Notes under the pieces: model-generated
Seen by the model: the letters and a program-made list of their open reading frames with translations, nothing else
Told to the model about the DNA's origin: nothing
The model's database searches: none
Shown here: in pieces, positions 1 through 64,000 of the stretch
How positions within the stretch are numbered: position 1 is the first letter of the stretch
Layout: every line of letters begins with the position of its first letter
Position numbers and translations under genes: made by a program
IMG/VR virus record: IMGVR_UViG_3300042114_000045
Span: 32,001-96,000 of that record
Strand: one strand, 5' to 3'
Length of the DNA stretch: 64,000 nucleotides
Origin: a virus

Positions 1-159
1 AGTTCTACCTTTTTTGAATAGTTCAAATTGCTCTGCAGGAGTTCTATATCCAAATAGAATAGTAAAATCATAATGCTTTATAGCCTCGTTCATAACTTTC
101 TGTATATCAGGATGACAAGTACGTAGTCTGTCTAAACTAACTTTACCAAAACTAGGCAT
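1..159 (-). CDS. Endolysin, peptidase M15 (L-Ala-D-Glu peptidase-like), 5' part only
   Basis: Manual translation from ATG at 159: MPSFGKVSLDRLRTCHPDIQKVMNEAIKHYDFTILFGYRTPAEQFELFKKGR..., the typical N-terminus of T5-Lys-like M15 endolysins; runs off the window edge. Confidence 0.8.
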   Translation of the reverse strand, partial: MPSFGKVSLDRLRTCHPDIQKVMNEAIKHYDFTILFGYRTPAEQFELFKKGRT

Positions 160-394
160 GTGTAAGTCCTTGTATAATATTAGAAACTACTTCTTTACCT
201 ACTTTACTACCATCAATATCTTCACCGAATCTATTACCATTACTTTCAGCAACATCTTTTAGTAAAGCAATAGCTAATTCATTATCAATTGATACCCCAC
301 TAGTTTCAACTAATTTTCTCGTACCTTTTTTCAGTAACGCTTTAAACGTTTCGCTACTCATCACCATAAATAATATATTTACCAGTATACCCAT
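152..394 (-). CDS. Small lysis-cassette protein (putative holin or lysis accessory)
   Basis: AAGGA RBS precedes ATG at 394 (MGILVNILFMVMSS...); hydrophobic N-terminus; overlaps the endolysin start. Confidence 0.45.
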   Translation of the reverse strand: MGILVNILFMVMSSETFKALLKKGTRKLVETSGVSIDNELAIALLKDVAESNGNRFGEDIDGSKVGKEVVSNIIQGLTHA

Positions 395-404
395 TTTATA
401 TCCT

Positions 405-530
405 TTAACACGCATCTCTATACGTTAACAGAACAGTACGTAGATCATCTACTAACTTTATTGCATCTTCCCATCTATTAGCTACTATAGCTACGTAAAG
501 GTCTTTGCATAAGTCCATACATTTATACAT
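405..530 (-). CDS. Small hypothetical protein (41 aa, not in ORF track)
   Basis: Manual translation MYKCMDLCKDLYVAIVANRWEDAIKLVDDLRTVLLTYRDAC; fills the gap between neighbours and has an AGGA RBS. Confidence 0.45.
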   Translation of the reverse strand: MYKCMDLCKDLYVAIVANRWEDAIKLVDDLRTVLLTYRDAC

Positions 531-531
531 T

Positions 532-798
532 CTATCCTACTAATTGTTGTAACGCTAACCCAATAGCACTCATTATAACACCAGTTATAATACCACTTAT
601 TGCCCCACTAAACTTAGCACTATTCTCTGCAGTATGTGTAAGTTCTGACTTCAAAGTTGTAACATCAATAGTCATTGAAGCTAATTTTGTATCAAACTTT
701 TGAACATCTTTCTCAACTTGGTCAAGTCTATACAAAATTAATCTACTATCACCATTGTCATGACTACTTCTTCTATCTGGACCTACGAATTCACTCAT
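532..798 (-). CDS. Holin/XhlA-like protein (coiled coil plus C-terminal TM helix)
   Basis: Coiled-coil RLDQVEKDVQKFDTKL followed by hydrophobic C-terminus GAISGIITGVIMSAIGLAL; lysis-cassette position. Confidence 0.5.
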   Translation of the reverse strand: MSEFVGPDRRSSHDNGDSRLILYRLDQVEKDVQKFDTKLASMTIDVTTLKSELTHTAENSAKFSGAISGIITGVIMSAIGLALQQLVG

Positions 799-800
799 GA

Positions 801-1469
801 TTACTCCTCTTTACCACTAAATTTGAATTTATTAAATATACCTGCTGTTATCATTGGACACTTAGCTCCAATACATTCATTAGCTATATATGCATTAATG
901 TACTCAGTAAGGTCTCTACCACTACCAACTACTCCAATTAACTCACCCTCAAAAAACACAGGAGCTTTAAATACTTCAAGGTGCATCATTTCACCTTTAA
1001 CTTTTCCTTCTTCTAAAAATCTACCATCATCTTTTGTAAATGAGCCATCTTTAGTTTTATTAATAACTACTACGTCGCTATTATCACAAACTTCACCGAA
1101 TGTATGATTATCAGCACCAAATCTTTCTTTAGCAGCCAACGCCATTGTAACATCATTTTTACCAATAGGATCTCTATCAAATAGCAACCCATCTCTTATA
1201 GCTTTATTTGCATATAGATAATTACCTTCTAAGTCTTTCATCCATAACATATCAGGGAGAACTTCCATCATTGCTTCCATTATAGCTTCTTGTCTCTGAA
1301 CTTTGGATTCCCAAAAAGCTCTCTCCTGCTTCAACTCTTCCTTTATTGCTTTAGCAATACCGTGCAACTCTTCCATACTATTTATTAGCCTATCTAACGA
1401 GGGAGTTTCCGTACTAGCTACGCATTTACCCTTTAACCAATTATATGCATTATCTACTATTCCACTCAT
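801..1469 (-). CDS. Stand-alone PAS-domain protein
   Basis: LPDMLWMKDLEGNYLYANKA...IGKND...HLEVFKAPVFFEGELIGVVGSGRDLT is a PAS_4/PAC signature; N-terminal coiled coil; no output domain. Confidence 0.85.
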   Translation of the reverse strand: MSGIVDNAYNWLKGKCVASTETPSLDRLINSMEELHGIAKAIKEELKQERAFWESKVQRQEAIMEAMMEVLPDMLWMKDLEGNYLYANKAIRDGLLFDRDPIGKNDVTMALAAKERFGADNHTFGEVCDNSDVVVINKTKDGSFTKDDGRFLEEGKVKGEMMHLEVFKAPVFFEGELIGVVGSGRDLTEYINAYIANECIGAKCPMITAGIFNKFKFSGKEE

Positions 1470-1537
1470 TTGTGTCTCCGTTTTCTTTATAACTAAATTA
1501 TTACATAATGTAGCTTTAGTACGCCTTACACGGCGTA

Positions 1538-2968
1538 CTAACTATCTATAAGTGCACAACGAACAAACGCTGGACTTGAATGTAGTATAATATAGTAAAA
1601 GTCGATACCGTCCGGACTCGTTAGAATACAACTCTTGTCCCCAACTACTGCTGTACTATTAGGGTATAACCATTGGTACAATTTAGGTACTAAAGTGTTT
1701 CTATATGGTACACCTTCATAAATTCTCATAGTATTATCTTTTTGTATAAATAAACTTCCTTGTTTACCATTAAATCCTCTAGCAGCAACCGTAGTACCAG
1801 TAGTAAATGTTTCAGTGCTAGGATAATAAGTCTCAGTAGCCCAAGTATTCGCTACTAGATCATATATATAGACACTAGATGTTGCCCCACCTCTTAAACA
1901 CCAAAGCTTATCTGGACTATATGCAGGTAACCATTTTAAAGCTCCACCTAGGCCAACACCACCAGGTGCAGCTGCTATAGCAGGATTTCCACTATTAGCA
2001 CTAGTTGTTGCCCAAGCGTTAGCACCTATGTTATACCTATAAACAACAGTAGCATTACTACCAACCAAGTACATATTTCCATAGTACCCAGCAGTAGCAG
2101 CACTTGGAATACCAACTCTTAATGGAGCTACTGTTAATGATGTAGCAGAAGCAGCAGCCGCAGCCGTTAAAACTGCATACTTATCTACTTCAATTATTGA
2201 GTTAGCTGGTATACCTTTCTGTAGTGGATATATAGTCAATGTAGTTGCACTAGCAGCACTATCAGCACTTAAACAGAGTTCACAACCGTTATAGCACTGT
2301 AATATCGTACCAGCCTTCATAGCTTCAGTAGCACCAGTAACGGTTAAACTTGTAGTACCTCTAGCTGCAGCAGCAGTTATAGTAATATCATATTTACCAA
2401 ATCTTAATATTGTACCAGACACTAATGCTTCAGGCAGTGCAGTAACCGATACAGTTGTAGCTCCAGCAGCAGCCAAAGCACTTGTAGTTATAGTTCTTGT
2501 AACACCAGAATGATATGCAGTTTCATAATTATTTCTAGGTACACTAGGGTACATTAGATAACAATCAGTTGCAAATGTAGCTGGAATACCAGTTGTACCT
2601 AAGTTAGCAGCCCAAGTATTAGTAGCAACATTATATTTATAAAAATAACATATTGTAGCATTACCTACGAATAAATAAATAGAACCAAATACTTGTCCGC
2701 TAAATTGTCCACCAACTACTTTTGTATACATCATATTAGCAACTGTTCCTGTTTGTGTAGGAGGTGTTGCTAATTGTTGCCAGCAATCAAACCAAGTACA
2801 GTATCTCCAAAACTGTGCAGCAGTTGCAGAAGTTTGTATGTAGTAATATATGTATCTTTTATCATCATCTACGAAGTTTGATCCGGCTATACCGGTAGCA
2901 GGTGCAAAACTAAGTTGCTCCCACATCGGTCTATCGATCATCGGTCTATTATTATTAGTTATCGCCAT
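1538..2968 (-). CDS. Virion/tail-associated beta-rich protein (Kelch-like YxYNxxxNxW repeats)
   Basis: Repeats FYKYNVATNTW, VYRYNIGANAW, VYIYDLVANTW; Ala/Thr-rich insertion; lies in the structural module. Confidence 0.55.
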   Translation of the reverse strand: MAITNNNRPMIDRPMWEQLSFAPATGIAGSNFVDDDKRYIYYYIQTSATAAQFWRYCTWFDCWQQLATPPTQTGTVANMMYTKVVGGQFSGQVFGSIYLFVGNATICYFYKYNVATNTWAANLGTTGIPATFATDCYLMYPSVPRNNYETAYHSGVTRTITTSALAAAGATTVSVTALPEALVSGTILRFGKYDITITAAAARGTTSLTVTGATEAMKAGTILQCYNGCELCLSADSAASATTLTIYPLQKGIPANSIIEVDKYAVLTAAAAASATSLTVAPLRVGIPSAATAGYYGNMYLVGSNATVVYRYNIGANAWATTSANSGNPAIAAAPGGVGLGGALKWLPAYSPDKLWCLRGGATSSVYIYDLVANTWATETYYPSTETFTTGTTVAARGFNGKQGSLFIQKDNTMRIYEGVPYRNTLVPKLYQWLYPNSTAVVGDKSCILTSPDGIDFYYIILHSSPAFVRCALIDS

Positions 2969-3113
2969 AAACTATCCTTTTTATCATTTCATCCGTTACA
3001 TTAAACTCTTTATCTGCTAAATTTGTAATACCAAACTTAACCTCAACTATTCTATCCGCAGGTATAACCGCTTCTAATTCTTCATTACTTGTTTCTTTTA
3101 GTTCCGCAATCAT
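2955..3113 (-). CDS. Small hypothetical protein (52 aa, not in ORF track)
   Basis: MIAELKETSNEELEAVIPADRIVEVKFG...; start overlaps the upstream stop (ATGA). Confidence 0.45.
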   Translation of the reverse strand: MIAELKETSNEELEAVIPADRIVEVKFGITNLADKEFNVTDEMIKRIVYGDN

Positions 3114-3367
3114 ACAAAATTCCTTCTTACTGAGCTATAATACATATTAGCAGAATTACTAATAGCAGCACTAGCTTTACCTTGATCACCAAAACCAATA
3201 TTACCTGTACCAACAGTAGTTACAGTAGTTAACGACCCTGAAACACTCGTTGCTCCACTTATTCTTAAAGCAGATGTAGTGTCAAAACTAAATCTACCAA
3301 ATTTATTAATTAAGTTCTTTATACTATAGTCATTAGCTAAATCACCAAACATATTTGTTATAGTCAT
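3110..3367 (-). CDS. Hypothetical structural-module protein
   Basis: ORF with AAGGA RBS, tightly packed in the tail operon. Confidence 0.55.
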   Translation of the reverse strand: MTITNMFGDLANDYSIKNLINKFGRFSFDTTSALRISGATSVSGSLTTVTTVGTGNIGFGDQGKASAAISNSANMYYSSVRRNFV

Positions 3368-3370
3368 ATT

Positions 3371-4693
3371 TTATCCTTCTACCAAATTAAATGTAATTGT
3401 ACCATCAGTTCCCTTACATATCCATAAAGCCGAAGCTCCAACATCTATAGTAGGCGTAGCTTCTTGTATAAATACATTTTGTTCAGGTACGCTTATTACT
3501 ATATCTCCGCTACCTAGTAAACTATTACCATTAATTGTTTTAATATTCGTACCACTTACTAAAGTAGTTTGTTTTCCATCCCAACTACTTTTTTCTATAT
3601 CTGTTACAAACCTGTTATTAGAGTCTTGTGTTATAATACTAGCAGGATGGCTAACTGGGTGTGTGTATATAGTATCTGCGGCCCATTTCGTGTCACACTC
3701 AGATATTATAGCTATCACATCACCAGTTAGATCAATACCGTTACCGGCAGTATATGTAGTTCCTCCACCGCTAGGCGTAGCCCAACAAGCCTTACCTGCT
3801 GCATCTGACGTAAGGACTTTACCAACTCCCTGAGTTCCATCTACTATACAAACAGAACCTAAACAGTCAACAGAAAACTTTATGTTATAGTCATCAGTAG
3901 TTGTACCGTGTGCATTACTACCGTAACCTACAGCAAATATCTTACTAGAAGAACTTCCAATTTGTGTACACTGCCCTAGAACTAATGAACTAGCAGTGTA
4001 AGCACGAGTATTACAGCCAATAGTTGTAGAGTAATTACCAGCAGCACGAGTGTTATAACCCATAGCTATAGAGGTATCGCCAGCAGCACAAGTATTATAA
4101 CCCACCGCTAAAGAGTTACTACCAATAGCACAAGCATAATAACCAATTGCTGTAGAACTATGCCCAGCAGCATAGGTACTATGACCCATAGCCGTAGACC
4201 TACGACCTTCAGCAATAGTACTCTGACCCATAGCCATAGAGTAACATCCAGTAGCGCAAGTACTATAGCCCATAGCTATAGAGGTACATCCAGTAGCACC
4301 TGTAGTAGTTGAGACGCTAGGTGAATAACTCAAATCAATAGCGTTACATCCTATGTCACCATAGTTACCAGGATTCGCAGCACGATAACATGTTCCGTAT
4401 CCTGTCTTAGTATTTTCTGTTATTACACATATAGCGTTAGAACCAACAGTATCGGTAGACCACTTAGTATCACAAGCTGCAGTAACAGCAACTACATCAC
4501 CTGTTAAATCAATTGCATTTCCTGCTGTATATGTAGTTCCTCCTCCACCAGCAATGACTAAGTCTCCACTTCCAAGCAGACTAGTTCCATTAACAGTCTT
4601 AATATCAGTACCACTAACTAGTACATCCTGTTTACCTTTTAACTCAGTACCGACAGCTGTAGCCAGTGCAGATATACAACTATCCATACTCAT
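3371..4693 (-). CDS. Tail fibre with YadA-head-like (Hep_Hag) repeats, Cys-rich centre
   Basis: 14-residue repeats (SIAMGYSTCATGCY, STAIGYYACAIGSN...); duplicated LVSGTxIKTxNGxSLLGSGD motif. Confidence 0.8.
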   Translation of the reverse strand: MSMDSCISALATAVGTELKGKQDVLVSGTDIKTVNGTSLLGSGDLVIAGGGGTTYTAGNAIDLTGDVVAVTAACDTKWSTDTVGSNAICVITENTKTGYGTCYRAANPGNYGDIGCNAIDLSYSPSVSTTTGATGCTSIAMGYSTCATGCYSMAMGQSTIAEGRRSTAMGHSTYAAGHSSTAIGYYACAIGSNSLAVGYNTCAAGDTSIAMGYNTRAAGNYSTTIGCNTRAYTASSLVLGQCTQIGSSSSKIFAVGYGSNAHGTTTDDYNIKFSVDCLGSVCIVDGTQGVGKVLTSDAAGKACWATPSGGGTTYTAGNGIDLTGDVIAIISECDTKWAADTIYTHPVSHPASIITQDSNNRFVTDIEKSSWDGKQTTLVSGTNIKTINGNSLLGSGDIVISVPEQNVFIQEATPTIDVGASALWICKGTDGTITFNLVEG

Positions 4694-4702
4694 CTATAAT
4701 CC

Positions 4703-5857
4703 TTACACTAAAGCAGCGTTAAATACAGCTACATAATCAGTATTTGTAGCACCTATATCAGAAGAAGCCTGTGCACCAGTAATATCAGCAACAGCTAATG
4801 TAACAGCGCCAGTTCTACCTGCAACCGTAGTTACAGGAGCATTTGCCCAGCTTAAAGACCCAGCAGTTGCACCCGCCATTAAGAACTTACCATTATTAGT
4901 AGTACTTGTAGCTGGTACGTGTAAACTACCATCAGTAGATGGGTGTGTATAAACTGTATCTGTCCAAGGAATATTCACTACACCTTGCCCAGAAGCATTA
5001 GTTTGCAACCCATAAGTTCTACTAGCCGTAGTGGTAACTGCACTAGCAGCAACAGTCTGTACAGTATCACTATTAATCTTGATACCACCTAATATAGTAG
5101 TAGTACCAGCTGGTAGTGTATAAGCCGTAGCACCAGAAGCAATACCATCTAACTTAGTTTTATCTGTAGCACTCATAAATCCTGCAACACTAGTAGTAGC
5201 AGCACCATGCGCAGCACCAGTATCACCAACGTGTGTACTAGGAGCAGCATCAGTAATACCATAACCACTTAGTGTAGTTGGATTTGTACCTGCTGTTACT
5301 CTACCTTTTGCATCAACAGTAACGCTTTTATAAGTAGAAGCAGTTACACCACTATTAGCCAACGTAGCTGCACCAGTAACATTCCCAGAACCATCAAATG
5401 ATCCAGATGTATACGTTACATCACCAGTAATCGCAATAGTTCTACCAGTAGCTAACTTCGTAGCTGTTAATACATTCTTATCTGCATCGGCAGTGTTATC
5501 AACATTTCCTAAACCTACGTCACCTTTGACGAGAGTAACTACCCCAGTTTTACCTGCAACGCTATCAACAGCACCAGAAGCAATTTGTGTATAAACACTT
5601 CCACTCCATCTATAAGTTCTATTAGTATCTAACGTAACATATAATATACCTGCAACACCTGTACCAGGCAACGCTGCAAGATTAGCATATTCTACTACAT
5701 CATCTACGAAACTTGGTAATTGTGCACTCGGTATTTTACCACCACCATCTAGAGTTGCAACTCCATTTGCAGCACCTTTTTCACTACTCGAAATCTTACC
5801 TTTAACTGCTGTACCTATCGAGGTAAAAACACTTTGTAATCCACTATCTAAACTCAT
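4703..5857 (-). CDS. Tail fibre protein
   Basis: KGAANGVATLD..GKIP..QLPS, SVAGKTGVVTL, ATKLATGRTIA, VTVDAKGRVTAG, GFMSATDKTKLDGI motifs typical of phage fibres. Confidence 0.85.
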   Translation of the reverse strand: MSLDSGLQSVFTSIGTAVKGKISSSEKGAANGVATLDGGGKIPSAQLPSFVDDVVEYANLAALPGTGVAGILYVTLDTNRTYRWSGSVYTQIASGAVDSVAGKTGVVTLVKGDVGLGNVDNTADADKNVLTATKLATGRTIAITGDVTYTSGSFDGSGNVTGAATLANSGVTASTYKSVTVDAKGRVTAGTNPTTLSGYGITDAAPSTHVGDTGAAHGAATTSVAGFMSATDKTKLDGIASGATAYTLPAGTTTILGGIKINSDTVQTVAASAVTTTASRTYGLQTNASGQGVVNIPWTDTVYTHPSTDGSLHVPATSTTNNGKFLMAGATAGSLSWANAPVTTVAGRTGAVTLAVADITGAQASSDIGATNTDYVAVFNAALV

Positions 5858-5867
5858 ATTATATCCT

Positions 5868-6179
5868 TTAATTTAATAACGCATTTAGAAATACGTTTGT
5901 ATAATTTACTTGCCCAACTACATTATCATATACTTGCGCCAACTCAGCTACATCATCAGCTGTTAAATCTTCATAAGTTAAAGGATCACCTTTAACTCCT
6001 TGTGTACCAGGAGGCCCCTGTAAACCAGTCTCTATCACAACCGTAGGTGTAACAGCTTCTTCTGAAACTACTACATTAACTACGTCTCCACTAGTAATAT
6101 CGACAGAATTGGCATCGGCAAGATTAGTTACCTCAACAGTACTGTAGGTATTATAGTTAACTGTTATATCATTAGCCAT
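5868..6179 (-). CDS. Structural protein with short collagen-like stretch
   Basis: GLQGPPGTQGVKGD; C-terminal motif shared with the upstream fibre. Confidence 0.55.
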   Translation of the reverse strand: MANDITVNYNTYSTVEVTNLADANSVDITSGDVVNVVVSEEAVTPTVVIETGLQGPPGTQGVKGDPLTYEDLTADDVAELAQVYDNVVGQVNYTNVFLNALLN

Positions 6180-6180
6180 A

Positions 6181-6522
6181 TTATATCAACTTACCTTTTA
6201 CTAGTAGTTTAATTGCTTTAGAAGTCTGTTCAATACCAGATGCTGTTGTGTATTTAAAGTCTACAAAATATGAATCATCCACTAGAACTTCTGTGTCTTT
6301 AACCATTATACTAAATGTACCATTAACTAAACCATCAGTTGTTACACTTCTATTGATAGTTGGGGCGTTTGAGTTAATTTCGATAACAGCAGTATCATCA
6401 GAATTAAGTATGCTGACAGTAATAGTAAATGTGCTTAAATCAACAGGCGTAGAAGTGCCTGCTTGTTTGTAATTACATGTGAGTTGTAACGTGTCTCCAC
6501 GCTTTATAGCTATAGTATCCAT
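6181..6522 (-). CDS. BppU-like/baseplate Ig-type small tail protein
   Basis: IKRGDT...PVDLS N-terminal motif common to fibre-anchoring proteins. Confidence 0.55.
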   Translation of the reverse strand: MDTIAIKRGDTLQLTCNYKQAGTSTPVDLSTFTITVSILNSDDTAVIEINSNAPTINRSVTTDGLVNGTFSIMVKDTEVLVDDSYFVDFKYTTASGIEQTSKAIKLLVKGKLI

Positions 6523-6579
6523 TATAATCCTTATTGTTTATTACAACTATATTATACAGATACTTAACTTATGTTATCC

Positions 6580-7440
6580 TTACACAGGCTCAGTTTCAAG
6601 GAAACCTTTTAAATCATTAATAGCTTTATCTGCTAGTTCTTTATTGACGTGAACTCCATTAGGCATAGATGTATTATAGTTAAATCTTCCATCATACTTC
6701 CAACCAAACTGCTCAGGAGTATTCATATCCCAAAAAACTATACCAGGTTTATTGATAGAAGCCATGTAATGTTGCATCATACTATCAATACCTACGAAGA
6801 AGTCAGCTTTACTAAACACGTACATCCATTGAATAACATTTAACTGTAGTTGTATAGCACCTTTTAGCTTTGGTTCATTTGGTAACCCGAATTGTACCAT
6901 TTTGTAATCAGAAAATTCCTTAGTTAAACCTTCGAATAGTGGATCTATCATACCCATATTTCTACCAGTTCTCATATGGTTTCTTTCATAAGCAGGTAAG
7001 TTATTTACATCTTTAATATCATAAGGACTTTGTCCACCACTAATTTGCATAACGTAGAACTTACCATCACCAAGTTGCTTGTCAATTGCAGCTTTCTCAT
7101 CTTCTGTAATTTTTGCATAGAGTACAGGTATTCTAGTTTCTAAATCTTTTTTTGGTAGTCCTAGCATATTAGCCCAAGCATCTACTACGTGAACATCACC
7201 TTTCCACATATTACCGATATATGGATCCCATGCATAAACATCATCAAAGTAACTATAGAACTTTCTCATATCTTTACCTTCAGCTGAATGATACACCATA
7301 CTAACACCTGGACAACCCATAAATATTTCTGGGTACGCAGATTCAATACATATGTTACCATCTCTTTCAACAAGCTCTTTAATTAAACCTGTAAACGCTA
7401 TATTCTTTCCTATTCCACCATCAATTTTATATAAATTCAT
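6580..7440 (-). CDS. Glycosyltransferase, GT9 (heptosyltransferase)-like
   Basis: N-terminal DGGIGKNIAFT and C-terminal ADFFVGIDS..QH...KPGIVFW..PEQFGW GT-B motifs; own promoter-like element upstream. Confidence 0.7.
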   Translation of the reverse strand: MNLYKIDGGIGKNIAFTGLIKELVERDGNICIESAYPEIFMGCPGVSMVYHSAEGKDMRKFYSYFDDVYAWDPYIGNMWKGDVHVVDAWANMLGLPKKDLETRIPVLYAKITEDEKAAIDKQLGDGKFYVMQISGGQSPYDIKDVNNLPAYERNHMRTGRNMGMIDPLFEGLTKEFSDYKMVQFGLPNEPKLKGAIQLQLNVIQWMYVFSKADFFVGIDSMMQHYMASINKPGIVFWDMNTPEQFGWKYDGRFNYNTSMPNGVHVNKELADKAINDLKGFLETEPV

Positions 7441-7555
7441 GTATATCCTTTTATTTATTTATAAAGGAAGTATAACATAACCTTTGTTAAAAGTTTCTTA
7501 GGAAAAGTAATACTTGTACTAATTAATCTTACCAATAGTTCATACCAATACTTTA

Positions 7556-7807
7556 CTATTGGTCTTTAGTTCCGTTGTACTTCTCAGTAGCAACAGCATA
7601 TAAACTCTCATAAGGGCTAACACCATCTACAAAAGGAGCTTCTACACCGAATCCTTCTAACTGATACTTAGTACCATCTTTAGTTACGTTATACACTTCA
7701 AAGTGACCTCTCCAACCATCTTTAGCACTACCGTGAATATGCTCTATTTTAGCATACGCTTTCTTTACACTCATTCCCTTAAATTCATAGTCTATTCTTA
7801 TTGCCAT
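7556..7807 (-). CDS. Small tail-fibre-associated protein
   Basis: ORF with RBS directly downstream of a fibre gene; G..VKKAYAKI pattern of fibre-adjacent proteins. Confidence 0.45.
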   Translation of the reverse strand: MAIRIDYEFKGMSVKKAYAKIEHIHGSAKDGWRGHFEVYNVTKDGTKYQLEGFGVEAPFVDGVSPYESLYAVATEKYNGTKDQ

Positions 7808-7864
7808 GTTATATCCTTTTATTTTAATTTGTTATAAATACCAAGTACCTACTTAGCAATAGCT

Positions 7865-9769
7865 TTAAGTAGCGTATCCTTGTATCTCAACCGTCTCAAC
7901 TCGTACTTCCCAGTAGATAACTTCTGTACCACCACTAGCACACTCAACTTTCAAACCTCCAAGAGTTGTATCTGCACTTATAGCTAAACTACAAGGCAAA
8001 GTACCACCTAGTACAGTAACAGTGTTACCAACTATAGTAGTGGATGCAACATCAGCTCCTATAACCAAAATACCTTTAACCTCAAAAGCTTTAACATTAG
8101 CTTCGGTAGTATCTGATCCAGCCTGTTTAGCTAACACGGTTAGTCTATACGTCGCAGCAGAGCTGAAAACAGCTAAGGAAAATATATTTTTACTACCAAC
8201 GTTAATATTAGGACTTCCAGCATCAGCAGTAGCCACTACTGCAGTCGTACTGGTACTTCTAGCTCTTAACAACACAGTCGTAGTTTGCATAGGGGTAACA
8301 CAACTATTATGGTAGTTACCACTAGAATGAGATATACTTCCTATAGTACTAGCAGCAGTACTCCTACCAATAGCTGTAGAAGCATAACCGCTAGCGATAG
8401 TATTGATACCCATAGCCGTAGAATTACATCCAGTAGCACAAGTATTATAACCAATAGCTGTAGAGTAATTTCCAATAGCTGTAACGCATGTACCTAACGC
8501 AATTGAACCTTCAGCACAAGCGCAACTAACGTAACCTATAGCAATAGCACCAGCACCATTAGAGATAGTACCACCACCTCCAATAGCCAAACCATACATA
8601 CATGATACTGCGTTGGTACCGATTGCTATTGAGTAATCGCCTGCCGTAATGGATGAACCGAGTGCTATACTAGAAACCCCAGCTATTGTGGTGTTACCCA
8701 TAGCTATACCAAAATCACCAGTTCTAGTATGCGCCCCTGCTGTAAAAGAGTAACAACCTACAGCACCATAGTAACACGTTGCTGTAGAACTAAAACTTAA
8801 ATCTACTGACGAGGTACCAATAGTACCGTAGTTATTAGGATTAACTGCTCTATAGTAAGTACCATATCCTGAATTAATTACGCATAAGCCTGGAGTTCCA
8901 CCACTTGTAGGTATAGCCCAGCTAGCTAACCCATTAGTATCTGATACCAGTACCTTACCTGCTCCTTGAGTTCCGTCTATTATCTTAATCTGTTTAGTAC
9001 AAGTCATACCATTACAGTCTATGGAAAAATGAACATTATAGTCATCTGTTATATTATACTTACTATCAGTACCATATCCAACTGCAAATATCTTATTAGA
9101 TGTACATCCAATTTGTGTACCGCTACCAAACGCCGAGCTCTTACATCCCCTATTAATAACATCATATCCTGTACTAAACGACATATCACCAACAGAACAT
9201 GAGTTATACCCAATAGCTATAGAGCTAAACCCTATAGCCTTTGTACCACTACCAAAAGCAGAAGAATAATTACCAACTGCTGAAGTATAAGCACCAGTAG
9301 CAAACGATGCAATACCAGAACCGTAGTTTTGAATACCAATTGCTGTTGCGAAACATCCTGTCACTTGGTGTTGACACCCAATAGCAGTAGAATAGCAGTT
9401 ATTAACAAAATTGCAGAAACCTATGGCAGTAGAGTACGCACAAAGTGATCTATTGCACAAACCAAATGCTATGGAATAGTCGCCACTTGAAATTGAACAA
9501 ATACCGAAATTTACAGAACCTTTACCTGGAGTTGGGTATGAATTGTTATTTGTATCTAGTGTATGTATACTACTGCTATTTAATATAAAGGCGCTATCAG
9601 TATGTAAGTTACCTAGTACAATAGTTTTACTAGATTTTCCTGCTGAAGGCAGTAAATCCACAGTATTACAAGAAATTTGTTTACCAGATACTTCGTATAA
9701 ACAACTAGTTGTAGCTGCACTATACAATGAGTCATACCTACCAAAACTTTCCTCAATACCGTAATTCAT
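7865..9769 (-). CDS. Tail fibre with two blocks of YadA-head-like repeats, Cys-rich
   Basis: Repeats such as YSTAIGFCNFVNNC, SIALGTCVTAIGNY; shares modules with 3371..4693. Confidence 0.8.
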   Translation of the reverse strand: MNYGIEESFGRYDSLYSAATTSCLYEVSGKQISCNTVDLLPSAGKSSKTIVLGNLHTDSAFILNSSSIHTLDTNNNSYPTPGKGSVNFGICSISSGDYSIAFGLCNRSLCAYSTAIGFCNFVNNCYSTAIGCQHQVTGCFATAIGIQNYGSGIASFATGAYTSAVGNYSSAFGSGTKAIGFSSIAIGYNSCSVGDMSFSTGYDVINRGCKSSAFGSGTQIGCTSNKIFAVGYGTDSKYNITDDYNVHFSIDCNGMTCTKQIKIIDGTQGAGKVLVSDTNGLASWAIPTSGGTPGLCVINSGYGTYYRAVNPNNYGTIGTSSVDLSFSSTATCYYGAVGCYSFTAGAHTRTGDFGIAMGNTTIAGVSSIALGSSITAGDYSIAIGTNAVSCMYGLAIGGGGTISNGAGAIAIGYVSCACAEGSIALGTCVTAIGNYSTAIGYNTCATGCNSTAMGINTIASGYASTAIGRSTAASTIGSISHSSGNYHNSCVTPMQTTTVLLRARSTSTTAVVATADAGSPNINVGSKNIFSLAVFSSAATYRLTVLAKQAGSDTTEANVKAFEVKGILVIGADVASTTIVGNTVTVLGGTLPCSLAISADTTLGGLKVECASGGTEVIYWEVRVETVEIQGYAT

Positions 9770-10149
9770 AGGTCACCACCTCTGGTAACGATACAATTGA
9801 TAGTCTGTGTAGTAGTAATTCCTACTTTAATCTTCCATCCAGATTTTAGAATTATACCTAAATTAGTAAACTGCTGTTTCCATGCTACGGCAGTTGTACT
9901 AGCAGTAATAGCAGTAGTTGCCATTTCTAGTATAAGTCTCGTGTAAGTACCATCATATATGAAAAGTGTTATCACACCAGCCACTGAGTTACCTGTAGCA
10001 CTAAACATTATGTCATCTACCCTAGTTCCATTTGCACCTGCAGTTATTAAGTCTACCAAAGTTCCTGTACCGTCTCTAGCCGTATTAGCCGTAGTTACTT
10101 GACACATTGCTGTACAAGGTGTTGCTGCGTATTGTGGTGCTGCTGCCAT
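9766..10149 (-). CDS. Virion structural protein
   Basis: ANTARDGTGT...TAGANGTRVD motif seen in phage tail proteins; operon context. Confidence 0.6.
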   Translation of the reverse strand: MAAAPQYAATPCTAMCQVTTANTARDGTGTLVDLITAGANGTRVDDIMFSATGNSVAGVITLFIYDGTYTRLILEMATTAITASTTAVAWKQQFTNLGIILKSGWKIKVGITTTQTINCIVTRGGDL

Positions 10150-10150
10150 A

Positions 10151-10393
10151 TTATATTACCCCTCTTTGTATTTCAAATTTATGATTCACGGAACTTCCCA
10201 CACCACCTGAATTAGTTCCTGGTACCCAAGTACTAGTTGCTATATCCCAAACTAATATATTACCATCTGCAATACCAGTAGTATTAACGTCTCTTAAATC
10301 TGTTAGATTTTTATATAAAAAACTACAACCATCTGACCCAATAATATCAGATGAATTGCTAAGTTGTAATGTATCACAGACTTGTATAGCCAT
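10151..10393 (-). CDS. Small tail protein
   Basis: LTDLRDV....DGNILVWD....WVPG fibre-joint motif. Confidence 0.55.
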   Translation of the reverse strand: MAIQVCDTLQLSNSSDIIGSDGCSFLYKNLTDLRDVNTTGIADGNILVWDIATSTWVPGTNSGGVGSSVNHKFEIQRGVI

Positions 10394-10397
10394 CTAC

Positions 10398-11186
10398 TTA
10401 TCCGATAATAACAACAGTATATGAGTTTGCACCTAGTACAGCAGAAAACTCTAATGTAATTGTATTAGCATCTGTGTGATTTATATTACACATTACCTCA
10501 TCACCAGAAGCTGTGTACACTCTTGTATGTACGTAGTTAGATCCTAAATTATGTACAATAGGAAATGATGAAGCATTACCTGTAATTGTAGTTTGGTGTT
10601 TTTTAACAGACCATACAGAATTTTTTAGTTTTAATGGTGTAATAGCTCTAACGTCGTCAGTACCAGTGTTAACTTCTGATTGCGTTGCAACTTCTAAAAC
10701 CCCAGCAGTCTCTTCAGTAGCTGAAGGTGTAGTAGCCATAAACGCAGTCCATGTAACACTATCAGTATCAAGTACGAAGTTAGTATTTGTTTGTCTATAC
10801 GTATTACCTGTGTATGTACCTTCTTCAACAGTAACAATAGCTTGTTCAAGACTATTAACACTATTGGCATCAGTAGACCTAGTAGTCGTAATAGAATCCC
10901 CATTAAATACATATATACCATTACTTTTTGGGGTAGTTTGTCCCATTAATAAAAGTCTATCTCCAACAGATAATGTTATACCGTCTAATTGACTTCCTGG
11001 TGCTGCTAAGTTAACATTACTAGCTACAGCTACTCTTACAGCATCTTTCCATGAAATACCTCCTGCAATAATACTATCTAAATCTTGTAACCTTACAGGT
11101 TCAGTAGAACTGCCTGGAGCAGGTAGGTTAATAATTTTTGAGGTAGACCCCATGTCAAACGTTTGTCTTACTTGTATATTTGCCAT
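10398..11186 (-). CDS. Tail fibre/virion protein
   Basis: WKDAVRVA, GDRLLL..QT...NGIYV, ATEETAGVLEVATQSEVNTGTDD.RAITP, IVHNLG motifs. Confidence 0.75.
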   Translation of the reverse strand: MANIQVRQTFDMGSTSKIINLPAPGSSTEPVRLQDLDSIIAGGISWKDAVRVAVASNVNLAAPGSQLDGITLSVGDRLLLMGQTTPKSNGIYVFNGDSITTTRSTDANSVNSLEQAIVTVEEGTYTGNTYRQTNTNFVLDTDSVTWTAFMATTPSATEETAGVLEVATQSEVNTGTDDVRAITPLKLKNSVWSVKKHQTTITGNASSFPIVHNLGSNYVHTRVYTASGDEVMCNINHTDANTITLEFSAVLGANSYTVVIIG

Positions 11187-11198
11187 ACTTTTCCTTTT

Positions 11199-14144
11199 TT
11201 ATTGGTACACTATATACCCTGATTCATAATTACTAAATTCTACCACAAACCTGTTTAAGTCAAGCTGAATTGTTGAGGTAAACATTTGTACACCACCAGT
11301 AGTATAAACAGAAACAGTTGGTATTCTACCTCTATTATGTACTACATTAACTACGTTGACGTTGCTAAACACTTCTGTTACAGGTTCATATATCGTAGGT
11401 TTATTGAGAATAATGGGACTATTATTAGTACCAGTATTACACCAATCAATTTCTATTCTTTTTGAACACCACTTATTAACAGTTGAGTCCCACATTAAAG
11501 TATCATCATTACATACACCGGTTACAACTACATCGGTTAAATCATTTAGTGTATTATAAGAACAAACATCAACTGAACTGCTTGTGTTATTAATACCATC
11601 ACATAATGTTATCACGTTATTACACGATGTAATACATGAGTTGTACATACCAGTCTTTAGTGTATTACATACACCGATAACGCATGAAACTAGATTACTA
11701 AGACATGTTGTGCATCCATTAATTGCAGCTACTTGAACTTCCAAACTAGACGCTGCATCAACAGCAGCGACACCGGCAGCAATTGCATTACTTATATCAA
11801 CTTCAGTATTTTGAACTAAACTAGTAAGACAACTATTAATATTGTCAATACAACTCTTAGAACTAATAACACACGACTGAAGACTTTGTACACAATCTCT
11901 GGCGGTAGTTATATATGCACAGGTAGTAGCAATACTGGTAGCAGCATTACCAACAGCGCAAGACATAGTAGTTATATCATTACACATAGTAGTAATACAA
12001 TCTGCAGCGTTTAAAGCATTAGTACCGTAGCTTTGTGAAACAGTAGCCCAGTGTAAAGCACTGTATCTATCATTAACACCATCATTACATATAATCTGGT
12101 TATACGGAGTCTCTGCCCATAAACAAGCAGTTCCAGCACCGTTAGTGTAGTCATCAATAAGTGTATTAACAAATGCTTGAATACAACTACATTCGGTTTC
12201 TGTAAATGCATCAATTTCTAAACACTTATTTATTGTAACATTATCCAATGTAGTACAGGCTGCTGCCATACAGTTGTCGATAGTTGTAACAATACCAGTA
12301 ACACATAATATTTTATCGTTAGCAGCAGTCACCATATTAGAACATATCGATCTACTTAGGTCATAATAACACTTAGCAGAGTAGTAGCCGCAAGTGTCCG
12401 TTCCAACACCACTTGCATACCAAGCTGCGCAGTCTCTATACCCTATTGTGGCGTTCTTTATAGTATTTACACATGCTATAGAATTTGTTATCTCAGGAAT
12501 ATATACATCCACTAACGAGTTATAAACTGTATTAACGCAAGAGAATTCACTTGACGCAGTTTGTAATAACCCTTCTGTACAAGTAATGTATGAATCTACG
12601 TTTACCATTGCTGCTATACCGTTAGTAAAATCAGTTTCTGTACCTACAAACCCACCATCAGTTGCATATTGAAAAGCACTCTTACCGTTATGAACGCAGA
12701 ATTGACCAGCAGTCACACCAGTAGATAGTAGTACACTATAGATGTCACAAGAGTCTGCACTCAGTTTTGGTTTACCTAAATATGTACTATTATAGCAAGC
12801 CTGTGCAATACCAATCCCGCGTAAATCACCTGTAGTATAACTACTACCGTCACTAAAATTCCATTTGTATCTTCCATCAGTACAGGCATCTGTACTAAGC
12901 ATACATATACCTTTACCGTGGCATAGTGTTGTTGTAAAAACAGAACCATTAGTTAAAAAGAATTTAACATCATCAACTTTGTTACCAAAAGTATCTAAAC
13001 ATCTGCACGTTTGTGTGATATTATTTACGCTAGCACCGTTAACCCCGTTAAATACTTCATAACAATGTGCGTATCCATTATCGAATGTCATTTTATAGCA
13101 AGTACCGTTCTGAGAGCTACTTAATACAGAAACACACTGTACTTTACCACCATCTAAAGGTCTATAAATATTAAAATCAAAACTAGGACAGTTACGACTA
13201 AAGTTTATTCTATACTTATCAAAACTTCCGCCAATACCACTGCATATTTGTTGGATACAAGTAATACCTGCACCTTGTGCTATATCGAAGCTAGTAACGC
13301 CACCATTATGTAAGCAGATATTATACCTATCAACACCAACAGGTACGCCAGATGTTGCTGGTACTATACAAGATATACCTGTACCATTTTGTACATTAAA
13401 TGTACTAGTTTGCCCATCACCCATAGTAATAGTATACGTATCTAAACTACCTAAACAACCAGTACCACCAGTTCTTAGTACTGATGCAATACCATTACCG
13501 TTTGTTACACATATATCATCACTTGTAGTACCATCTGTGTAACAAGTTCTATAGATTGAGGTACCACCTTCAGCAGTACTGATACTAACTGGAGCTAAAC
13601 AACTAACACCTCTACCAGTTGCACCTCTTAAACTATTAGTTTTAAAAGTACATCCGTCACTAAAGTGCCAAGTGTATGAATAGTCAGGATTTTCTGTACT
13701 GTCAACTAGACAAACGTGTCTACCGTTACACACGGTAAAAGGTAGTAGACAGTTACTTGTAGTGCATAGTGAATAAACATTTGATTCTACACCAAAACTA
13801 GTAGGAACTATACCACATATACTATCACCTTTGTCTCCACATAGGTTACTAGTTGTATAAGAAGTACCTTCACTGAAATTCCATGTATATGTACCGTCAT
13901 TATTATCAACGATACAAGACATTTTAACGTCAAGTCCATTATGAACAGTAAAACAAGCATTATTACCACTAGTTAGGTTAATTCTATATGTATCTACGGT
14001 ACCAATAGCCGGAGTTTCACCTGAAACCCGTACAATACCAGTAATACTATCACCTTTGATACCAGAAATACACGAAGTAGTACCGTCATCATAGTGAAAT
14101 ATAATACCAGTAGTATCCGTAGTTACATTACATACATTAGCCAT
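11199..14144 (-). CDS. Large Cys-rich tail/virion protein (981 aa)
   Basis: Repeats of D.Y.I....G....F.V.NG and YTW.FSDG, followed by coiled coil; about 65 Cys by manual count. Confidence 0.7.
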   Translation of the reverse strand: MANVCNVTTDTTGIIFHYDDGTTSCISGIKGDSITGIVRVSGETPAIGTVDTYRINLTSGNNACFTVHNGLDVKMSCIVDNNDGTYTWNFSEGTSYTTSNLCGDKGDSICGIVPTSFGVESNVYSLCTTSNCLLPFTVCNGRHVCLVDSTENPDYSYTWHFSDGCTFKTNSLRGATGRGVSCLAPVSISTAEGGTSIYRTCYTDGTTSDDICVTNGNGIASVLRTGGTGCLGSLDTYTITMGDGQTSTFNVQNGTGISCIVPATSGVPVGVDRYNICLHNGGVTSFDIAQGAGITCIQQICSGIGGSFDKYRINFSRNCPSFDFNIYRPLDGGKVQCVSVLSSSQNGTCYKMTFDNGYAHCYEVFNGVNGASVNNITQTCRCLDTFGNKVDDVKFFLTNGSVFTTTLCHGKGICMLSTDACTDGRYKWNFSDGSSYTTGDLRGIGIAQACYNSTYLGKPKLSADSCDIYSVLLSTGVTAGQFCVHNGKSAFQYATDGGFVGTETDFTNGIAAMVNVDSYITCTEGLLQTASSEFSCVNTVYNSLVDVYIPEITNSIACVNTIKNATIGYRDCAAWYASGVGTDTCGYYSAKCYYDLSRSICSNMVTAANDKILCVTGIVTTIDNCMAAACTTLDNVTINKCLEIDAFTETECSCIQAFVNTLIDDYTNGAGTACLWAETPYNQIICNDGVNDRYSALHWATVSQSYGTNALNAADCITTMCNDITTMSCAVGNAATSIATTCAYITTARDCVQSLQSCVISSKSCIDNINSCLTSLVQNTEVDISNAIAAGVAAVDAASSLEVQVAAINGCTTCLSNLVSCVIGVCNTLKTGMYNSCITSCNNVITLCDGINNTSSSVDVCSYNTLNDLTDVVVTGVCNDDTLMWDSTVNKWCSKRIEIDWCNTGTNNSPIILNKPTIYEPVTEVFSNVNVVNVVHNRGRIPTVSVYTTGGVQMFTSTIQLDLNRFVVEFSNYESGYIVYQ

Positions 14145-14153
14145 TCATAATCC

Positions 14154-14843
14154 TTATGATATTGTGTAAGAAAATGCACTGAATCCTTTTGGAAGAGTAC
14201 CAAATCCTTTTAAATCTACATCTCTTGTAGTATTATCGCCAGGTATTAAACCTTTTGCCTCTATTTCATCACAAGACATCTTAAATCTCATTAAATGTGT
14301 ATTATTTTCACCATCAATGTTACCGTCAACACTACCGTGAGCTCTGTAACCTACATAATGCATCAACGGTTCCATTAAAAATCTAGGAATTTCAACACTA
14401 TAAGACTCATCAGCGTCTAAAGGTATTTCAACTGGCATAGTACAGAATGTAACTACGAATTGTGTTACATCTTTTTGTACTTCTTTTACTTGCATTGTGT
14501 CATACGTCGGGAAATATGCAGTATATTTATCAGCGTAGTTATTAATAGAAACTTCATTTCCTAAATTATCAACAATCCTAATTATTCTACTAAATTCTCT
14601 CTTATTATAGGTAGCTTTAACTACTCCAGACAGTACATCAGCACTACCTTTGTTAAGTGTGTAGATAGTTTTACCTGGTACTAGATCAATAACTGCTTCT
14701 TGTACATTTAATACAAATCTATCATGTATGGCAACGATAGCCATATTTATAAAATCAATAATAACGTTATCAGGTTTATCTTTTGCCGATAATCCCTTTA
14801 ACTCTCCGTTTCTTGCTGTGTTTAATATACTACTTAGTTTCAT
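14154..14843 (-). CDS. Head-completion/adaptor protein (N4 gp67-like)
   Basis: Position next to terminase; EPLMHYVGYRAH...HLMRF..SC..IE..GL motif. Confidence 0.55.
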   Translation of the reverse strand: MKLSSILNTARNGELKGLSAKDKPDNVIIDFINMAIVAIHDRFVLNVQEAVIDLVPGKTIYTLNKGSADVLSGVVKATYNKREFSRIIRIVDNLGNEVSINNYADKYTAYFPTYDTMQVKEVQKDVTQFVVTFCTMPVEIPLDADESYSVEIPRFLMEPLMHYVGYRAHGSVDGNIDGENNTHLMRFKMSCDEIEAKGLIPGDNTTRDVDLKGFGTLPKGFSAFSYTIS

Positions 14844-14882
14844 GTGTACCCCTCAATTATGGGATATTTTACTGTAAATCAC

Positions 14883-16565
14883 CTAAAATACAACTGAAGA
14901 CATCCTATTCTCTTCATCTCTATCAGGTGTTTGCCATTCATCACCCCACATAGTACCAATATGTACAACATTTGGATCTTCTATAACTTCTATACTAGGT
15001 CTATAAGCCTCAATCTCACTAAGCATTGATATAGTATCAGCAATATCATCGTGTTTAGACTTAAAACCTTTCTTAGAGACATTGCGTAGTTCCTCTTCTA
15101 GTTCATTCATATAAGCTTCTTCCTTCATTTCTTCAGGGAACCATATCTTTTTCTGTTTAAACAACGGTAATACCTGGTTGAATCTAGTTAATTTATCACC
15201 AATTGGTCTAATTCCAGGTGCATTACCATTACTCTTACCGACTGCTAAGTTAAAGAATATATTTCGTCTTATCATTTCTTGGTTAATCCAACTTATAAAC
15301 CCACCTTGTTGACCAGTAACCTCTATACCTACGCTCAATGGTTTGTACATACTTACCATTCTAAATAGATCATTTATATTTGTATCCATTAGTTGCTGTT
15401 TACATATACCATCAACCAACATCCAGTCACCATTATTAGTGTATGCCCATACAGATATAACACTAAAGTCAGCACCTTTCTTACTCGAGGTAGCAAAGTC
15501 CGTAGTTATATAATAATTGTACGCGTACTTGTTCTTAATTATATCAGATCTTTTATACCATACAACATCACTATCTTGAATCAATCTATCTTCCTCAGAC
15601 ATAATTCTTAGCATAAGCTCTTGGTAGAAGTTTTCTGGTTTATTAAGTGCAATAGCCTCATCATACTCAGCTTTAACATACTCGTATGTAAACCTATCTT
15701 CCCAACTACCTCTAAACTCTTCTCTAGGACAAGGAAACCTCTCACAAACAGGAAACACTGATACAGTCCAAGCACCACTCTCAACAGCTCTGTACAATGG
15801 ATCTCTTGCATTAAACGGTGTACCGATAAAAATCATCTTCTGTTTAGTAGGATGTAACGCTTTAGACACAGCCTTATAGATAGTATTTTCAATAGTTTCA
15901 ATAATGGTAGCAGATCTAGCAGCATCATCACTAATAAGGTCATCCAGAATAGCTACTGTAGGTCTTATACCCATCTCTTTAGCTCCCCTTACCCCAGTTT
16001 GTGCTCCATATCCTTTAACAACCGTTCTATGACCTTTTGTGTTCATAAACTCTAAACGAATATCAGTAAACTTTCTACCACCAGAAGTCTGATTTTCGTA
16101 TTCGTCTAAGTCAACAAATCCAGCACCATCTGTACCTACAGTTATTTTCTGGTTAGGAATTAGTTGCTTTAAAAACTCACTCTCTTGGTATCTATATTCA
16201 ACGTTTCTTCTTAAGTTTTTTACTCCATTTTCAATACTATCGGTTACATATAACATAAGACTAACTTTACCAAAACCTGGTAGATAACCAAATGCGGCAA
16301 CAAACAATATTAAGTACTCGGCAAACAACGTAGTTTTACCGATACCCCTATGACACATAATAGCACAACGTCTATCTTCATTAAATACTCTCTCCATCAT
16401 AACTAAGTGTACAGGTGGAGTTTCATTCTCTTCACTACCGCCATTTACAGCTTTGATAAAGTTTACAAACCTTAGTGCATCATCAATAGGCATATAGCCT
16501 TTAAACTCATAATCTACGTTGTTAAGGTATTCCTCAACCGTAGTTGCTTTACTTCTCTCTATCAT
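14883..16565 (-). CDS. terL: Terminase large subunit (N4-like)
   Basis: Walker A HRGIGKTT, RPTVAILDD, IGTPFN motif, RNase H-like DFA...DFS and HDDIADTISML. Confidence 0.93.
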   Translation of the reverse strand: MIERSKATTVEEYLNNVDYEFKGYMPIDDALRFVNFIKAVNGGSEENETPPVHLVMMERVFNEDRRCAIMCHRGIGKTTLFAEYLILFVAAFGYLPGFGKVSLMLYVTDSIENGVKNLRRNVEYRYQESEFLKQLIPNQKITVGTDGAGFVDLDEYENQTSGGRKFTDIRLEFMNTKGHRTVVKGYGAQTGVRGAKEMGIRPTVAILDDLISDDAARSATIIETIENTIYKAVSKALHPTKQKMIFIGTPFNARDPLYRAVESGAWTVSVFPVCERFPCPREEFRGSWEDRFTYEYVKAEYDEAIALNKPENFYQELMLRIMSEEDRLIQDSDVVWYKRSDIIKNKYAYNYYITTDFATSSKKGADFSVISVWAYTNNGDWMLVDGICKQQLMDTNINDLFRMVSMYKPLSVGIEVTGQQGGFISWINQEMIRRNIFFNLAVGKSNGNAPGIRPIGDKLTRFNQVLPLFKQKKIWFPEEMKEEAYMNELEEELRNVSKKGFKSKHDDIADTISMLSEIEAYRPSIEVIEDPNVVHIGTMWGDEWQTPDRDEENRMSSVVF

Positions 16566-17318
16566 CTATTTCTCCTCAATCTCAGCATCTTCATAATCAA
16601 CTGCAGTATGTACAATAGCTACGTTGGCTATCGCCTTAAGGTCTCCACCAGCGGCAATCTGGTCTTTCTGTGTAGACACTAGTTGATTAATCATAGCTTC
16701 ATACTTATCAATCATATTCTCTTGTTTAACACCAATATCAAGTTCAACTTTAATGTTCTCAGGTGGTTTAACGTGAGTCAATAACTTATCGGCAGCAGCA
16801 ATCCTATCCTTACTATACATTGCAGTATGCATCTCCGTAGCTAGTACACTTACAGCTTGGTATCTTGCACCTTGAAACATAAGATACAATGGCATATCAG
16901 CCATAATAAGTATATCTTTAACCATAGGAGTTTTTCTGTACCTACTAGCTGCAAATGTTAGTTCTTTATATCCAGATGAATCACTAGGTAACTCCATTCT
17001 TTCTCTAACAAAGTCTTCGTGACATCTAGCTTTTATATAAGCTTGTGTATAATTATCTTCAGTAGACTCCAAATAAGCACAAAATCTAAGAGCATTAATA
17101 TACTCTTGCATACTAGCACTATTCTTAGTCATAACATCTCTGTACGTAATCATCTGGTTAATAAATTCATCACCATTAAACTCTGGGTCACTATTAGCTC
17201 TATTGATTAATGCAACAGTGTTCTCATCAATTGTCTTAGCTTTACTAGGGAACTTTTCTTTAAGGAATTGTTCCGTCACTACATTTTTAGTTTTACAAAC
17301 TATACCTAACCCAGCCAT
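16566..17318 (-). CDS. Terminase small subunit (N4 gp69-like)
   Basis: Abuts terL; YINALRFC..., DRIAAADKLLTHVKPPE...ELDI motifs. Confidence 0.7.
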   Translation of the reverse strand: MAGLGIVCKTKNVVTEQFLKEKFPSKAKTIDENTVALINRANSDPEFNGDEFINQMITYRDVMTKNSASMQEYINALRFCAYLESTEDNYTQAYIKARCHEDFVRERMELPSDSSGYKELTFAASRYRKTPMVKDILIMADMPLYLMFQGARYQAVSVLATEMHTAMYSKDRIAAADKLLTHVKPPENIKVELDIGVKQENMIDKYEAMINQLVSTQKDQIAAGGDLKAIANVAIVHTAVDYEDAEIEEK

Positions 17319-17462
17319 TATTTTTTCCTATTATGTAATTCAATGAAGTCATCGCATAAATGTTCAATAGCATCACCTAGTGTTTTCACACCAAGTATTG
17401 CTTGAACCATACGTAGTTTTCTATGAATTCCGTCAAGAATCTTTATAGTTACTTTTAACATA

Positions 17463-18608
17463 TCAACCTCCTCTTCTAACATTATAGGTAATTCTTGTAT
17501 CTTCACCATACTCTCTATCATACACAATACACTTCATAGTTCCTGCATTTCTACCAAATCCAGCATCAGCTGCCCAAGCATTTAAAGGTGCAATATTTCT
17601 ATGACTCTCAGCTTTACAAAGTCTACCATCATATATAGCATCTTTATGGATATGACCAAAATGGAAATACCTCTCTTTAGTAGTACTCCAGTTAGCTTCA
17701 TTATGCATCGCCATAACTTCTCCAGAATGGCCCATCTTTAATCCATCACCATGTGCAAAACCTAACAACGTTCTACCAAATTGGTAGTATTTTTGTTTAG
17801 CAGGAGATTCATCAACTATAACACCTTCATCATTTCTAAACCATGCAGACACAAATGCAGTAATAGCATACCCAGTAGTTATATCGTGGTTACCACTTAT
17901 ATTAATAAACCTAACAGTATTATGTTTTGTTAAAGCTTTCTCAATAAAGTATCTCATACATTCCATAGCAACTTTCATTACCTTTGGATATCTTCCATCA
18001 GTATCTAGTATATGCCCACTCTTAGGTGTCATATTTTTAAGGTCATCTATCTCAGTTAAATCTCCAAGATCAACAACAATACATTCTTCAGTAGATGGAG
18101 CTCTCTCAACTAACTCATCAATAGCAAGTTTTAATTGAGTCTCAGCTATAGACAAATCCCAATCACTGTCCCTAGTTTCAGGACCCCACATTAACGCACC
18201 AATATGTACATCATTTGATATATAAACAGGAAGTAAATCAGTTCGTGTATTTTGTACTCTTGGTAACTGTACATGTGAAGATCTTAAAGAACCAAGTAGT
18301 TCTAATATGGCAGTCTTAGCTGCATCAGCTTTACTATTACCAGTCTCTTTAACCCATTGTAGTTTAACATTACCTTCTCCATCAACCAATGTAGATGTTC
18401 CAGTAGTTATAGCCATAGTTGGTTTAACACCAGAATACAAACTTAGTATATCTTCTCTTGTCTTATACAAATACCAGTTGTTAATTCCATACTTCAGTCT
18501 AACATTTCTAGTAGCTCTTTTTCTTTCTCTGGGATCGGCAATCATCAGTGCCTCTGCTACTTCTTTTAATTCTTCTTTACTCCAGTTATCGTATAACGCC
18601 ATGAGCAT
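17463..18608 (-). CDS. Calcineurin-like metallophosphoesterase
   Basis: DVHIG, DLGD, GNHD, AHGD, GHIH motifs. Confidence 0.85.
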   Translation of the reverse strand: MLMALYDNWSKEELKEVAEALMIADPRERKRATRNVRLKYGINNWYLYKTREDILSLYSGVKPTMAITTGTSTLVDGEGNVKLQWVKETGNSKADAAKTAILELLGSLRSSHVQLPRVQNTRTDLLPVYISNDVHIGALMWGPETRDSDWDLSIAETQLKLAIDELVERAPSTEECIVVDLGDLTEIDDLKNMTPKSGHILDTDGRYPKVMKVAMECMRYFIEKALTKHNTVRFINISGNHDITTGYAITAFVSAWFRNDEGVIVDESPAKQKYYQFGRTLLGFAHGDGLKMGHSGEVMAMHNEANWSTTKERYFHFGHIHKDAIYDGRLCKAESHRNIAPLNAWAADAGFGRNAGTMKCIVYDREYGEDTRITYNVRRGG

Positions 18609-18801
18609 CCTTTATTAGTAATTTTACTAATTATACTTAAAGTAGTCTTAACTTTATCTTAAAGGTATATCTGCTATAATACACTATAAGTACGGAATAG
18701 TCATACACGACATAATTAACTGTGCTTATCTTTTATTAACTAACAATGATACTAAATCTGATTTTTTCATATTATCTATATTAAATACTGAAGAGTTTAA
18801 A

Positions 18802-18875
18802 TGGTTCGGATATAGAGAATCGAACTCTAACCTCAGCTTCCCAAAAGCCGTGTGCTACCATAACACTTTATCCAA
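18802..18875 (-). tRNA. tRNA-Pro(UGG)
   Basis: Cloverleaf on minus strand, anticodon loop TTTGGGA, TTCGA T-loop, encoded CCA. Confidence 0.88.
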
Positions 18876-18878
18876 ATA

Positions 18879-18954
18879 TGGTGCTACCAACAGGGATCGA
18901 ACCTGTGACACTAGGATTTTCAATCCTATGCTCTACCATCTGAGCTACAATAGC
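18879..18954 (-). tRNA. tRNA-Phe(GAA)
   Basis: Cloverleaf, loop TTGAAAA, CCA. Confidence 0.92.
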
Positions 18955-18955
18955 A

Positions 18956-19032
18956 TGGTGGAATATATCGGATTCGAACCGATCACCTCTAGCGTGCAAA
19001 GCTAGCGCTCTACCAAAATGAGCTAATACCCC
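18956..19032 (-). tRNA. tRNA-Ala(UGC)
   Basis: Cloverleaf, G3:U70, loop TTTGCAC, CCA. Confidence 0.92.
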
Positions 19033-19042
19033 TTATAAAAAT

Positions 19043-19119
19043 TGGTTGTTCCATAAGGACTTGAACCTTAAACCTCTCGATTATCAACCGAACGCTCTGA
19101 CCAATTGAGCTATGGAACA
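19043..19119 (-). tRNA. tRNA-Ile(GAU)
   Basis: Cloverleaf, loop TTGATAA, CCA. Confidence 0.9.
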
Positions 19120-19121
19120 TT

Positions 19122-19197
19122 TGGCACTCCTAATCGGATTCGAACCGATATGAGCTCCTGGAAAGGGAGCCATCCTAAACCATTAGATGATAGGAGC
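19122..19197 (-). tRNA. tRNA-Glu(UUC)
   Basis: Cloverleaf, GCTCC-CTTTCCA-GGAGC, CCA. Confidence 0.9.
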
Positions 19198-19199
19198 AT

Positions 19200-19273
19200 T
19201 GGCTCTCTAGGTAGGTATCGAACCTACGACTTCCCTTTAACAGAGGGATGCTTGACCTTCAAGCTACTAGAGA
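19200..19273 (-). tRNA. tRNA-Asn(GUU)
   Basis: Cloverleaf, loop CTGTTAA, CCA. Confidence 0.9.
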
Positions 19274-19274
19274 A

Positions 19275-19351
19275 TGGGGTAATCGACGAGACTCGAACTC
19301 GCAACATTCAGGATCACAACCTGACGCCTCTACCATTGGGCTACGACTAAC
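19275..19351 (-). tRNA. tRNA-His(GUG)
   Basis: Cloverleaf, loop TTGTGAT, G-1/C73, CCA. Confidence 0.9.
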
Positions 19352-19358
19352 ATAAATT

Positions 19359-19442
19359 TGGTGCGGAAGGAGAGACTCGAACTCTCACGCCTTTCAGCAC
19401 TGGTTTCTAAGACCAGATTGGCTACCATTACAACACTCCCGC
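19359..19442 (-). tRNA. tRNA-Leu(UAG)
   Basis: Cloverleaf with variable arm, loop CTTAGAA, CCA. Confidence 0.9.
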
Positions 19443-19443
19443 A

Positions 19444-19517
19444 TGGATCGAGGACCAGGGTTCGAACCTGGATTCGCAACTTCAAAGGCTGCTGTCCTAC
19501 CATTAGACGATCCTCGA
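19444..19517 (-). tRNA. tRNA-Gln(UUG)
   Basis: Cloverleaf, loop CTTTGAA, CCA. Confidence 0.9.
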
Positions 19518-19520
19518 ATA

Positions 19521-19596
19521 TGGAGCTCAATATCAGAATCGAACTGATTATCTCCTGGTTACAAATCAGGCGCTTCGCCAGCAAAGCTTATCAAGC
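19521..19596 (-). tRNA. tRNA-Thr(UGU)
   Basis: Cloverleaf, loop TTTGTAA, CCA. Confidence 0.9.
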
Positions 19597-19609
19597 ATAT
19601 TATATAAAT

Positions 19610-19641
19610 AAAAAAGGGCAGAACCTTTCGATCCTACCCTT
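19610..19641 (-). terminator. Intrinsic terminator immediately upstream of the tRNA array (attenuator)
   Basis: Minus strand AGGGTAGGATC-GAAA-GGTTCTGCCCT-TTTTT: 11-bp stem, GAAA loop, U tract. Confidence 0.8.
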
Positions 19642-19664
19642 CTAAAGATGAACTGTGTATAAAA

Positions 19665-19766
19665 CTATATACCAGTAACCTCAAAAGGGCACAGACACGT
19701 CTCGGCATTAAACGCCGGTAGCTGATGATTAATAATATTTACATTATGTAGTTGTGCTATTGCCAT
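19665..19766 (-). CDS. Putative 33-aa leader peptide of the tRNA array (not in ORF track)
   Basis: AAGGA RBS, ATG at 19766, MAIAQLHNVNIINHQLPAFNAETCLCPFEVTGI, TAG at 19667-19665. Confidence 0.7.
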   Translation of the reverse strand: MAIAQLHNVNIINHQLPAFNAETCLCPFEVTGI

Positions 19767-19797
19767 GTCTGTTCCTTATTTATTTTATATTTGAGTA

Positions 19798-19832
19798 ATT
19801 GTACTATTAATATGCTTTAATATACCTTAAAT
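19798..19832 (-). promoter_or_regulatory. Putative sigma70 promoter for leader plus tRNA array
   Basis: Minus strand TTTAAG...TTAAAG...TTAATAGTACAAT; periodic TTAA(G) tracts plus -10-like TACAAT, matching similar elements before 1469, 6522, 7440, 18608 and 21789. Confidence 0.5.
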
Positions 19833-19857
19833 CTGTGTAGTATACAATAGACTGTAA

Positions 19858-20928
19858 TTATACAAGTTCATTAGCAATTTTTCTTACTACATTCATGGCT
19901 AATACTTCACCACTATCAACTGCAGCTTCATACAATCTATATAAAGGTACAACTTTCATGCCATACATACCAACAGCGTTAGCCCACGCATAAGTACCAT
20001 CAACACAGTTATTAACATCAAAAGAATCTTGAATATGACATAGTACTCCGCTATCTTTATCAACAGCTTTTAAAATAATATCATCAACACTATTACATTT
20101 CCTTCTTCGTCTAAATTCTACAACAGCTTCTTTAATAATATTTTCCTCAAGCGTAGAGTAGTATGTACCATACACTATATGTTTAACCATAAACACCCTC
20201 TCTGTACTCTTTAAAGTCTTTCCTTTAACATACATTGGAATAATAGTGTAAACACTGTACACGTAGATATTACCTTTCTTATATAAGAACTTCTCACCAA
20301 ATCTTAATATACCAGACGTATTAGTAAGCTTACCTCTATTAATATAAGCTATTACACATTCCCTAGCATCTCTATAACTCTTCGGTGAATAGCCTATCCT
20401 AATTGAGTAAGCAACCATTGCAAGTTTACCAACACTACAAGTTACACCAACTATACCTATAGCTTCTAGTATATTTTCAAAAGACAACACTATATTATGC
20501 CGTGCTATACCTACGTCCCTAGTACTCCATATTCTATTTTCAATACGTCTAATACTATTATTACTAAAAGCTTTATAATCAATCAGTTGTTTACCAGTTG
20601 ATAAGCCATTATACCCTCTACCGTTATTACTTCTTTTACCAATAGAAGCTAGAGCTGATAGCCTAGTACCAGTATACCCATGTACTACTAGCAACCTAAA
20701 CAACGTAGTTCTTAACTCGGTAAACAATTTCTTACCTGCGTCTGTGTCATTAATACTTTCACCAACATATATACCACTAGTCATTCTATGAACATTAAAT
20801 ATATTTGGAGCTAATCCTAAAGCTGCGGCAATCTCTTCTAGTGTGTCAGCCTTTGTGTATAAATTAACGTATCTTAATACTTCATCACATAGTATACGTC
20901 TGTTGAGTACCTTTTTAACGATCCACAT
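19858..20928 (-). CDS. Hypothetical protein
   Basis: 356-aa ORF, no motif recognised. Confidence 0.6.
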   Translation of the reverse strand: MWIVKKVLNRRILCDEVLRYVNLYTKADTLEEIAAALGLAPNIFNVHRMTSGIYVGESINDTDAGKKLFTELRTTLFRLLVVHGYTGTRLSALASIGKRSNNGRGYNGLSTGKQLIDYKAFSNNSIRRIENRIWSTRDVGIARHNIVLSFENILEAIGIVGVTCSVGKLAMVAYSIRIGYSPKSYRDARECVIAYINRGKLTNTSGILRFGEKFLYKKGNIYVYSVYTIIPMYVKGKTLKSTERVFMVKHIVYGTYYSTLEENIIKEAVVEFRRRRKCNSVDDIILKAVDKDSGVLCHIQDSFDVNNCVDGTYAWANAVGMYGMKVVPLYRLYEAAVDSGEVLAMNVVRKIANELV

Positions 20929-21325
20929 TAGTTACCAACTTTGCATCCTGTACACCATGTTTGATATACCTATTTTTACCGCTACTACTAACGTATTTTC
21001 TAACAACACCTTCCATATAAACCCTAACAAGTTTACCAGTTCCTATTAGCCCTAGCTTCTTTCTATCAGTACTACTCAGTAATACCCATACATGATCTAG
21101 ACCATCACCACGTATACTAACATTCTTTAACATAACAGTAGGATTTCTATAATCACCACCTCTTAACTCACCACTGAACTTAACCGTCATACCAACGTAA
21201 TGTTCTAAATGACTTCTATCAGCATCCTCAGTTATATTAACAGTCTTACTTTTTAGTTTATAGTGTGCATCCCTAACCGATTTTGGTGCACCTGCTAAGA
21301 TATGAGTGTTCCTATGTTTCTTCAT
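20915..21325 (-). CDS. Hypothetical protein, apparent paralog of 27311..27619
   Basis: Shared P.V...NV....DH.W..L....V.F...VR.Y pattern. Confidence 0.55.
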   Translation of the reverse strand: MKKHRNTHILAGAPKSVRDAHYKLKSKTVNITEDADRSHLEHYVGMTVKFSGELRGGDYRNPTVMLKNVSIRGDGLDHVWVLLSSTDRKKLGLIGTGKLVRVYMEGVVRKYVSSSGKNRYIKHGVQDAKLVTNVDR

Positions 21326-21789
21326 ACAAGATTACCTCTTACACTTCTCATACCAGTCTCTTTATCATATACAATACTAAGATGTATGTTCTTATTCCGT
21401 AGTTCATTAATAGTCTTCCAATCACCTTTACCAAACAGATAAGGATTCAACATAAACGTACCAGTGTCTATTCTACTTATAATACCAGACTTTAATAGAT
21501 CTTGTAACCTATTATCTATAGTCTTAACACTAAATCCAGTAGCTTCAGATATTCGTCTCTTAAACACCGCAGTCAGACCTATCTCTTGTGTACCATATGT
21601 AACGTACTTCAACAACTCTTGTAACAAAGCACCAGCAGAAGCAGGTATATTATGCAGATAAGATATATCCTCTAGGTACAACTTAACATAATTAGGTTCT
21701 TCTCCTTTAAATCTTTTAACCACTGTGCTACTCTTAATCTCACCAGTAGTATAATCTATACTATCCGTAGTTTCTATTACTTTACCCAT
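21322..21789 (-). CDS. RepL-like replication/maintenance protein (winged HTH)
   Basis: D..TGEI, EPNYVKLY, HTH region KRRISEATGFSVKTIDNRLQDL, FMLNPYLFGKG. Confidence 0.7.
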   Translation of the reverse strand: MGKVIETTDSIDYTTGEIKSSTVVKRFKGEEPNYVKLYLEDISYLHNIPASAGALLQELLKYVTYGTQEIGLTAVFKRRISEATGFSVKTIDNRLQDLLKSGIISRIDTGTFMLNPYLFGKGDWKTINELRNKNIHLSIVYDKETGMRSVRGNLV

Positions 21790-21822
21790 CTATATTCCTT
21801 ATATTTATACAGTATTATAACA

Positions 21823-21945
21823 TACCCTGACTTAAGGGAACCTTTTACTAAATGCTAATATAAACATACACTATTATCAGGGTATTCCCTGTCACAGTTA
21901 ATAACCTTCCCTGTCACAGGGAATGTTGTACCCTACCACAGGGAA
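21823..21945 (+). repeat. Iteron-like quasi-palindromic repeats (T(T/A)CCCT-N5-AGGGAA)
   Basis: Copies at 21885, 21907 and 21929 (22-bp period) plus a variant at 21823 over the repL promoter. Confidence 0.75.
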
Positions 21946-22312
21946 TGTACTAAATTCAGCAAACACCGACTGCATAGGGTCTAGAGGCTACTTTTTACAA
22001 ATCCTCACCTCTTATATATTATCCCTGGTAAGCAGACTAGAGTTTGTAGTTGTATTAGTTATTTACTTTAAGGTTATTGCGAACGCTGCTAAGATTCATT
22101 TAAGCCAGCTCATGTGCGGAAAATTTTATAATTTTTGTGAAGAGTCACTACCCTCCGTCCAGTCATACCATCGACTACCACCCCCCCCATTAAGTCGGTA
22201 AGAGACTCCTTTTCCCTCACTACCCCCAAAACAATTTTACTTCTTCTTAGCCTTGACCTTTGAACCTGTACGGAGCAGTAGCAATACTGTATCTTATCTC
22301 AAAGGACCAACA

Positions 22313-22669
22313 ATGGCAACAATACTAAACTTTACTAATGCAATCGCATCAACAAAAGACGACTCTATTAACATAGATGAGGCAACTCTTAGAACTACTA
22401 AAGTGTATGCTAAACTTATGTTAGCTAAAGGCGAAAAGTTCGAAGCGGTAACTTCTAGAGAGCAGTTCTTATTAAGTGAATCAGGTGACTATATCAGAGC
22501 AGAGCTATTCTTTATTAATAAGAATAACAATATGCTTATAGACCATCGGCTTTATCTTAATGTATCGATTGATGCTACTATTAAAGTTAATACTCAGAAC
22601 AAGTTCTACTATGTAGAGCTAATTCATCCTACTATCAGCCTAGCTGAAGATGAAGCAACTAGCTTCTAA
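22313..22669 (+). CDS. First plus-strand (early) hypothetical protein
   Basis: AAAGGA RBS before ATG 22313, preferred over the track start at 22253. Confidence 0.6.
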   Translation: MATILNFTNAIASTKDDSINIDEATLRTTKVYAKLMLAKGEKFEAVTSREQFLLSESGDYIRAELFFINKNNNMLIDHRLYLNVSIDATIKVNTQNKFYYVELIHPTISLAEDEATSF

Positions 22670-22758
22670 GTCGATAGAGTAACTACGGTCTCGTAGATGT
22701 ATTGGTCTAATCAGCCAAGAACCAATTAACCAACCCATTCTAAAATAAAGGACCTATT

Positions 22759-23088
22759 ATGAAATCTCAAACTCAATCAATCTTCCAATCTACTAAGCAA
22801 ATTGCAACTTCAACTGCAAGCTTTGTAACTAAAACCGTAGATGTTGCGGTAATTGCTATTGATACTGTATCTAACGAACTTATTACTATGAAGATTAACA
22901 ATTCTATTAATAATATTAGTGAAGTCGTAGATACTAAAAAGTCAGCGTTAAACGATATGTATACAGAACTTGATGTATTATCAGCAATTAAAGCTCCTAC
23001 TGAACGGCAAAAATCCGAGTTAGAGGACCTTAGATTAGCCATTAAGCTCATCAAAGATGTTGACATATCTGCAGTGGCGAGAAACTAA
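22759..23088 (+). CDS. Hypothetical early protein
   Basis: AAGGA RBS; helical composition. Confidence 0.6.
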   Translation: MKSQTQSIFQSTKQIATSTASFVTKTVDVAVIAIDTVSNELITMKINNSINNISEVVDTKKSALNDMYTELDVLSAIKAPTERQKSELEDLRLAIKLIKDVDISAVARN

Positions 23089-23197
23089 GATGAGTAGCTT
23101 TATCTTAGTATTAGCTACGGCTATGGTGTTGATTGCCTACTCAGACCGTTTAGTCCCAGATTCGCTGGCTAGATGGGCATCCAAGTATCTCAAGCTA

Positions 23198-23229
23198 TGA
23201 TACCCTTCGGGGTATTATTTTTTTTTTTC
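23198..23229 (+). terminator. Intrinsic terminator
   Basis: GATACCC-TTCG-GGGTATT followed by long T tract. Confidence 0.75.
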
Positions 23230-23708
23230 TGTTCCTCACATCGTACCGCTGATTTCTTCTTTGCCTTCACCATTTGGAAAGTCATTGACAAGAGGAAGCT
23301 ATTTATTTCCAAGCTTCGTTCTTTTGGTTCACCGTTCTATCGAATTTCTTCTCAGACGATAGGCTTTGAACCTGTAAAGGACTTTTCTTTCTTTAATCAG
23401 CTGAACCGCGAGAGCAACGAGCGGGCTACAACGACTAGCAGACCTAGACGGGCTACAACGATTAACAGAATAAGGTTAGCAGATCAGAGTATTATCTACG
23501 GTAAGGGTAGAGGAATGCCATCTAGGAGAGCCGTAGAGAACGATTAGCAGTTGGGAGTAGGAAGACCAGGGTAAGGCAGAGAAGAGCATCGTATGGTAGG
23601 TCAGAATAGCTAGAATAGCGATGATATACTCATTCAACAACATCTCAACCAAACACAGAAACCAACAGGTAACCTACACCAACATACACTAAAACAAAGG
23701 AACAAACA

Positions 23709-24758
23709 ATGGAATTAGTATCAAATGTAATTAACTTATACACATTAAGTGTACACCTAATAGGAACATTACTATGTATGATTTTAATATTCTTTGCAAA
23801 CAAAGAAAAAGGAACAGACATACCATTATGGGGTGCATTACTACTATGGATGTTTGGGTGGATGATAATACTATTCATTCTATATACTACCCTTGATGAA
23901 AAATTTAGGAGTAAGTAATATGGCTAAACTAACAGTAAAGCCATCTAAAATCAAAGTAAGACAAGTATGGTCATTCAATCCAGTGACTAGAACAGTACCA
24001 AGTAAAAAACTATATAAAAGAAGCAAACAAGTATGGGTATAGTAGAAGTAATCGTAATAACCATAATAATCTTCTCTGTAATAGTAAGAGATAGTAAACT
24101 AGAAACAAGTATAACCAATTGGTTAGAGAAAAAAACTAAAAATAAAGGATAAACAATGTTACAAGCATTAGATAAAGCATTAACTGAAATAGAAACATCA
24201 TTAGCGAAAGTTGGAGTAGTACGAACAAGAAAAGGCGAAGCACCTTCTAGATTAGCTACAAATGTAGAGATAGCAAAAGCTAGAAATGTATCAAATATTG
24301 CTGGTATACCATACAGAGAAGCACTAGCCGTGACAATCAAAAGAGCAGACAGAATGGCATCAGCAACAGAAACCGTAGGTTCAGTTAGAAGAGCTGAAAG
24401 CTATTACCATTTACCAATAGAAGAGAAATAAGTCGCATTAGGCCTATCGTAAGATTATAAGCCCTAAGCTAACCACAAATAACAGGAGAAATTTATGGCA
24501 AGAGAACAAGGAAGACTATCAAGAGTAGCAAATGCATTAGTGGATACACCAGTAGACATTGTAACAGACTTATTAGCAACTACGGGTAGTGTAACAAGAA
24601 TGGTTAGTATTGTAGCAGAAGAAGCACTAATTGGTTCACAGGGAGAACTATTAGATGCTAAGATAGCATATGCTAAGAAGCATTTTGATGTAGAGGCAAG
24701 CTTAGAAGAAATGAGCTTAACAATGGACCAAATCGAAAAACTATTAGGGAGAAAATAA
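23709..24758 (+). other. Run of small early ORFs (23709..23918, 24156..24431, 24495..24758 and shorter ones)
   Basis: AAGGA/AGGAG RBSs, compact packing; no families recognised. Confidence 0.55.
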
Positions 24759-24759
24759 T

Positions 24760-25365
24760 ATGCCAAAGAAAACAACAAACTCAGGAAAAGTAACAAAAAC
24801 AGTAGCTGTAAAAGCTAAAACTTCATTAGAGCAAGCAAGAGAAATAGTAGCTAGCAATAGAGTTGCAATTGGAAAACTAAAACAATTAGTTAACAACATT
24901 ACATCTACATTGGATTTAGATGAAGATAGAATGGCTAAGAGAATCGATGCCGCTATGAAATCAGAGTATGGTGCAGTAAATGGTATGATTAACTTAGTAG
25001 TGGCAATTAGTAATTGGCCAGTAGAAGCTGGAGATGGAGCAAATGTTGCACTTAATAGAAGAATACTTGAAGATAAATTCAATCTAGACTTACTATTAAT
25101 GGAAGATATTGGTTCGTTCAGAGGATATCATAGCTTTGCAACTGATACACTTGAAATCAAAGAGGGTAAAGAACCTGATTACCAAAACTACGCAGACTAT
25201 TGCAGAATCTTCTTAGAAGAACTTGGTGTAACTACTAACAGACCAACTATTGAACCAGTAGCTTGGAGAGGTAGAGAAGCCAAAGCAAGTAAAGATGCGA
25301 AAGATGAGCTAATCAAAATGGCAGATGCAATCGACAGATACAAGTTACAACTTGAAAACAAATAA
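24760..25365 (+). CDS. Hypothetical protein directly upstream of RNAP
   Basis: 201-aa ORF. Confidence 0.6.
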   Translation: MPKKTTNSGKVTKTVAVKAKTSLEQAREIVASNRVAIGKLKQLVNNITSTLDLDEDRMAKRIDAAMKSEYGAVNGMINLVVAISNWPVEAGDGANVALNRRILEDKFNLDLLLMEDIGSFRGYHSFATDTLEIKEGKEPDYQNYADYCRIFLEELGVTTNRPTIEPVAWRGREAKASKDAKDELIKMADAIDRYKLQLENK

Positions 25366-25412
25366 TAATAGGCTAGTAAATCTAGCCTATTAAACTAACT
25401 AAAGGAAATAAA

Positions 25413-27266
25413 ATGATTAGAGAATATCTTAGTGAAAAACTAACAGCAGAGGTTAAAAGCCTATTGGACTTCGAATCAGAAACAACACAACATATGATAA
25501 AAGCAATGGAAAAAGGTGTACTATACGGTACAAACACTATAAGCTTACCTTACTTCAGTGAGATAAATCCAATACTAGTAAAAGATATAACATATATATT
25601 TACTAAACTTGGAATATCAACAGTAAGAGCTAATAGTAAATTTGCAGAGATGTCATTCAACACAGGATTACTTGACCAAACTAAACTACAAGAGTGGAGA
25701 AGAAGAGTAAAACTGGAAAAATTCACAATGAGATTAGATACTAAAGACTATGAAACAGATTTAGTTAAACGAAATGTGGTAATAACTACGGGAGGGTTAG
25801 ATAGACCAGGTATGATGGCAACAGCTAAGAATACATTCCAAATAGATGTACCTTATATGTTAAAATATAGAAGAGCTATTAAACAAAACCTTGTAAAGTC
25901 TATCAAAACTATGGTAGAGAAAAAGCAAATAACAACTGTGTTCTTCAAAGATGAAGCATCTTATCTTGAGATAGCAGAGCTATGTCTAGTAGAGTATGCA
26001 GATGGTAGTAAGATATACAACTCAGAGTACAATGTACAAGACCAAAGAGGTAGAGCTATTAAAGCTGTACTAAAACGAATTGGTAACTACATTAGTAGTA
26101 AAGACTTTAGAGCATTACTTAAAGTACCAAGAAGTGCAGGTGCAATAGCAGTTCATAAAGAGAACGATAATGCATTAAACGATATCTATTACTTCATAGC
26201 AGAGCTAACAGGTAATAAGTGTATTGGGTTAACAGAAGCTGATAAAATCAGAGCTGGTAAATTAGCATATACTAATAGAGTATTGCCAAGATTAGACCTT
26301 AAATCTACTGAAGGTAGAGATGAGTTACACGAGTTAATATGGCTAGAGAGAATCTACGATAAGCTAGATAGATTGAATAAAATAGGTGTAGTACTATGGG
26401 ATATACCATTAGAAATAGACCATTCAATGTCATTAGCACAAATAGTTGGTGCATTAACAAATGATAAAAGAGTACTTGAATCAACTTGTGTAATAGGAGA
26501 TAAATTATCAGACCCTTGGTTTATCAATGGGGTAAAGAGAATTACCGCTAAAACAGTTGGTACACCAGTATTCTACGGTTCATCTAAATCAGCAGTAGCC
26601 TTAGTGAAAGGTAAGAAATTACTTAGAACACAAAACCTACCAGAGACAGCTACGGAAAAAGAGATAGAAGAAGCAAAAAGGCTAGACAAGCTAGAACTAG
26701 CATTGTTGAAGAAAGAATTTGCAACAGGTAGATTCTCTATCCTTAAACAGTTCAAAGACTTACTAATCCAAAACTACGGTATTCATACACCAGTAGTACA
26801 TATTGATTTAGGTATAACAAACTTTGAGATACACACTAACAAATGGAAACCAGCAGGTACAACATTAGTATGTACAGAAGTATTTGATGGTAAGAAATGG
26901 GTTAGAGTATTTACACATAAAGTAAACTACATACCTGATTACGATAAAATGAAAACATTTTGGGCTACTTGTCTAGTACATCATCTAGACTCAGACTTAA
27001 TGGAACATAACCTAGTACACAATTCACAATATTGGGCACTAGATATACACGATGCGATTCTATGCTTACCAGGTCAAGCTAGAATATTCAGAGAATCAGC
27101 ATCAAGAAGACTTAAATACTATAACACAAATAGAAAACTAATACTTAATAGTTATATGATATCTATTGGTGCAATAACGGATAAGGCTTATAATCAATTG
27201 CTAAAACTATTAGCAAGTGTTGTTGAAGCTGAAGACTTAGAATTCAGTAGAAACTGTATGAAATAA
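25413..27266 (+). CDS. Single-subunit (T7/N4 RNAPII-family) DNA-directed RNA polymerase, compact 617 aa
   Basis: DQRGR (DxxGR), motif A LEIDHSMSLAQ, motif B RITAKTVGTPVFYGS, VHHLDS, motif C DIHDA. Confidence 0.85.
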   Translation: MIREYLSEKLTAEVKSLLDFESETTQHMIKAMEKGVLYGTNTISLPYFSEINPILVKDITYIFTKLGISTVRANSKFAEMSFNTGLLDQTKLQEWRRRVKLEKFTMRLDTKDYETDLVKRNVVITTGGLDRPGMMATAKNTFQIDVPYMLKYRRAIKQNLVKSIKTMVEKKQITTVFFKDEASYLEIAELCLVEYADGSKIYNSEYNVQDQRGRAIKAVLKRIGNYISSKDFRALLKVPRSAGAIAVHKENDNALNDIYYFIAELTGNKCIGLTEADKIRAGKLAYTNRVLPRLDLKSTEGRDELHELIWLERIYDKLDRLNKIGVVLWDIPLEIDHSMSLAQIVGALTNDKRVLESTCVIGDKLSDPWFINGVKRITAKTVGTPVFYGSSKSAVALVKGKKLLRTQNLPETATEKEIEEAKRLDKLELALLKKEFATGRFSILKQFKDLLIQNYGIHTPVVHIDLGITNFEIHTNKWKPAGTTLVCTEVFDGKKWVRVFTHKVNYIPDYDKMKTFWATCLVHHLDSDLMEHNLVHNSQYWALDIHDAILCLPGQARIFRESASRRLKYYNTNRKLILNSYMISIGAITDKAYNQLLKLLASVVEAEDLEFSRNCMK

Positions 27267-27310
27267 CGGAGAGGTATAAAAGCCTCTCTAACTTAACTAA
27301 AGGATAGCAG

Positions 27311-27619
27311 ATGGCTAACAGATACACAGCAACAGTCAGTACGGAGTACAGAGATACTCATACCAGCTCACCTAGAGTATGCATTAATAATGTAATGAAT
27401 CTTGAGACAGGAGAAGTATTCAGAGACGGACATACTTGGATACCATTAACAGATGAAATCAGAGGTATGGTACGAAGTAACCTAGAGTTTGCTAGAATAA
27501 CATTTATAGCAGATGTAAGAGAGTATAAAACTAGAGGACCAATTAAGGAATCATTATTCAATGTAAATGGGTTAACTAAAATAGGTAACTCAGTTAGAAA
27601 ACCAAGAAGAGCGAAGTAA
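27311..27619 (+). CDS. Hypothetical protein (paralog of 20915..21325)
   Basis: RBS; shared motif pattern. Confidence 0.55.
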   Translation: MANRYTATVSTEYRDTHTSSPRVCINNVMNLETGEVFRDGHTWIPLTDEIRGMVRSNLEFARITFIADVREYKTRGPIKESLFNVNGLTKIGNSVRKPRRAK

Positions 27620-27662
27620 TGGCTATACCGTAATGGTATGGCTAACTCTTTTTTTTTTTTTT
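27620..27662 (+). terminator. Intrinsic terminator
   Basis: GGCTATACC-GTAAT-GGTATGGCT then long T tract. Confidence 0.65.
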
Positions 27663-28110
27663 CTATCCTTTTTTTAAAGGAAATATGATATATATTTTTT
27701 AAAGGAAATACGATAAAACTGTTGTATTGTTCTACTTAACTGTTTGGATAATACTGAAATTTAAACTACTAAAGGAGTTAGAAATGATACAAATTATAAT
27801 AAATGGAGAAACAACACCTATCGGTAAACCATTACCTGAAAAAATAGAAGCATTAACTGTTGTTAATATAGTTAATCATCTTCAACCACCGATTATAGTA
27901 CCAGCTGAACAAGCTATACTGATTGATAAATGGTTAAAAGAGATGATAGGAAAATGTGTATGTGAGTATGCGATGTACAACGGAACCTTTGTAACATTAG
28001 AAGAAATTAGGGAAACTATTAAGTAGTAATAGTAGTAAACTGTACATACACTACTCTTTTTAAAAATACCTAATTTTTACATACGTCAGTATACACCAAA
28101 ATGAGGTAAT

Positions 28111-28473
28111 ATGGAAATAGTGATAGTTCTTTTTTTCGTTGGTTGTGCCATTGCATTATACAATGAAAGTACTAAGTATAGCAAAGAAAAACCTGCACCC
28201 AAATTCGATAAAGGACTATATAGAATTGCTAGTATAGATTATAAGATGTATATTATGTCACCAGAATGGTACGCAAAAAAGATACAAAGATTAGTACTAG
28301 ACAACTATACCTGTCAACGATGTGGAAGTAAAGAATTCTTAGAGGTTCATCATAAAACCTACGAGAATTTAGGTAAAGAACAAATGGAAGATTTAGCTAC
28401 GGTGTGTAGAACTTGTCATCAAGCAATACACGATAAGTATGGAAGGAAAGGGAATTACTTTCCACTAAACTAA
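28111..28473 (+). CDS. HNH endonuclease with N-terminal hydrophobic segment
   Basis: DNYTCQRCG...LEVHHKTY...DLATVCRTCHQAIH. Confidence 0.85.
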   Translation: MEIVIVLFFVGCAIALYNESTKYSKEKPAPKFDKGLYRIASIDYKMYIMSPEWYAKKIQRLVLDNYTCQRCGSKEFLEVHHKTYENLGKEQMEDLATVCRTCHQAIHDKYGRKGNYFPLN

Positions 28474-28493
28474 AATAAAAGGAAAAACAAAAC

Positions 28494-28748
28494 ATGAGAA
28501 AAGTATTATTAACAATAGCGGTATTAGCTACGATGGCTCAAGCTGGATGGATTACATCAGTGCAATCATACAATGATCCAGAGGTAAAAACAAAAAAGAA
28601 CTCTTTAGATACTTATGGTCAAAACCCAAGAATGTATCAATTCGATACTGATTTTATGCATTGTGTTATTGTGTACACAGAACAAGACTTAGGAGAAAAA
28701 AACGCTAAATCAACTGCTCCAGTTATGCAATGTATTACTAAAAAATAA
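28494..28748 (+). CDS. Exported protein (signal peptide)
   Basis: MRKVLLTIAVLATMAQA signal-like N-terminus. Confidence 0.6.
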   Translation: MRKVLLTIAVLATMAQAGWITSVQSYNDPEVKTKKNSLDTYGQNPRMYQFDTDFMHCVIVYTEQDLGEKNAKSTAPVMQCITKK

Positions 28749-28757
28749 GGAAAAATA

Positions 28758-29753
28758 ATGACATCATTTAGTGAAATAAGAAGTAGATGTAGTGATTTTG
28801 ATCAGCTAAACGACTATATGAGAGAGCTAGATTTACTAGATTACTTTTCAGCAGAAGACTTATTTACACACTTTGTTTATACAGGTATTACTGAACCTGA
28901 TGCATCATGCAGAACTATGTTATCTGATATATATTATAGTTTACCAGATGATGCTGAAGAACAATATCTAATACAAGGTTATCAATCTGCTATAAATAAA
29001 TTTAGAACTTTCGATGCAATGTGGGATACAATACTTGGATTAGATTTAAGTAATTTTGACTATGATGGTATTTCATATATATCAATATACTTTGAATTTG
29101 CAAATAGTGTAAAACTTGAAGCACCATTCCCTGATATGAAACGTCTATTTTTAGAGCATATTAAAAAAGAGTATGGTATTGAATTAGAAGAGGAGAACAA
29201 TGTGATTAACAGTCAAACAGGAAGATACGAAGTAGGTACACCAAAATTAGCTAGCGGTGGAATAATAGTAAATAACAACGGGAGAAAAACGATGAAACAA
29301 ACGATTATGGGATTAGGGGAACAAAATAAAGACAACGCACTTGCAGTAGCAAGAGTAACTGCTGGTAAAGCACTAAACAAAAAGTTAGTAAAACTTATTA
29401 AACCAAAACTACCATTTCCTATTAACGGTCTTGCAGACTCTGGATTTGCTCCAGTTATTATTGCTAACGCAGTTGCATTTGCAATTAAACAATACACAAC
29501 AAATGAAAGAGCAAACACTATAGCCGACTTAATGCTAGAAGCAGCAGCGTTTCAATTAGCAGGTTCATTCAATCTTGATGATATGCTTGAAGATTTGATT
29601 GATGGTATTGCATTACCAGGTGCTGTAGCTACGGTAGATTTGAATGCTATGTCTGTTACCGACTTAAAAACATTAGCTAAAACTAACAATATTGATATTG
29701 CTGGTTTAACTTCTAAAGCAGAAATTAGAGACGCTGTTAAAGCAGCTATCTAG
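28758..29753 (+). CDS. Hypothetical protein with C-terminal Rho-N/HeH-like nucleic-acid-binding motif
   Basis: DLNAMSVTDLKTLAK..NI...GLTSKAEI. Confidence 0.55.
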   Translation: MTSFSEIRSRCSDFDQLNDYMRELDLLDYFSAEDLFTHFVYTGITEPDASCRTMLSDIYYSLPDDAEEQYLIQGYQSAINKFRTFDAMWDTILGLDLSNFDYDGISYISIYFEFANSVKLEAPFPDMKRLFLEHIKKEYGIELEEENNVINSQTGRYEVGTPKLASGGIIVNNNGRKTMKQTIMGLGEQNKDNALAVARVTAGKALNKKLVKLIKPKLPFPINGLADSGFAPVIIANAVAFAIKQYTTNERANTIADLMLEAAAFQLAGSFNLDDMLEDLIDGIALPGAVATVDLNAMSVTDLKTLAKTNNIDIAGLTSKAEIRDAVKAAI

Positions 29754-30039
29754 TACAAACGAATAGGTGAACAATAGTTCAACAAAATAATCATGATGAA
29801 GATAAGGATTGTAAAATGATAACAATGAACAGAATTAGCACAGCTAAAAAATCAAAGAATGGTACACCAGTTACCTCAAGACTTGGACAAACTACTTACA
29901 CTAAAACTGTAGTAGGTGGAAATGGTATGTACGTATTTGTATACGGAGAAGGTAAAAAGAAAAAATCTGAAACTAGACATATGTCTGAGTCTCAAGCTAA
30001 TACTTATAAAGCACAACTAGAAAAAGCAGGGTACTAGTC

Positions 30040-30600
30040 ATGGATATTATACTAGCATTTATTGCAGGTGCAGTGTGGTATGAGTTACTATTCCTGGTAG
30101 TTCTAGGGATAGTGTTTATAGTATCAATAGCTGAAGAAAGTTCTTTCTGGTTAATTGTAGTAACGGCTCTGTACCTACTGATATTTGGACATCCACTTGA
30201 ACTGCTAGAACAATACTGGTATTATGTACCTATGTATATCGTATTAGGATTACTATGGTCTGTGTTTAAACATTCTGTTGTAGCAAAAGAGATAACAGTA
30301 AGTGCGTTTAAAAGATTCTATACAGATAAAATTATACCAGAAGAAGGTACACATCAGTATAACAAAAACAAAGAATATCTTAGTAGGGAAATTAAGGATA
30401 AGCTTGAGTATAGATCAAGTGTTGATGCAAAACTATATTGGGTACTATTATTCCCAATATCTGTAACAGGTTACTTATTTGGAGATATGCTTAAAAATAT
30501 TATCAACAAACTAGGCGTAGTTTATACCAGTATTACTAATAAGATTATTCAATCTCAATTTGATACGATATATCCAACGAAACAAAAAACAACAGTTTAA
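30040..30600 (+). CDS. Membrane protein
   Basis: Multiple hydrophobic segments. Confidence 0.6.
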   Translation: MDIILAFIAGAVWYELLFLVVLGIVFIVSIAEESSFWLIVVTALYLLIFGHPLELLEQYWYYVPMYIVLGLLWSVFKHSVVAKEITVSAFKRFYTDKIIPEEGTHQYNKNKEYLSREIKDKLEYRSSVDAKLYWVLLFPISVTGYLFGDMLKNIINKLGVVYTSITNKIIQSQFDTIYPTKQKTTV

Positions 30601-30924
30601 AAACTACGGTTGTGGTATGCATACTCCTACTGATTAACTAGACTTGAAGATAAGTCTGACCGGTACCGATCCTATTAAGTTAGGTTTAATCAATGGCTCC
30701 TCAGCATTCTCTGAGGACTAGTATATGATACTGCTATACAACCTCTGGAAGCGGAGGATCTTGGAGAGACTGGGATACTGGTTGATGTTCGATTCGTCGT
30801 ATAGTAGTACAATGTACTATCTTTAACTGCTCTGGAATTGATCACTGGAGTGTCATGGAGACTTATGAACGTTAAATACGTCATTGTTTATATACCGATG
30901 AAAGCTAAATCGGTATATCTTTTA

Positions 30925-30994
30925 TGTACATTTAGCTCAGTTGGTAGAGCGTCTCGCGAGGTGTCGTTGGTTCGAGTCCAACAATGTACAACCA
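30925..30994 (+). ncRNA. tRNA-like RNA lacking an anticodon loop
   Basis: Acceptor TGTACAT/ATGTACA, canonical D arm AGCTCAGTTGGTAGAGC, T arm GTTGGTTCGAGTCCAAC, ACCA; anticodon arm reduced to TCTCGCGAGG. Confidence 0.75.
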
Positions 30995-31240
30995 ACATAG
31001 GTTTATATATGCAAAGTCCCGTATGAGCTCTGGCAAAAGTATGAGTAGCTTATGATACTTCGGGTTCGCTGTAAATTCTAGATCGTCTAAAGAAACACAG
31101 TAGCATCCGTACGCTCTGGATGTGAAGCAGTGCTACAGTGCTTAATCTGTAGAAGACATCTCTATATTTTGTAATTGAATAGATGAATAGGTGTGATGGT
31201 AACGAGCACCTGTAAAATAAATATCGTGCCACCTTATATA

Positions 31241-31664
31241 TGATGGTCTGGCGAAATTGGGAAACGCTTGGGTATAGATACTCATTCTGTAGGTTCGACT
31301 CCTACTAGGAATTAATTACTCCGAATATGGTAAGTTTTCAGGTTCAACTCCTGAGTCCATCATCATTTTTATATAGCTATAGTTTAACTGGGTAAAACCG
31401 TCGACATTATGGAGGCAAGATATAGGTTCAAATCCTATTAGTTATGTCCAGAAGATAGAAAGATGCATTAGGTTGTGTAGAGTCTGCGGAAGCCAGAGTG
31501 TCTGGTAGTCGAATGCATAGGCTGACTCATTGGATTAATTCCAGGCAAGTTCGATTCTTGTCATCTTCACCAATATACGCAAGGATATAGTCACTGACAC
31601 ATATTGAAAACATAGGGCGTACAGCTACGTTCCAGAGTAAGTTTGAATCTTACACCTTGCTCCA
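31241..31664 (+). ncRNA. Tandem aberrant tRNA-like RNAs (about 31241-31365, 31373-31450, 31451-31572, 31579-31664)
   Basis: Each has a paired acceptor stem and a T arm (TTCRA or TTTGA), three end in CCA, and none has a clean anticodon arm. Confidence 0.6.
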
Positions 31665-31686
31665 AATCTAACTTAAAGGAATATAA

Positions 31687-31923
31687 ATGAAGTATCTACT
31701 TATACTAGCTATTATACTAATCCTATCTGGTTGCACAGAAAAAAAGATAGTGCATGTAGACCCAACAACAATAAAGTACCCTCAAATGCCAGAGTTAAAG
31801 ATTGTATGTGATAAACGTGGATACGCTTACTACAAACAATATGTATATACTGAAACATATATATATACTCCGATACTTAGGAACTATGATTCAACATATC
31901 AATTACTATGCAAAGATCTATAA
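31687..31923 (+). CDS. Putative lipoprotein
   Basis: Lipobox ILSGC after hydrophobic signal. Confidence 0.7.
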   Translation: MKYLLILAIILILSGCTEKKIVHVDPTTIKYPQMPELKIVCDKRGYAYYKQYVYTETYIYTPILRNYDSTYQLLCKDL

Positions 31924-31940
31924 TGACACCTTGCTCCAAT

Positions 31941-32021
31941 GTCTTTGTAGTATATCGTAATTATACCTATTTTGTCTCATAAACGAAATAGAGAACTTGG
32001 TACGTAAGCCAAGCAAAGGCT
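31941..32021 (+). ncRNA. tRNA-like RNA with 9-bp anticodon stem, CAT loop and ACGTAA T-loop
   Basis: GTCTTTG/CAAAGGC acceptor; CTATTTTGT-CTCATAA-ACGAAATAG; CTTGGT-ACGTAA-GCCAAG. Confidence 0.5.
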
Positions 32022-32112
32022 TATCAAACGTTTAGATCGTAATGGTATACCATCTTTAAACACCTTTAGTGAGTAGGTTAACTCACTTGCAAATTTAACA
32101 TAAGGAAATAAA

Positions 32113-32888
32113 ATGAACTTTACAATTGAATCATTGAAAAAATGTAAAACTATTAAAGATTGGAATAGTGTATGTGATGCTGTTAAAGCAGTAAACAACG
32201 GCAAATATCCTGAATGGTGGTACGATGAAGTAGTAACTACTGGTCTTGCTAAAGAGATGGGTTTATACTTCGAGTATGGTGATGCATTCAAACCAACTTG
32301 GATGGAAGAATTTGAACGAGGTATAGAAATTGTATCTGGTGGTGAAGCTGGTAGTTTACTACTAGCAGCGGTAGAAGCTGCAGCTGCTGGAGAGACTATT
32401 ATCTTGAACGATGACTTTAGTTATCCAATTCAAAATAACAGATTATCAAGAAGAAATATGGTGAAAATGTCGTTAGCCGTTGCAGCTAGTGATTATTTAC
32501 CAAGTTCATTTGCTGCGCACTATAAAAATCCTCTAACTGGTAGAGTATTTGGTGAAGTTGATAGAACTGTATCTCAAGAACAACAAGCTATTAAAATAGC
32601 TAAAGCTGAAGCTAAAAGGCTAAGAAAACAAAAGGTTAAATAGTGAAAACTGTAACTTCTACAACATTTATTTCAAATGATGATAAAGAATTTAAAACAA
32701 AAGAAGAATGTTTAACTTGGGAATCATTACCTCGTGTATACATTATAGTTAAAACAGATAGTTATAATGATGAAATTATTGACGTGTATACTGATTACAA
32801 AGTTGCATATGAACGACGTAAAACTTTAAGTTTACAAAATATTATGTCAAGTTGTTCATATATACTGGTTATAAAACAACTAAAATAA
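32113..32888 (+). other. Two hypothetical ORFs (32113..32643, 32643..32888)
   Basis: RBS and overlapping stop/start. Confidence 0.55.
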
Positions 32889-32899
32889 AAGGTTAGATA

Positions 32900-33489
32900 A
32901 TGGAACAAAAAAGAGAAAATTTATCACTAATAGCTGAAAACCAAAGATTAAAAATTGAATTACAGGATAATGATGTAAAATATCTAAATCTACAAAGGGT
33001 GTTTGTTGCACTAATAGTGACGTTATACATAACTATTACTATAGCCGCTGTAGCCATTATTACATCTAATAAGCAAGAAGTAGAACTTAAATCTCAAACC
33101 GAATCAATACTATATCTTACTTCAGAGCTGATTGTAACAAAACAAACATTAGCTGAAATAGATTCTGATTCAAGAATGATACAGGAGCTACAACGAGTGG
33201 GAAAGCCAATAGGGCAATAGTACTTGCTATAGCCTTTTCTGAATCATCATTTAACTATGATGTTAAACACCCTACTTCTGATTTATCGGGTATTGGTGGT
33301 ATGAAAAAAATTAACAAGGTTAAACATCCAAATTCATTAATGGGTATTGAAGAATATTGGTTAGAGTGTTTAAGATTAAAAAATGGTGATTTTCATAAAG
33401 CATTAAAACATTACAAAGGTAGTGTTAAAAATCTTAAATCGTACTATATAACATTAAGGCTGTATAACAGAATAAAGGACATTAAATGA
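32900..33489 (+). CDS. Membrane-anchored lytic transglycosylase (SLT-like) via -1 frameshift at GGGAAAG 33199-33205
   Basis: ORF 32900..33220 has a TM helix and coiled coil; the -1 frame continues ANRAIVLAIAFSESSFN...GIGGMK...GDFHKALKHYKG with no start codon upstream of the catalytic ES. Confidence 0.7.
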
Positions 33490-36400
33490 GTGTTAAGGTA
33501 AGAAGTATAATACTAGTACAACTAACATTAGATGAACTACGTCAAGTTGTTGGATCACTACAGCCTAGTTATAAAGAAGTAAAAAGTCTTGAGCACTACG
33601 GAGCCTTATGGGGCGGAATGGGTGGAGAGACTTGGAGATGGAATGATAACTTCAGTACAGCCAATAGAGATGAACTAATGGATATCAATAATAAGATAAA
33701 TGATTTTTATAAATAAAGGATACTAATGTTAGTAGCAGATTGTACTTTTTATAATCATTATGTAAAAATAGGTAATGATGATATATGTATTCAACTAGAT
33801 GAAAAACTATCAGAAGAACAACTACTGAAGTATATAACAAAATGTCTAGTAGGTTTCGATATAGATAAACAAAATAAGGAACTACTATTTTATAGAGGTA
33901 CTAATAGATCAGGAATTATGGCATTCTGGTTTTCATTTCCAGCACAAGAAACTACATTAACGATGGATTCAAATAACAATGAGTTATCGAATGAGTTCTA
34001 TAGGATATATAACCTATGGAAAGCACAACAACAATAAGGAATGGCTATGTTTAGAAACGCAAAAAAAGGCGACAAAGTATGGAGTATAAAATTCGGATGG
34101 GGAACTATCGCACAAATAATCAAACCTTCTGAGTGCCCAATAGGAGTAGACTTTAAAGACTCTTGTAGACTATGGTACTGCACAGACGGTAGGTACTCAC
34201 AAGATGATATTTTACCATCTATATTCTGGAATGAATTTACAATACCAGATGAAGCATTTAAAAAACCATTACCTAATATTGAAGTGGATACAAAAGTATT
34301 AGTCTGGTATGTAAATAATGGTTCTATATCAAATAAACAACGTATGCATTTTAGTGGATTTACAGAAGATGGTAAAATAATGGTATATCAAGATGGTAGA
34401 ACGTCGTTCTCATCGGCAAAATGGTTACCATCTGGTAAACCTTGCCTACAAACATTTGATGACTACGAAATATATAAGGAAGAATAGATGAAAAGTTTAT
34501 TAGACCCTATAGCAATTTTTTTCACTTTAACACTTTTTATAATGGTATTATTTTACTTGGGTGTAGTAGTTGTGTTAGGAGTTATATCGTTTTTACGGTT
34601 TGATCTAATTCCATTTGATTTATTCCAAGAAAACTTTTGGGAAGCAATACGCGGTATAGCTGTTATATTAGCAGTACTAGCAATATGTGTTATGGATGAT
34701 GAAAAATGACAGTAAATACATCAATAGCAATTAAAATACTTGAAGCATCACGTTGTTTATCAGATGAAGGAAACTATCAAACTACATTAACAGATGCTAT
34801 TCAAGAAGTACAAGCTTTATATCTAGCTAGAGATTACCTTGAAGCTCAGCTTGAAGCCTTAAAAATATTTACACATAAACCTGAAACCAAAGTATTGAGA
34901 ATAACATCTACTAGTGTTGAGACTGCACAACTAAACGGGAGCTCTGATGAAAATCAAATATAAAAATAAGCATTATTGTATTAGCCCTTGTGCTAAAGAT
35001 AAATTTGAAACCTATATACTAGAACCAGTAACGGCAATTATTTTTGTTGAGTCAATAATTACTGTTTTATACATAGCACTGTCTATACTTGGATTCTTCG
35101 TTGAAGGCGTACTAGTTACTTTCTTTCACGAAAGAGCAGGTATAGAAACAGGTATATGGTTTGTGTTTGGTCTAGGTTTAGTAGTAGCAATACTACTAAC
35201 AGTTGGAATAATACTGATGATAAAAGATTGGTTTAAAAGATTATATCAGTATGTTCAATATAGAGTATCCGCAGAGTATACTAAAAGATACAAACCAGAG
35301 TGTAAATTATTTATCGAATGTAAAGAATAATTATGGAAGCCCACGTAGATAATAGAAGATTAGTATTTACAAATCTTAACATATTGCATGCTGAGTTACT
35401 TGATGTGCATCAGCATATCATTTTTACAGCTGCACAAGAAGTAAAAAATCATTCTAAAAAGTTTAATAGTGATTTGATTGCAATTGGATTTCCATCATTT
35501 GTTTTAATGATTACTGATAATATAGTAGCTTATTCAATACATCACTTTAAAAAAATTTGTGAAAATCAAACATGTGTGCTCATTAGCCATACTGATTTCT
35601 TTAAAGATATGTCTATTAAAAAAGTAGACTATGAAAGAAGGTTAAATGCGTATAGGCGTAAGTACTATAAAAAATAAGGAATATCTATGGCTGAAATACT
35701 AGAGCAAAATGCTATAGATAAGCTACTGAAGTTAAATGAAGAACTTGAAGCGAAGAAAGCTATAGCGGATAGTGCAAAAGAAAAAATTAGGGAAATGTAT
35801 ATAGACACTTGTGGATATAGGTGTTTTGAAGATATGGATACACTAGTCTCGATAGGTTCAGTTATAAAAGACATAGCTGAACTAATACATAGAGATAGTA
35901 TATATTTTCCTAGCTTTATGATGTTAAAACAATCATACGAAAATAAAATATTAAAGGTTTAAAATGGATATGTATGTACAGACATGTAGTGTATGCGGAA
36001 AAGATTATGATATTGAATTTGGCGGATGTGATTGTAAAAGCAAAAAAGAAAGAACAGTGTATCAGTTAATTATTAAAGAGAGAGATGACTACTTCTACTA
36101 TCATAATACTTTAATTTGTAAGATATTAAGCATTGACGAAAGTGACACAAAAACTACGGAACACATAACTATAGTCAACGGAACAGAAACTAGAAGAACT
36201 ACCTTAACAGAAACTATGGTTAACGGTAAGTACACTAGCATACCAAATAGTGATGGAGTATTTGATTCATTAGAATCATTAAAAGAACATTTAGAAAAAG
36301 AGTATACATTAGTACATACTGATAAGTATCATCATTATTTTTTAGATACACACGAAGGTATGGATACAGTATTTGTAATAACAAACATAAAAGGTCAAAC

Positions 36401-39400
36401 AGGAATTGGTATTTGTTCTGATCATATCAATCTACAAGATTTACTAGGTTTAGATGAAAATGGACAGAAACAAGAAACACTATAAAGGTAATTTATGTCA
36501 ACACAAGAAGAAATCTTAATTAAGCAACAATCAGAATGTATGGCTAAGCAAGCAATGCAAATTGAAGTTCTAACCGAATTACTTGAAGGTGCAACAAGAA
36601 GAGCCAGTATGAACCTTGACAGTTCTCGAAAATGGAAAGAGAAGTATGAACAGCTAGAAGCAAAAGTAAAATACTGTAAGGAACAGCTATGACTATATTG
36701 TTTACAAGTACTGCACAACCAGTTGGTGACTTTCAAGTTGAAAAATTCTATGAAGAAAATAAAAACAAAAGAGTTATTAGAATTCAGAATGAACTAGTAC
36801 TACACAGGTTTAGGTTAGGTGTAGTTCAGAAAGAGATACAGCCATTCAAACTGGTAACTCAGTACGAAAACGGTAAAATTTTCATGTGTGAAAGATGTGA
36901 TAGTAATGGCAACTTTTGTAAATCTTGGGCTTTTAAACCGTTTGATAAAATGATGGACATTATAATGGAATTAATGTAACTGAGTTTCTCAGAATATGCA
37001 AAGAATAAAACTTAAGGAAATAAAATGAAAAAAATGTTAATAAGATTTACTGCAAATTGGGCAGATGAAATGGATGTTGAAGGGTTATTCCTTATAACAC
37101 AAGAAGATTGGGAAGCTTTCAAAAAAATGGCTAAAGATCATTTTGAAAAAAGTAGTGAGGTAATTTACTCAGTAGGTTCAAATCAAGATATTGAGTTCGA
37201 TTCGTATGAAGACTTGATGGACAGCTACGAAATCATCTCAGCAGATATTACTGCAGATGGTATTGGCATCTTAAATGTTGTAAATTTTCTACCGATCGGT
37301 TATACTGGTCCAGAAGACTATAACTTCGAATCAGAGGATGAGGATGAAGAAGAAGAAGATGAGGATGACAACTAAATGAACTTTATATCATTTAAAGGTA
37401 TAACTCACAGCAGTAACTACATTATCGCTTTATTACTAGCCGTAGCTACTATATTAGGTGTTATTACCGCAATACCGGTTTGCTACGCATTTATGGTATG
37501 GGAGCCAGTTAGTTTCATTTCATTACGAGGCTTTATACTATCTATCATTATAATATTAATAGCTGGTGCAATACACAATAGGTCAGATGAAAAAAACTAA
37601 AGTAAAGATGAGCTTAGTAGCTGCAGTTGCACTTATAGGTATGGTATATTCTCCTTACAGTGTATCAACAACGAATGTAAAACAAACATTAAAGGATTTA
37701 AAAAATGAAATTTACAAATAAAAAAGTAGTCGGTATGAGCGATTTTAATGACTTAGTAAGAACTACTTACGGAAAACCTTATCACATTCAACAACAAGAT
37801 GGTTGTAAGCCTAGGAGAATGGAATACTTCTCTGTACCTGTAGAATATCCAGAAGATTACGAAAATGATACAGTACCAGAAATAGTAAATCATTCAGAAA
37901 TGGGAGTATCATTCAAAGCTTGGCTTGAAAGAGATCCGAAACAAAAATTACCAAATCGTGAAGATGATTTTGGTTTACATTTATGGTGGGAAAGAAACTT
38001 CTACCCTACTTTAGATATGGTAATACAAGATCTACACAGTAAAGGTTTGATAGAACCTGGTGAATACGCAATCGATATTGATTGGTAGCATAACAACAAA
38101 ATAAAGGTAAAAATATGACAATAGAAGAAATTAAAGACCACGAAAAAAGATGTAAAAGTCTTGGTATAAAATCAGCATTACAAGAAATCGAAGATAAAAA
38201 AATAGATACTGGTGTAGGTCAAATGAAAGTTAATCTTCCAGATTCAATTGCAAAATTTGAAACAGGTAATGGAGAAGGAATTTGGGCTAAACCATATACT
38301 GAAAATGATGCTAAAATCTACAATGCAGGTACTTTAAATCTTCCATTTGAAGTAGTATTATTAAATCATGCTATTTCATACCCATTTCCATGGGGTTCAG
38401 TAGTAACTGTTAGAAACATTACAAAAGATGGTAGACCAGTACTAGATAAAGAATGGATAAGTAATATCATTTCTACAGCTACTGATGGTCAACAAACACT
38501 AGAAAAAATACTAGGGGAATAAGTATGGAAAAAGTAACGTGTCATATGTGTGGTAAAGTACAACGGAAAGTACTTATAAAAACAGATAGTGGTTCGTTAT
38601 TTGGTACTATGGATCAATACCATATGACTTGTAAAAAATGTAACAAAACAGTACTATCTTTCTCATTACCAAAACAAAAAGGATAACTATGACACCATTA
38701 CTACACCAAATGTGGAAAGATTTATACAATATTAGATTTAATGTTCTTATCAGAACTAATGAAAATGTCAACTCAAGAAGAGCAAAAAGATGCAACTAAC
38801 TCAAACTTAGTAGCTATTATGATAGACAAAAATAGTAAATACATAGGATATTTTTACGCTAACACTGATGCTGAAGTAAAAGAAATTGCTGCTAAACCAG
38901 AAAATGAAGGTAACAAAATCTGTGTATTCGAATACAAAACAACTTTCTCTCAAAAACCAAGAAGAGTAATTGAAGTAGGAAGAGACTAAAGATAGGCTAT
39001 TTGCCTATCTAAACTAACATAAGGAAAACAAAAATGAAATTAAGAACATTTACCGACCTAAGAGGTCAAGACGTAGTTTTAACTAGCACAACTAACCCAA
39101 GATTCAAATATCTTGAAGAACAACCAATGAAAATATGGTATAGAGGTGAAGTAGTAGAAGCTCTTTTAAGAGGATTATCAAACTTTCATACATCGTATGT
39201 TAAATCTATGGTAATAAGAAATGGATTACTTGAAGTAACTACAAGAAATAGTGTGTATATATTCGAGTTCAACGATAAAGACTTATGGGAAGACTCAGAA
39301 GTTATTACAGAAAATAGAGAAGAATTAGAAAAAGAAATTGTAGAAACTGAAACAAAATTCGTAACAAGAAGTCAAGGAACATTTAGCAAAAAGTACAACA

Positions 39401-39501
39401 ATAATGATGCTAGCTGTAGTGCACCAGCATTTACGGCAGGTGGATATTCATTTGAAGATAACTCTGGGTATGATTCAGGATCTAGTAGTGGAGGAGAGTA
39501 A
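33486..39501 (+). other. Dense array of small hypothetical ORFs (host-takeover-type region)
   Basis: About 18 tightly packed plus-strand ORFs of 60-175 aa with AAGG RBSs; no confident families. Confidence 0.6.
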
Positions 39502-39986
39502 TGGAATTAGTACAAACAACTGAAGAATCGGAATTAGTAGGTCTAATTAAAAAACATCAGCTACAAGCAAGAAAAGATAGAAACAAAGATAGAATAGATA
39601 TTTTAACATCATTGTTAAGTGAAATTTTAATTGTAGGTAAAAACAATGGAAACAGAGAAACAACTAATGAAGAAGCAATTAGAGTAATTAAAAAATTCAA
39701 AAATGGTGTTGAGTTAAGTATCGAGTCATTACAAGGGTCTCATAACTATGAAAACTGTACAGAAAGAATTGAAGATTTAAGAAATGAATTAGCAATTTAT
39801 GATACATTTTTACCTAGACAAATGTCAGAAGAAGATCTACGGACTCTTCTGAACGTATGGAAAGAGACTAACTATGTCGATAGTCCTACGATCGGTGGTT
39901 ATATGTCAGCACTAAAAAGAGTATACGATGGCTTCTACGATGGTAAAATGGCATCAAGAGTTATACTAGAGATATTAAAGTCTTAA
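39501..39986 (+). CDS. GatB/YqeY-domain protein
   Basis: ARKDRNK..IDIL.SL.SEI...GK...TNEEAIRVIKK...E....FLPRQMSEEDL...DGK. Confidence 0.8.
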   Translation: MELVQTTEESELVGLIKKHQLQARKDRNKDRIDILTSLLSEILIVGKNNGNRETTNEEAIRVIKKFKNGVELSIESLQGSHNYENCTERIEDLRNELAIYDTFLPRQMSEEDLRTLLNVWKETNYVDSPTIGGYMSALKRVYDGFYDGKMASRVILEILKS

Positions 39987-40147
39987 TATGCTTGAAACTT
40001 ATGATAAAACAGCTCAAGCAAAACGAAATACTGCTGAATACAAAAAAGATAGAATGATGCAAGAAGAATGGCTAAAAAAGAATAAACCAACTACTTGTAG
40101 TATAGCTCAAAATTTTAACGTACCGACAGAAATACCGGAGGTGTACG

Positions 40148-40417
40148 ATGACGATAATAGTTAATACTGCACAATGTCCTACTTGTAAAGACATACTATT
40201 TAGTAGAGCCCACCACGACTTCAGATTCTGTACTTGTGGAGAAACATTTGTAGATGGTGGATTTGAGTATGTACGAATAGGTGGTAAAGATCTTGAAGCA
40301 ATTATAACAGGAACTATGGAAATATCAGCTTCAAAAAAAGAGTTATACGATGATTGGAACTACAGTGAAAATAAATACGGATTAATAAGGGGAACAAATG
40401 AAATACCTTCTGCTTGA
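40148..40417 (+). CDS. Small zinc-finger protein common in phages
   Basis: CPTCKD.LFS...HDF..CTCG..FVDGG..Y.R. Confidence 0.65.
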   Translation: MTIIVNTAQCPTCKDILFSRAHHDFRFCTCGETFVDGGFEYVRIGGKDLEAIITGTMEISASKKELYDDWNYSENKYGLIRGTNEIPSA

Positions 40418-40637
40418 TAAAGTATTACTTAAATTAGCAATGATTACAGCTATATACGGTGCAGTACTCGTAGCTGCAGGTATCGAACAAACCTATGGGT
40501 ACATAGTGTTTAGTATATCATCAATCTTATGGATTTACCATTCAATTAGAACTGCTCAAGAAGAGCTATTTTATACAAACGTAGTGTTTCTCTTTATAAA
40601 CCTATTTGGATTGTGGGTAAGATATGATGTTAGTTGA
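40398..40637 (+). CDS. Small membrane protein
   Basis: Three hydrophobic segments. Confidence 0.55.
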   Translation: MKYLLLDKVLLKLAMITAIYGAVLVAAGIEQTYGYIVFSISSILWIYHSIRTAQEELFYTNVVFLFINLFGLWVRYDVS

Positions 40638-40955
40638 TACTATTTCAGAAAAACAAGAAGCAATAAAAATCTATGAGAAATTAATGGACGACATAGTTAT
40701 TGAAACTATTGATAACAAAATACTACGATTAATTGCTGAAGCTACAAAAGCACTAAAAGAAAATAAAGCAAAATACGGGATATTGTAAAACTTCACCCGC
40801 TATTAAAGAAAGAAAGCTTATTACAAGTCTAGAAGGACATAAAGGTAGACTATAAATTAACAAACCAAAACGTACCTGCGAAGTGTAGTAGCGGTGACCT
40901 GAGATGACCTTTGGAACGTAGACCCACTCAGTATAAAAAGGGGAAAGTTCCACGA

Positions 40956-41030
40956 AACGGGTTGATGCAGCGGCAGCAGGTAGGCCTCATAAGCCGACAG
41001 TCATGGGTTCGAGTCCCATACCCGTTACCA
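40956..41030 (+). tRNA. tRNA with CAU anticodon (Met/fMet/Ile2 not resolved)
   Basis: AACGGGT/ACCCGTT acceptor, loop CTCATAA, GTTCGAG, ACCA. Confidence 0.8.
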
Positions 41031-41039
41031 ATTTCATAT

Positions 41040-41163
41040 ACGCATATCGTCTAAGGGTAGGATATATAAAAACGTTTTCAGTTTGGCTAGAAAACGCACA
41101 GCAACTAAACAATAAAAATTTCTTTAAATGAAAAAGATGTGGGTTCGAATCCCACTATGCGTC
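41040..41163 (+). ncRNA. tRNA scaffold carrying an ACAGCAA module in place of the anticodon arm
   Basis: ACGCATA/TATGCGT acceptor, D and T arms; insert CGTTTTC..GAAAACG-C-ACAGCAA...TTTC-TTTAAAT-GAAA. Confidence 0.65.
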
Positions 41164-41182
41164 CGAGGGCAGCCACCCTCAA

Positions 41183-41281
41183 CTTAACACTATAGAAAGC
41201 TAACAGCAAACTTTAATTATAAAACAACGCTGATTTAACATCTGCTCCATATAAACAAAAATAGCTTTCTGTAGTGTTAAG
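41183..41281 (+). ncRNA. ACAGCAA-motif stem RNA
   Basis: CTTAACACTATAGAAAGCTA pairs with TAGCTTTCTGTAGTGTTAAG; ACAGCAA at 41203. Confidence 0.65.
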
Positions 41282-41492
41282 CCTAAACACTCATCTCTAA
41301 AGGTAGTAGAGTGAGCAGCGATAAGAATAAAGGTTCGCCGTAATAAGACAGGAACGATAGGCCACTTTGATTTACATAATACTATAGTTATAAGTAACTG
41401 TGTATCGCAACCACCAGGACTAGGCATCCTGGTTTACTATTTTATAGGTTATATAACATATATTATATATCGTATAAAGTAGTTAAACTACT

Positions 41493-41642
41493 AGAGAGCT
41501 AACAGCAACCCTATACGACTCAACTTTTAATTGAAACTCACATAATGCTCTCTGTCTACTGTATCACAGATAACTAACAGCATACAATTTATGACCAAAC
41601 TTTTAATTTGAACTCACAAACTAGTTATCTGTAATGCAGTAG
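41493..41642 (+). ncRNA. Two tandem ACAGCA-motif RNAs each displaying a Lys(UUU)-like anticodon stem-loop
   Basis: 41493-41553 and 41556-41642; TCAA-CTTTTAA-TTGA and CAAA-CTTTTAA-TTTG. Confidence 0.65.
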
Positions 41643-41675
41643 GCTCCTACTACAAAAAATAAAAGGAGAACAATA

Positions 41676-43094
41676 ATGTTCGTAGATGAATTATTAAACA
41701 AAACAACAACTCAAAATGGTGCAGTGACACATAAGTCATCGCTAAACGCATGCCTAGACCTATTCAGTATGGGTGTATCAGGTAATAAAGCATTACTTAT
41801 TGAAGCTGCTCTTAAAGAAGATCCAATTACTGCTATCAAAGCAGTTCTATATCTACGAGATTGTAGAGGTGGTCAAGGTAATAAAGATATCGCAAGAGAA
41901 TTCCATAAAGTAGTTATTCAAAAATTAGCTACTTGGGAAGCATTTATGACTGGCTACATAAAACTATTACCATTCCTACCAGAGTTAGGTAGCTGGAAAG
42001 ACATCTACGACTTATACGGTAGAAACGCAATGATGAACAATGAAATCTTAAAACTTGTTACACAAGCAATTAAAGATAACAATGGATTAGCTGCAAAATG
42101 GTTCCCAAGACAATCTCAATTTCATAAAGACTACTGTGAATACGTAGGTAAAGACTTAGGTACAGTTAGAAGACAAATAACAAAACTTACAAAAGTAGTT
42201 GAAACTAAAATGTGTTCACAAAATTGGCATGAAATAAATTACTCACAAGTACCATCAATTGCTAACAAAAAATACAACAAAGCTTTCAAAAGAAACGATA
42301 GCAGTAGATATGAGCAATTCCTTAACAAAGCCGTAGCTGGTGAAGTAAAAGTAAATGCTGCACAATTATACCCTCACGAAATTACTTATAAAGCAAAACG
42401 AGGTGGAACTGAGTCAAAACAAGCAGATGCATTGTGGAAAAATCTACCAAACTATATGGCAGATAACCAAACAAATATCCTACCAGTAATTGATACTTCA
42501 GGTTCAATGACATCTACGGCGTATAGCCCATACTCTTGTATGGATATAGCAATTGGTCTAGGTTTATACTTCTCTGAGCATAATACTGGAGAATTTAAAG
42601 ATGTCTGGTGTAACTTTGATACAAACCCTAAGTTTAAAAAACTTACTGGTTCAACACTTTCTGAAAGAGTTAGAACTTTAGACTATAACAACTGGGGTGG
42701 TTCAACAAATATTCAAGCAGTATTTGACACAATCTTACCAATCGCAATCAGAAATCCAGAAACTTGTCCAAAAGCAATTATCATCGTATCTGATATAGAA
42801 TTCAACGAAGCAAATAGACGAGGAATGACTAACTTTGAAGCAATTAAAGATAAATATGCAGCAGCTGGTCTTGTAGCACCTACAGTTATCTTTTGGAGAG
42901 TGAATGTAAAAGTTTCTCAACAACCAGTAACAGCACACTCAACAGGTGCAGTATTAATCAACGGATTTTCTCCAGCGATTATGAAATTACTTTGTAGCTT
43001 TGATTTAGAAACATTAACGGATATTACTCCATTAAGTTTGATGCACAAAGCATTAGAAAAATATAAATTTGTTAATGAGTTGTTTGTAGCTTAG
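41676..43094 (+). CDS. DUF2828-family protein (Ro60/TROVE-like helical domain plus vWA)
   Basis: TQNGA...SSLNACLDLF, LRDCRGGQG, GSWKD, AAKWFPR, VPS.A, LYPHEI, vWA MIDAS DTSGSM, GGSTNIQAVF, SDIEF, IFW, GFS. Confidence 0.85.
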   Translation: MFVDELLNKTTTQNGAVTHKSSLNACLDLFSMGVSGNKALLIEAALKEDPITAIKAVLYLRDCRGGQGNKDIAREFHKVVIQKLATWEAFMTGYIKLLPFLPELGSWKDIYDLYGRNAMMNNEILKLVTQAIKDNNGLAAKWFPRQSQFHKDYCEYVGKDLGTVRRQITKLTKVVETKMCSQNWHEINYSQVPSIANKKYNKAFKRNDSSRYEQFLNKAVAGEVKVNAAQLYPHEITYKAKRGGTESKQADALWKNLPNYMADNQTNILPVIDTSGSMTSTAYSPYSCMDIAIGLGLYFSEHNTGEFKDVWCNFDTNPKFKKLTGSTLSERVRTLDYNNWGGSTNIQAVFDTILPIAIRNPETCPKAIIIVSDIEFNEANRRGMTNFEAIKDKYAAAGLVAPTVIFWRVNVKVSQQPVTAHSTGAVLINGFSPAIMKLLCSFDLETLTDITPLSLMHKALEKYKFVNELFVA

Positions 43095-43445
43095 TAACTA
43101 CTCATAAGGAGTCAGTAATGGCAGACAAAACAAAACAAGAAATAGATTTAGAAAAACTCAAAGAAAATCAAAAGCAACTAGTTACTTGGCTAGAAAACCA
43201 AAGAAGAACTAGTCAAAGCCATATAGGCTTTTCAGCTTTTGACTCAGTTATAACGTTTATAAACAACGATTATAAGGACTTGAGGCAAGAAGTATGCTAA
43301 CATTTATTTCAATAATTAAGGCAGAGTTTCTTGCATTCTACTATTCAGGAGAGGTTATATACCACCATATTAACAAACACAATCAATGGGAGTTTATTAT
43401 TGTTGGTACATATAGAACATTATACAGAAGTAAAGGATTAAGATA

Positions 43446-44462
43446 ATGAAACATCATTTAGGCTCTATACTATTTTCAATAGTAACGGCAATTTTAATAT
43501 TCGGCTATGGCTTTGCTATAGAAGGAATAAACACAGGTCTACAGTTTTTAGTAGTAATTCTAGCACTATCAGTTTTAGAAGTATCACTATCGTTTGATAA
43601 TGCAGTTGCAAATGCAAGGGTATTAGCTACAATGGATAAAGTATGGCAGCAACGCTTTTTAACTTGGGGTATGCTTATAGCAGTATTTGGTATGAGAATT
43701 GTATTCCCGTTAATTATAGTTGCTATAGCAGGTTCAATAAGTATGTTTGATGCATTAACGTTAGCAATGTATGAACCATTAAAATATGCAGAAGTACTGA
43801 CTAGTGCAGAAGTTTTAATTAAAGGATTCGGAGGAGCATTCTTACTACTTGTAGGTTTAGAATTCTTCTTTGATGAAGAAAAAGAAAATCACTGGATTAA
43901 ACCAGTAGAAAGTAAACTAATTAAATTAGGTGCTTTAAAATCATCAGCTATCGTCATAACGCTAATAGTACTTTCATATTTCAGTACACTATTGCCTATT
44001 GAAGAAGCAAAAGAACTTTTAGTATCAGGTGTACTTGGTATTATAGCTCATGAAATTATAAAAAGTTTCGGAGAACTAGTAGGAGAAGAAGATGCTACAA
44101 CTACGGTGGCAAAAGCAGGGCTTATGTCATTCTTATACTTAGAGATTTTAGATGCTTCATTCTCATTTGATGGGGTTATTGGTGCATTCGCAATTAGTAC
44201 AAATATATTTGTAATAGCAGCAGGTTTAGGTATTGGTGCAATGTTCGTAAGATCATTAACAATACATTTAGTGGAAGCAGGTACTTTAGCTGAATACAAA
44301 TTCTTAGAGCACGGAGCATTCTGGTCAATCATTGTACTAGCATTTATCATGTTCGCTGGAACAGTAATGCATATTTCAGAAATCATTACAGGTGTGCTAT
44401 CAGTAGCATTAATAGGAATAGCGTTAGCTCATTCAATTTACAACAATAAAAAAGGTATTTAA
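43446..44462 (+). CDS. TerC-like membrane protein (DUF475)
   Basis: LEVSLSFDNAV.NA, WGMLIAVFGMR, YLEILDASFSFDGVIGAFA, LEHGA. Confidence 0.88.
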   Translation: MKHHLGSILFSIVTAILIFGYGFAIEGINTGLQFLVVILALSVLEVSLSFDNAVANARVLATMDKVWQQRFLTWGMLIAVFGMRIVFPLIIVAIAGSISMFDALTLAMYEPLKYAEVLTSAEVLIKGFGGAFLLLVGLEFFFDEEKENHWIKPVESKLIKLGALKSSAIVITLIVLSYFSTLLPIEEAKELLVSGVLGIIAHEIIKSFGELVGEEDATTTVAKAGLMSFLYLEILDASFSFDGVIGAFAISTNIFVIAAGLGIGAMFVRSLTIHLVEAGTLAEYKFLEHGAFWSIIVLAFIMFAGTVMHISEIITGVLSVALIGIALAHSIYNNKKGI

Positions 44463-44463
44463 T

Positions 44464-45030
44464 ATGGTATTAGATTTAAATAAAGGTCAAGAGTTTAATC
44501 TTGACTTAACAAAAGAAACAAAATTTGAAATTGCTCTCCAATGGGGCTACAACAGAACTGGCGTAGATATGGACTTAGATGTATCTGCATTCTTGCTTAA
44601 CGAATCAGCTGGTAAAAATAAATTACTTGATATGGGTAATGCAGTTTACTTTAAAAACAAAGAGTCAAAAGATAAATCAGTAAGATTATCTGGTGATAGT
44701 AGAGATGGTGCAGCAGAAAAAGATGACGAAGTTATCTATGTTGATACAAGTAAAATTGCATCTGACGTGTCAAGAATTCAAATCTATGTTAATATTTTTG
44801 CTCCAAAAGTATCATTCAGAGAAGTTCAAACAGCATTAGCAATCGTTAGAACTGGTAACACAGTACTTGCAACAGTAAATATGTCAACTGATTTCCAAAA
44901 TGAAAACAGTATTCTAGTTGGGTTTATCTCAAAAGTTAATGGTAACTGGACTTTCACTGCAGGTGGAGAAGGTTATATTATTACCGATTTGAACACAATC
45001 GTAGCAGCATTAAATAAAGAAGGAGTATAG
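44464..45030 (+). CDS. terD: TerD-family stress protein
   Basis: L.KGQ, L.W, DLDVSAFLL, VYF.N, GDSRDG...DDE.I.VD, W.F.A.GEG. Confidence 0.85.
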   Translation: MVLDLNKGQEFNLDLTKETKFEIALQWGYNRTGVDMDLDVSAFLLNESAGKNKLLDMGNAVYFKNKESKDKSVRLSGDSRDGAAEKDDEVIYVDTSKIASDVSRIQIYVNIFAPKVSFREVQTALAIVRTGNTVLATVNMSTDFQNENSILVGFISKVNGNWTFTAGGEGYIITDLNTIVAALNKEGV

Positions 45031-45031
45031 T

Positions 45032-45637
45032 ATGCAACTAGACTTAGAAAAAGGTATGTCATTAGACTTAAGTAAACAACCAGGTGGTCTAACAACAATG
45101 GACATCGGTGTTACTTGGGGAAAACAAATTATTGAAAAAACGTCAAGTGGACTATTCGGAATCGGTAGCAAAACTTCAACTGAAGAAAAAGATGTAGACT
45201 TAGATCTATCATTATTTGTTTACTCAGACTCAGGGTTAATTGATAAAGTATACTTCAACAATAAAAGAATTGCTGGTGTAGTACACAGTGGTGATGATTT
45301 AATCGGTGGTGTAAAATCAAAAGATAACGAAACAATCAGAGTTGACTTTAATAGTTTACCTGCTAAAGCAACAAAATTAGTTGCTGTTCTTGTGTCTTAC
45401 AACAAAGTTCCGTTTAAAGAACTTAATACTGCTGAACTAAGAACATATGATACATCTGTTAATCCAAGAGCTGTAATGACTGAAACAAAAATTACAACAC
45501 AAACATTTGGTAATGCATCTTCAATGATATTCTGTAAAATAGAATTAAAAGACAATAGCTGGGTTATTACTGCAATTGGTGAACCATCTTCAGCTACAAG
45601 TATTTCAGAAATAGAAACATTCGCACGAAGAGCGTAA
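45032..45637 (+). CDS. TerD/TerZ-family stress protein
   Basis: L.KG.SL.L, DLDLS, VYFNN, HSGDDL.GG..DNETI.VD, W.I.AIGE. Confidence 0.85.
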   Translation: MQLDLEKGMSLDLSKQPGGLTTMDIGVTWGKQIIEKTSSGLFGIGSKTSTEEKDVDLDLSLFVYSDSGLIDKVYFNNKRIAGVVHSGDDLIGGVKSKDNETIRVDFNSLPAKATKLVAVLVSYNKVPFKELNTAELRTYDTSVNPRAVMTETKITTQTFGNASSMIFCKIELKDNSWVITAIGEPSSATSISEIETFARRA

Positions 45638-45646
45638 GGAATAAAA

Positions 45647-46708
45647 ATGCTACAAGCTACAAAAACAACATTTGATATAACTGATGTAGAGGTATCAAAT
45701 TCAAAACAACTTGTTATCTCTCCCGAGATAAAAAATAAACTACAAGTAATTACACTTTCGAATCCAGAAGCTTTAAACACTTTTGGAGAAGAAACTGCTA
45801 ATGTATTAAAAAATTTATCAAATGATATGTCAGTTGATTCAAAACTAAAAGATATGGGAGAGGTAGGTACTAAAATAAATGACCTACTTAAAAAAGCAAA
45901 GAGTTTAGATCCTTCTGTACTTTTAGCAAAACCAGGCTTCTTCGGTAAACTATTTGGTAAAATCAAAGATCCAATTGACACATTTGCAAATAATCAAAAA
46001 TCAGTATCTGAATCAGTAAAACAAATTGCAGTGAAGTTATTAGATGATAGAAAAACTCTATTAGCTGATAATGTTAAATTAGATAAAGTATATGATTCAA
46101 ATGTTATTGCATTAGCTAATCTTGAACAATATATTGTAGCTGGTAATAACCATCTCGAAACTCTTAGAGAAGAATTGAGGGTATTATCTACGAGTCAATC
46201 TGACTCAGTAGGATTACAAATACAGACTGGTAAAGATGTTATTAGTAGATTTGAGCAAAGAATTGATAGACTTAATTCATCAAGAGCTATTGTACTTAGA
46301 CAATTACCTCAAATTCGTATTATGCAAAACTCTAACTTTAGAGAAGCAGAAACTATACAAGATACAGTTAATACCGCAATACCAGTATGGGAACAACAAA
46401 TTAGTTTATATATAACCCAACTACGTACTAAACTAGCTTTAGAAAACGAAAGAAGTGTAAATAAAATGATAAATGAAACAATAAGTGCTTCAGCAGCATT
46501 AACACATCAAAATACAGTTGAAATTGCAAACGCAAGTAACAACTCTTTAATAGATTTATCTACTATTCAAACAGTACAAGATAATCTAATTAAATCAATT
46601 GATGTTATGGCTGCTACAGCAGAAACAGGTAGACAAAAAAGACTTGAGTCATTCAACGCAATAGCATTAATGGATACTCAGTTAAAAGAAAACCTTTCAA
46701 AAAGATAA
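45647..46708 (+). CDS. telA: TelA/KlaB toxic-anion resistance protein
   Basis: FG....., GFFGKLFGK, QLPQIRIMQNSN, TAIPVW, coiled-coil; follows the ter genes. Confidence 0.8.
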   Translation: MLQATKTTFDITDVEVSNSKQLVISPEIKNKLQVITLSNPEALNTFGEETANVLKNLSNDMSVDSKLKDMGEVGTKINDLLKKAKSLDPSVLLAKPGFFGKLFGKIKDPIDTFANNQKSVSESVKQIAVKLLDDRKTLLADNVKLDKVYDSNVIALANLEQYIVAGNNHLETLREELRVLSTSQSDSVGLQIQTGKDVISRFEQRIDRLNSSRAIVLRQLPQIRIMQNSNFREAETIQDTVNTAIPVWEQQISLYITQLRTKLALENERSVNKMINETISASAALTHQNTVEIANASNNSLIDLSTIQTVQDNLIKSIDVMAATAETGRQKRLESFNAIALMDTQLKENLSKR

Positions 46709-46719
46709 GGAAATAAACC

Positions 46720-47496
46720 ATGCTAGTAGCTACTAAAGTACTCCCTATGCTTCAAGCTAGTACTAGCATAAATACTTCTTTACCACAACAACAGTTAGAG
46801 GTATCTTTAGATTTTAATTATTCATTTCTTAAAACAAAGATACCAAATTTAACAATGATTTTATATGATGATATTAAAAATTATCTTAGTAACTTTAAAA
46901 AAGAAGTAGTGCTATCACTAGACTTTAATTTTTTAAATAGCTTTGGAAATAAACATCAACATGACATAACAATGTTATCGTCTAAGATTATAGAGTTAAA
47001 TAATGTTGTTACATTTGAACAAACACTTAACAAAGTAAGAACACAAATAACTAGTAAATCAATATTTAGTACAAAATTAATAGTTGAATCTTCAACGGCA
47101 TTATCTTTGTTACAAAATAATATTTTAACTGTACAAGCTACACTAGCTACGTCAATAGGAAGCGTGAAGAACAATCTATCCGTATTAGAAAAGGATTTAA
47201 GAGAAGTTACAGTTTATTATGATATACTTCTATTTATATATAACTATATAATAGATAATAACATATTAACTAAACAACAGATAGAATCAGTAGATTTATT
47301 TATTACTAGAACTAATAGTCTAAAAACATCTTGTATTATAGCAAGTCAACTACAAATGACAATGCAAAATATACTAAACTCATTAGAACTAGAACAAAAA
47401 CAATGTAGTACTTTTTTAAATATAACAATACCAGCATTTGTAGCTTTGCAGTTAAATGATCCAAATAAATTAAAAGAAACTCTATTAACGTTATAA
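46720..47496 (+). CDS. Helical protein, possible degenerate TelA/KlaA partner
   Basis: LNSFG..HQ, ITIPA motifs echo TelA; operon position. Confidence 0.4.
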   Translation: MLVATKVLPMLQASTSINTSLPQQQLEVSLDFNYSFLKTKIPNLTMILYDDIKNYLSNFKKEVVLSLDFNFLNSFGNKHQHDITMLSSKIIELNNVVTFEQTLNKVRTQITSKSIFSTKLIVESSTALSLLQNNILTVQATLATSIGSVKNNLSVLEKDLREVTVYYDILLFIYNYIIDNNILTKQQIESVDLFITRTNSLKTSCIIASQLQMTMQNILNSLELEQKQCSTFLNITIPAFVALQLNDPNKLKETLLTL

Positions 47497-47756
47497 GGAT
47501 AACAATTGAATAAAGAACAAATAGATAAGGCTATACAACTTATACCAACTTACACAGATGATGATTTAGTCCATAACTGGAAATGTGCAACAGCGATGAA
47601 AGCAAACTCAGATAGACTGTTACTAAAACCATTTATAACTGCGATAGAATCAGAACGGAAAAAAAGAGGTAAAGTGATAGAACTAGCAGATACATCAATA
47701 CACGCACCTGAATCTACAAACGTAGATACAGAAGAGGAAACTGAAGAGCCTTAAAG

Positions 47757-48008
47757 ACTTAGTGGCGGTGGGTCACAAAATTGACCATCAAGTTCTAGGA
47801 CTAATAACCTAGTGGAAGAGAGTTTAACACTCCAAGTTCTTGAACTTAAATCAAGTGGTACCCTCAGTAATGGGGCAGTTATCGGACTTAAACCGATTGG
47901 TGGAGTTTACTACCAAGTAAACCTTATGACCTAGCTAGAAGTCATTAAAAGCTGCAGTAGAAGTTTTGTTAGCTAGCCTGGACTACATAAAAACCAGAAA
48001 ACTAACAC
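47757..48008 (+). ncRNA. Multi-hairpin structured RNA candidate upstream of tmRNA
   Basis: At least eight consecutive short hairpins and a pseudoknot-like TGAC-CTAGCTAGAA-GTCA...AGCT. Confidence 0.45.
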
Positions 48009-48011
48009 TAT

Positions 48012-48341
48012 GGGGATGTCCTGGCATCGACTAGAGCATCAAGCTACCTATGTGCTATCCAGTTGTAGAACTGTAAAACTACACCAAAATTTTAAATGCA
48101 AACAATGTAAACTACAGATCAGCTCAATTCGTAAGAGTTGCTGCTTAATCTATAGCCTGGTCCCACTATATTACCAAACGGGACTGTTTCGTCGAAAGAC
48201 ACCTCTCATATATACAAATATGCAGTATTAAAATGTATATCAGTCCGCAGCTACTGAACAAGCGACCAATTTAGTATGATAGCTAAAAGCATGGATGCAA
48301 GGTGTTTTAACACACGGGTTCGACTCCCGTCATCTCCACCA
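48012..48341 (+). ncRNA. ssrA: tmRNA
   Basis: GGGGATG 5' end pairs with CATCTCC-ACCA; T arm GGGTTCGACTCCC; pk1; tag ORF 48098-48148 ANNVNYRSAQFVRVAA*. Confidence 0.9.
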
Positions 48342-48343
48342 AT

Positions 48344-48432
48344 GGATAGATAGCCTAATGGTAAGGCACCAGCCTTGAAAGCTGGCGATAGAAGAAATTC
48401 TATTGAGAGTTCGAGTCTCTCTCTATCCTCCA
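48344..48432 (+). tRNA. tRNA-Ser(UGA)
   Basis: CCAGC-CTTGAAA-GCTGG, long variable arm, CCA. Confidence 0.88.
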
Positions 48433-48433
48433 T

Positions 48434-48508
48434 TCAAAGATAGTTCAACCGGGCAGAACAACAACCAGGGGGTTGTAGTTATAGGTTCAAATCCTGTTCT
48501 TTGATCCA
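48434..48508 (+). ncRNA. tRNA-like RNA with abnormal anticodon loop (CAGGGG)
   Basis: TCAAAGA/TCTTTGA acceptor, D and T arms, CCA; 6-nt loop lacking U33. Confidence 0.65.
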
Positions 48509-48513
48509 AATAA

Positions 48514-48590
48514 GGACCTGTAGCTTAAACGTAAAAGCCCTCGCCTCATAAGCGAAGAGATTTCATGACGTAACATGAATGGGTCCACCA
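48514..48590 (+). tRNA. tRNA with CAU anticodon and non-canonical T-loop (ACGTAA)
   Basis: GGACCTG/TGGGTCC acceptor, loop CTCATAA, TTCATG-ACGTAA-CATGAA, ACCA. Confidence 0.7.
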
Positions 48591-48591
48591 C

Positions 48592-48679
48592 GGAGAGTTG
48601 AGAGAGTGGTTTATTCTACCTCTTTGCTAAAGAGGCGTAGTTTCGGCTACCATAGGTTCAAATCCTATACTCTCCTCCA
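48592..48679 (+). tRNA. tRNA-Ser(GCU)
   Basis: CCTCT-TTGCTAA-AGAGG, variable arm, CCA. Confidence 0.88.
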
Positions 48680-48689
48680 TTTTTCATAT

Positions 48690-48811
48690 GATACTGTAGC
48701 TCAGCGGTAGAGCGCTAAAAAATGTTTCCTGTATTGACTTAGGAAATGCACTGCAATAAAACTTATTCACTTATAATGAAGCGGTCGGTGGTTCGAATCC
48801 ATCCAGTATCT
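48690..48811 (+). ncRNA. Second tRNA scaffold carrying an ACTGCAA module plus anticodon-like hairpin
   Basis: GATACTG/CAGTATC acceptor, canonical D and T arms; insert TGTTTCCT..AGGAAATG-C-ACTGCAA...TTCA-CTTATAA-TGAA. Confidence 0.65.
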
Positions 48812-48931
48812 TTACGGGACTAGTCATCCCATCTTTAATCAATTATTAAGGATAAAGTTACTATAATTAGTAACAAACGTTAAATCTCTGTACAGAAGTA
48901 TTGAACTACTGTGTTACATTTAACTTTTCTT

Positions 48932-49015
48932 GGGAGTGTAGACCTCTAAGGAGCAGGGCCGGATTGTAAATCCGGATCGTAAGACCGCCAGGATCGTTAC
49001 CTGGAATTCCCACCA
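48932..49015 (+). tRNA. tRNA-Tyr(GUA)
   Basis: CCGGA-TTGTAAA-TCCGG, variable arm, variant T-loop ATCGTTA, ACCA. Confidence 0.8.
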
Positions 49016-49078
49016 TTTAATAAACAATTAAGAAATTTATTGGTATACTCATGTATAAATTATTACATAGGGTTAACA

Positions 49079-49555
49079 ATGAAATACAATAAAGAAAATT
49101 TAACAATAGCGGCTAAAAATAACGATACAATAAGTGATGTTGTAAGAACTATAACCGGTAAAAGTATAGCCTCACCAAGTTCAATAAACTTAGTTAGTAA
49201 AAAATTAAAAGAGTATGGTATAGATACATCTCATTTTATAGGATCAAGTAAAGGTTCGCTTAATTTAAAAGTAGAAAAACGAACATTTGAAGAAGTTTTA
49301 GTTTTTAATAAAAATCTAATAAATAGAGTTAATAGAAAAAGCTTATTATCAGCAATACTTAAAAGTAAAGTGCTGGATTATGAATGCGAAATATGTAAAA
49401 ATAAAGGCATTCATTTAGAAAAAGAACTAGTACTACAGATAGACCATAAAGATGGTAACTGGAAAAACAACAGTATAAGTAACCTACGATTTCTATGTCC
49501 AAATTGTCATTCACAAACAAGTACTTACGGGTTTAATGGTACCGTAAAATACTAG
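49079..49555 (+). CDS. HNH homing endonuclease
   Basis: CEIC...LQIDHKDGNWKNN.ISNLRFLCPNCHSQT; inserted in the RNA cluster; ATG 49079 preferred. Confidence 0.9.
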   Translation: MKYNKENLTIAAKNNDTISDVVRTITGKSIASPSSINLVSKKLKEYGIDTSHFIGSSKGSLNLKVEKRTFEEVLVFNKNLINRVNRKSLLSAILKSKVLDYECEICKNKGIHLEKELVLQIDHKDGNWKNNSISNLRFLCPNCHSQTSTYGFNGTVKY

Positions 49556-49567
49556 ATAATACCATTT

Positions 49568-50046
49568 GTAGTTACTATAGAAAACAACCAGCAATTAACA
49601 AATTATCTTTCAATTTCAAAGCTAAAACAATTGTTTTCTGTAGTGCCTACTTGGCACATCTGATTCAAGAACCCGTACATAGGGTAAGCATTGTATATGT
49701 ACACGCAGCAAAATAAACAAACAAAATTAAACAAGTAAATTTAAAACGGTTTGCCTTAAAGTCAACACTGGCATAATAAGGACTGCTTGTATACCCGAGT
49801 ATACACTTCTGATATACTGTATATATCATGAGTTAGATCCTTGCTTACCAAAAAAAACCAACTTCAAGCTTAAAACTCCCACTGAAAAAGAATATAAGCC
49901 GAGACAATAATCATCTTTGAATACCTCCTTTCTAAATAAAACTTCAAAGAATAAAGCACATTTTTTGTGCTTTACAGACAACATACAGCAATTATAAAAA
50001 CTTCAATTTTGGATTTGAAATCAACCTGTTGTCTGTAAATCACAAA
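49568..50046 (+). ncRNA. Three further (A/C/G)CAGCAA-motif stem RNAs (49568-49650, about 49689-49830, 49964-50046)
   Basis: Long terminal helices each followed by CCAGCAA, GCAGCAA or ACAGCAA. Confidence 0.6.
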
Positions 50047-50064
50047 CTAAACTAGGAAACAATA

Positions 50065-50403
50065 ATGTATATAGAACTTCAAACATTGGCATTTATTTTA
50101 ATACTACACTTCGTAGCTGACTTTATTTTACAATCAGATTATATTGCTAAAACTAAGTCATCATCATGGAAATCTCTTACTATCCATGTGAGTATATATA
50201 CTATGGTTTTGCTACTTACACTAAACCCTTTATGGGCTTTCGTTAACGGTACCCTTCACTTTTGCGTAGATGCTGTAACTTCAAGACTTACGTCAATGCT
50301 ATGGAAAGAAGGCAAGACTCATTACTTTTTCGTTGTTATTGGGTTTGACCAATTACTTCACACTCTTATGTTGGTCACAACCTATATTTATTTAACAAAT
50401 TAA
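50065..50403 (+). CDS. DUF3307-family membrane protein
   Basis: HFVADFILQ...K, H...Y, HFCVD, GFDQLLH. Confidence 0.8.
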   Translation: MYIELQTLAFILILHFVADFILQSDYIAKTKSSSWKSLTIHVSIYTMVLLLTLNPLWAFVNGTLHFCVDAVTSRLTSMLWKEGKTHYFFVVIGFDQLLHTLMLVTTYIYLTN

Positions 50404-50413
50404 AGGATTTATT

Positions 50414-50944
50414 ATGAATAAAAAATACGGTATCTACATTGGTAGACTACAACCAATGCACTTAGGTCATCAACAGATTATTAATACAATCATCTCAGAT
50501 GGTCTAGAACCGATCATAATCCTTGGTTCAGCCCAAGAGTCAGGTACAGAGAAAAATACTCTTACCGTGTCTCAGAGACGCTCTATTATCCGTAGTTGTT
50601 ACCCAGCTATGAAAGTATTTAAACTAAATGACTACCCTGATTGGAATCAATGGTTTGAACATCTAATGGATATACTAGACGGACTATCACCAAAGCGCGA
50701 AGATATCGTTATATACACACATTCAAAACCAGAAGACCTAAAAGCTTTTGAGTTCCGTGGTATTAACTACGAGTCAGAGTACTATACTCATATGTTTCAT
50801 GTAGAAGGTATGAACCTAAAAAACATTGAGTCAGCAAACTTTCCGGTAAGAGCTAGTACAATCAGAGCAGACTTAGAAAACAATAAACACTTCCTAGACG
50901 AAAAAGTCTATAACCAATTTGCAACAATAAAATATTTAAAATAG
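50414..50944 (+). CDS. NMN adenylyltransferase (NadM-like)
   Basis: IGRLQPMHLGH, ILGSAQ...KN.L...R, ASTIR. Confidence 0.85.
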   Translation: MNKKYGIYIGRLQPMHLGHQQIINTIISDGLEPIIILGSAQESGTEKNTLTVSQRRSIIRSCYPAMKVFKLNDYPDWNQWFEHLMDILDGLSPKREDIVIYTHSKPEDLKAFEFRGINYESEYYTHMFHVEGMNLKNIESANFPVRASTIRADLENNKHFLDEKVYNQFATIKYLK

Positions 50945-50952
50945 GAAAATCA

Positions 50953-51567
50953 ATGCAACCAATATTCATTCATTCATTAGAAGAAACAACTGAACACAAA
51001 TTTGTAAAACCTGCTAAACTAGCTACATATACGATAGGTGATAAACTAGGTAAAAAACACTACTGGGAAGTAATAGAAAATCCAAAACAAACTGTACATA
51101 TTATGGTAGTAAACACAGATACTAATACACTTCATTTAGTAGAACAAACTAGAGTACCTGTAGCAATAAATACTAGATTTATAACAGGAGTAACTGTTGA
51201 AGTGTGTGCTGGTTTAGTCGATAAATACGAAGGTGAAGAAGATCAATTAATAAAAATTGCTATTGATGAAGTACAAGAAGAATTAGGTTACACAATAACT
51301 AAATCAGATATACAACAAATTGATACAATTCTTTCGAATGTAGGTATGTCAGGTAGTGTTTCAAACTTATTCGTCGCTATGATAAATAATGATACACCAA
51401 AAACAATAGTTGATCCTCAAGACGGAGAAAACTTAAAAGAAGTAATACTAACAATCGAAGAAGCGATGGATTTCGTTATACAAGTACAAAACACTGATGC
51501 AACTACGAAATTTTTAGTAACAGGTATGTTAGTAAACTATATTTCAAAGGCTTTAAATGAAAACTAA
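50953..51567 (+). CDS. Nudix hydrolase, ADP-ribose pyrophosphatase-like
   Basis: LVEQ.RVP...EVCAGLVD...AIDEVQEELGY Nudix box. Confidence 0.85.
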   Translation: MQPIFIHSLEETTEHKFVKPAKLATYTIGDKLGKKHYWEVIENPKQTVHIMVVNTDTNTLHLVEQTRVPVAINTRFITGVTVEVCAGLVDKYEGEEDQLIKIAIDEVQEELGYTITKSDIQQIDTILSNVGMSGSVSNLFVAMINNDTPKTIVDPQDGENLKEVILTIEEAMDFVIQVQNTDATTKFLVTGMLVNYISKALNEN

Positions 51568-52954
51568 AAATAGAATCTTAATGGCTGACTCATATAAGTA
51601 CAGTCACACAACTCAATACCCTCCAAAAACTACTTCTATGTACAGTTACTTAGAAGCTAGAGGTTCAAAACAATATAATAGAGTTGTATTCTTCGGATTA
51701 CAATATCTTTTAAAAACTTACTTCTCAACGCCAATTACGTTAGACGAAGTTAAAGAAGCAAAAGATTACGCAGAAGCTAATGGAGTACCGTTCGATACAG
51801 AAGGTTGGACATATATAGCTACAACTTTAAAAGGTATGTTACCCGTAGAAATTAAAGCTGTACAAGAAGGTTCAGTATTACCTTTATCAGTTCCATTATT
51901 AACTGTAGAATCAACGGATCCAAGAGTATTCTGGGTTGCATCTTGGCTAGAAACATTCTTAATGAAAGTTTGGTACCCGTGTACAGTAGCTACTAGATCA
52001 TACTTTATTAAACAACTACTATTAGAGTTTGCAAATAAAACTCAAGATATACCAAACGTAGATTTTCAATTCCATAACTTCGGTTACAGAGGAGCAACTA
52101 CAGAAGAAGCTGGTGTAGTAGGTGGTATGGCACACTTAACTCAATTCCTTGGTACAGATAATATTTACAACTTAAAAACTATGGCTGAGGCTTACAACGC
52201 ACATCCATCAACAATAGGTTACTCAATACCAGCAACTGAACACTCAACTGTAACTAGTTGGGGTAGAGATGGTGAAGAAGCAATGATTATGAACTATCTT
52301 GAACAAAACAAAGGTAAACACCTTATAGCTTGTGTAATGGACAGCTACGATTACTACTCAGCAATAACTATGATAACATCTGGTAAATTTAAACAAAAAA
52401 TTGAATCATCAGAGTACCCAACATTCGTAATAAGACCTGACTCTGGAGAGCAAGTAGAAATACTACACTTCACATTAAGTATTCTTGAAAAAAACAAAGT
52501 AGCCTATACTACAAACGGTAAAGGATTCAAAGTATTAAACAAATACAGAATCATATTCGGAGACGGTATTAACGAAGCAGTTATAAATCAATTACTTAAC
52601 GTACTGTACACTAGAGGTTATAGCTCAGAAAACATAGCATTCGGATCTGGTGGATGGTTAATGCAAGACTTAAACAGAGATACATTAGGTTTTGCAATTA
52701 AGTGTTCTAGTATTACAATAGATGGTAAACAAAAAGATGTATATAAAGATCCAAAAACAGATTCATCAAAAAAATCTAAGAGAGGTAGAGTAACTACTTG
52801 GTATGAAACTATGTATAAAAAACATATAATAGTAGATGTAATAGGTGATACACCATCAGTAGGACATACTTGCTATCTTGACAGAGTATTCCTAAACGGT
52901 AAAATAATTTGTGAAACAACACTATCTACTATAAGAGCTAACTCAAATGAATAA
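51557..52954 (+). CDS. nadV: Nicotinamide phosphoribosyltransferase
   Basis: DSYKYSH..QYP, FFGLQY, WYPCTVAT, H.FG.RG, SIPATEHS, DSYD, IRPDSG, GDGI, FGSGG.L.Q..RDT..FAIK. Confidence 0.93.
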   Translation: MKTKNRILMADSYKYSHTTQYPPKTTSMYSYLEARGSKQYNRVVFFGLQYLLKTYFSTPITLDEVKEAKDYAEANGVPFDTEGWTYIATTLKGMLPVEIKAVQEGSVLPLSVPLLTVESTDPRVFWVASWLETFLMKVWYPCTVATRSYFIKQLLLEFANKTQDIPNVDFQFHNFGYRGATTEEAGVVGGMAHLTQFLGTDNIYNLKTMAEAYNAHPSTIGYSIPATEHSTVTSWGRDGEEAMIMNYLEQNKGKHLIACVMDSYDYYSAITMITSGKFKQKIESSEYPTFVIRPDSGEQVEILHFTLSILEKNKVAYTTNGKGFKVLNKYRIIFGDGINEAVINQLLNVLYTRGYSSENIAFGSGGWLMQDLNRDTLGFAIKCSSITIDGKQKDVYKDPKTDSSKKSKRGRVTTWYETMYKKHIIVDVIGDTPSVGHTCYLDRVFLNGKIICETTLSTIRANSNE

Positions 52955-53450
52955 TTCAACTAGAGTAACAAAAACACACTTGTTTTTCTGGAATACTATA
53001 TACTCACAATGGTATACAGCACCGAAACTAATTACAGAAGAAGGTAAAACATTTACAAGTGCAGAACAGTACATGATGTACAAAAAAGCACAACTGTTCA
53101 ACGACGTAGAAGCAGCAGAAGAAATTTTAGCAACAGACAATCCTAGAACCATAAAAGCTATAGGTAGAAGAGTTAAAAACTTTAACGCAACTGCATGGTC
53201 AGATATAAGCTACGCTGTAGTAGTGCAAGGAAACTTCTTAAAGTTTACGCAAAATATAGAGCTACAACATACTCTAAGAGAACAAGCACACCTACAACTA
53301 GTAGAAGCTTCACCAGAAGATAAAATCTGGGGAATTGGACTACATGCATCAGATGATAGGGTATTAGATGAATCGCAATGGCAAGGACAAAATTTATTAG
53401 GTAAAGCAATAATGGCTGTAAGAGAAAGAATATTAAATGGCATCAATTAA
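52947..53450 (+). CDS. NADAR/YbiA-family ADP-ribosyl hydrolase
   Basis: FFW...SQWY, AEQYMM..KA.LF.D, K..GR.VKNF, KFTQN, LVEASP.D.IWGIG, GQNLLG.A.M.VR. Confidence 0.9.
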   Translation: MNNSTRVTKTHLFFWNTIYSQWYTAPKLITEEGKTFTSAEQYMMYKKAQLFNDVEAAEEILATDNPRTIKAIGRRVKNFNATAWSDISYAVVVQGNFLKFTQNIELQHTLREQAHLQLVEASPEDKIWGIGLHASDDRVLDESQWQGQNLLGKAIMAVRERILNGIN

Positions 53451-53862
53451 AAAAGCATTTACTCAAGCCTACGCAGATATGAAACGAAAAGGTTGGGACT
53501 GGATCTACATTTACGTAGATTTACACTCAACTGTAATCAAACCAACCTATGTACACGATGACATATCAATCAACTACTATCCGTTAGCGAAAGAAGCATT
53601 ACAGATGCTATCAAATAGACCAGATATTAGACTTGTTATGTATACTTGTCAAAATGACAAAACTTGTACTAGACAAGCTCAGCAATTCAAACTAGACGAT
53701 ATACATTTTGATGGTATAAACGTCAATTTAGAAACAGATCCATCGGAGTACGCAGACTACTCATTCAAACCTTACTTCAACGTCTTATTAGAAGACAAAG
53801 CAGGATTTGAACCAGAAGAAGACTGGAATGAAATACTAGATTTCTACGCTCCTAAAGTGTAG
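53437..53862 (+). CDS. HAD-superfamily-like phage protein
   Basis: VDLHSTVI, KPYFNVLLEDKAGF. Confidence 0.6.
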   Translation: MASIKKAFTQAYADMKRKGWDWIYIYVDLHSTVIKPTYVHDDISINYYPLAKEALQMLSNRPDIRLVMYTCQNDKTCTRQAQQFKLDDIHFDGINVNLETDPSEYADYSFKPYFNVLLEDKAGFEPEEDWNEILDFYAPKV

Positions 53863-54078
53863 AATCTAGACTTTAAATTAAGGAAATATTATGAAACAAA
53901 AAATAGTTAGTTTTATTACCAACCAAGGTAAAGACCACGTAAAAGATACAGTATCATCTATTGCAACGACAATAGCAATTAAAGTGATACTGACAGTGTT
54001 TATTATAACATTAATAGTATCAGGCGGTTGCGTAGCAACATCTTCATTACTTGATACAAAAACAGAGGTTACAAAATA

Positions 54079-55086
54079 ATGTACGAGGCATACAAACAAG
54101 TAAATACAGAAGTAAGAAAGCACGGTATGCTACTACTTTTAACAAAATCAGGTTCAATGCTTTATGGTACTAATACACCTAGTAGTGATACAGATTATAA
54201 GGGAGTATATCTGCCATATAAAGAATCGTTATTACTACAAAAAACTACCGAATTTATTAAATTAGACACAAATAAAACAGGGAAAGCAAATACATCGGAA
54301 GATATTGATTGTCACATAGACTCAATCCATAAATGGTTACACTTATTAGAAAAAGGTGAAACTAACGCGTTAGATACATTATTCTCGTTATGGACAGATA
54401 AAGTAGAATACGTAGATCCTAGATTTGAAAAAGTATTAAAAGATAATTACCTTAGTTTTATAACTTCAAATCCACACGCATTCGTAGGTTACTGTATATC
54501 ACAAACTAAAAAATATAATATTAGAGGTACAAGATACAACGAATTGTTAGAGTTTGTAACGTATTTAAGGGAATTACCTTTAGAACCAGAAACTAAAATG
54601 TTTACATTTATAGATCATATAAAACAACACTTAACAACAAATTCTGATAAGTACATTAAATTTGTGCAAGCACCTGGACCAAGAGGTGCTAAAATCGAAG
54701 AATGGACTTACTTAGAAGTACTAGGAAGAAAATTCGCAGATAATATCACACTAGAATACTTAGACCAAAAATGTACTGAGATGCTCAATAGCTACGGTTC
54801 TCGTGTTGTAGGCAACACTGATGCAATAGACTGGAAAGCTATGTCACATGCAGTAAGAGTAATCTTAGAGGTAGAAGAGCTACTATCAACTAGTTTTATT
54901 AAATTCCCATTAAAAGATGCAGAATTTATTAAACAAGTAAAAGCCGGTAACGTAGAAATTGATAAAGTGCAACAGCTTCTTACTCAAAAAATTGAGTTAG
55001 TAGATGAACTTTTACAAACAACAACATTAAACAAAGAAGTAGATAAAAGAGAAGTAAGTAACTTAATATTATCATACTACAACTAA
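54079..55086 (+). CDS. Nucleotidyltransferase (T4 NrdC.11/RlaP-like)
   Basis: GSMLYGTNTPSSDTDYKGVYLP, DWKAMSHAVR, FPL. Confidence 0.85.
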   Translation: MYEAYKQVNTEVRKHGMLLLLTKSGSMLYGTNTPSSDTDYKGVYLPYKESLLLQKTTEFIKLDTNKTGKANTSEDIDCHIDSIHKWLHLLEKGETNALDTLFSLWTDKVEYVDPRFEKVLKDNYLSFITSNPHAFVGYCISQTKKYNIRGTRYNELLEFVTYLRELPLEPETKMFTFIDHIKQHLTTNSDKYIKFVQAPGPRGAKIEEWTYLEVLGRKFADNITLEYLDQKCTEMLNSYGSRVVGNTDAIDWKAMSHAVRVILEVEELLSTSFIKFPLKDAEFIKQVKAGNVEIDKVQQLLTQKIELVDELLQTTTLNKEVDKREVSNLILSYYN

Positions 55087-55095
55087 GGAAAACAC

Positions 55096-56316
55096 ATGGA
55101 AAAAAAGGTAACAATATATTCAGACACAATTGAAACAGAAGCATTAGAGCAATTCTACGCAGCAATGGCGTTACCTTGTGTGCTTCAAGGTGCATTAATG
55201 CCTGATTCACATACAGGATATACACTCCCAATTGGAGCAGTAGTTAAAACACAAAGTAAAATATTTCCATCTTTCGTAGGTTACGATATAGGATGCGGTA
55301 TGTCTGCAATCAGAACAAATGTAAAGAACTTAACAGAACAACAACTACAAGATCTTAAAACTTTAATTCTTAAAAAGATACCACTTGGTAGAGATACACA
55401 TAAAGGTAGAATGAAATTAAAGAATAAGTACACTGGTATGTCAGACATAGCAACAGATGTATTTCAACATCTTGCAGATAAACAAGTTGGAACTCTTGGT
55501 GGAGGAAACCACTTCATTGAAGTAGGTACTGATAAAGAAGACTACGTAAACATTGTAATCCACTCTGGTTCAAGAGGCGTAGGTAAGAAAATAGCTGAAC
55601 ACTATATGAAACTCGCTGCAATGGAAGATGTAGATAAATCTCGTTATGGAGCAGAATTCAGATCAAAAAATGATTGGGAATCTAAAAATCCAGATAACTT
55701 TAAAAAAGCTATGGACGAATTTGTATACAGAAGAACAAGAGCTAGAGTATCAGATGTAGAAGGTGCCTACGGCTTCGATATCTCATCAGAATCTGGTAAA
55801 GCATATATACACGATATGGATCAAGCACTGGCATTTGCGTTAGAAAATAGAGAAACTATGATTTATACAATTGTAGACTGTATCAAAGAGGTATTAGGAA
55901 CTAAAACCGTAGGTACTTCTCGTTTCATTAATAGAAACCATAATCACGCTGAAATAAATGAAGCTGGAGAAGTAATACACCGTAAAGGAGCAACTCACGC
56001 AGAAGAAGGTATGCTTGGAGTAATTCCAGGAAATATGCGAGATGGTTCTTTCATCGTTTCAGGAAAAGGTAATCCACATTCAATGAATAGTAGTTCACAC
56101 GGAGCAGGACGAGTCCTATCTCGTAGACAAGCCAAAGACTTACTATCGTTGGAAGATCTGCGGATTGCTACACAAGGAATAGTTACGAACCATTCAGATG
56201 AAAATATAGACGAAGCACCAGATGCTTACAAAAATATCTTTGAAGTAATGGAACTTCAATCAGATTTAGTAGAAGTACTAGATCATATAAAACCAATCCT
56301 CAATATTAAAGGTTAA
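55096..56316 (+). CDS. rtcB: RtcB RNA ligase
   Basis: MPDSH, GYDIGCGM, GGGNHF, HSGSRG, HNH, HRKGA, SHGAGR, DEAPDAYK. Confidence 0.95.
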   Translation: MEKKVTIYSDTIETEALEQFYAAMALPCVLQGALMPDSHTGYTLPIGAVVKTQSKIFPSFVGYDIGCGMSAIRTNVKNLTEQQLQDLKTLILKKIPLGRDTHKGRMKLKNKYTGMSDIATDVFQHLADKQVGTLGGGNHFIEVGTDKEDYVNIVIHSGSRGVGKKIAEHYMKLAAMEDVDKSRYGAEFRSKNDWESKNPDNFKKAMDEFVYRRTRARVSDVEGAYGFDISSESGKAYIHDMDQALAFALENRETMIYTIVDCIKEVLGTKTVGTSRFINRNHNHAEINEAGEVIHRKGATHAEEGMLGVIPGNMRDGSFIVSGKGNPHSMNSSSHGAGRVLSRRQAKDLLSLEDLRIATQGIVTNHSDENIDEAPDAYKNIFEVMELQSDLVEVLDHIKPILNIKG

Positions 56317-56319
56317 TAA

Positions 56320-57459
56320 ATGACTACTTTACCAACTCTGTATAAAAGAACTAAAACTGGTGCAATTCAAGTATGTAGTATACTTGTATCAGCAGACACA
56401 TACACAGTAGTGTTTGGTAAACTAAATGGTAAAATGCAAAGTAAAACTACTACCTGCAAACCTAAAAACGTAGGTAAATCAAATGAAACTACGGGACCAC
56501 AACAAGCGATACTAGAAGCTGAGTCAAAATATAGATCGAAAATAGATGAAGGTTACAGTTTAAACCAAGAACCAGATTCTGAGGTTGAACTTCCTATGAA
56601 AGTTAAAATTTATCAAGAATCAAAACATTTAGTAGACTGGCAAGGTGGAGTAACAGTATCTCCTAAGCTTAATGGTGTAAATGGAGAATTCAAATTCAAA
56701 CTAGTCAATGGAAAACTTAAGTTATTTTCAAGAGGCGGATTAGAGTATCCAATGCTTGAACATCTAAAACCAACTATACTTAAAGTTCTTCAACTATCAG
56801 GGGAAACTAGTCTTAACGTTGAATTATACAAGCACGGATGGCACCTTCAAGATATTACTGCAGCAGTCAAAGCGTTTAAGCCAGATACACATGAGTTTCC
56901 TACATCAAAAATTGAAGCACATATCTTTGAAGTACCATCAAGAACAAACAGTTATGTACACACAATGACTAAAATAGCTGCTATAACTTCTGCTATCAAT
57001 AAAGCTAATATTAAACAAAAACTACCTATTTTAGTAGATACAGTTCCGTTTTACGAAGTTACAAATGAAGCTGAAATTGACACTTGGTTTGATAGGGTAG
57101 TTGATAATTTCGAGGGATTAATTGTTAGAAATAACAGATGTGAATATAGGTATAATGAACGAAGTTCAGATGTATTCAAGTATAAAAAAGCTTTAGACGC
57201 TGAATATGAAATTGTAGGCTACAACATCGATAAAAATGATCATGTAGTATACGTATGTACAACAAAAAATGGTAAAAGATTTTCAGTAAAACGAAAAGGT
57301 ACAAATGAACAAAGACTAGCTGATGCACTTGTAGTTAAAACAAACATTGGTAAATTTTTAACCATAGAGTATGAAACTCTATCGAAAGATCTGATACCTC
57401 AGAAACCAGTTGGATTAAATTTCAGAGACTGTGATATTAATGGTGATCCATTAATATAA
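56320..57459 (+). CDS. ATP-dependent DNA ligase
   Basis: SPKLNG motif I variant, SRGG, ELY.HG, FEGLIVR, RS...KYK, OB domain GK.LTIEY...P..PV. Confidence 0.85.
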   Translation: MTTLPTLYKRTKTGAIQVCSILVSADTYTVVFGKLNGKMQSKTTTCKPKNVGKSNETTGPQQAILEAESKYRSKIDEGYSLNQEPDSEVELPMKVKIYQESKHLVDWQGGVTVSPKLNGVNGEFKFKLVNGKLKLFSRGGLEYPMLEHLKPTILKVLQLSGETSLNVELYKHGWHLQDITAAVKAFKPDTHEFPTSKIEAHIFEVPSRTNSYVHTMTKIAAITSAINKANIKQKLPILVDTVPFYEVTNEAEIDTWFDRVVDNFEGLIVRNNRCEYRYNERSSDVFKYKKALDAEYEIVGYNIDKNDHVVYVCTTKNGKRFSVKRKGTNEQRLADALVVKTNIGKFLTIEYETLSKDLIPQKPVGLNFRDCDINGDPLI

Positions 57460-57482
57460 AATATTCATTAAAGGAAAAAAAT

Positions 57483-58430
57483 ATGGGACAAGGATATTGT
57501 GATTTTAACCCAAAGCTATTTGCACCATTTATATCAAAAAAGGTAAAAATAAACCCTGAGTTAGCTGATGACTGGGAAATAATACCTACAACATATGTAA
57601 GTACTACTGGATTCTCATTAAAATCAAAAAAGTTAAACCAAGAAGTAGCTGACATAGAACTGTATAGATTTTTGAAGTTTTCAAAAGAACAAAAATTAGT
57701 TATAGAAGGACTGAAGTTAAAAGGTACTTATATTATAGGTAACGATAGAAGTGTGTATACACAGAGTATGTACAATGAATGGTTTTCATTATATCATAAA
57801 AGAACTGAGACTATTATAAACCCAAAAGATTATATAGTAGGTAACAAATATACTACACCATGTGGTATGTCACTGATTTATTTAGGATACAGATACGTAG
57901 CAACAATAAAAAAAGCACATTTAATTAACTACGCAGAGCACTCAACAATAATAAAAAAACATTTTTATGTTGATGCCTCATTCAATAAGTACCATGACAA
58001 TAATTCAGCGCCCATCTACGAATTAAAAATGAAGTTATCAAAAGATTTAGGTGTAGCAATAACAAAAGAAGATGCAGATACACTTCTATATAATTTATAT
58101 GTTTCTAACCTAAATTTTATATGTTTTGAAAAAGTTAAACCGACTAACCCTGTATTTGGTATTATACCAATGAAAGATTATAAATTTTCTGCAGGATACA
58201 GTGATAAAACTACGAAATACTTTAACGTTCTTATAGCAAAGCTAAATAATCAGTACTTTTCTGGTAGATATACGTTATACATGTATACAAAAGATACAGT
58301 TGAAAATGCAGTACTTGGGTCAGGTACGTTATACCTAGTTGACCCAATAACATTAATAGGTAGAGATAATTGTACTTGTCCATCACACAAAAAATTTGAT
58401 AGTTACCACAGAATAGGATTGATAAAATGA
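57483..58430 (+). CDS. Hypothetical protein
   Basis: 315-aa ORF with RBS. Confidence 0.6.
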   Translation: MGQGYCDFNPKLFAPFISKKVKINPELADDWEIIPTTYVSTTGFSLKSKKLNQEVADIELYRFLKFSKEQKLVIEGLKLKGTYIIGNDRSVYTQSMYNEWFSLYHKRTETIINPKDYIVGNKYTTPCGMSLIYLGYRYVATIKKAHLINYAEHSTIIKKHFYVDASFNKYHDNNSAPIYELKMKLSKDLGVAITKEDADTLLYNLYVSNLNFICFEKVKPTNPVFGIIPMKDYKFSAGYSDKTTKYFNVLIAKLNNQYFSGRYTLYMYTKDTVENAVLGSGTLYLVDPITLIGRDNCTCPSHKKFDSYHRIGLIK

Positions 58431-59674
58431 AACAACAAATATACATAGTAGGAGGAGCTGTAAGAGACCAATTGCTAGAAACTATACCAGCAGACATCGA
58501 CTATGTAGCTGTTGGTTATACCGCTGAACACTTTATAGAAAAAGGATTTAAGCAAGTAGGTAAAGACTTCCCAGTATTCCTATCCCCAACAGGGAACGAA
58601 TACGCGCTAGCTCGCAGAGAACGTTCAACTGGAAATGGTTATAACGACTTCACAGTTGATACATCAGATGTAACAATTGAAGAAGATTTAAAACGAAGAG
58701 ATTTAACAATAAATTCAATGGCACTTGATGCAGATAATAAGCTCATAGATCCGTATCACGGGCAAGAAGATATAGCTCGTAAGATTCTAAGACATACGTC
58801 AGAAGCATTCGCTGAAGATCCTTTGAGAGTCCTTAGACTAGCAAGATTCAGAGCAAGATTAGGGGAGGAATGGTCAATAGCACCAGAAACAAAACTCCTC
58901 ATAGATTCAATGCGACCAAAACTTACAAGTCTACAACCAGATAGAGTATTCGCAGAAGTAGATAAAGTAATGAAACTTACTGACTCTTATATATTCTTTG
59001 AGACTTTAGATGAGCTGCAAGTATTAGACATAGTATTTCCAAATATCTACGACTTAAAATCTTATAGAGAAGGATCTAAATGGCATAAAGAACCAAATGT
59101 CTTTGAACATACTATGAGAATGCTTCAATTAGCTTCATTATACACACCTGTAATTAAATATATGATTTTATACCACGATATATGTAAACCAAAGTGTAGA
59201 CGACTATACGGCAATGGTGCAGGTCATGATTCAGCAGAAATGGCAGAACCATTATTAGATATTAAATTACCTACGAAGATTAAAGAGTATGTATTACACC
59301 ATATCGAATATCATCAACGAATATTTAAGGTATACGAAGACATGTCAGCTAGAAAAATAGTTAAACTTATTAAAGCTTTTAAAAAAGATAAGTTACTACT
59401 TACTTACATGATAATTGTTGGTAAATTTGACAAAGATGGTTCAATATGTCTATATCAAAGACCTCATACAGATTTTAGTTCATTTAAACATGCATTTGAT
59501 GAAGTAAATAGTTTCTCTCCGTTATTTTGGATACAGGATTACATAGCAAAGAATGGTGAAAGACCTTCTGGTGAAGTAATAAAACAATATGTTCATAATG
59601 AACAAATAAAAATCGTTAAAAGTATAATTATCAAGGAAAGAAATGAGTCAAATAGTAGAGTCACTAAAAAATAG
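58427..59674 (+). CDS. cca: tRNA nucleotidyltransferase (CCA-adding) with HD domain
   Basis: VGGAVRD..DIDY, EYALARRE, EDLKRRDLTINSMA, EDPLRVLRLARF, H.E..VFEH, YHDICK. Confidence 0.92.
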   Translation: MKQQIYIVGGAVRDQLLETIPADIDYVAVGYTAEHFIEKGFKQVGKDFPVFLSPTGNEYALARRERSTGNGYNDFTVDTSDVTIEEDLKRRDLTINSMALDADNKLIDPYHGQEDIARKILRHTSEAFAEDPLRVLRLARFRARLGEEWSIAPETKLLIDSMRPKLTSLQPDRVFAEVDKVMKLTDSYIFFETLDELQVLDIVFPNIYDLKSYREGSKWHKEPNVFEHTMRMLQLASLYTPVIKYMILYHDICKPKCRRLYGNGAGHDSAEMAEPLLDIKLPTKIKEYVLHHIEYHQRIFKVYEDMSARKIVKLIKAFKKDKLLLTYMIIVGKFDKDGSICLYQRPHTDFSSFKHAFDEVNSFSPLFWIQDYIAKNGERPSGEVIKQYVHNEQIKIVKSIIIKERNESNSRVTKK

Positions 59675-59832
59675 GGTAGCAATTCTTAAAGGCTATTCTC
59701 CATTAGAAGAAGAAAAATATAAAAAAAGTAAAGAAGGTCTAGAAGATATGTTCGAGTACGCTAAGAGTAAGGGTAAAGAAATACCAAAAACACTTGTACT
59801 TGAAGTTGAAGACTTACTAAAAAAGGAATAAA

Positions 59833-60918
59833 ATGAGAAAATTAGCATCAATACAAACAATAACTGCTCTATACCCAATAGAAGGTAAAGACAGAATAGC
59901 ATTAGCACAAATACTAGGTTGGCAAGTAATCGTCAAAAAAGATGAATTTGCTGTAGGAGATAAGTGTGTATACTTTGAAATAGATAGCTTCTTACCAGAT
60001 GTACCAGAATTTCAATTCTTAGGTAAAACTAGTACGTATCTAAGTTACACTGGTTATAGACTTAAAACTATGAAAATGGCAAAAGTATTATCTCAAGGAT
60101 TAGCATTACCATTAAGTATGTTTCCTACATTAATTGCAAATCTTAGTGATGACACAGATGTAACCGAAAGGCTAAATATTGTCAAATATGACAAAGAAAC
60201 AGTAGAAAATGCTCAAAGTGGGTCACTTAACCAAGGATCTTCAGAAGGAAAATTTCCTTCGTTTATCCCAAAAACTGATCAAACTAGAATTCAATCACTT
60301 CCTTCATTTTTTATATCTCATAAAGATGAAGCATTTGAAGAAACATTAAAATTAGATGGTAGTAGCTGTACAATTTACAAAATAATGAGTAAAAAAACAG
60401 GCTTACTAGCTAAGGTAATGAACTTCTTAGGATTCGATACTACAACTACGCACTTTGGTGTATGTAGTAGAAACCTAGAAATTAAACGACCAAAAGCTGG
60501 TGAAAAACAATCAGATTTCTGGACAGCGGCAATTAAATATGATATTGAAAATTCATTGCCAGTTGGTTATGCTATTCAAGGTGAATTAATAGCACCTAAT
60601 ATCCAAAAGAATTGGGAGAAGGTAAAAGAAGTAGAATACTACATATTTGATGTATATGACATCAATAAAGGTAGTTACTTATTACCAGATGCAAGAAGAG
60701 CATTCGTAGCTTCGTATCTATCTAGTGCAAAACATGTACCTGTGATAAATGAATCTGTAGAAATATTAAAACTTACACAAGACCAAATACTTGAACGAGT
60801 TAAAAGACAATCAATGAATCCTGGAACTATCAGTGAAGGAAGCGTGTATAAATCACTTAAACATTCAACAGTATCGTTTAAAGCAATCAGTAATGAGTAT
60901 CTGTTAAAGGAAAAATAA
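59833..60918 (+). CDS. RNA ligase, DRB0094 (Rnl5/Rnl2-like) family
   Basis: MRKLASIQ.I..L.PI.G.DRI, VYFEIDS, SQGL, FP.FIPKTD..RIQ, KLDGSS, QGEL, EG.VYK, SFKAISN.YLLK. Confidence 0.9.
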   Translation: MRKLASIQTITALYPIEGKDRIALAQILGWQVIVKKDEFAVGDKCVYFEIDSFLPDVPEFQFLGKTSTYLSYTGYRLKTMKMAKVLSQGLALPLSMFPTLIANLSDDTDVTERLNIVKYDKETVENAQSGSLNQGSSEGKFPSFIPKTDQTRIQSLPSFFISHKDEAFEETLKLDGSSCTIYKIMSKKTGLLAKVMNFLGFDTTTTHFGVCSRNLEIKRPKAGEKQSDFWTAAIKYDIENSLPVGYAIQGELIAPNIQKNWEKVKEVEYYIFDVYDINKGSYLLPDARRAFVASYLSSAKHVPVINESVEILKLTQDQILERVKRQSMNPGTISEGSVYKSLKHSTVSFKAISNEYLLKEK

Positions 60919-61294
60919 TGGTACAAGAAGTAAAAAACACAAAAATAATTTGTGATAAATGCGGAAAAGTAATAAGAGATACTAGAATGTCAGAAGCTTA
61001 CTTTATCAATATGCCAACAGGAACTACTCCAAGAAAGGATGCAGCAAAAATAGGTGACAAAGATATTTGTTTACACTGTTGTGCTGACTATCTAGAAAAA
61101 CTCTGCAGTAACAACGTAGTTGACCCATTTACAATGGTAACTTCGGATATTGAACAAGAAAAAGCAAAGAAACAAACATTTACGTTTGACTGGTCAAAAA
61201 TAAAAGTCAAACCATAACAACTTGGCGTATCGAGGCATTACCTCCAGTCGGTGCGAGCCGCGACGTACGCAGAATTTAACAAAAGGAAACAAAA

Positions 61295-62095
61295 ATGCTA
61301 TTTTCAGCAGCAGCGCTAGTAAAAAATTCAGCAACTCAAATGGTGTATAAGAATAGAAACAAAGTACCTGATATAAGACCTACTGCAAGAATGGTAGAAG
61401 CAATGAAACGCCAATACAGCTCAACACAGCCAGGTTCTAAAGTAGAGATGGGTGGTAGCGTAAATATAGAACACAATAACTCCGTGAATACTGTGTGTTT
61501 CTCAGTAGATGAGGTAAGAGCATCAGGTAGAGGAGTACAGTTGGTTGAACACAAGTATATAGACTCTGAAGAACTACCGGAATGGTTTTTACATCAATCA
61601 TTAATACAAGTTGCATTCTACGGTACATTGGCTCTAAGGCTAAATAAACTGCGAACAGCTAAATTCCACTCACAACAAACTGGAATAGTGGAAGAAGTAT
61701 CTATCAGACGAGCAACAAATACCGTCTCATTAGAAGAAGATAGACCATTTTTTTCAAGAACAGTAACTGCAGCTGCTACGAGACGTCTACCATTCAATGA
61801 AATTGAAGTAGAAAAACCACCGTTAATAGTAGAACAGTTACTGGTATTTACCAGAGATAATAAAATTGAATGTGAATCTTGTAATATAGACTCACCAGCA
61901 ACAATACAGATGATGGCAAGTAGACAAGAAATTTATACAGTATCGACTTCTGAAGAAGTATTAGACTTCTATTCAGCTAAAGCGTATGTTGTAGCTACGA
62001 ATAACTACACCAACGCTAAAGCATTTGATGAAAAGTATAAATGGAAAGAATGGGAACTACTAAAGGATTCCTTCAAATATAAAAGAATTGCGTAG
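61295..62095 (+). CDS. Hypothetical protein, possible PD-(D/E)xK nuclease
   Basis: SVDE....LVEHK......Q.AFY pattern. Confidence 0.4.
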   Translation: MLFSAAALVKNSATQMVYKNRNKVPDIRPTARMVEAMKRQYSSTQPGSKVEMGGSVNIEHNNSVNTVCFSVDEVRASGRGVQLVEHKYIDSEELPEWFLHQSLIQVAFYGTLALRLNKLRTAKFHSQQTGIVEEVSIRRATNTVSLEEDRPFFSRTVTAAATRRLPFNEIEVEKPPLIVEQLLVFTRDNKIECESCNIDSPATIQMMASRQEIYTVSTSEEVLDFYSAKAYVVATNNYTNAKAFDEKYKWKEWELLKDSFKYKRIA

Positions 62096-62152
62096 TATAA
62101 AGTGACGCTATATAAATAAGCTTTAGACTAAAAACACAAACAGGAGAAAATT

Positions 62153-62943
62153 ATGGCAATCAAAAGAGTAGAAAGATCATTATCAGGAATGGTAAAATTT
62201 AAGGAATTAGCAGACTATCTAAATGCTAATAAAAAAACAGTAGAAGCAGGTAAAGCTGCACCAATGGCTCAAATCTTAAAGATTCTAGAAATAGAGAGAC
62301 CAGTAGAAAACGCTGCAGACTATAGAACAACAATTAAAGAAGCAAAGGCGTATGAGTCAAAAGTAAGATATTGGCAAAACAAAATCAATAGACTTATTGC
62401 GTATAGAGGACTTTATATGTCAATCAGCTTTCACAATGACTACTTCTTTTTTAAAACAAAAGAAGAATCAGCTCAAAAAGTTGAGTCGCTTTACAGAGAT
62501 TCAAGAACAAAAATGGTAAGAGGGGTTCAACTATCACACGGTATAGTTAACTACAGATCAGCGTTTACAACAGCGTTTAACAATCAAGAAATAGTAGCTG
62601 CTTATAGCGGTAACATTCTTTAATGATATAGACCGCAATGTCTCTAAACTAATTTCGAAATTAGGATAACCAGATGGATATTAACCAAAATGAATTGGCA
62701 GAACTTGTACAAAAACTTATTACAGATGCACTTGTAAAAGGTGGTGTTATTGCACCACAAACACCAGTAGTAGAAGAAGTACCAGCTACACCAGAATACT
62801 TAGTAACAGTAGACGGAACAATCGTTGATGCACCAGTTGCAGATTGTGATGAATTAGAAGAGTTGATCGAAGCAGTTTTAGAAGTAAATGAAAATGCTAA
62901 GATTTGTGTATATGAATTAAATGAAGAATTAGGAGCAAACTAA
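62153..62943 (+). other. Two hypothetical ORFs (62153..62623, 62674..62943)
   Basis: RBS-preceded ORFs. Confidence 0.55.
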
Positions 62944-62944
62944 A

Positions 62945-63094
62945 ATGGCAACATCAGCAGCAGAATTAGCAAAACAAATCGCAGCAGCAGCAGCAGCAGC
63001 GGCAGGTGGTAGAGATACTACAACTCAAAATAGTAGCATTAGAACAGCAGAAGCAAAATCTCTTGAAACAAAATCAGGTTCTGGAAACAGATAA
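62945..63094 (+). CDS. 49-aa low-complexity peptide ending KSGSGNR (not in ORF track)
   Basis: AGGAG RBS; MATSAAELAKQIAAAAAAAAGGRDTTTQNSSIRTAEAKSLETKSGSGNR; followed by GAGTACTC-TTCG-GAGTACTT hairpin. Confidence 0.6.
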   Translation: MATSAAELAKQIAAAAAAAAGGRDTTTQNSSIRTAEAKSLETKSGSGNR

Positions 63095-63146
63095 TTTTTA
63101 GAGTACTCTTCGGAGTACTTTATAAAACTATTAAAAGGAAAATAAT

Positions 63147-64000
63147 ATGTACAGATATAAACTTAAAGCAGAAATAATCTCTGCTTTTCAAAACAACGAA
63201 ATGGCAGCTATAAACGTAGCAACTTCAGAAATAATTCGTCATTTAATCGATTCAGGACAAATATACTATACTAGTACATTCAAATTCGATGACCTACCTA
63301 CAGATTTATCAATGCGTTCTTTTAACACATACTTTCCCATTCCTTATACAATGGAAAATGGTAACGACAGTAGATTTTCGATGCCAAAAAGCTGGGTGTC
63401 ATACACAACAGATTTGCCAGCAGGTCAAATATGGAGTGAAACTAAGTATAGAACCGTTAACTTTAGTGGTGATCACTTACTAGATCAAGTAAGAGTAAGG
63501 TATGCGTTTTATGACAGACCTATTTCAGGATTAATGAACGTAGTTATGGATAACTATATGCCAAAGATACTATACAACGCTAGATTTAATAGTAATAATC
63601 TTTTTAACCTTAAGTTACCAAAAACTATCTACTGTATATCACCTTGGTTTGCAGATGTAATTGGTGCTCATCAAATTGAAACAGAACAACTATGTAGAGT
63701 ACTTGGCTATACAGTTAAAGATTTAAAGCAATTAATTACAAAAGTAAAAGCAAACAATTACTCAATTACATTTGTAGGGTATGGTGGAACTGGCGTTAAT
63801 ACAATTCACTGGTTAACAGAAATTATGAAATTTACAAACAGTGTAAACTTATTTAAGTTTGTAGAAATAGTAGAACCAGAAAGTTTAGAAATATCAAACT
63901 TATTAAGATTCCCTAAACACCCAAACAAGGTATCAAACAATAGTGTTATTACACAATATAATATGAAACCTTCAGCAAAACTACGGCTATTAGATAAGTC
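63147..64000 (+). CDS. ThiF/MoeB/E1-like adenylyltransferase (partial; runs off window)
   Basis: Open from ATG 63147; ITFVGYGGTG Rossmann motif and VEPESLEISNLLR (D.D.VE.SNL.R-like). Confidence 0.7.
   Translation, partial: MYRYKLKAEIISAFQNNEMAAINVATSEIIRHLIDSGQIYYTSTFKFDDLPTDLSMRSFNTYFPIPYTMENGNDSRFSMPKSWVSYTTDLPAGQIWSETKYRTVNFSGDHLLDQVRVRYAFYDRPISGLMNVVMDNYMPKILYNARFNSNNLFNLKLPKTIYCISPWFADVIGAHQIETEQLCRVLGYTVKDLKQLITKVKANNYSITFVGYGGTGVNTIHWLTEIMKFTNSVNLFKFVEIVEPESLEISNLLRFPKHPNKVSNNSVITQYNMKPSAKLRLLDK

Follow-up and report, generated by a model that had tools for sequence, protein, structure and literature searches.

A leader peptide matched to the tRNA genes behind it probably attenuates transcription of a phage tRNA operon

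The window analysed here, a 64,000-nucleotide stretch of viral DNA, carries on its minus strand an array of ten tRNA genes that is preceded by a short open reading frame and an intrinsic terminator. The array, called by ARAGORN at positions 18802–19596, is ordered in the direction of transcription as Thr-UGU, Gln-UUG, Leu-UAG, His-GUG, Asn-GUU, Glu-UUC, Ile-GAU, Ala-UGC, Phe-GAA, and Pro-UGG, with 1–10 nt between neighboring genes. The leader open reading frame comprises 33 codons and a TAG stop (19665–19766; product MAIAQLHNVNIINHQLPAFNAETCLCPFEVTGI) and follows a Shine-Dalgarno sequence, AAGGA (19773–19777), at a spacing of 6 nt from the ATG; JGI/IMG already lists the 33-residue product among its called genes. 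A hairpin of 14 pairs with a GAAA loop (19612–19643), followed by a U run to about 19606, separates leader and array. Folded alone it has an energy of −18.4 kcal/mol, and it was the sole terminator-like site in a scan of 18500–20500. The ribosome-binding site, reading frame, terminator, and ten-tRNA array of the original prediction were thus all recovered, with the terminator stem placed at 19643–19612. Downstream of the array, on the same strand, lie a recombination-nuclease-like gene and TerL. The phage also encodes RtcB, an RNA ligase, a CCA-adding-type enzyme, and an RlaP-family protein.

The codon content of the leader is far from chance. Codons 2–23 (19698–19763), hereafter the block, encode 22 residues, of which 21 belong to the set of amino acids served by the array, with all ten present (P = 2.1e-5). 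Only 2 of 30,887 windows of the phage proteome contain at least 21 of 22 residues from this set, and neither contains all ten amino acids. At the level of codons, 19 of the 22 are strictly readable by the anticodons of the array (P = 1.3e-6), a count reached by none of the 30,887 proteome windows; the codons outside strict readability are ATA, GTA, and GCC. CTA is used for both Leu residues of the block, while TTA accounts for 45% of Leu codons, and across the three leaders that precede an array with a UAG anticodon (relatives included, see below) all seven Leu codons are CUN, which has a probability of 0.006 given P(CUN|Leu) = 0.48. Synonymous choice in the leaders therefore leans toward the array anticodons (CTA, not TTA). 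Ser is absent from the window leader. These analyses reproduce the residue and codon counts that had been proposed, including the CTA codons. The original prediction had also pointed to an agreement in order between leader and array, Q-L-H-N; this order is absent from the three related leaders and is treated as chance.

Related loci were collected with several markers: TerL alone (9 loci), a two-sequence profile of a 381-residue neighbor protein (3 metagenome and 7 viral loci), a TerL profile (80 viral loci, 79 of them scanned), a 45-sequence profile (39 loci), and the TerL profile in genome contigs (17 loci). The 381-residue protein was dropped as a lineage marker because recombination/repair nuclease-like proteins of its kind are widespread, with 2049 phage records, and tRNA sequences were dropped as search patterns because they are too diverged between relatives. 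A search of IMG/VR with the core of the window leader returned no matches. Arrays of at least four tRNAs near the marker genes occur only in the loci L003 (the same contig as L012, L015, L027, and L106), L009, L107, and L092, the first three of which carry matched leaders (L009 a partly matched one).

L003, whose TerL is 74% identical to that of the window, has an array of 12 tRNAs (Asn, Phe, Asp, Thr, Leu-UAG, Tyr, Trp, Glu, Gln, His, Ser-GCU, and Ser-UGA, the last overlooked by default ARAGORN). All 28 of its leader residues 3–30 fall within the set of its own array, and all 11 amino acids are present. Residues private to one of the two arrays are distributed 10/0 in the window leader versus 1/10 in the L003 leader (Fisher P = 3.4e-5). 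Tested against its own array, each of these leaders and that of L009 gives a binomial P (window, 2.4e-4; L003, 2.5e-6; L009, 5.2e-3) below that of any pairing with the array of another locus: in the nine such cross-pairings P is never less than 0.12. The L107 array serves all 20 amino acids (tRNA-Asp-GUC and tRNA-Cys-GCA, absent from the first list, were later found in gaps of the array), and its leader holds all 20 (P = 0.0026 for 41 random residues). In L009, 7 of 14 stall-zone codons are matched by its own four-gene array, the others specifying Lys, Thr, Ala, Leu (twice), Asn, and Glu. AAGGA at a 6-nt spacing also precedes the ATG of the L003 leader and the second ATG of L107. No peptide sequence is conserved among the four leaders; composition alone follows the array. 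L003 and L107 thus agree fully with leader–array matching and L009 partly, and this comparison with relatives, the covariation check suggested with the original prediction, is the decisive evidence.

The leader design is not general across the lineage. Upstream reading frames at seven N4-type loci with tRNAs yielded no matched leader. At one of the seven, L092, which has six ARAGORN tRNAs and two tRNA-like stretches, no frame makes a convincing leader, the best having 17 of 38 residues in the set; the other six (L054, L062, L068, L071, L099, and L074, the last of which is cut) have one or two tRNAs each. For L143, L144, L158, and L159 the analysis covered the number of tRNAs alone, one to three per locus. 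No leaders precede the isolated tRNAs in the record of L003 (L025 and L026), or the tRNA-Met and the tmRNA/Ser cluster of the window. Matched leaders are also generally absent from two distant large phages (G003 and G004; L022–L024) with about 60 tRNAs in 41 listed groups, two of which are counted twice owing to the overlap of L023 and L024. The exceptions there are a Ser-rich 15-codon reading frame before two Ser tRNAs and an Asp/Cys-rich frame before a tRNA-Asp. A cultured candidate for the design is Caulobacter phage phiCbK, in which a TTGACA-type promoter, a short frame rich in Gln, Phe, Val, and Ile, and an annotated terminator precede, in this order, the Phe-Val-Ile-Ile-Val-Gln-Gln block.

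The RNA between leader start and array has the properties of a switch. The four leaders fold far below shuffled sequences (three z values: −6.3, −7.2, and −5.4). In the window, the terminator competes with an antiterminator whose 5′ arm, GCCCUUUUGAGG (19679–19690, codons 26–29), pairs with a 3′ arm at 19636–19647 that overlaps the 5′ arm of the terminator, and folding indicates that the two are mutually exclusive. The original prediction had envisaged three mutually exclusive helices. The exclusion of terminator and antiterminator stands; the third helix, in which 19764–19772 at the start codon pairs with 19691–19699 (codons 23–26) in minimum-energy folds, exists as well, but it is compatible with each of the other two and defines no third exclusive state.

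Folds of the nascent transcript with a ribosome mask, also proposed at the outset as a check, support the attenuator reading. With the ribosomal A site at or before codon 22 the window antiterminator is whole; at codon 23 it is short of two pairs, and from codon 26 onward, where its 5′ arm is masked, the helix is gone. The corresponding limits are codon 29 in L003 and codon 15 in L009. In each case the limit lies within one codon of the end of the matched block (2–23 in the window, 3–30 in L003, and S-Q-Q-H-I at 10–14 in L009). The predicted terminator probability in L003 is 0.00 with any sense codon up to 30 in the A site and 0.72 with the stop codon; in L009 it is 0.00 at codons 2–15 and 0.92–0.99 at codons 16–25. 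The L003 terminator, 9 AU-rich pairs around an 18-nt loop (−7.7 kcal/mol), is weak and was missed by a simple scan. In L107 there are two terminator candidates; each has a weak U tract, the two imply opposite logic, and the modeled switch is ambiguous. For the full window transcript at equilibrium, the terminator probability is 0.96 and falls to 0.37–0.65 only at codons 22–23, with energies of −55.8 kcal/mol for the terminator state versus −52.7 kcal/mol for the antiterminator state. Because equilibrium favors the terminator at nearly every ribosome position, the model needs kinetic trapping; equilibrium folding was dropped as a predictor for the window on these grounds, and nascent-transcript folds were used instead.

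Natural variation offers a second view of these elements. A diverged allele is present in three of 20 public runs (X7, X9, and X16), which comprise contigs only, without read ends or strand information; the comparison covers about 20 of the 32–34 differences per variant contig, so the pattern is incomplete. Among the differences listed, the 66-nt block changes at Ala2, to Thr (still in the set), and at one synonymous Leu codon, and the terminator stem (19612–19643) has no change. The 39-nt tail and loop at 19644–19682 has at least 12 substitutions and at least 6 indels. Two changes fall in predicted helices: the pair c19771–G19692 of the start-sequestering helix is replaced by U–A, a compensatory change, and U19644 becomes C, converting a G·U pair of the antiterminator to G–C. 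In one of the X16 variant contigs tRNA-Ile is missing and tRNA-Asn has been replaced. One X7 contig spans 19563–19762; its label "RNA?" is a guess, and the material may be DNA.

A promoter for the leader did not stand out. The promoter-like element of the original prediction is at chance level, with 7 such sites in 2 kb versus 7.8 expected, and the nearest is a 9-of-12 match. For L009, an 11-of-12 promoter is predicted to start transcription where the leader begins. A promoter conserved across relatives was abandoned as a candidate, the three upstream regions aligning poorly, as was a common TTTAAGG-type motif (4 in the window versus 3.4 expected). In the gap between terminator and array, where a separate tRNA promoter (between 19610 and 19597) had been considered as evidence against attenuation, the scan found no minus-strand promoter-like match; a phage-specific promoter may still be present. 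A TATAAT at 19604–19599 would place the transcription start within tRNA-Thr.

Taken together, the locus is probably a ribosome-mediated leader-peptide transcription attenuator ahead of a phage tRNA operon, sensing codons read by the operon's own tRNAs. This had been the core of the original prediction, a codon-mirroring leader coupled to a terminator–antiterminator switch, and it gains support from the covariation, the ribosome-mask folding, and the compensatory change. We infer that the leader is translated and that the response runs in the following direction. RNA polymerase would transcribe the leader with a ribosome following on the 33-codon frame. When the ten tRNA species are ample, the ribosome would reach codons 26–33 in time to cover the antiterminator's 5′ arm; the terminator hairpin would then form, ending transcription ahead of tRNA-Thr. 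Should any of the ten be scarce or uncharged, the ribosome would stall within codons 2–23; the antiterminator (19690–19679 with 19647–19636) would then form first and trap the 5′ arm of the terminator, and the array would be read through. Fresh phage tRNAs would relieve the stall and close the gate. Overall, the locus would act as a ten-input OR gate whose output feeds back negatively on tRNA supply. As for what would deplete the tRNAs, stalling through anticodon-nuclease attack is speculation, although the phage does encode RtcB and the proteins listed with it above.

Other readings of the locus account for some of these features. It is unlikely that the leader senses amino-acid starvation or translation stress in general on behalf of the late operon and resembles the array only through a shared heavy-codon bias. 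Because stalling reflects the level of charged tRNA, the gate would also open on starvation for an amino acid, and the genes that follow the array on the same strand, the recombination-nuclease-like gene and TerL, would suit such a function. A shared bias, however, fits the composition poorly: array amino acids make up 53% of proteome residues versus 95% of the block, strictly readable codons make up 35.6% of proteome codons versus 86% of the block, synonymous choice favors the anticodons (CTA over the common TTA), and the leaders vary with array content among relatives.

Quite unlikely, in our estimation, is a gate of reverse polarity that tests translation competence, such that the array is transcribed only after the leader has been translated to its end, that is, in cells still translating. 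Two folding results would agree with it. With the 3:4 hairpin of L107 taken as its terminator, the terminator probability is 0.01 with a ribosome at the stop codon versus 1.00 without a ribosome, and in L009 the antiterminator forms again behind a ribosome at codons 26–28. The L003 terminator, by contrast, is allowed only with the ribosome at the stop codon (0.72 versus 0.00 at codons 2–30), and in the window and L009 the matched codons sit where a stalled ribosome spares the antiterminator. Moreover, a gate that depends on the tRNAs encoded behind it would stay shut once those are missing.

It is very improbable that a chance reading frame lies beside an ordinary terminator that ends the upstream gene, with the tRNAs expressed from their own start or by leaky readthrough. 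Small frames are indeed common (932 of 22–60 codons in the six frames of the genome, 3 of which score 21 of 22 in the set), and the leader promoter is not above chance in the scan; but the two other high scorers are low-complexity strings of Leu, Gln, and His that lack the full ten amino acids and lie away from tRNAs, the same arrangement recurs in three relatives with contents tracking the arrays, the diverged allele combines a compensatory change with a conserved terminator, and the scan revealed no usable promoter 3′ of the terminator. Least probable of all is a small trans-acting protein of incidental composition: a gene caller did recognize the frame, but the four leaders share composition rather than peptide sequence, and in the diverged allele the tail residues vary freely while the block is retained.

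Attenuation through a leader peptide has well-known precedents. Enterobacterial leaders can be multivalent, as in thr (Thr and Ile codons) and ilvGMEDA (Ile, Leu, and Val), and further examples are trpL, hisL, leuL, and pheL. The phage leader resembles these in its short reading frame, its sensing codons, a competition between terminator and antiterminator that would be set by ribosome position, and the sensing of several amino acids through one leader. It differs in what it controls, tRNAs instead of biosynthetic enzymes, so that the product would act directly on the signal. It also differs in breadth: the phage leaders would sense ten to twenty amino acids with 1–4 codons each, whereas the amino-acid operon leaders have runs of one to three kinds, and the low copy number of each sensing codon implies a lower sensitivity than that of the classical runs. 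Finally, its content shifts with the array between relatives, unlike that of amino-acid operon leaders, and it is located in a phage.

Closer in the kind of gene controlled is the attenuator of E. coli pheST, encoding phenylalanyl-tRNA synthetase, with its Phe-rich leader pheM. It likewise places a gene of the translation apparatus under leader-peptide attenuation that reads the cognate charged tRNA, but it responds to a single amino acid and controls a synthetase instead of tRNAs. T-box riboswitches also sense tRNA status through a choice between terminator and antiterminator; unlike the phage leader, they bind uncharged tRNA directly, without translation. An Rfam search of 19550–19900 found no T-box at E ≤ 1, the best E values, 0.15 and 0.92, being far below gathering scores.

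For tRNA arrays themselves, two reports on Anabaena PCC 7120 describe a cryptic long tRNA operon, trn, that is induced under translational stress (PMC8421152, PMC10272220) and is held under the repressor TrcR (PMC10272220). The operon trn resembles the phage locus as an extra tRNA array that is silent and is turned on when translation is impaired, and differs in its control by TrcR. The terms leader, attenuat, terminator, and small ORF do not occur in PMC8421152, nor do leader, attenuat, uORF, and stalling in PMC10272220. Phage tRNAs counter tRNA-cleaving defences by replacing host tRNAs lost in infection (PMC10264068, PMC11555353, PMC11464382); the abstracts of these papers concern the role of the tRNAs, not the control of their transcription. 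Our literature search found no published account of such a codon-matched attenuator on phage tRNAs.

Phage tRNA genes are usually regarded as constitutive cargo. A demand-driven gate would mean that phages gauge decoding capacity and top it up only at need, and the logic of the trp operon would join the question of why phages carry tRNAs, for which codon compensation and escape from tRNA-cleaving defences are the two answers in play. Since the leader names the tRNAs whose loss is expected to open the gate, it lends itself to a direct test. Leaders of this kind could mark the starts of tRNA operons in metagenomic phages, and for synthetic biology they could provide a compact sensor of tRNA availability. 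On balance, and with some reserve, we favor a broader view in which large phages have self-referential "roster" attenuators, leaders that list the tRNAs behind them and evolve with gains and losses in the array, each an OR gate opened when any listed host tRNA is depleted (for example by anticodon nucleases) and closed once supply is restored. If this view is correct, such leaders would constitute a readable record of the tRNAs that a phage expects to lose.

The window corresponds to bases 32001-96000 of a 122,779-bp IMG/VR virus record, and the large terminase (TerL) of this phage shares ~55% identity with N4-type podophage terminases. Ten tRNA genes, spaced 1–10 nt apart, were detected by ARAGORN on the minus strand at 19596-18802 (Thr-UGU, Gln-UUG, Leu-UAG, His-GUG, Asn-GUU, Glu-UUC, Ile-GAU, Ala-UGC, Phe-GAA, and Pro-UGG). 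Upstream of this array, on the same strand, lie an AAGGA motif (19777-19773), a 33-codon leader ORF (19766-19665), and a terminator-like site with its stem at 19643-19612, the sole such site within 18500-20500. The leader region folds far better than its shuffles (z = -6.3) and has no match in Rfam. The promoter-like element of the original prediction, a 9-of-12 match upstream of the leader, does not rise above chance level (7 such sites seen versus 7.8 expected).

Leader composition was compared with a proxy proteome of 91 long ORFs (32,798 residues), in which the array's ten amino acids make up 53.4% of the residues and strictly readable codons, those decoded by the anticodons of the array's own tRNAs, 35.6% of the codons. 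Both counts originally reported for codons 2-23, the matched block, were borne out: 21 of 22 residues belong to the array's amino acids (binomial P = 2.1e-5), and 19 of 22 codons are strictly readable (P = 1.3e-6), the exceptions being ATA, GTA, and GCC. Among 30,887 proteome windows of 22 residues, two have 21 residues in the set, neither with all ten amino acids, and none has 19 strictly readable codons. Only 3 of 932 small ORFs in six frames reach 21 of 22, the other two being Leu/Gln/His-rich strings elsewhere in the genome. The codon-level signal is stronger than the residue-level signal, and the leader–array observation is real and far beyond chance.

Relatives were sought in viral, metagenome, and genome collections by terminase and a neighboring 381-aa nuclease-like protein; four distinct contigs (L003, L107, L009, and L092) carry an array of at least four tRNAs beside the terminase/381-aa protein genes. 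L003, whose TerL is 74% identical to that of the window, encodes tRNAs for Asn, Phe, Asp, Thr, Leu-UAG, Tyr, Trp, Glu, Gln, His, and Ser-GCU, with an extra Ser-UGA at a relaxed ARAGORN threshold. Residues 3-30 of its leader (MRTTTTSTSTQHLHDWFQDSYSYNETNNYFIL) all come from its own array's set (28/28), with all eleven amino acids represented, and both Ser codon boxes are used, the same boxes that its two Ser tRNAs serve. The UAG-anticodon tRNA of L003 (3334-3409; 76 nt) has no long variable arm, unlike its Leu-UAG counterparts in the window and L107, and its identity as tRNA-Leu is doubtful. The four tRNAs of L009 (TerL 49% identical) are His, Gln, Ser-UGA, and Ile. Its leader begins where transcription from an 11-of-12 promoter is predicted to start and reads S-Q-Q-H-I at codons 10-14; 7 of the 14 early codons lack a matching tRNA in the L009 array. 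The L009 contig also carries a group I intron (1153-1410, minus strand; 77.5 bits, E = 1.1e-18), and at a further locus, L010, the 551 residues of the terminase match are spread over 2448 nt, pointing to an insertion in the gene.

In L107 (381-aa protein 64% identical), ARAGORN detected 18 tRNAs, and the leader contains all 20 amino acids, as do 0.26% of random 41-residue peptides. Since Asp and Cys were apparently unmatched, the array gaps were inspected, and Infernal revealed three additional tRNAs: one with anticodon GUC, one Cys-GCA (ARAGORN, 90% threshold), and one with a long arm and an uncertain anticodon. A 63-codon ORF inside this array (5075-5266), between tRNA-Gly and tRNA-Arg, showed no enrichment for the amino acids of the following tRNAs in a hand count.

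Across these relatives, leader content follows array content, as originally predicted, fully in L003 and L107 and partly in L009. Each of the window, L003, and L009 leaders fits its own array best (P = 2.4e-4, 2.5e-6, and 5.2e-3, respectively), and all nine cross-pairings with other loci's arrays gave P ≥ 0.12; the amino-acid set of L107 was too large for this comparison. Array-private residues segregate accordingly, with Ile/Ala/Pro versus Asp/Tyr/Trp/Ser counts of 10/0 in the window and 1/10 in L003 (Fisher P = 3.4e-5). In the three leaders with a UAG anticodon in the array, all seven Leu codons are CUN (P = 0.006); TTA accounts for 45% of Leu codons in the window phage genome.

The terminator and the antiterminator, a helix between 19690-19679 and 19647-19636, are mutually exclusive because 19647-19636 is common to both. 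Nascent transcripts were folded with the RNA ended before the terminator 3' arm and 27 nt around the A site masked. The predicted window antiterminator is a full helix with the A site at or before codon 22, is two pairs short at codon 23, erodes at codons 24-25, and is absent from codon 26 to the stop; in these folds, the boundary of its loss coincides with the end of the matched block. The L003 antiterminator is likewise predicted to be intact to codon 29 (matched block 3-30), and that of L009 to codon 15 (S-Q-Q-H-I at 10-14). In these models the matched codons are positioned exactly where a stalled ribosome would preserve the antiterminator.

In equilibrium folds of the full transcript, the L003 terminator has a probability of 0.00 with the ribosome at any sense codon through 30 and 0.72 with it at the stop; for L009 the values are 0.00 (codons 2-15) and 0.92-0.99 (codons 16-25). 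These predicted folds behave as an attenuator model requires, whereas those of the window do not: its terminator state is favored by 3 kcal/mol (-55.8 versus -52.7 kcal/mol) and dominates at almost every ribosome position. The window antiterminator would therefore have to serve as a kinetic trap, as is usual for antiterminators in attenuators. For L107 there are two candidate terminators, both followed by weak U tracts, and the switch logic predicted with one is the opposite of that predicted with the other. A helix burying the start codon (19772-19764 with 19699-19691) exists, but it is compatible with both switch states rather than the exclusive third state proposed; it may restrict the leader to a single round of translation.

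A diverged allele of 19603-19848 occurs in contigs of three public runs (X7, X9, and X16); each contig differs at 32-34 letters and has a further 12-14 gap letters. Among the differences listed, about 20 per contig, the matched block (66 nt) has two, Ala2 to Thr, also in the set, and Leu16 CTA to CTG; the ORF tail and loop (19644-19682, 39 nt) have 12 substitutions and 6 indels; the terminator stem (32 nt) has none; and the 82 nt upstream of the ORF have 6 substitutions and one 6-nt deletion. Working the listed changes through by hand, the ORF keeps its 33 codons and stop position, and the amino acid is altered in 4 of the last 5 sense codons, two becoming Arg and Lys, for which the array has no tRNA. 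The start-codon helix pair formed by 19771 and 19692 is C-G in the window and U-A in the allele, a change at both positions, and U19644 to C converts an antiterminator G.U pair to G-C. Array content varies among close strains as well, since one X16 contig (window 19032-19275) is missing exactly tRNA-Ile (19033-19121 is skipped) and carries 141 other letters in place of tRNA-Asn.

No matched leader was found at seven tRNA-bearing N4-type loci inspected for upstream ORFs, comprising six with one or two tRNAs, one of which loses its upstream region at the contig end, and L092 with six; L092 (at least six tRNAs) has no convincing leader. Matched leaders were also absent at isolated tRNAs in L003's record, at the window's other tRNA sites, and, in general, in two distant large phages with ~60 tRNAs. 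The device thus belongs to some phages' main arrays, not to phage tRNAs generally. In a distant GC-rich large phage (locus L022, 4526-4595), a 15-codon ORF has 9 Ser among its 14 residues beyond the initiator Met and stops 22 nt short of the Ser-UGA and Ser-GCU tRNAs, a gap that leaves no space for a terminator. In Caulobacter phage phiCbK (L146, JX100813.1 47000-53000), annotated terminators directly precede three tRNA blocks. Ahead of the Phe-Val-Ile-Ile-Val-Gln-Gln block, a promoter of the TTGACA type and an annotated terminator enclose a short ORF in which Gln, Phe, Val, and Ile are frequent (Q-F-V, Q-I-Q-V-V, I); the Glu-Asp and Pro-Pro blocks are preceded by ORFs that match only weakly.

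Full-text searches, whose coverage largely excluded subscription journals, retrieved no article on control of tRNA genes by leader-peptide attenuation. The closest published parallel is the trn operon of Anabaena, which is induced by stress (PMC8421152, PMC10272220) and is controlled by the repressor TrcR according to the abstract of PMC10272220. PMC8421152 contains no occurrence of leader, attenuat, terminator, or small ORF, and PMC10272220 none of leader, attenuat, uORF, or stalling.

Elsewhere, on the plus strand, the phage carries an RNA-repair cluster (54079-60918) that encodes a nucleotidyltransferase of the RlaP family, an ATP-dependent DNA ligase, RtcB (E = 2.8e-84), an HD-domain enzyme of the CCA-adding type, and an RNA ligase bearing a PHA02142 OB domain. 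A second cluster (48012-48679, plus strand) opens with the phage's own tmRNA gene (tag ANNVNYRSAQFVRVAA); behind it come tRNA-Ser-UGA, an odd tRNA-like gene whose 'anticodon' has two bases, and tRNA-Ser-GCU. A second odd tRNA-like gene lies at 31372-31450. The RNA-repair genes and tmRNA are consistent with a phage that encounters tRNA damage. The best explanation for the leader is, quite probably, an attenuator operated by ribosome stalling, through which transcription of the array depends on shortage of the same tRNAs. A ribosome stalled on the leader would keep the antiterminator and let transcription into the array, and the resulting tRNA output would feed back negatively on the leader gate.
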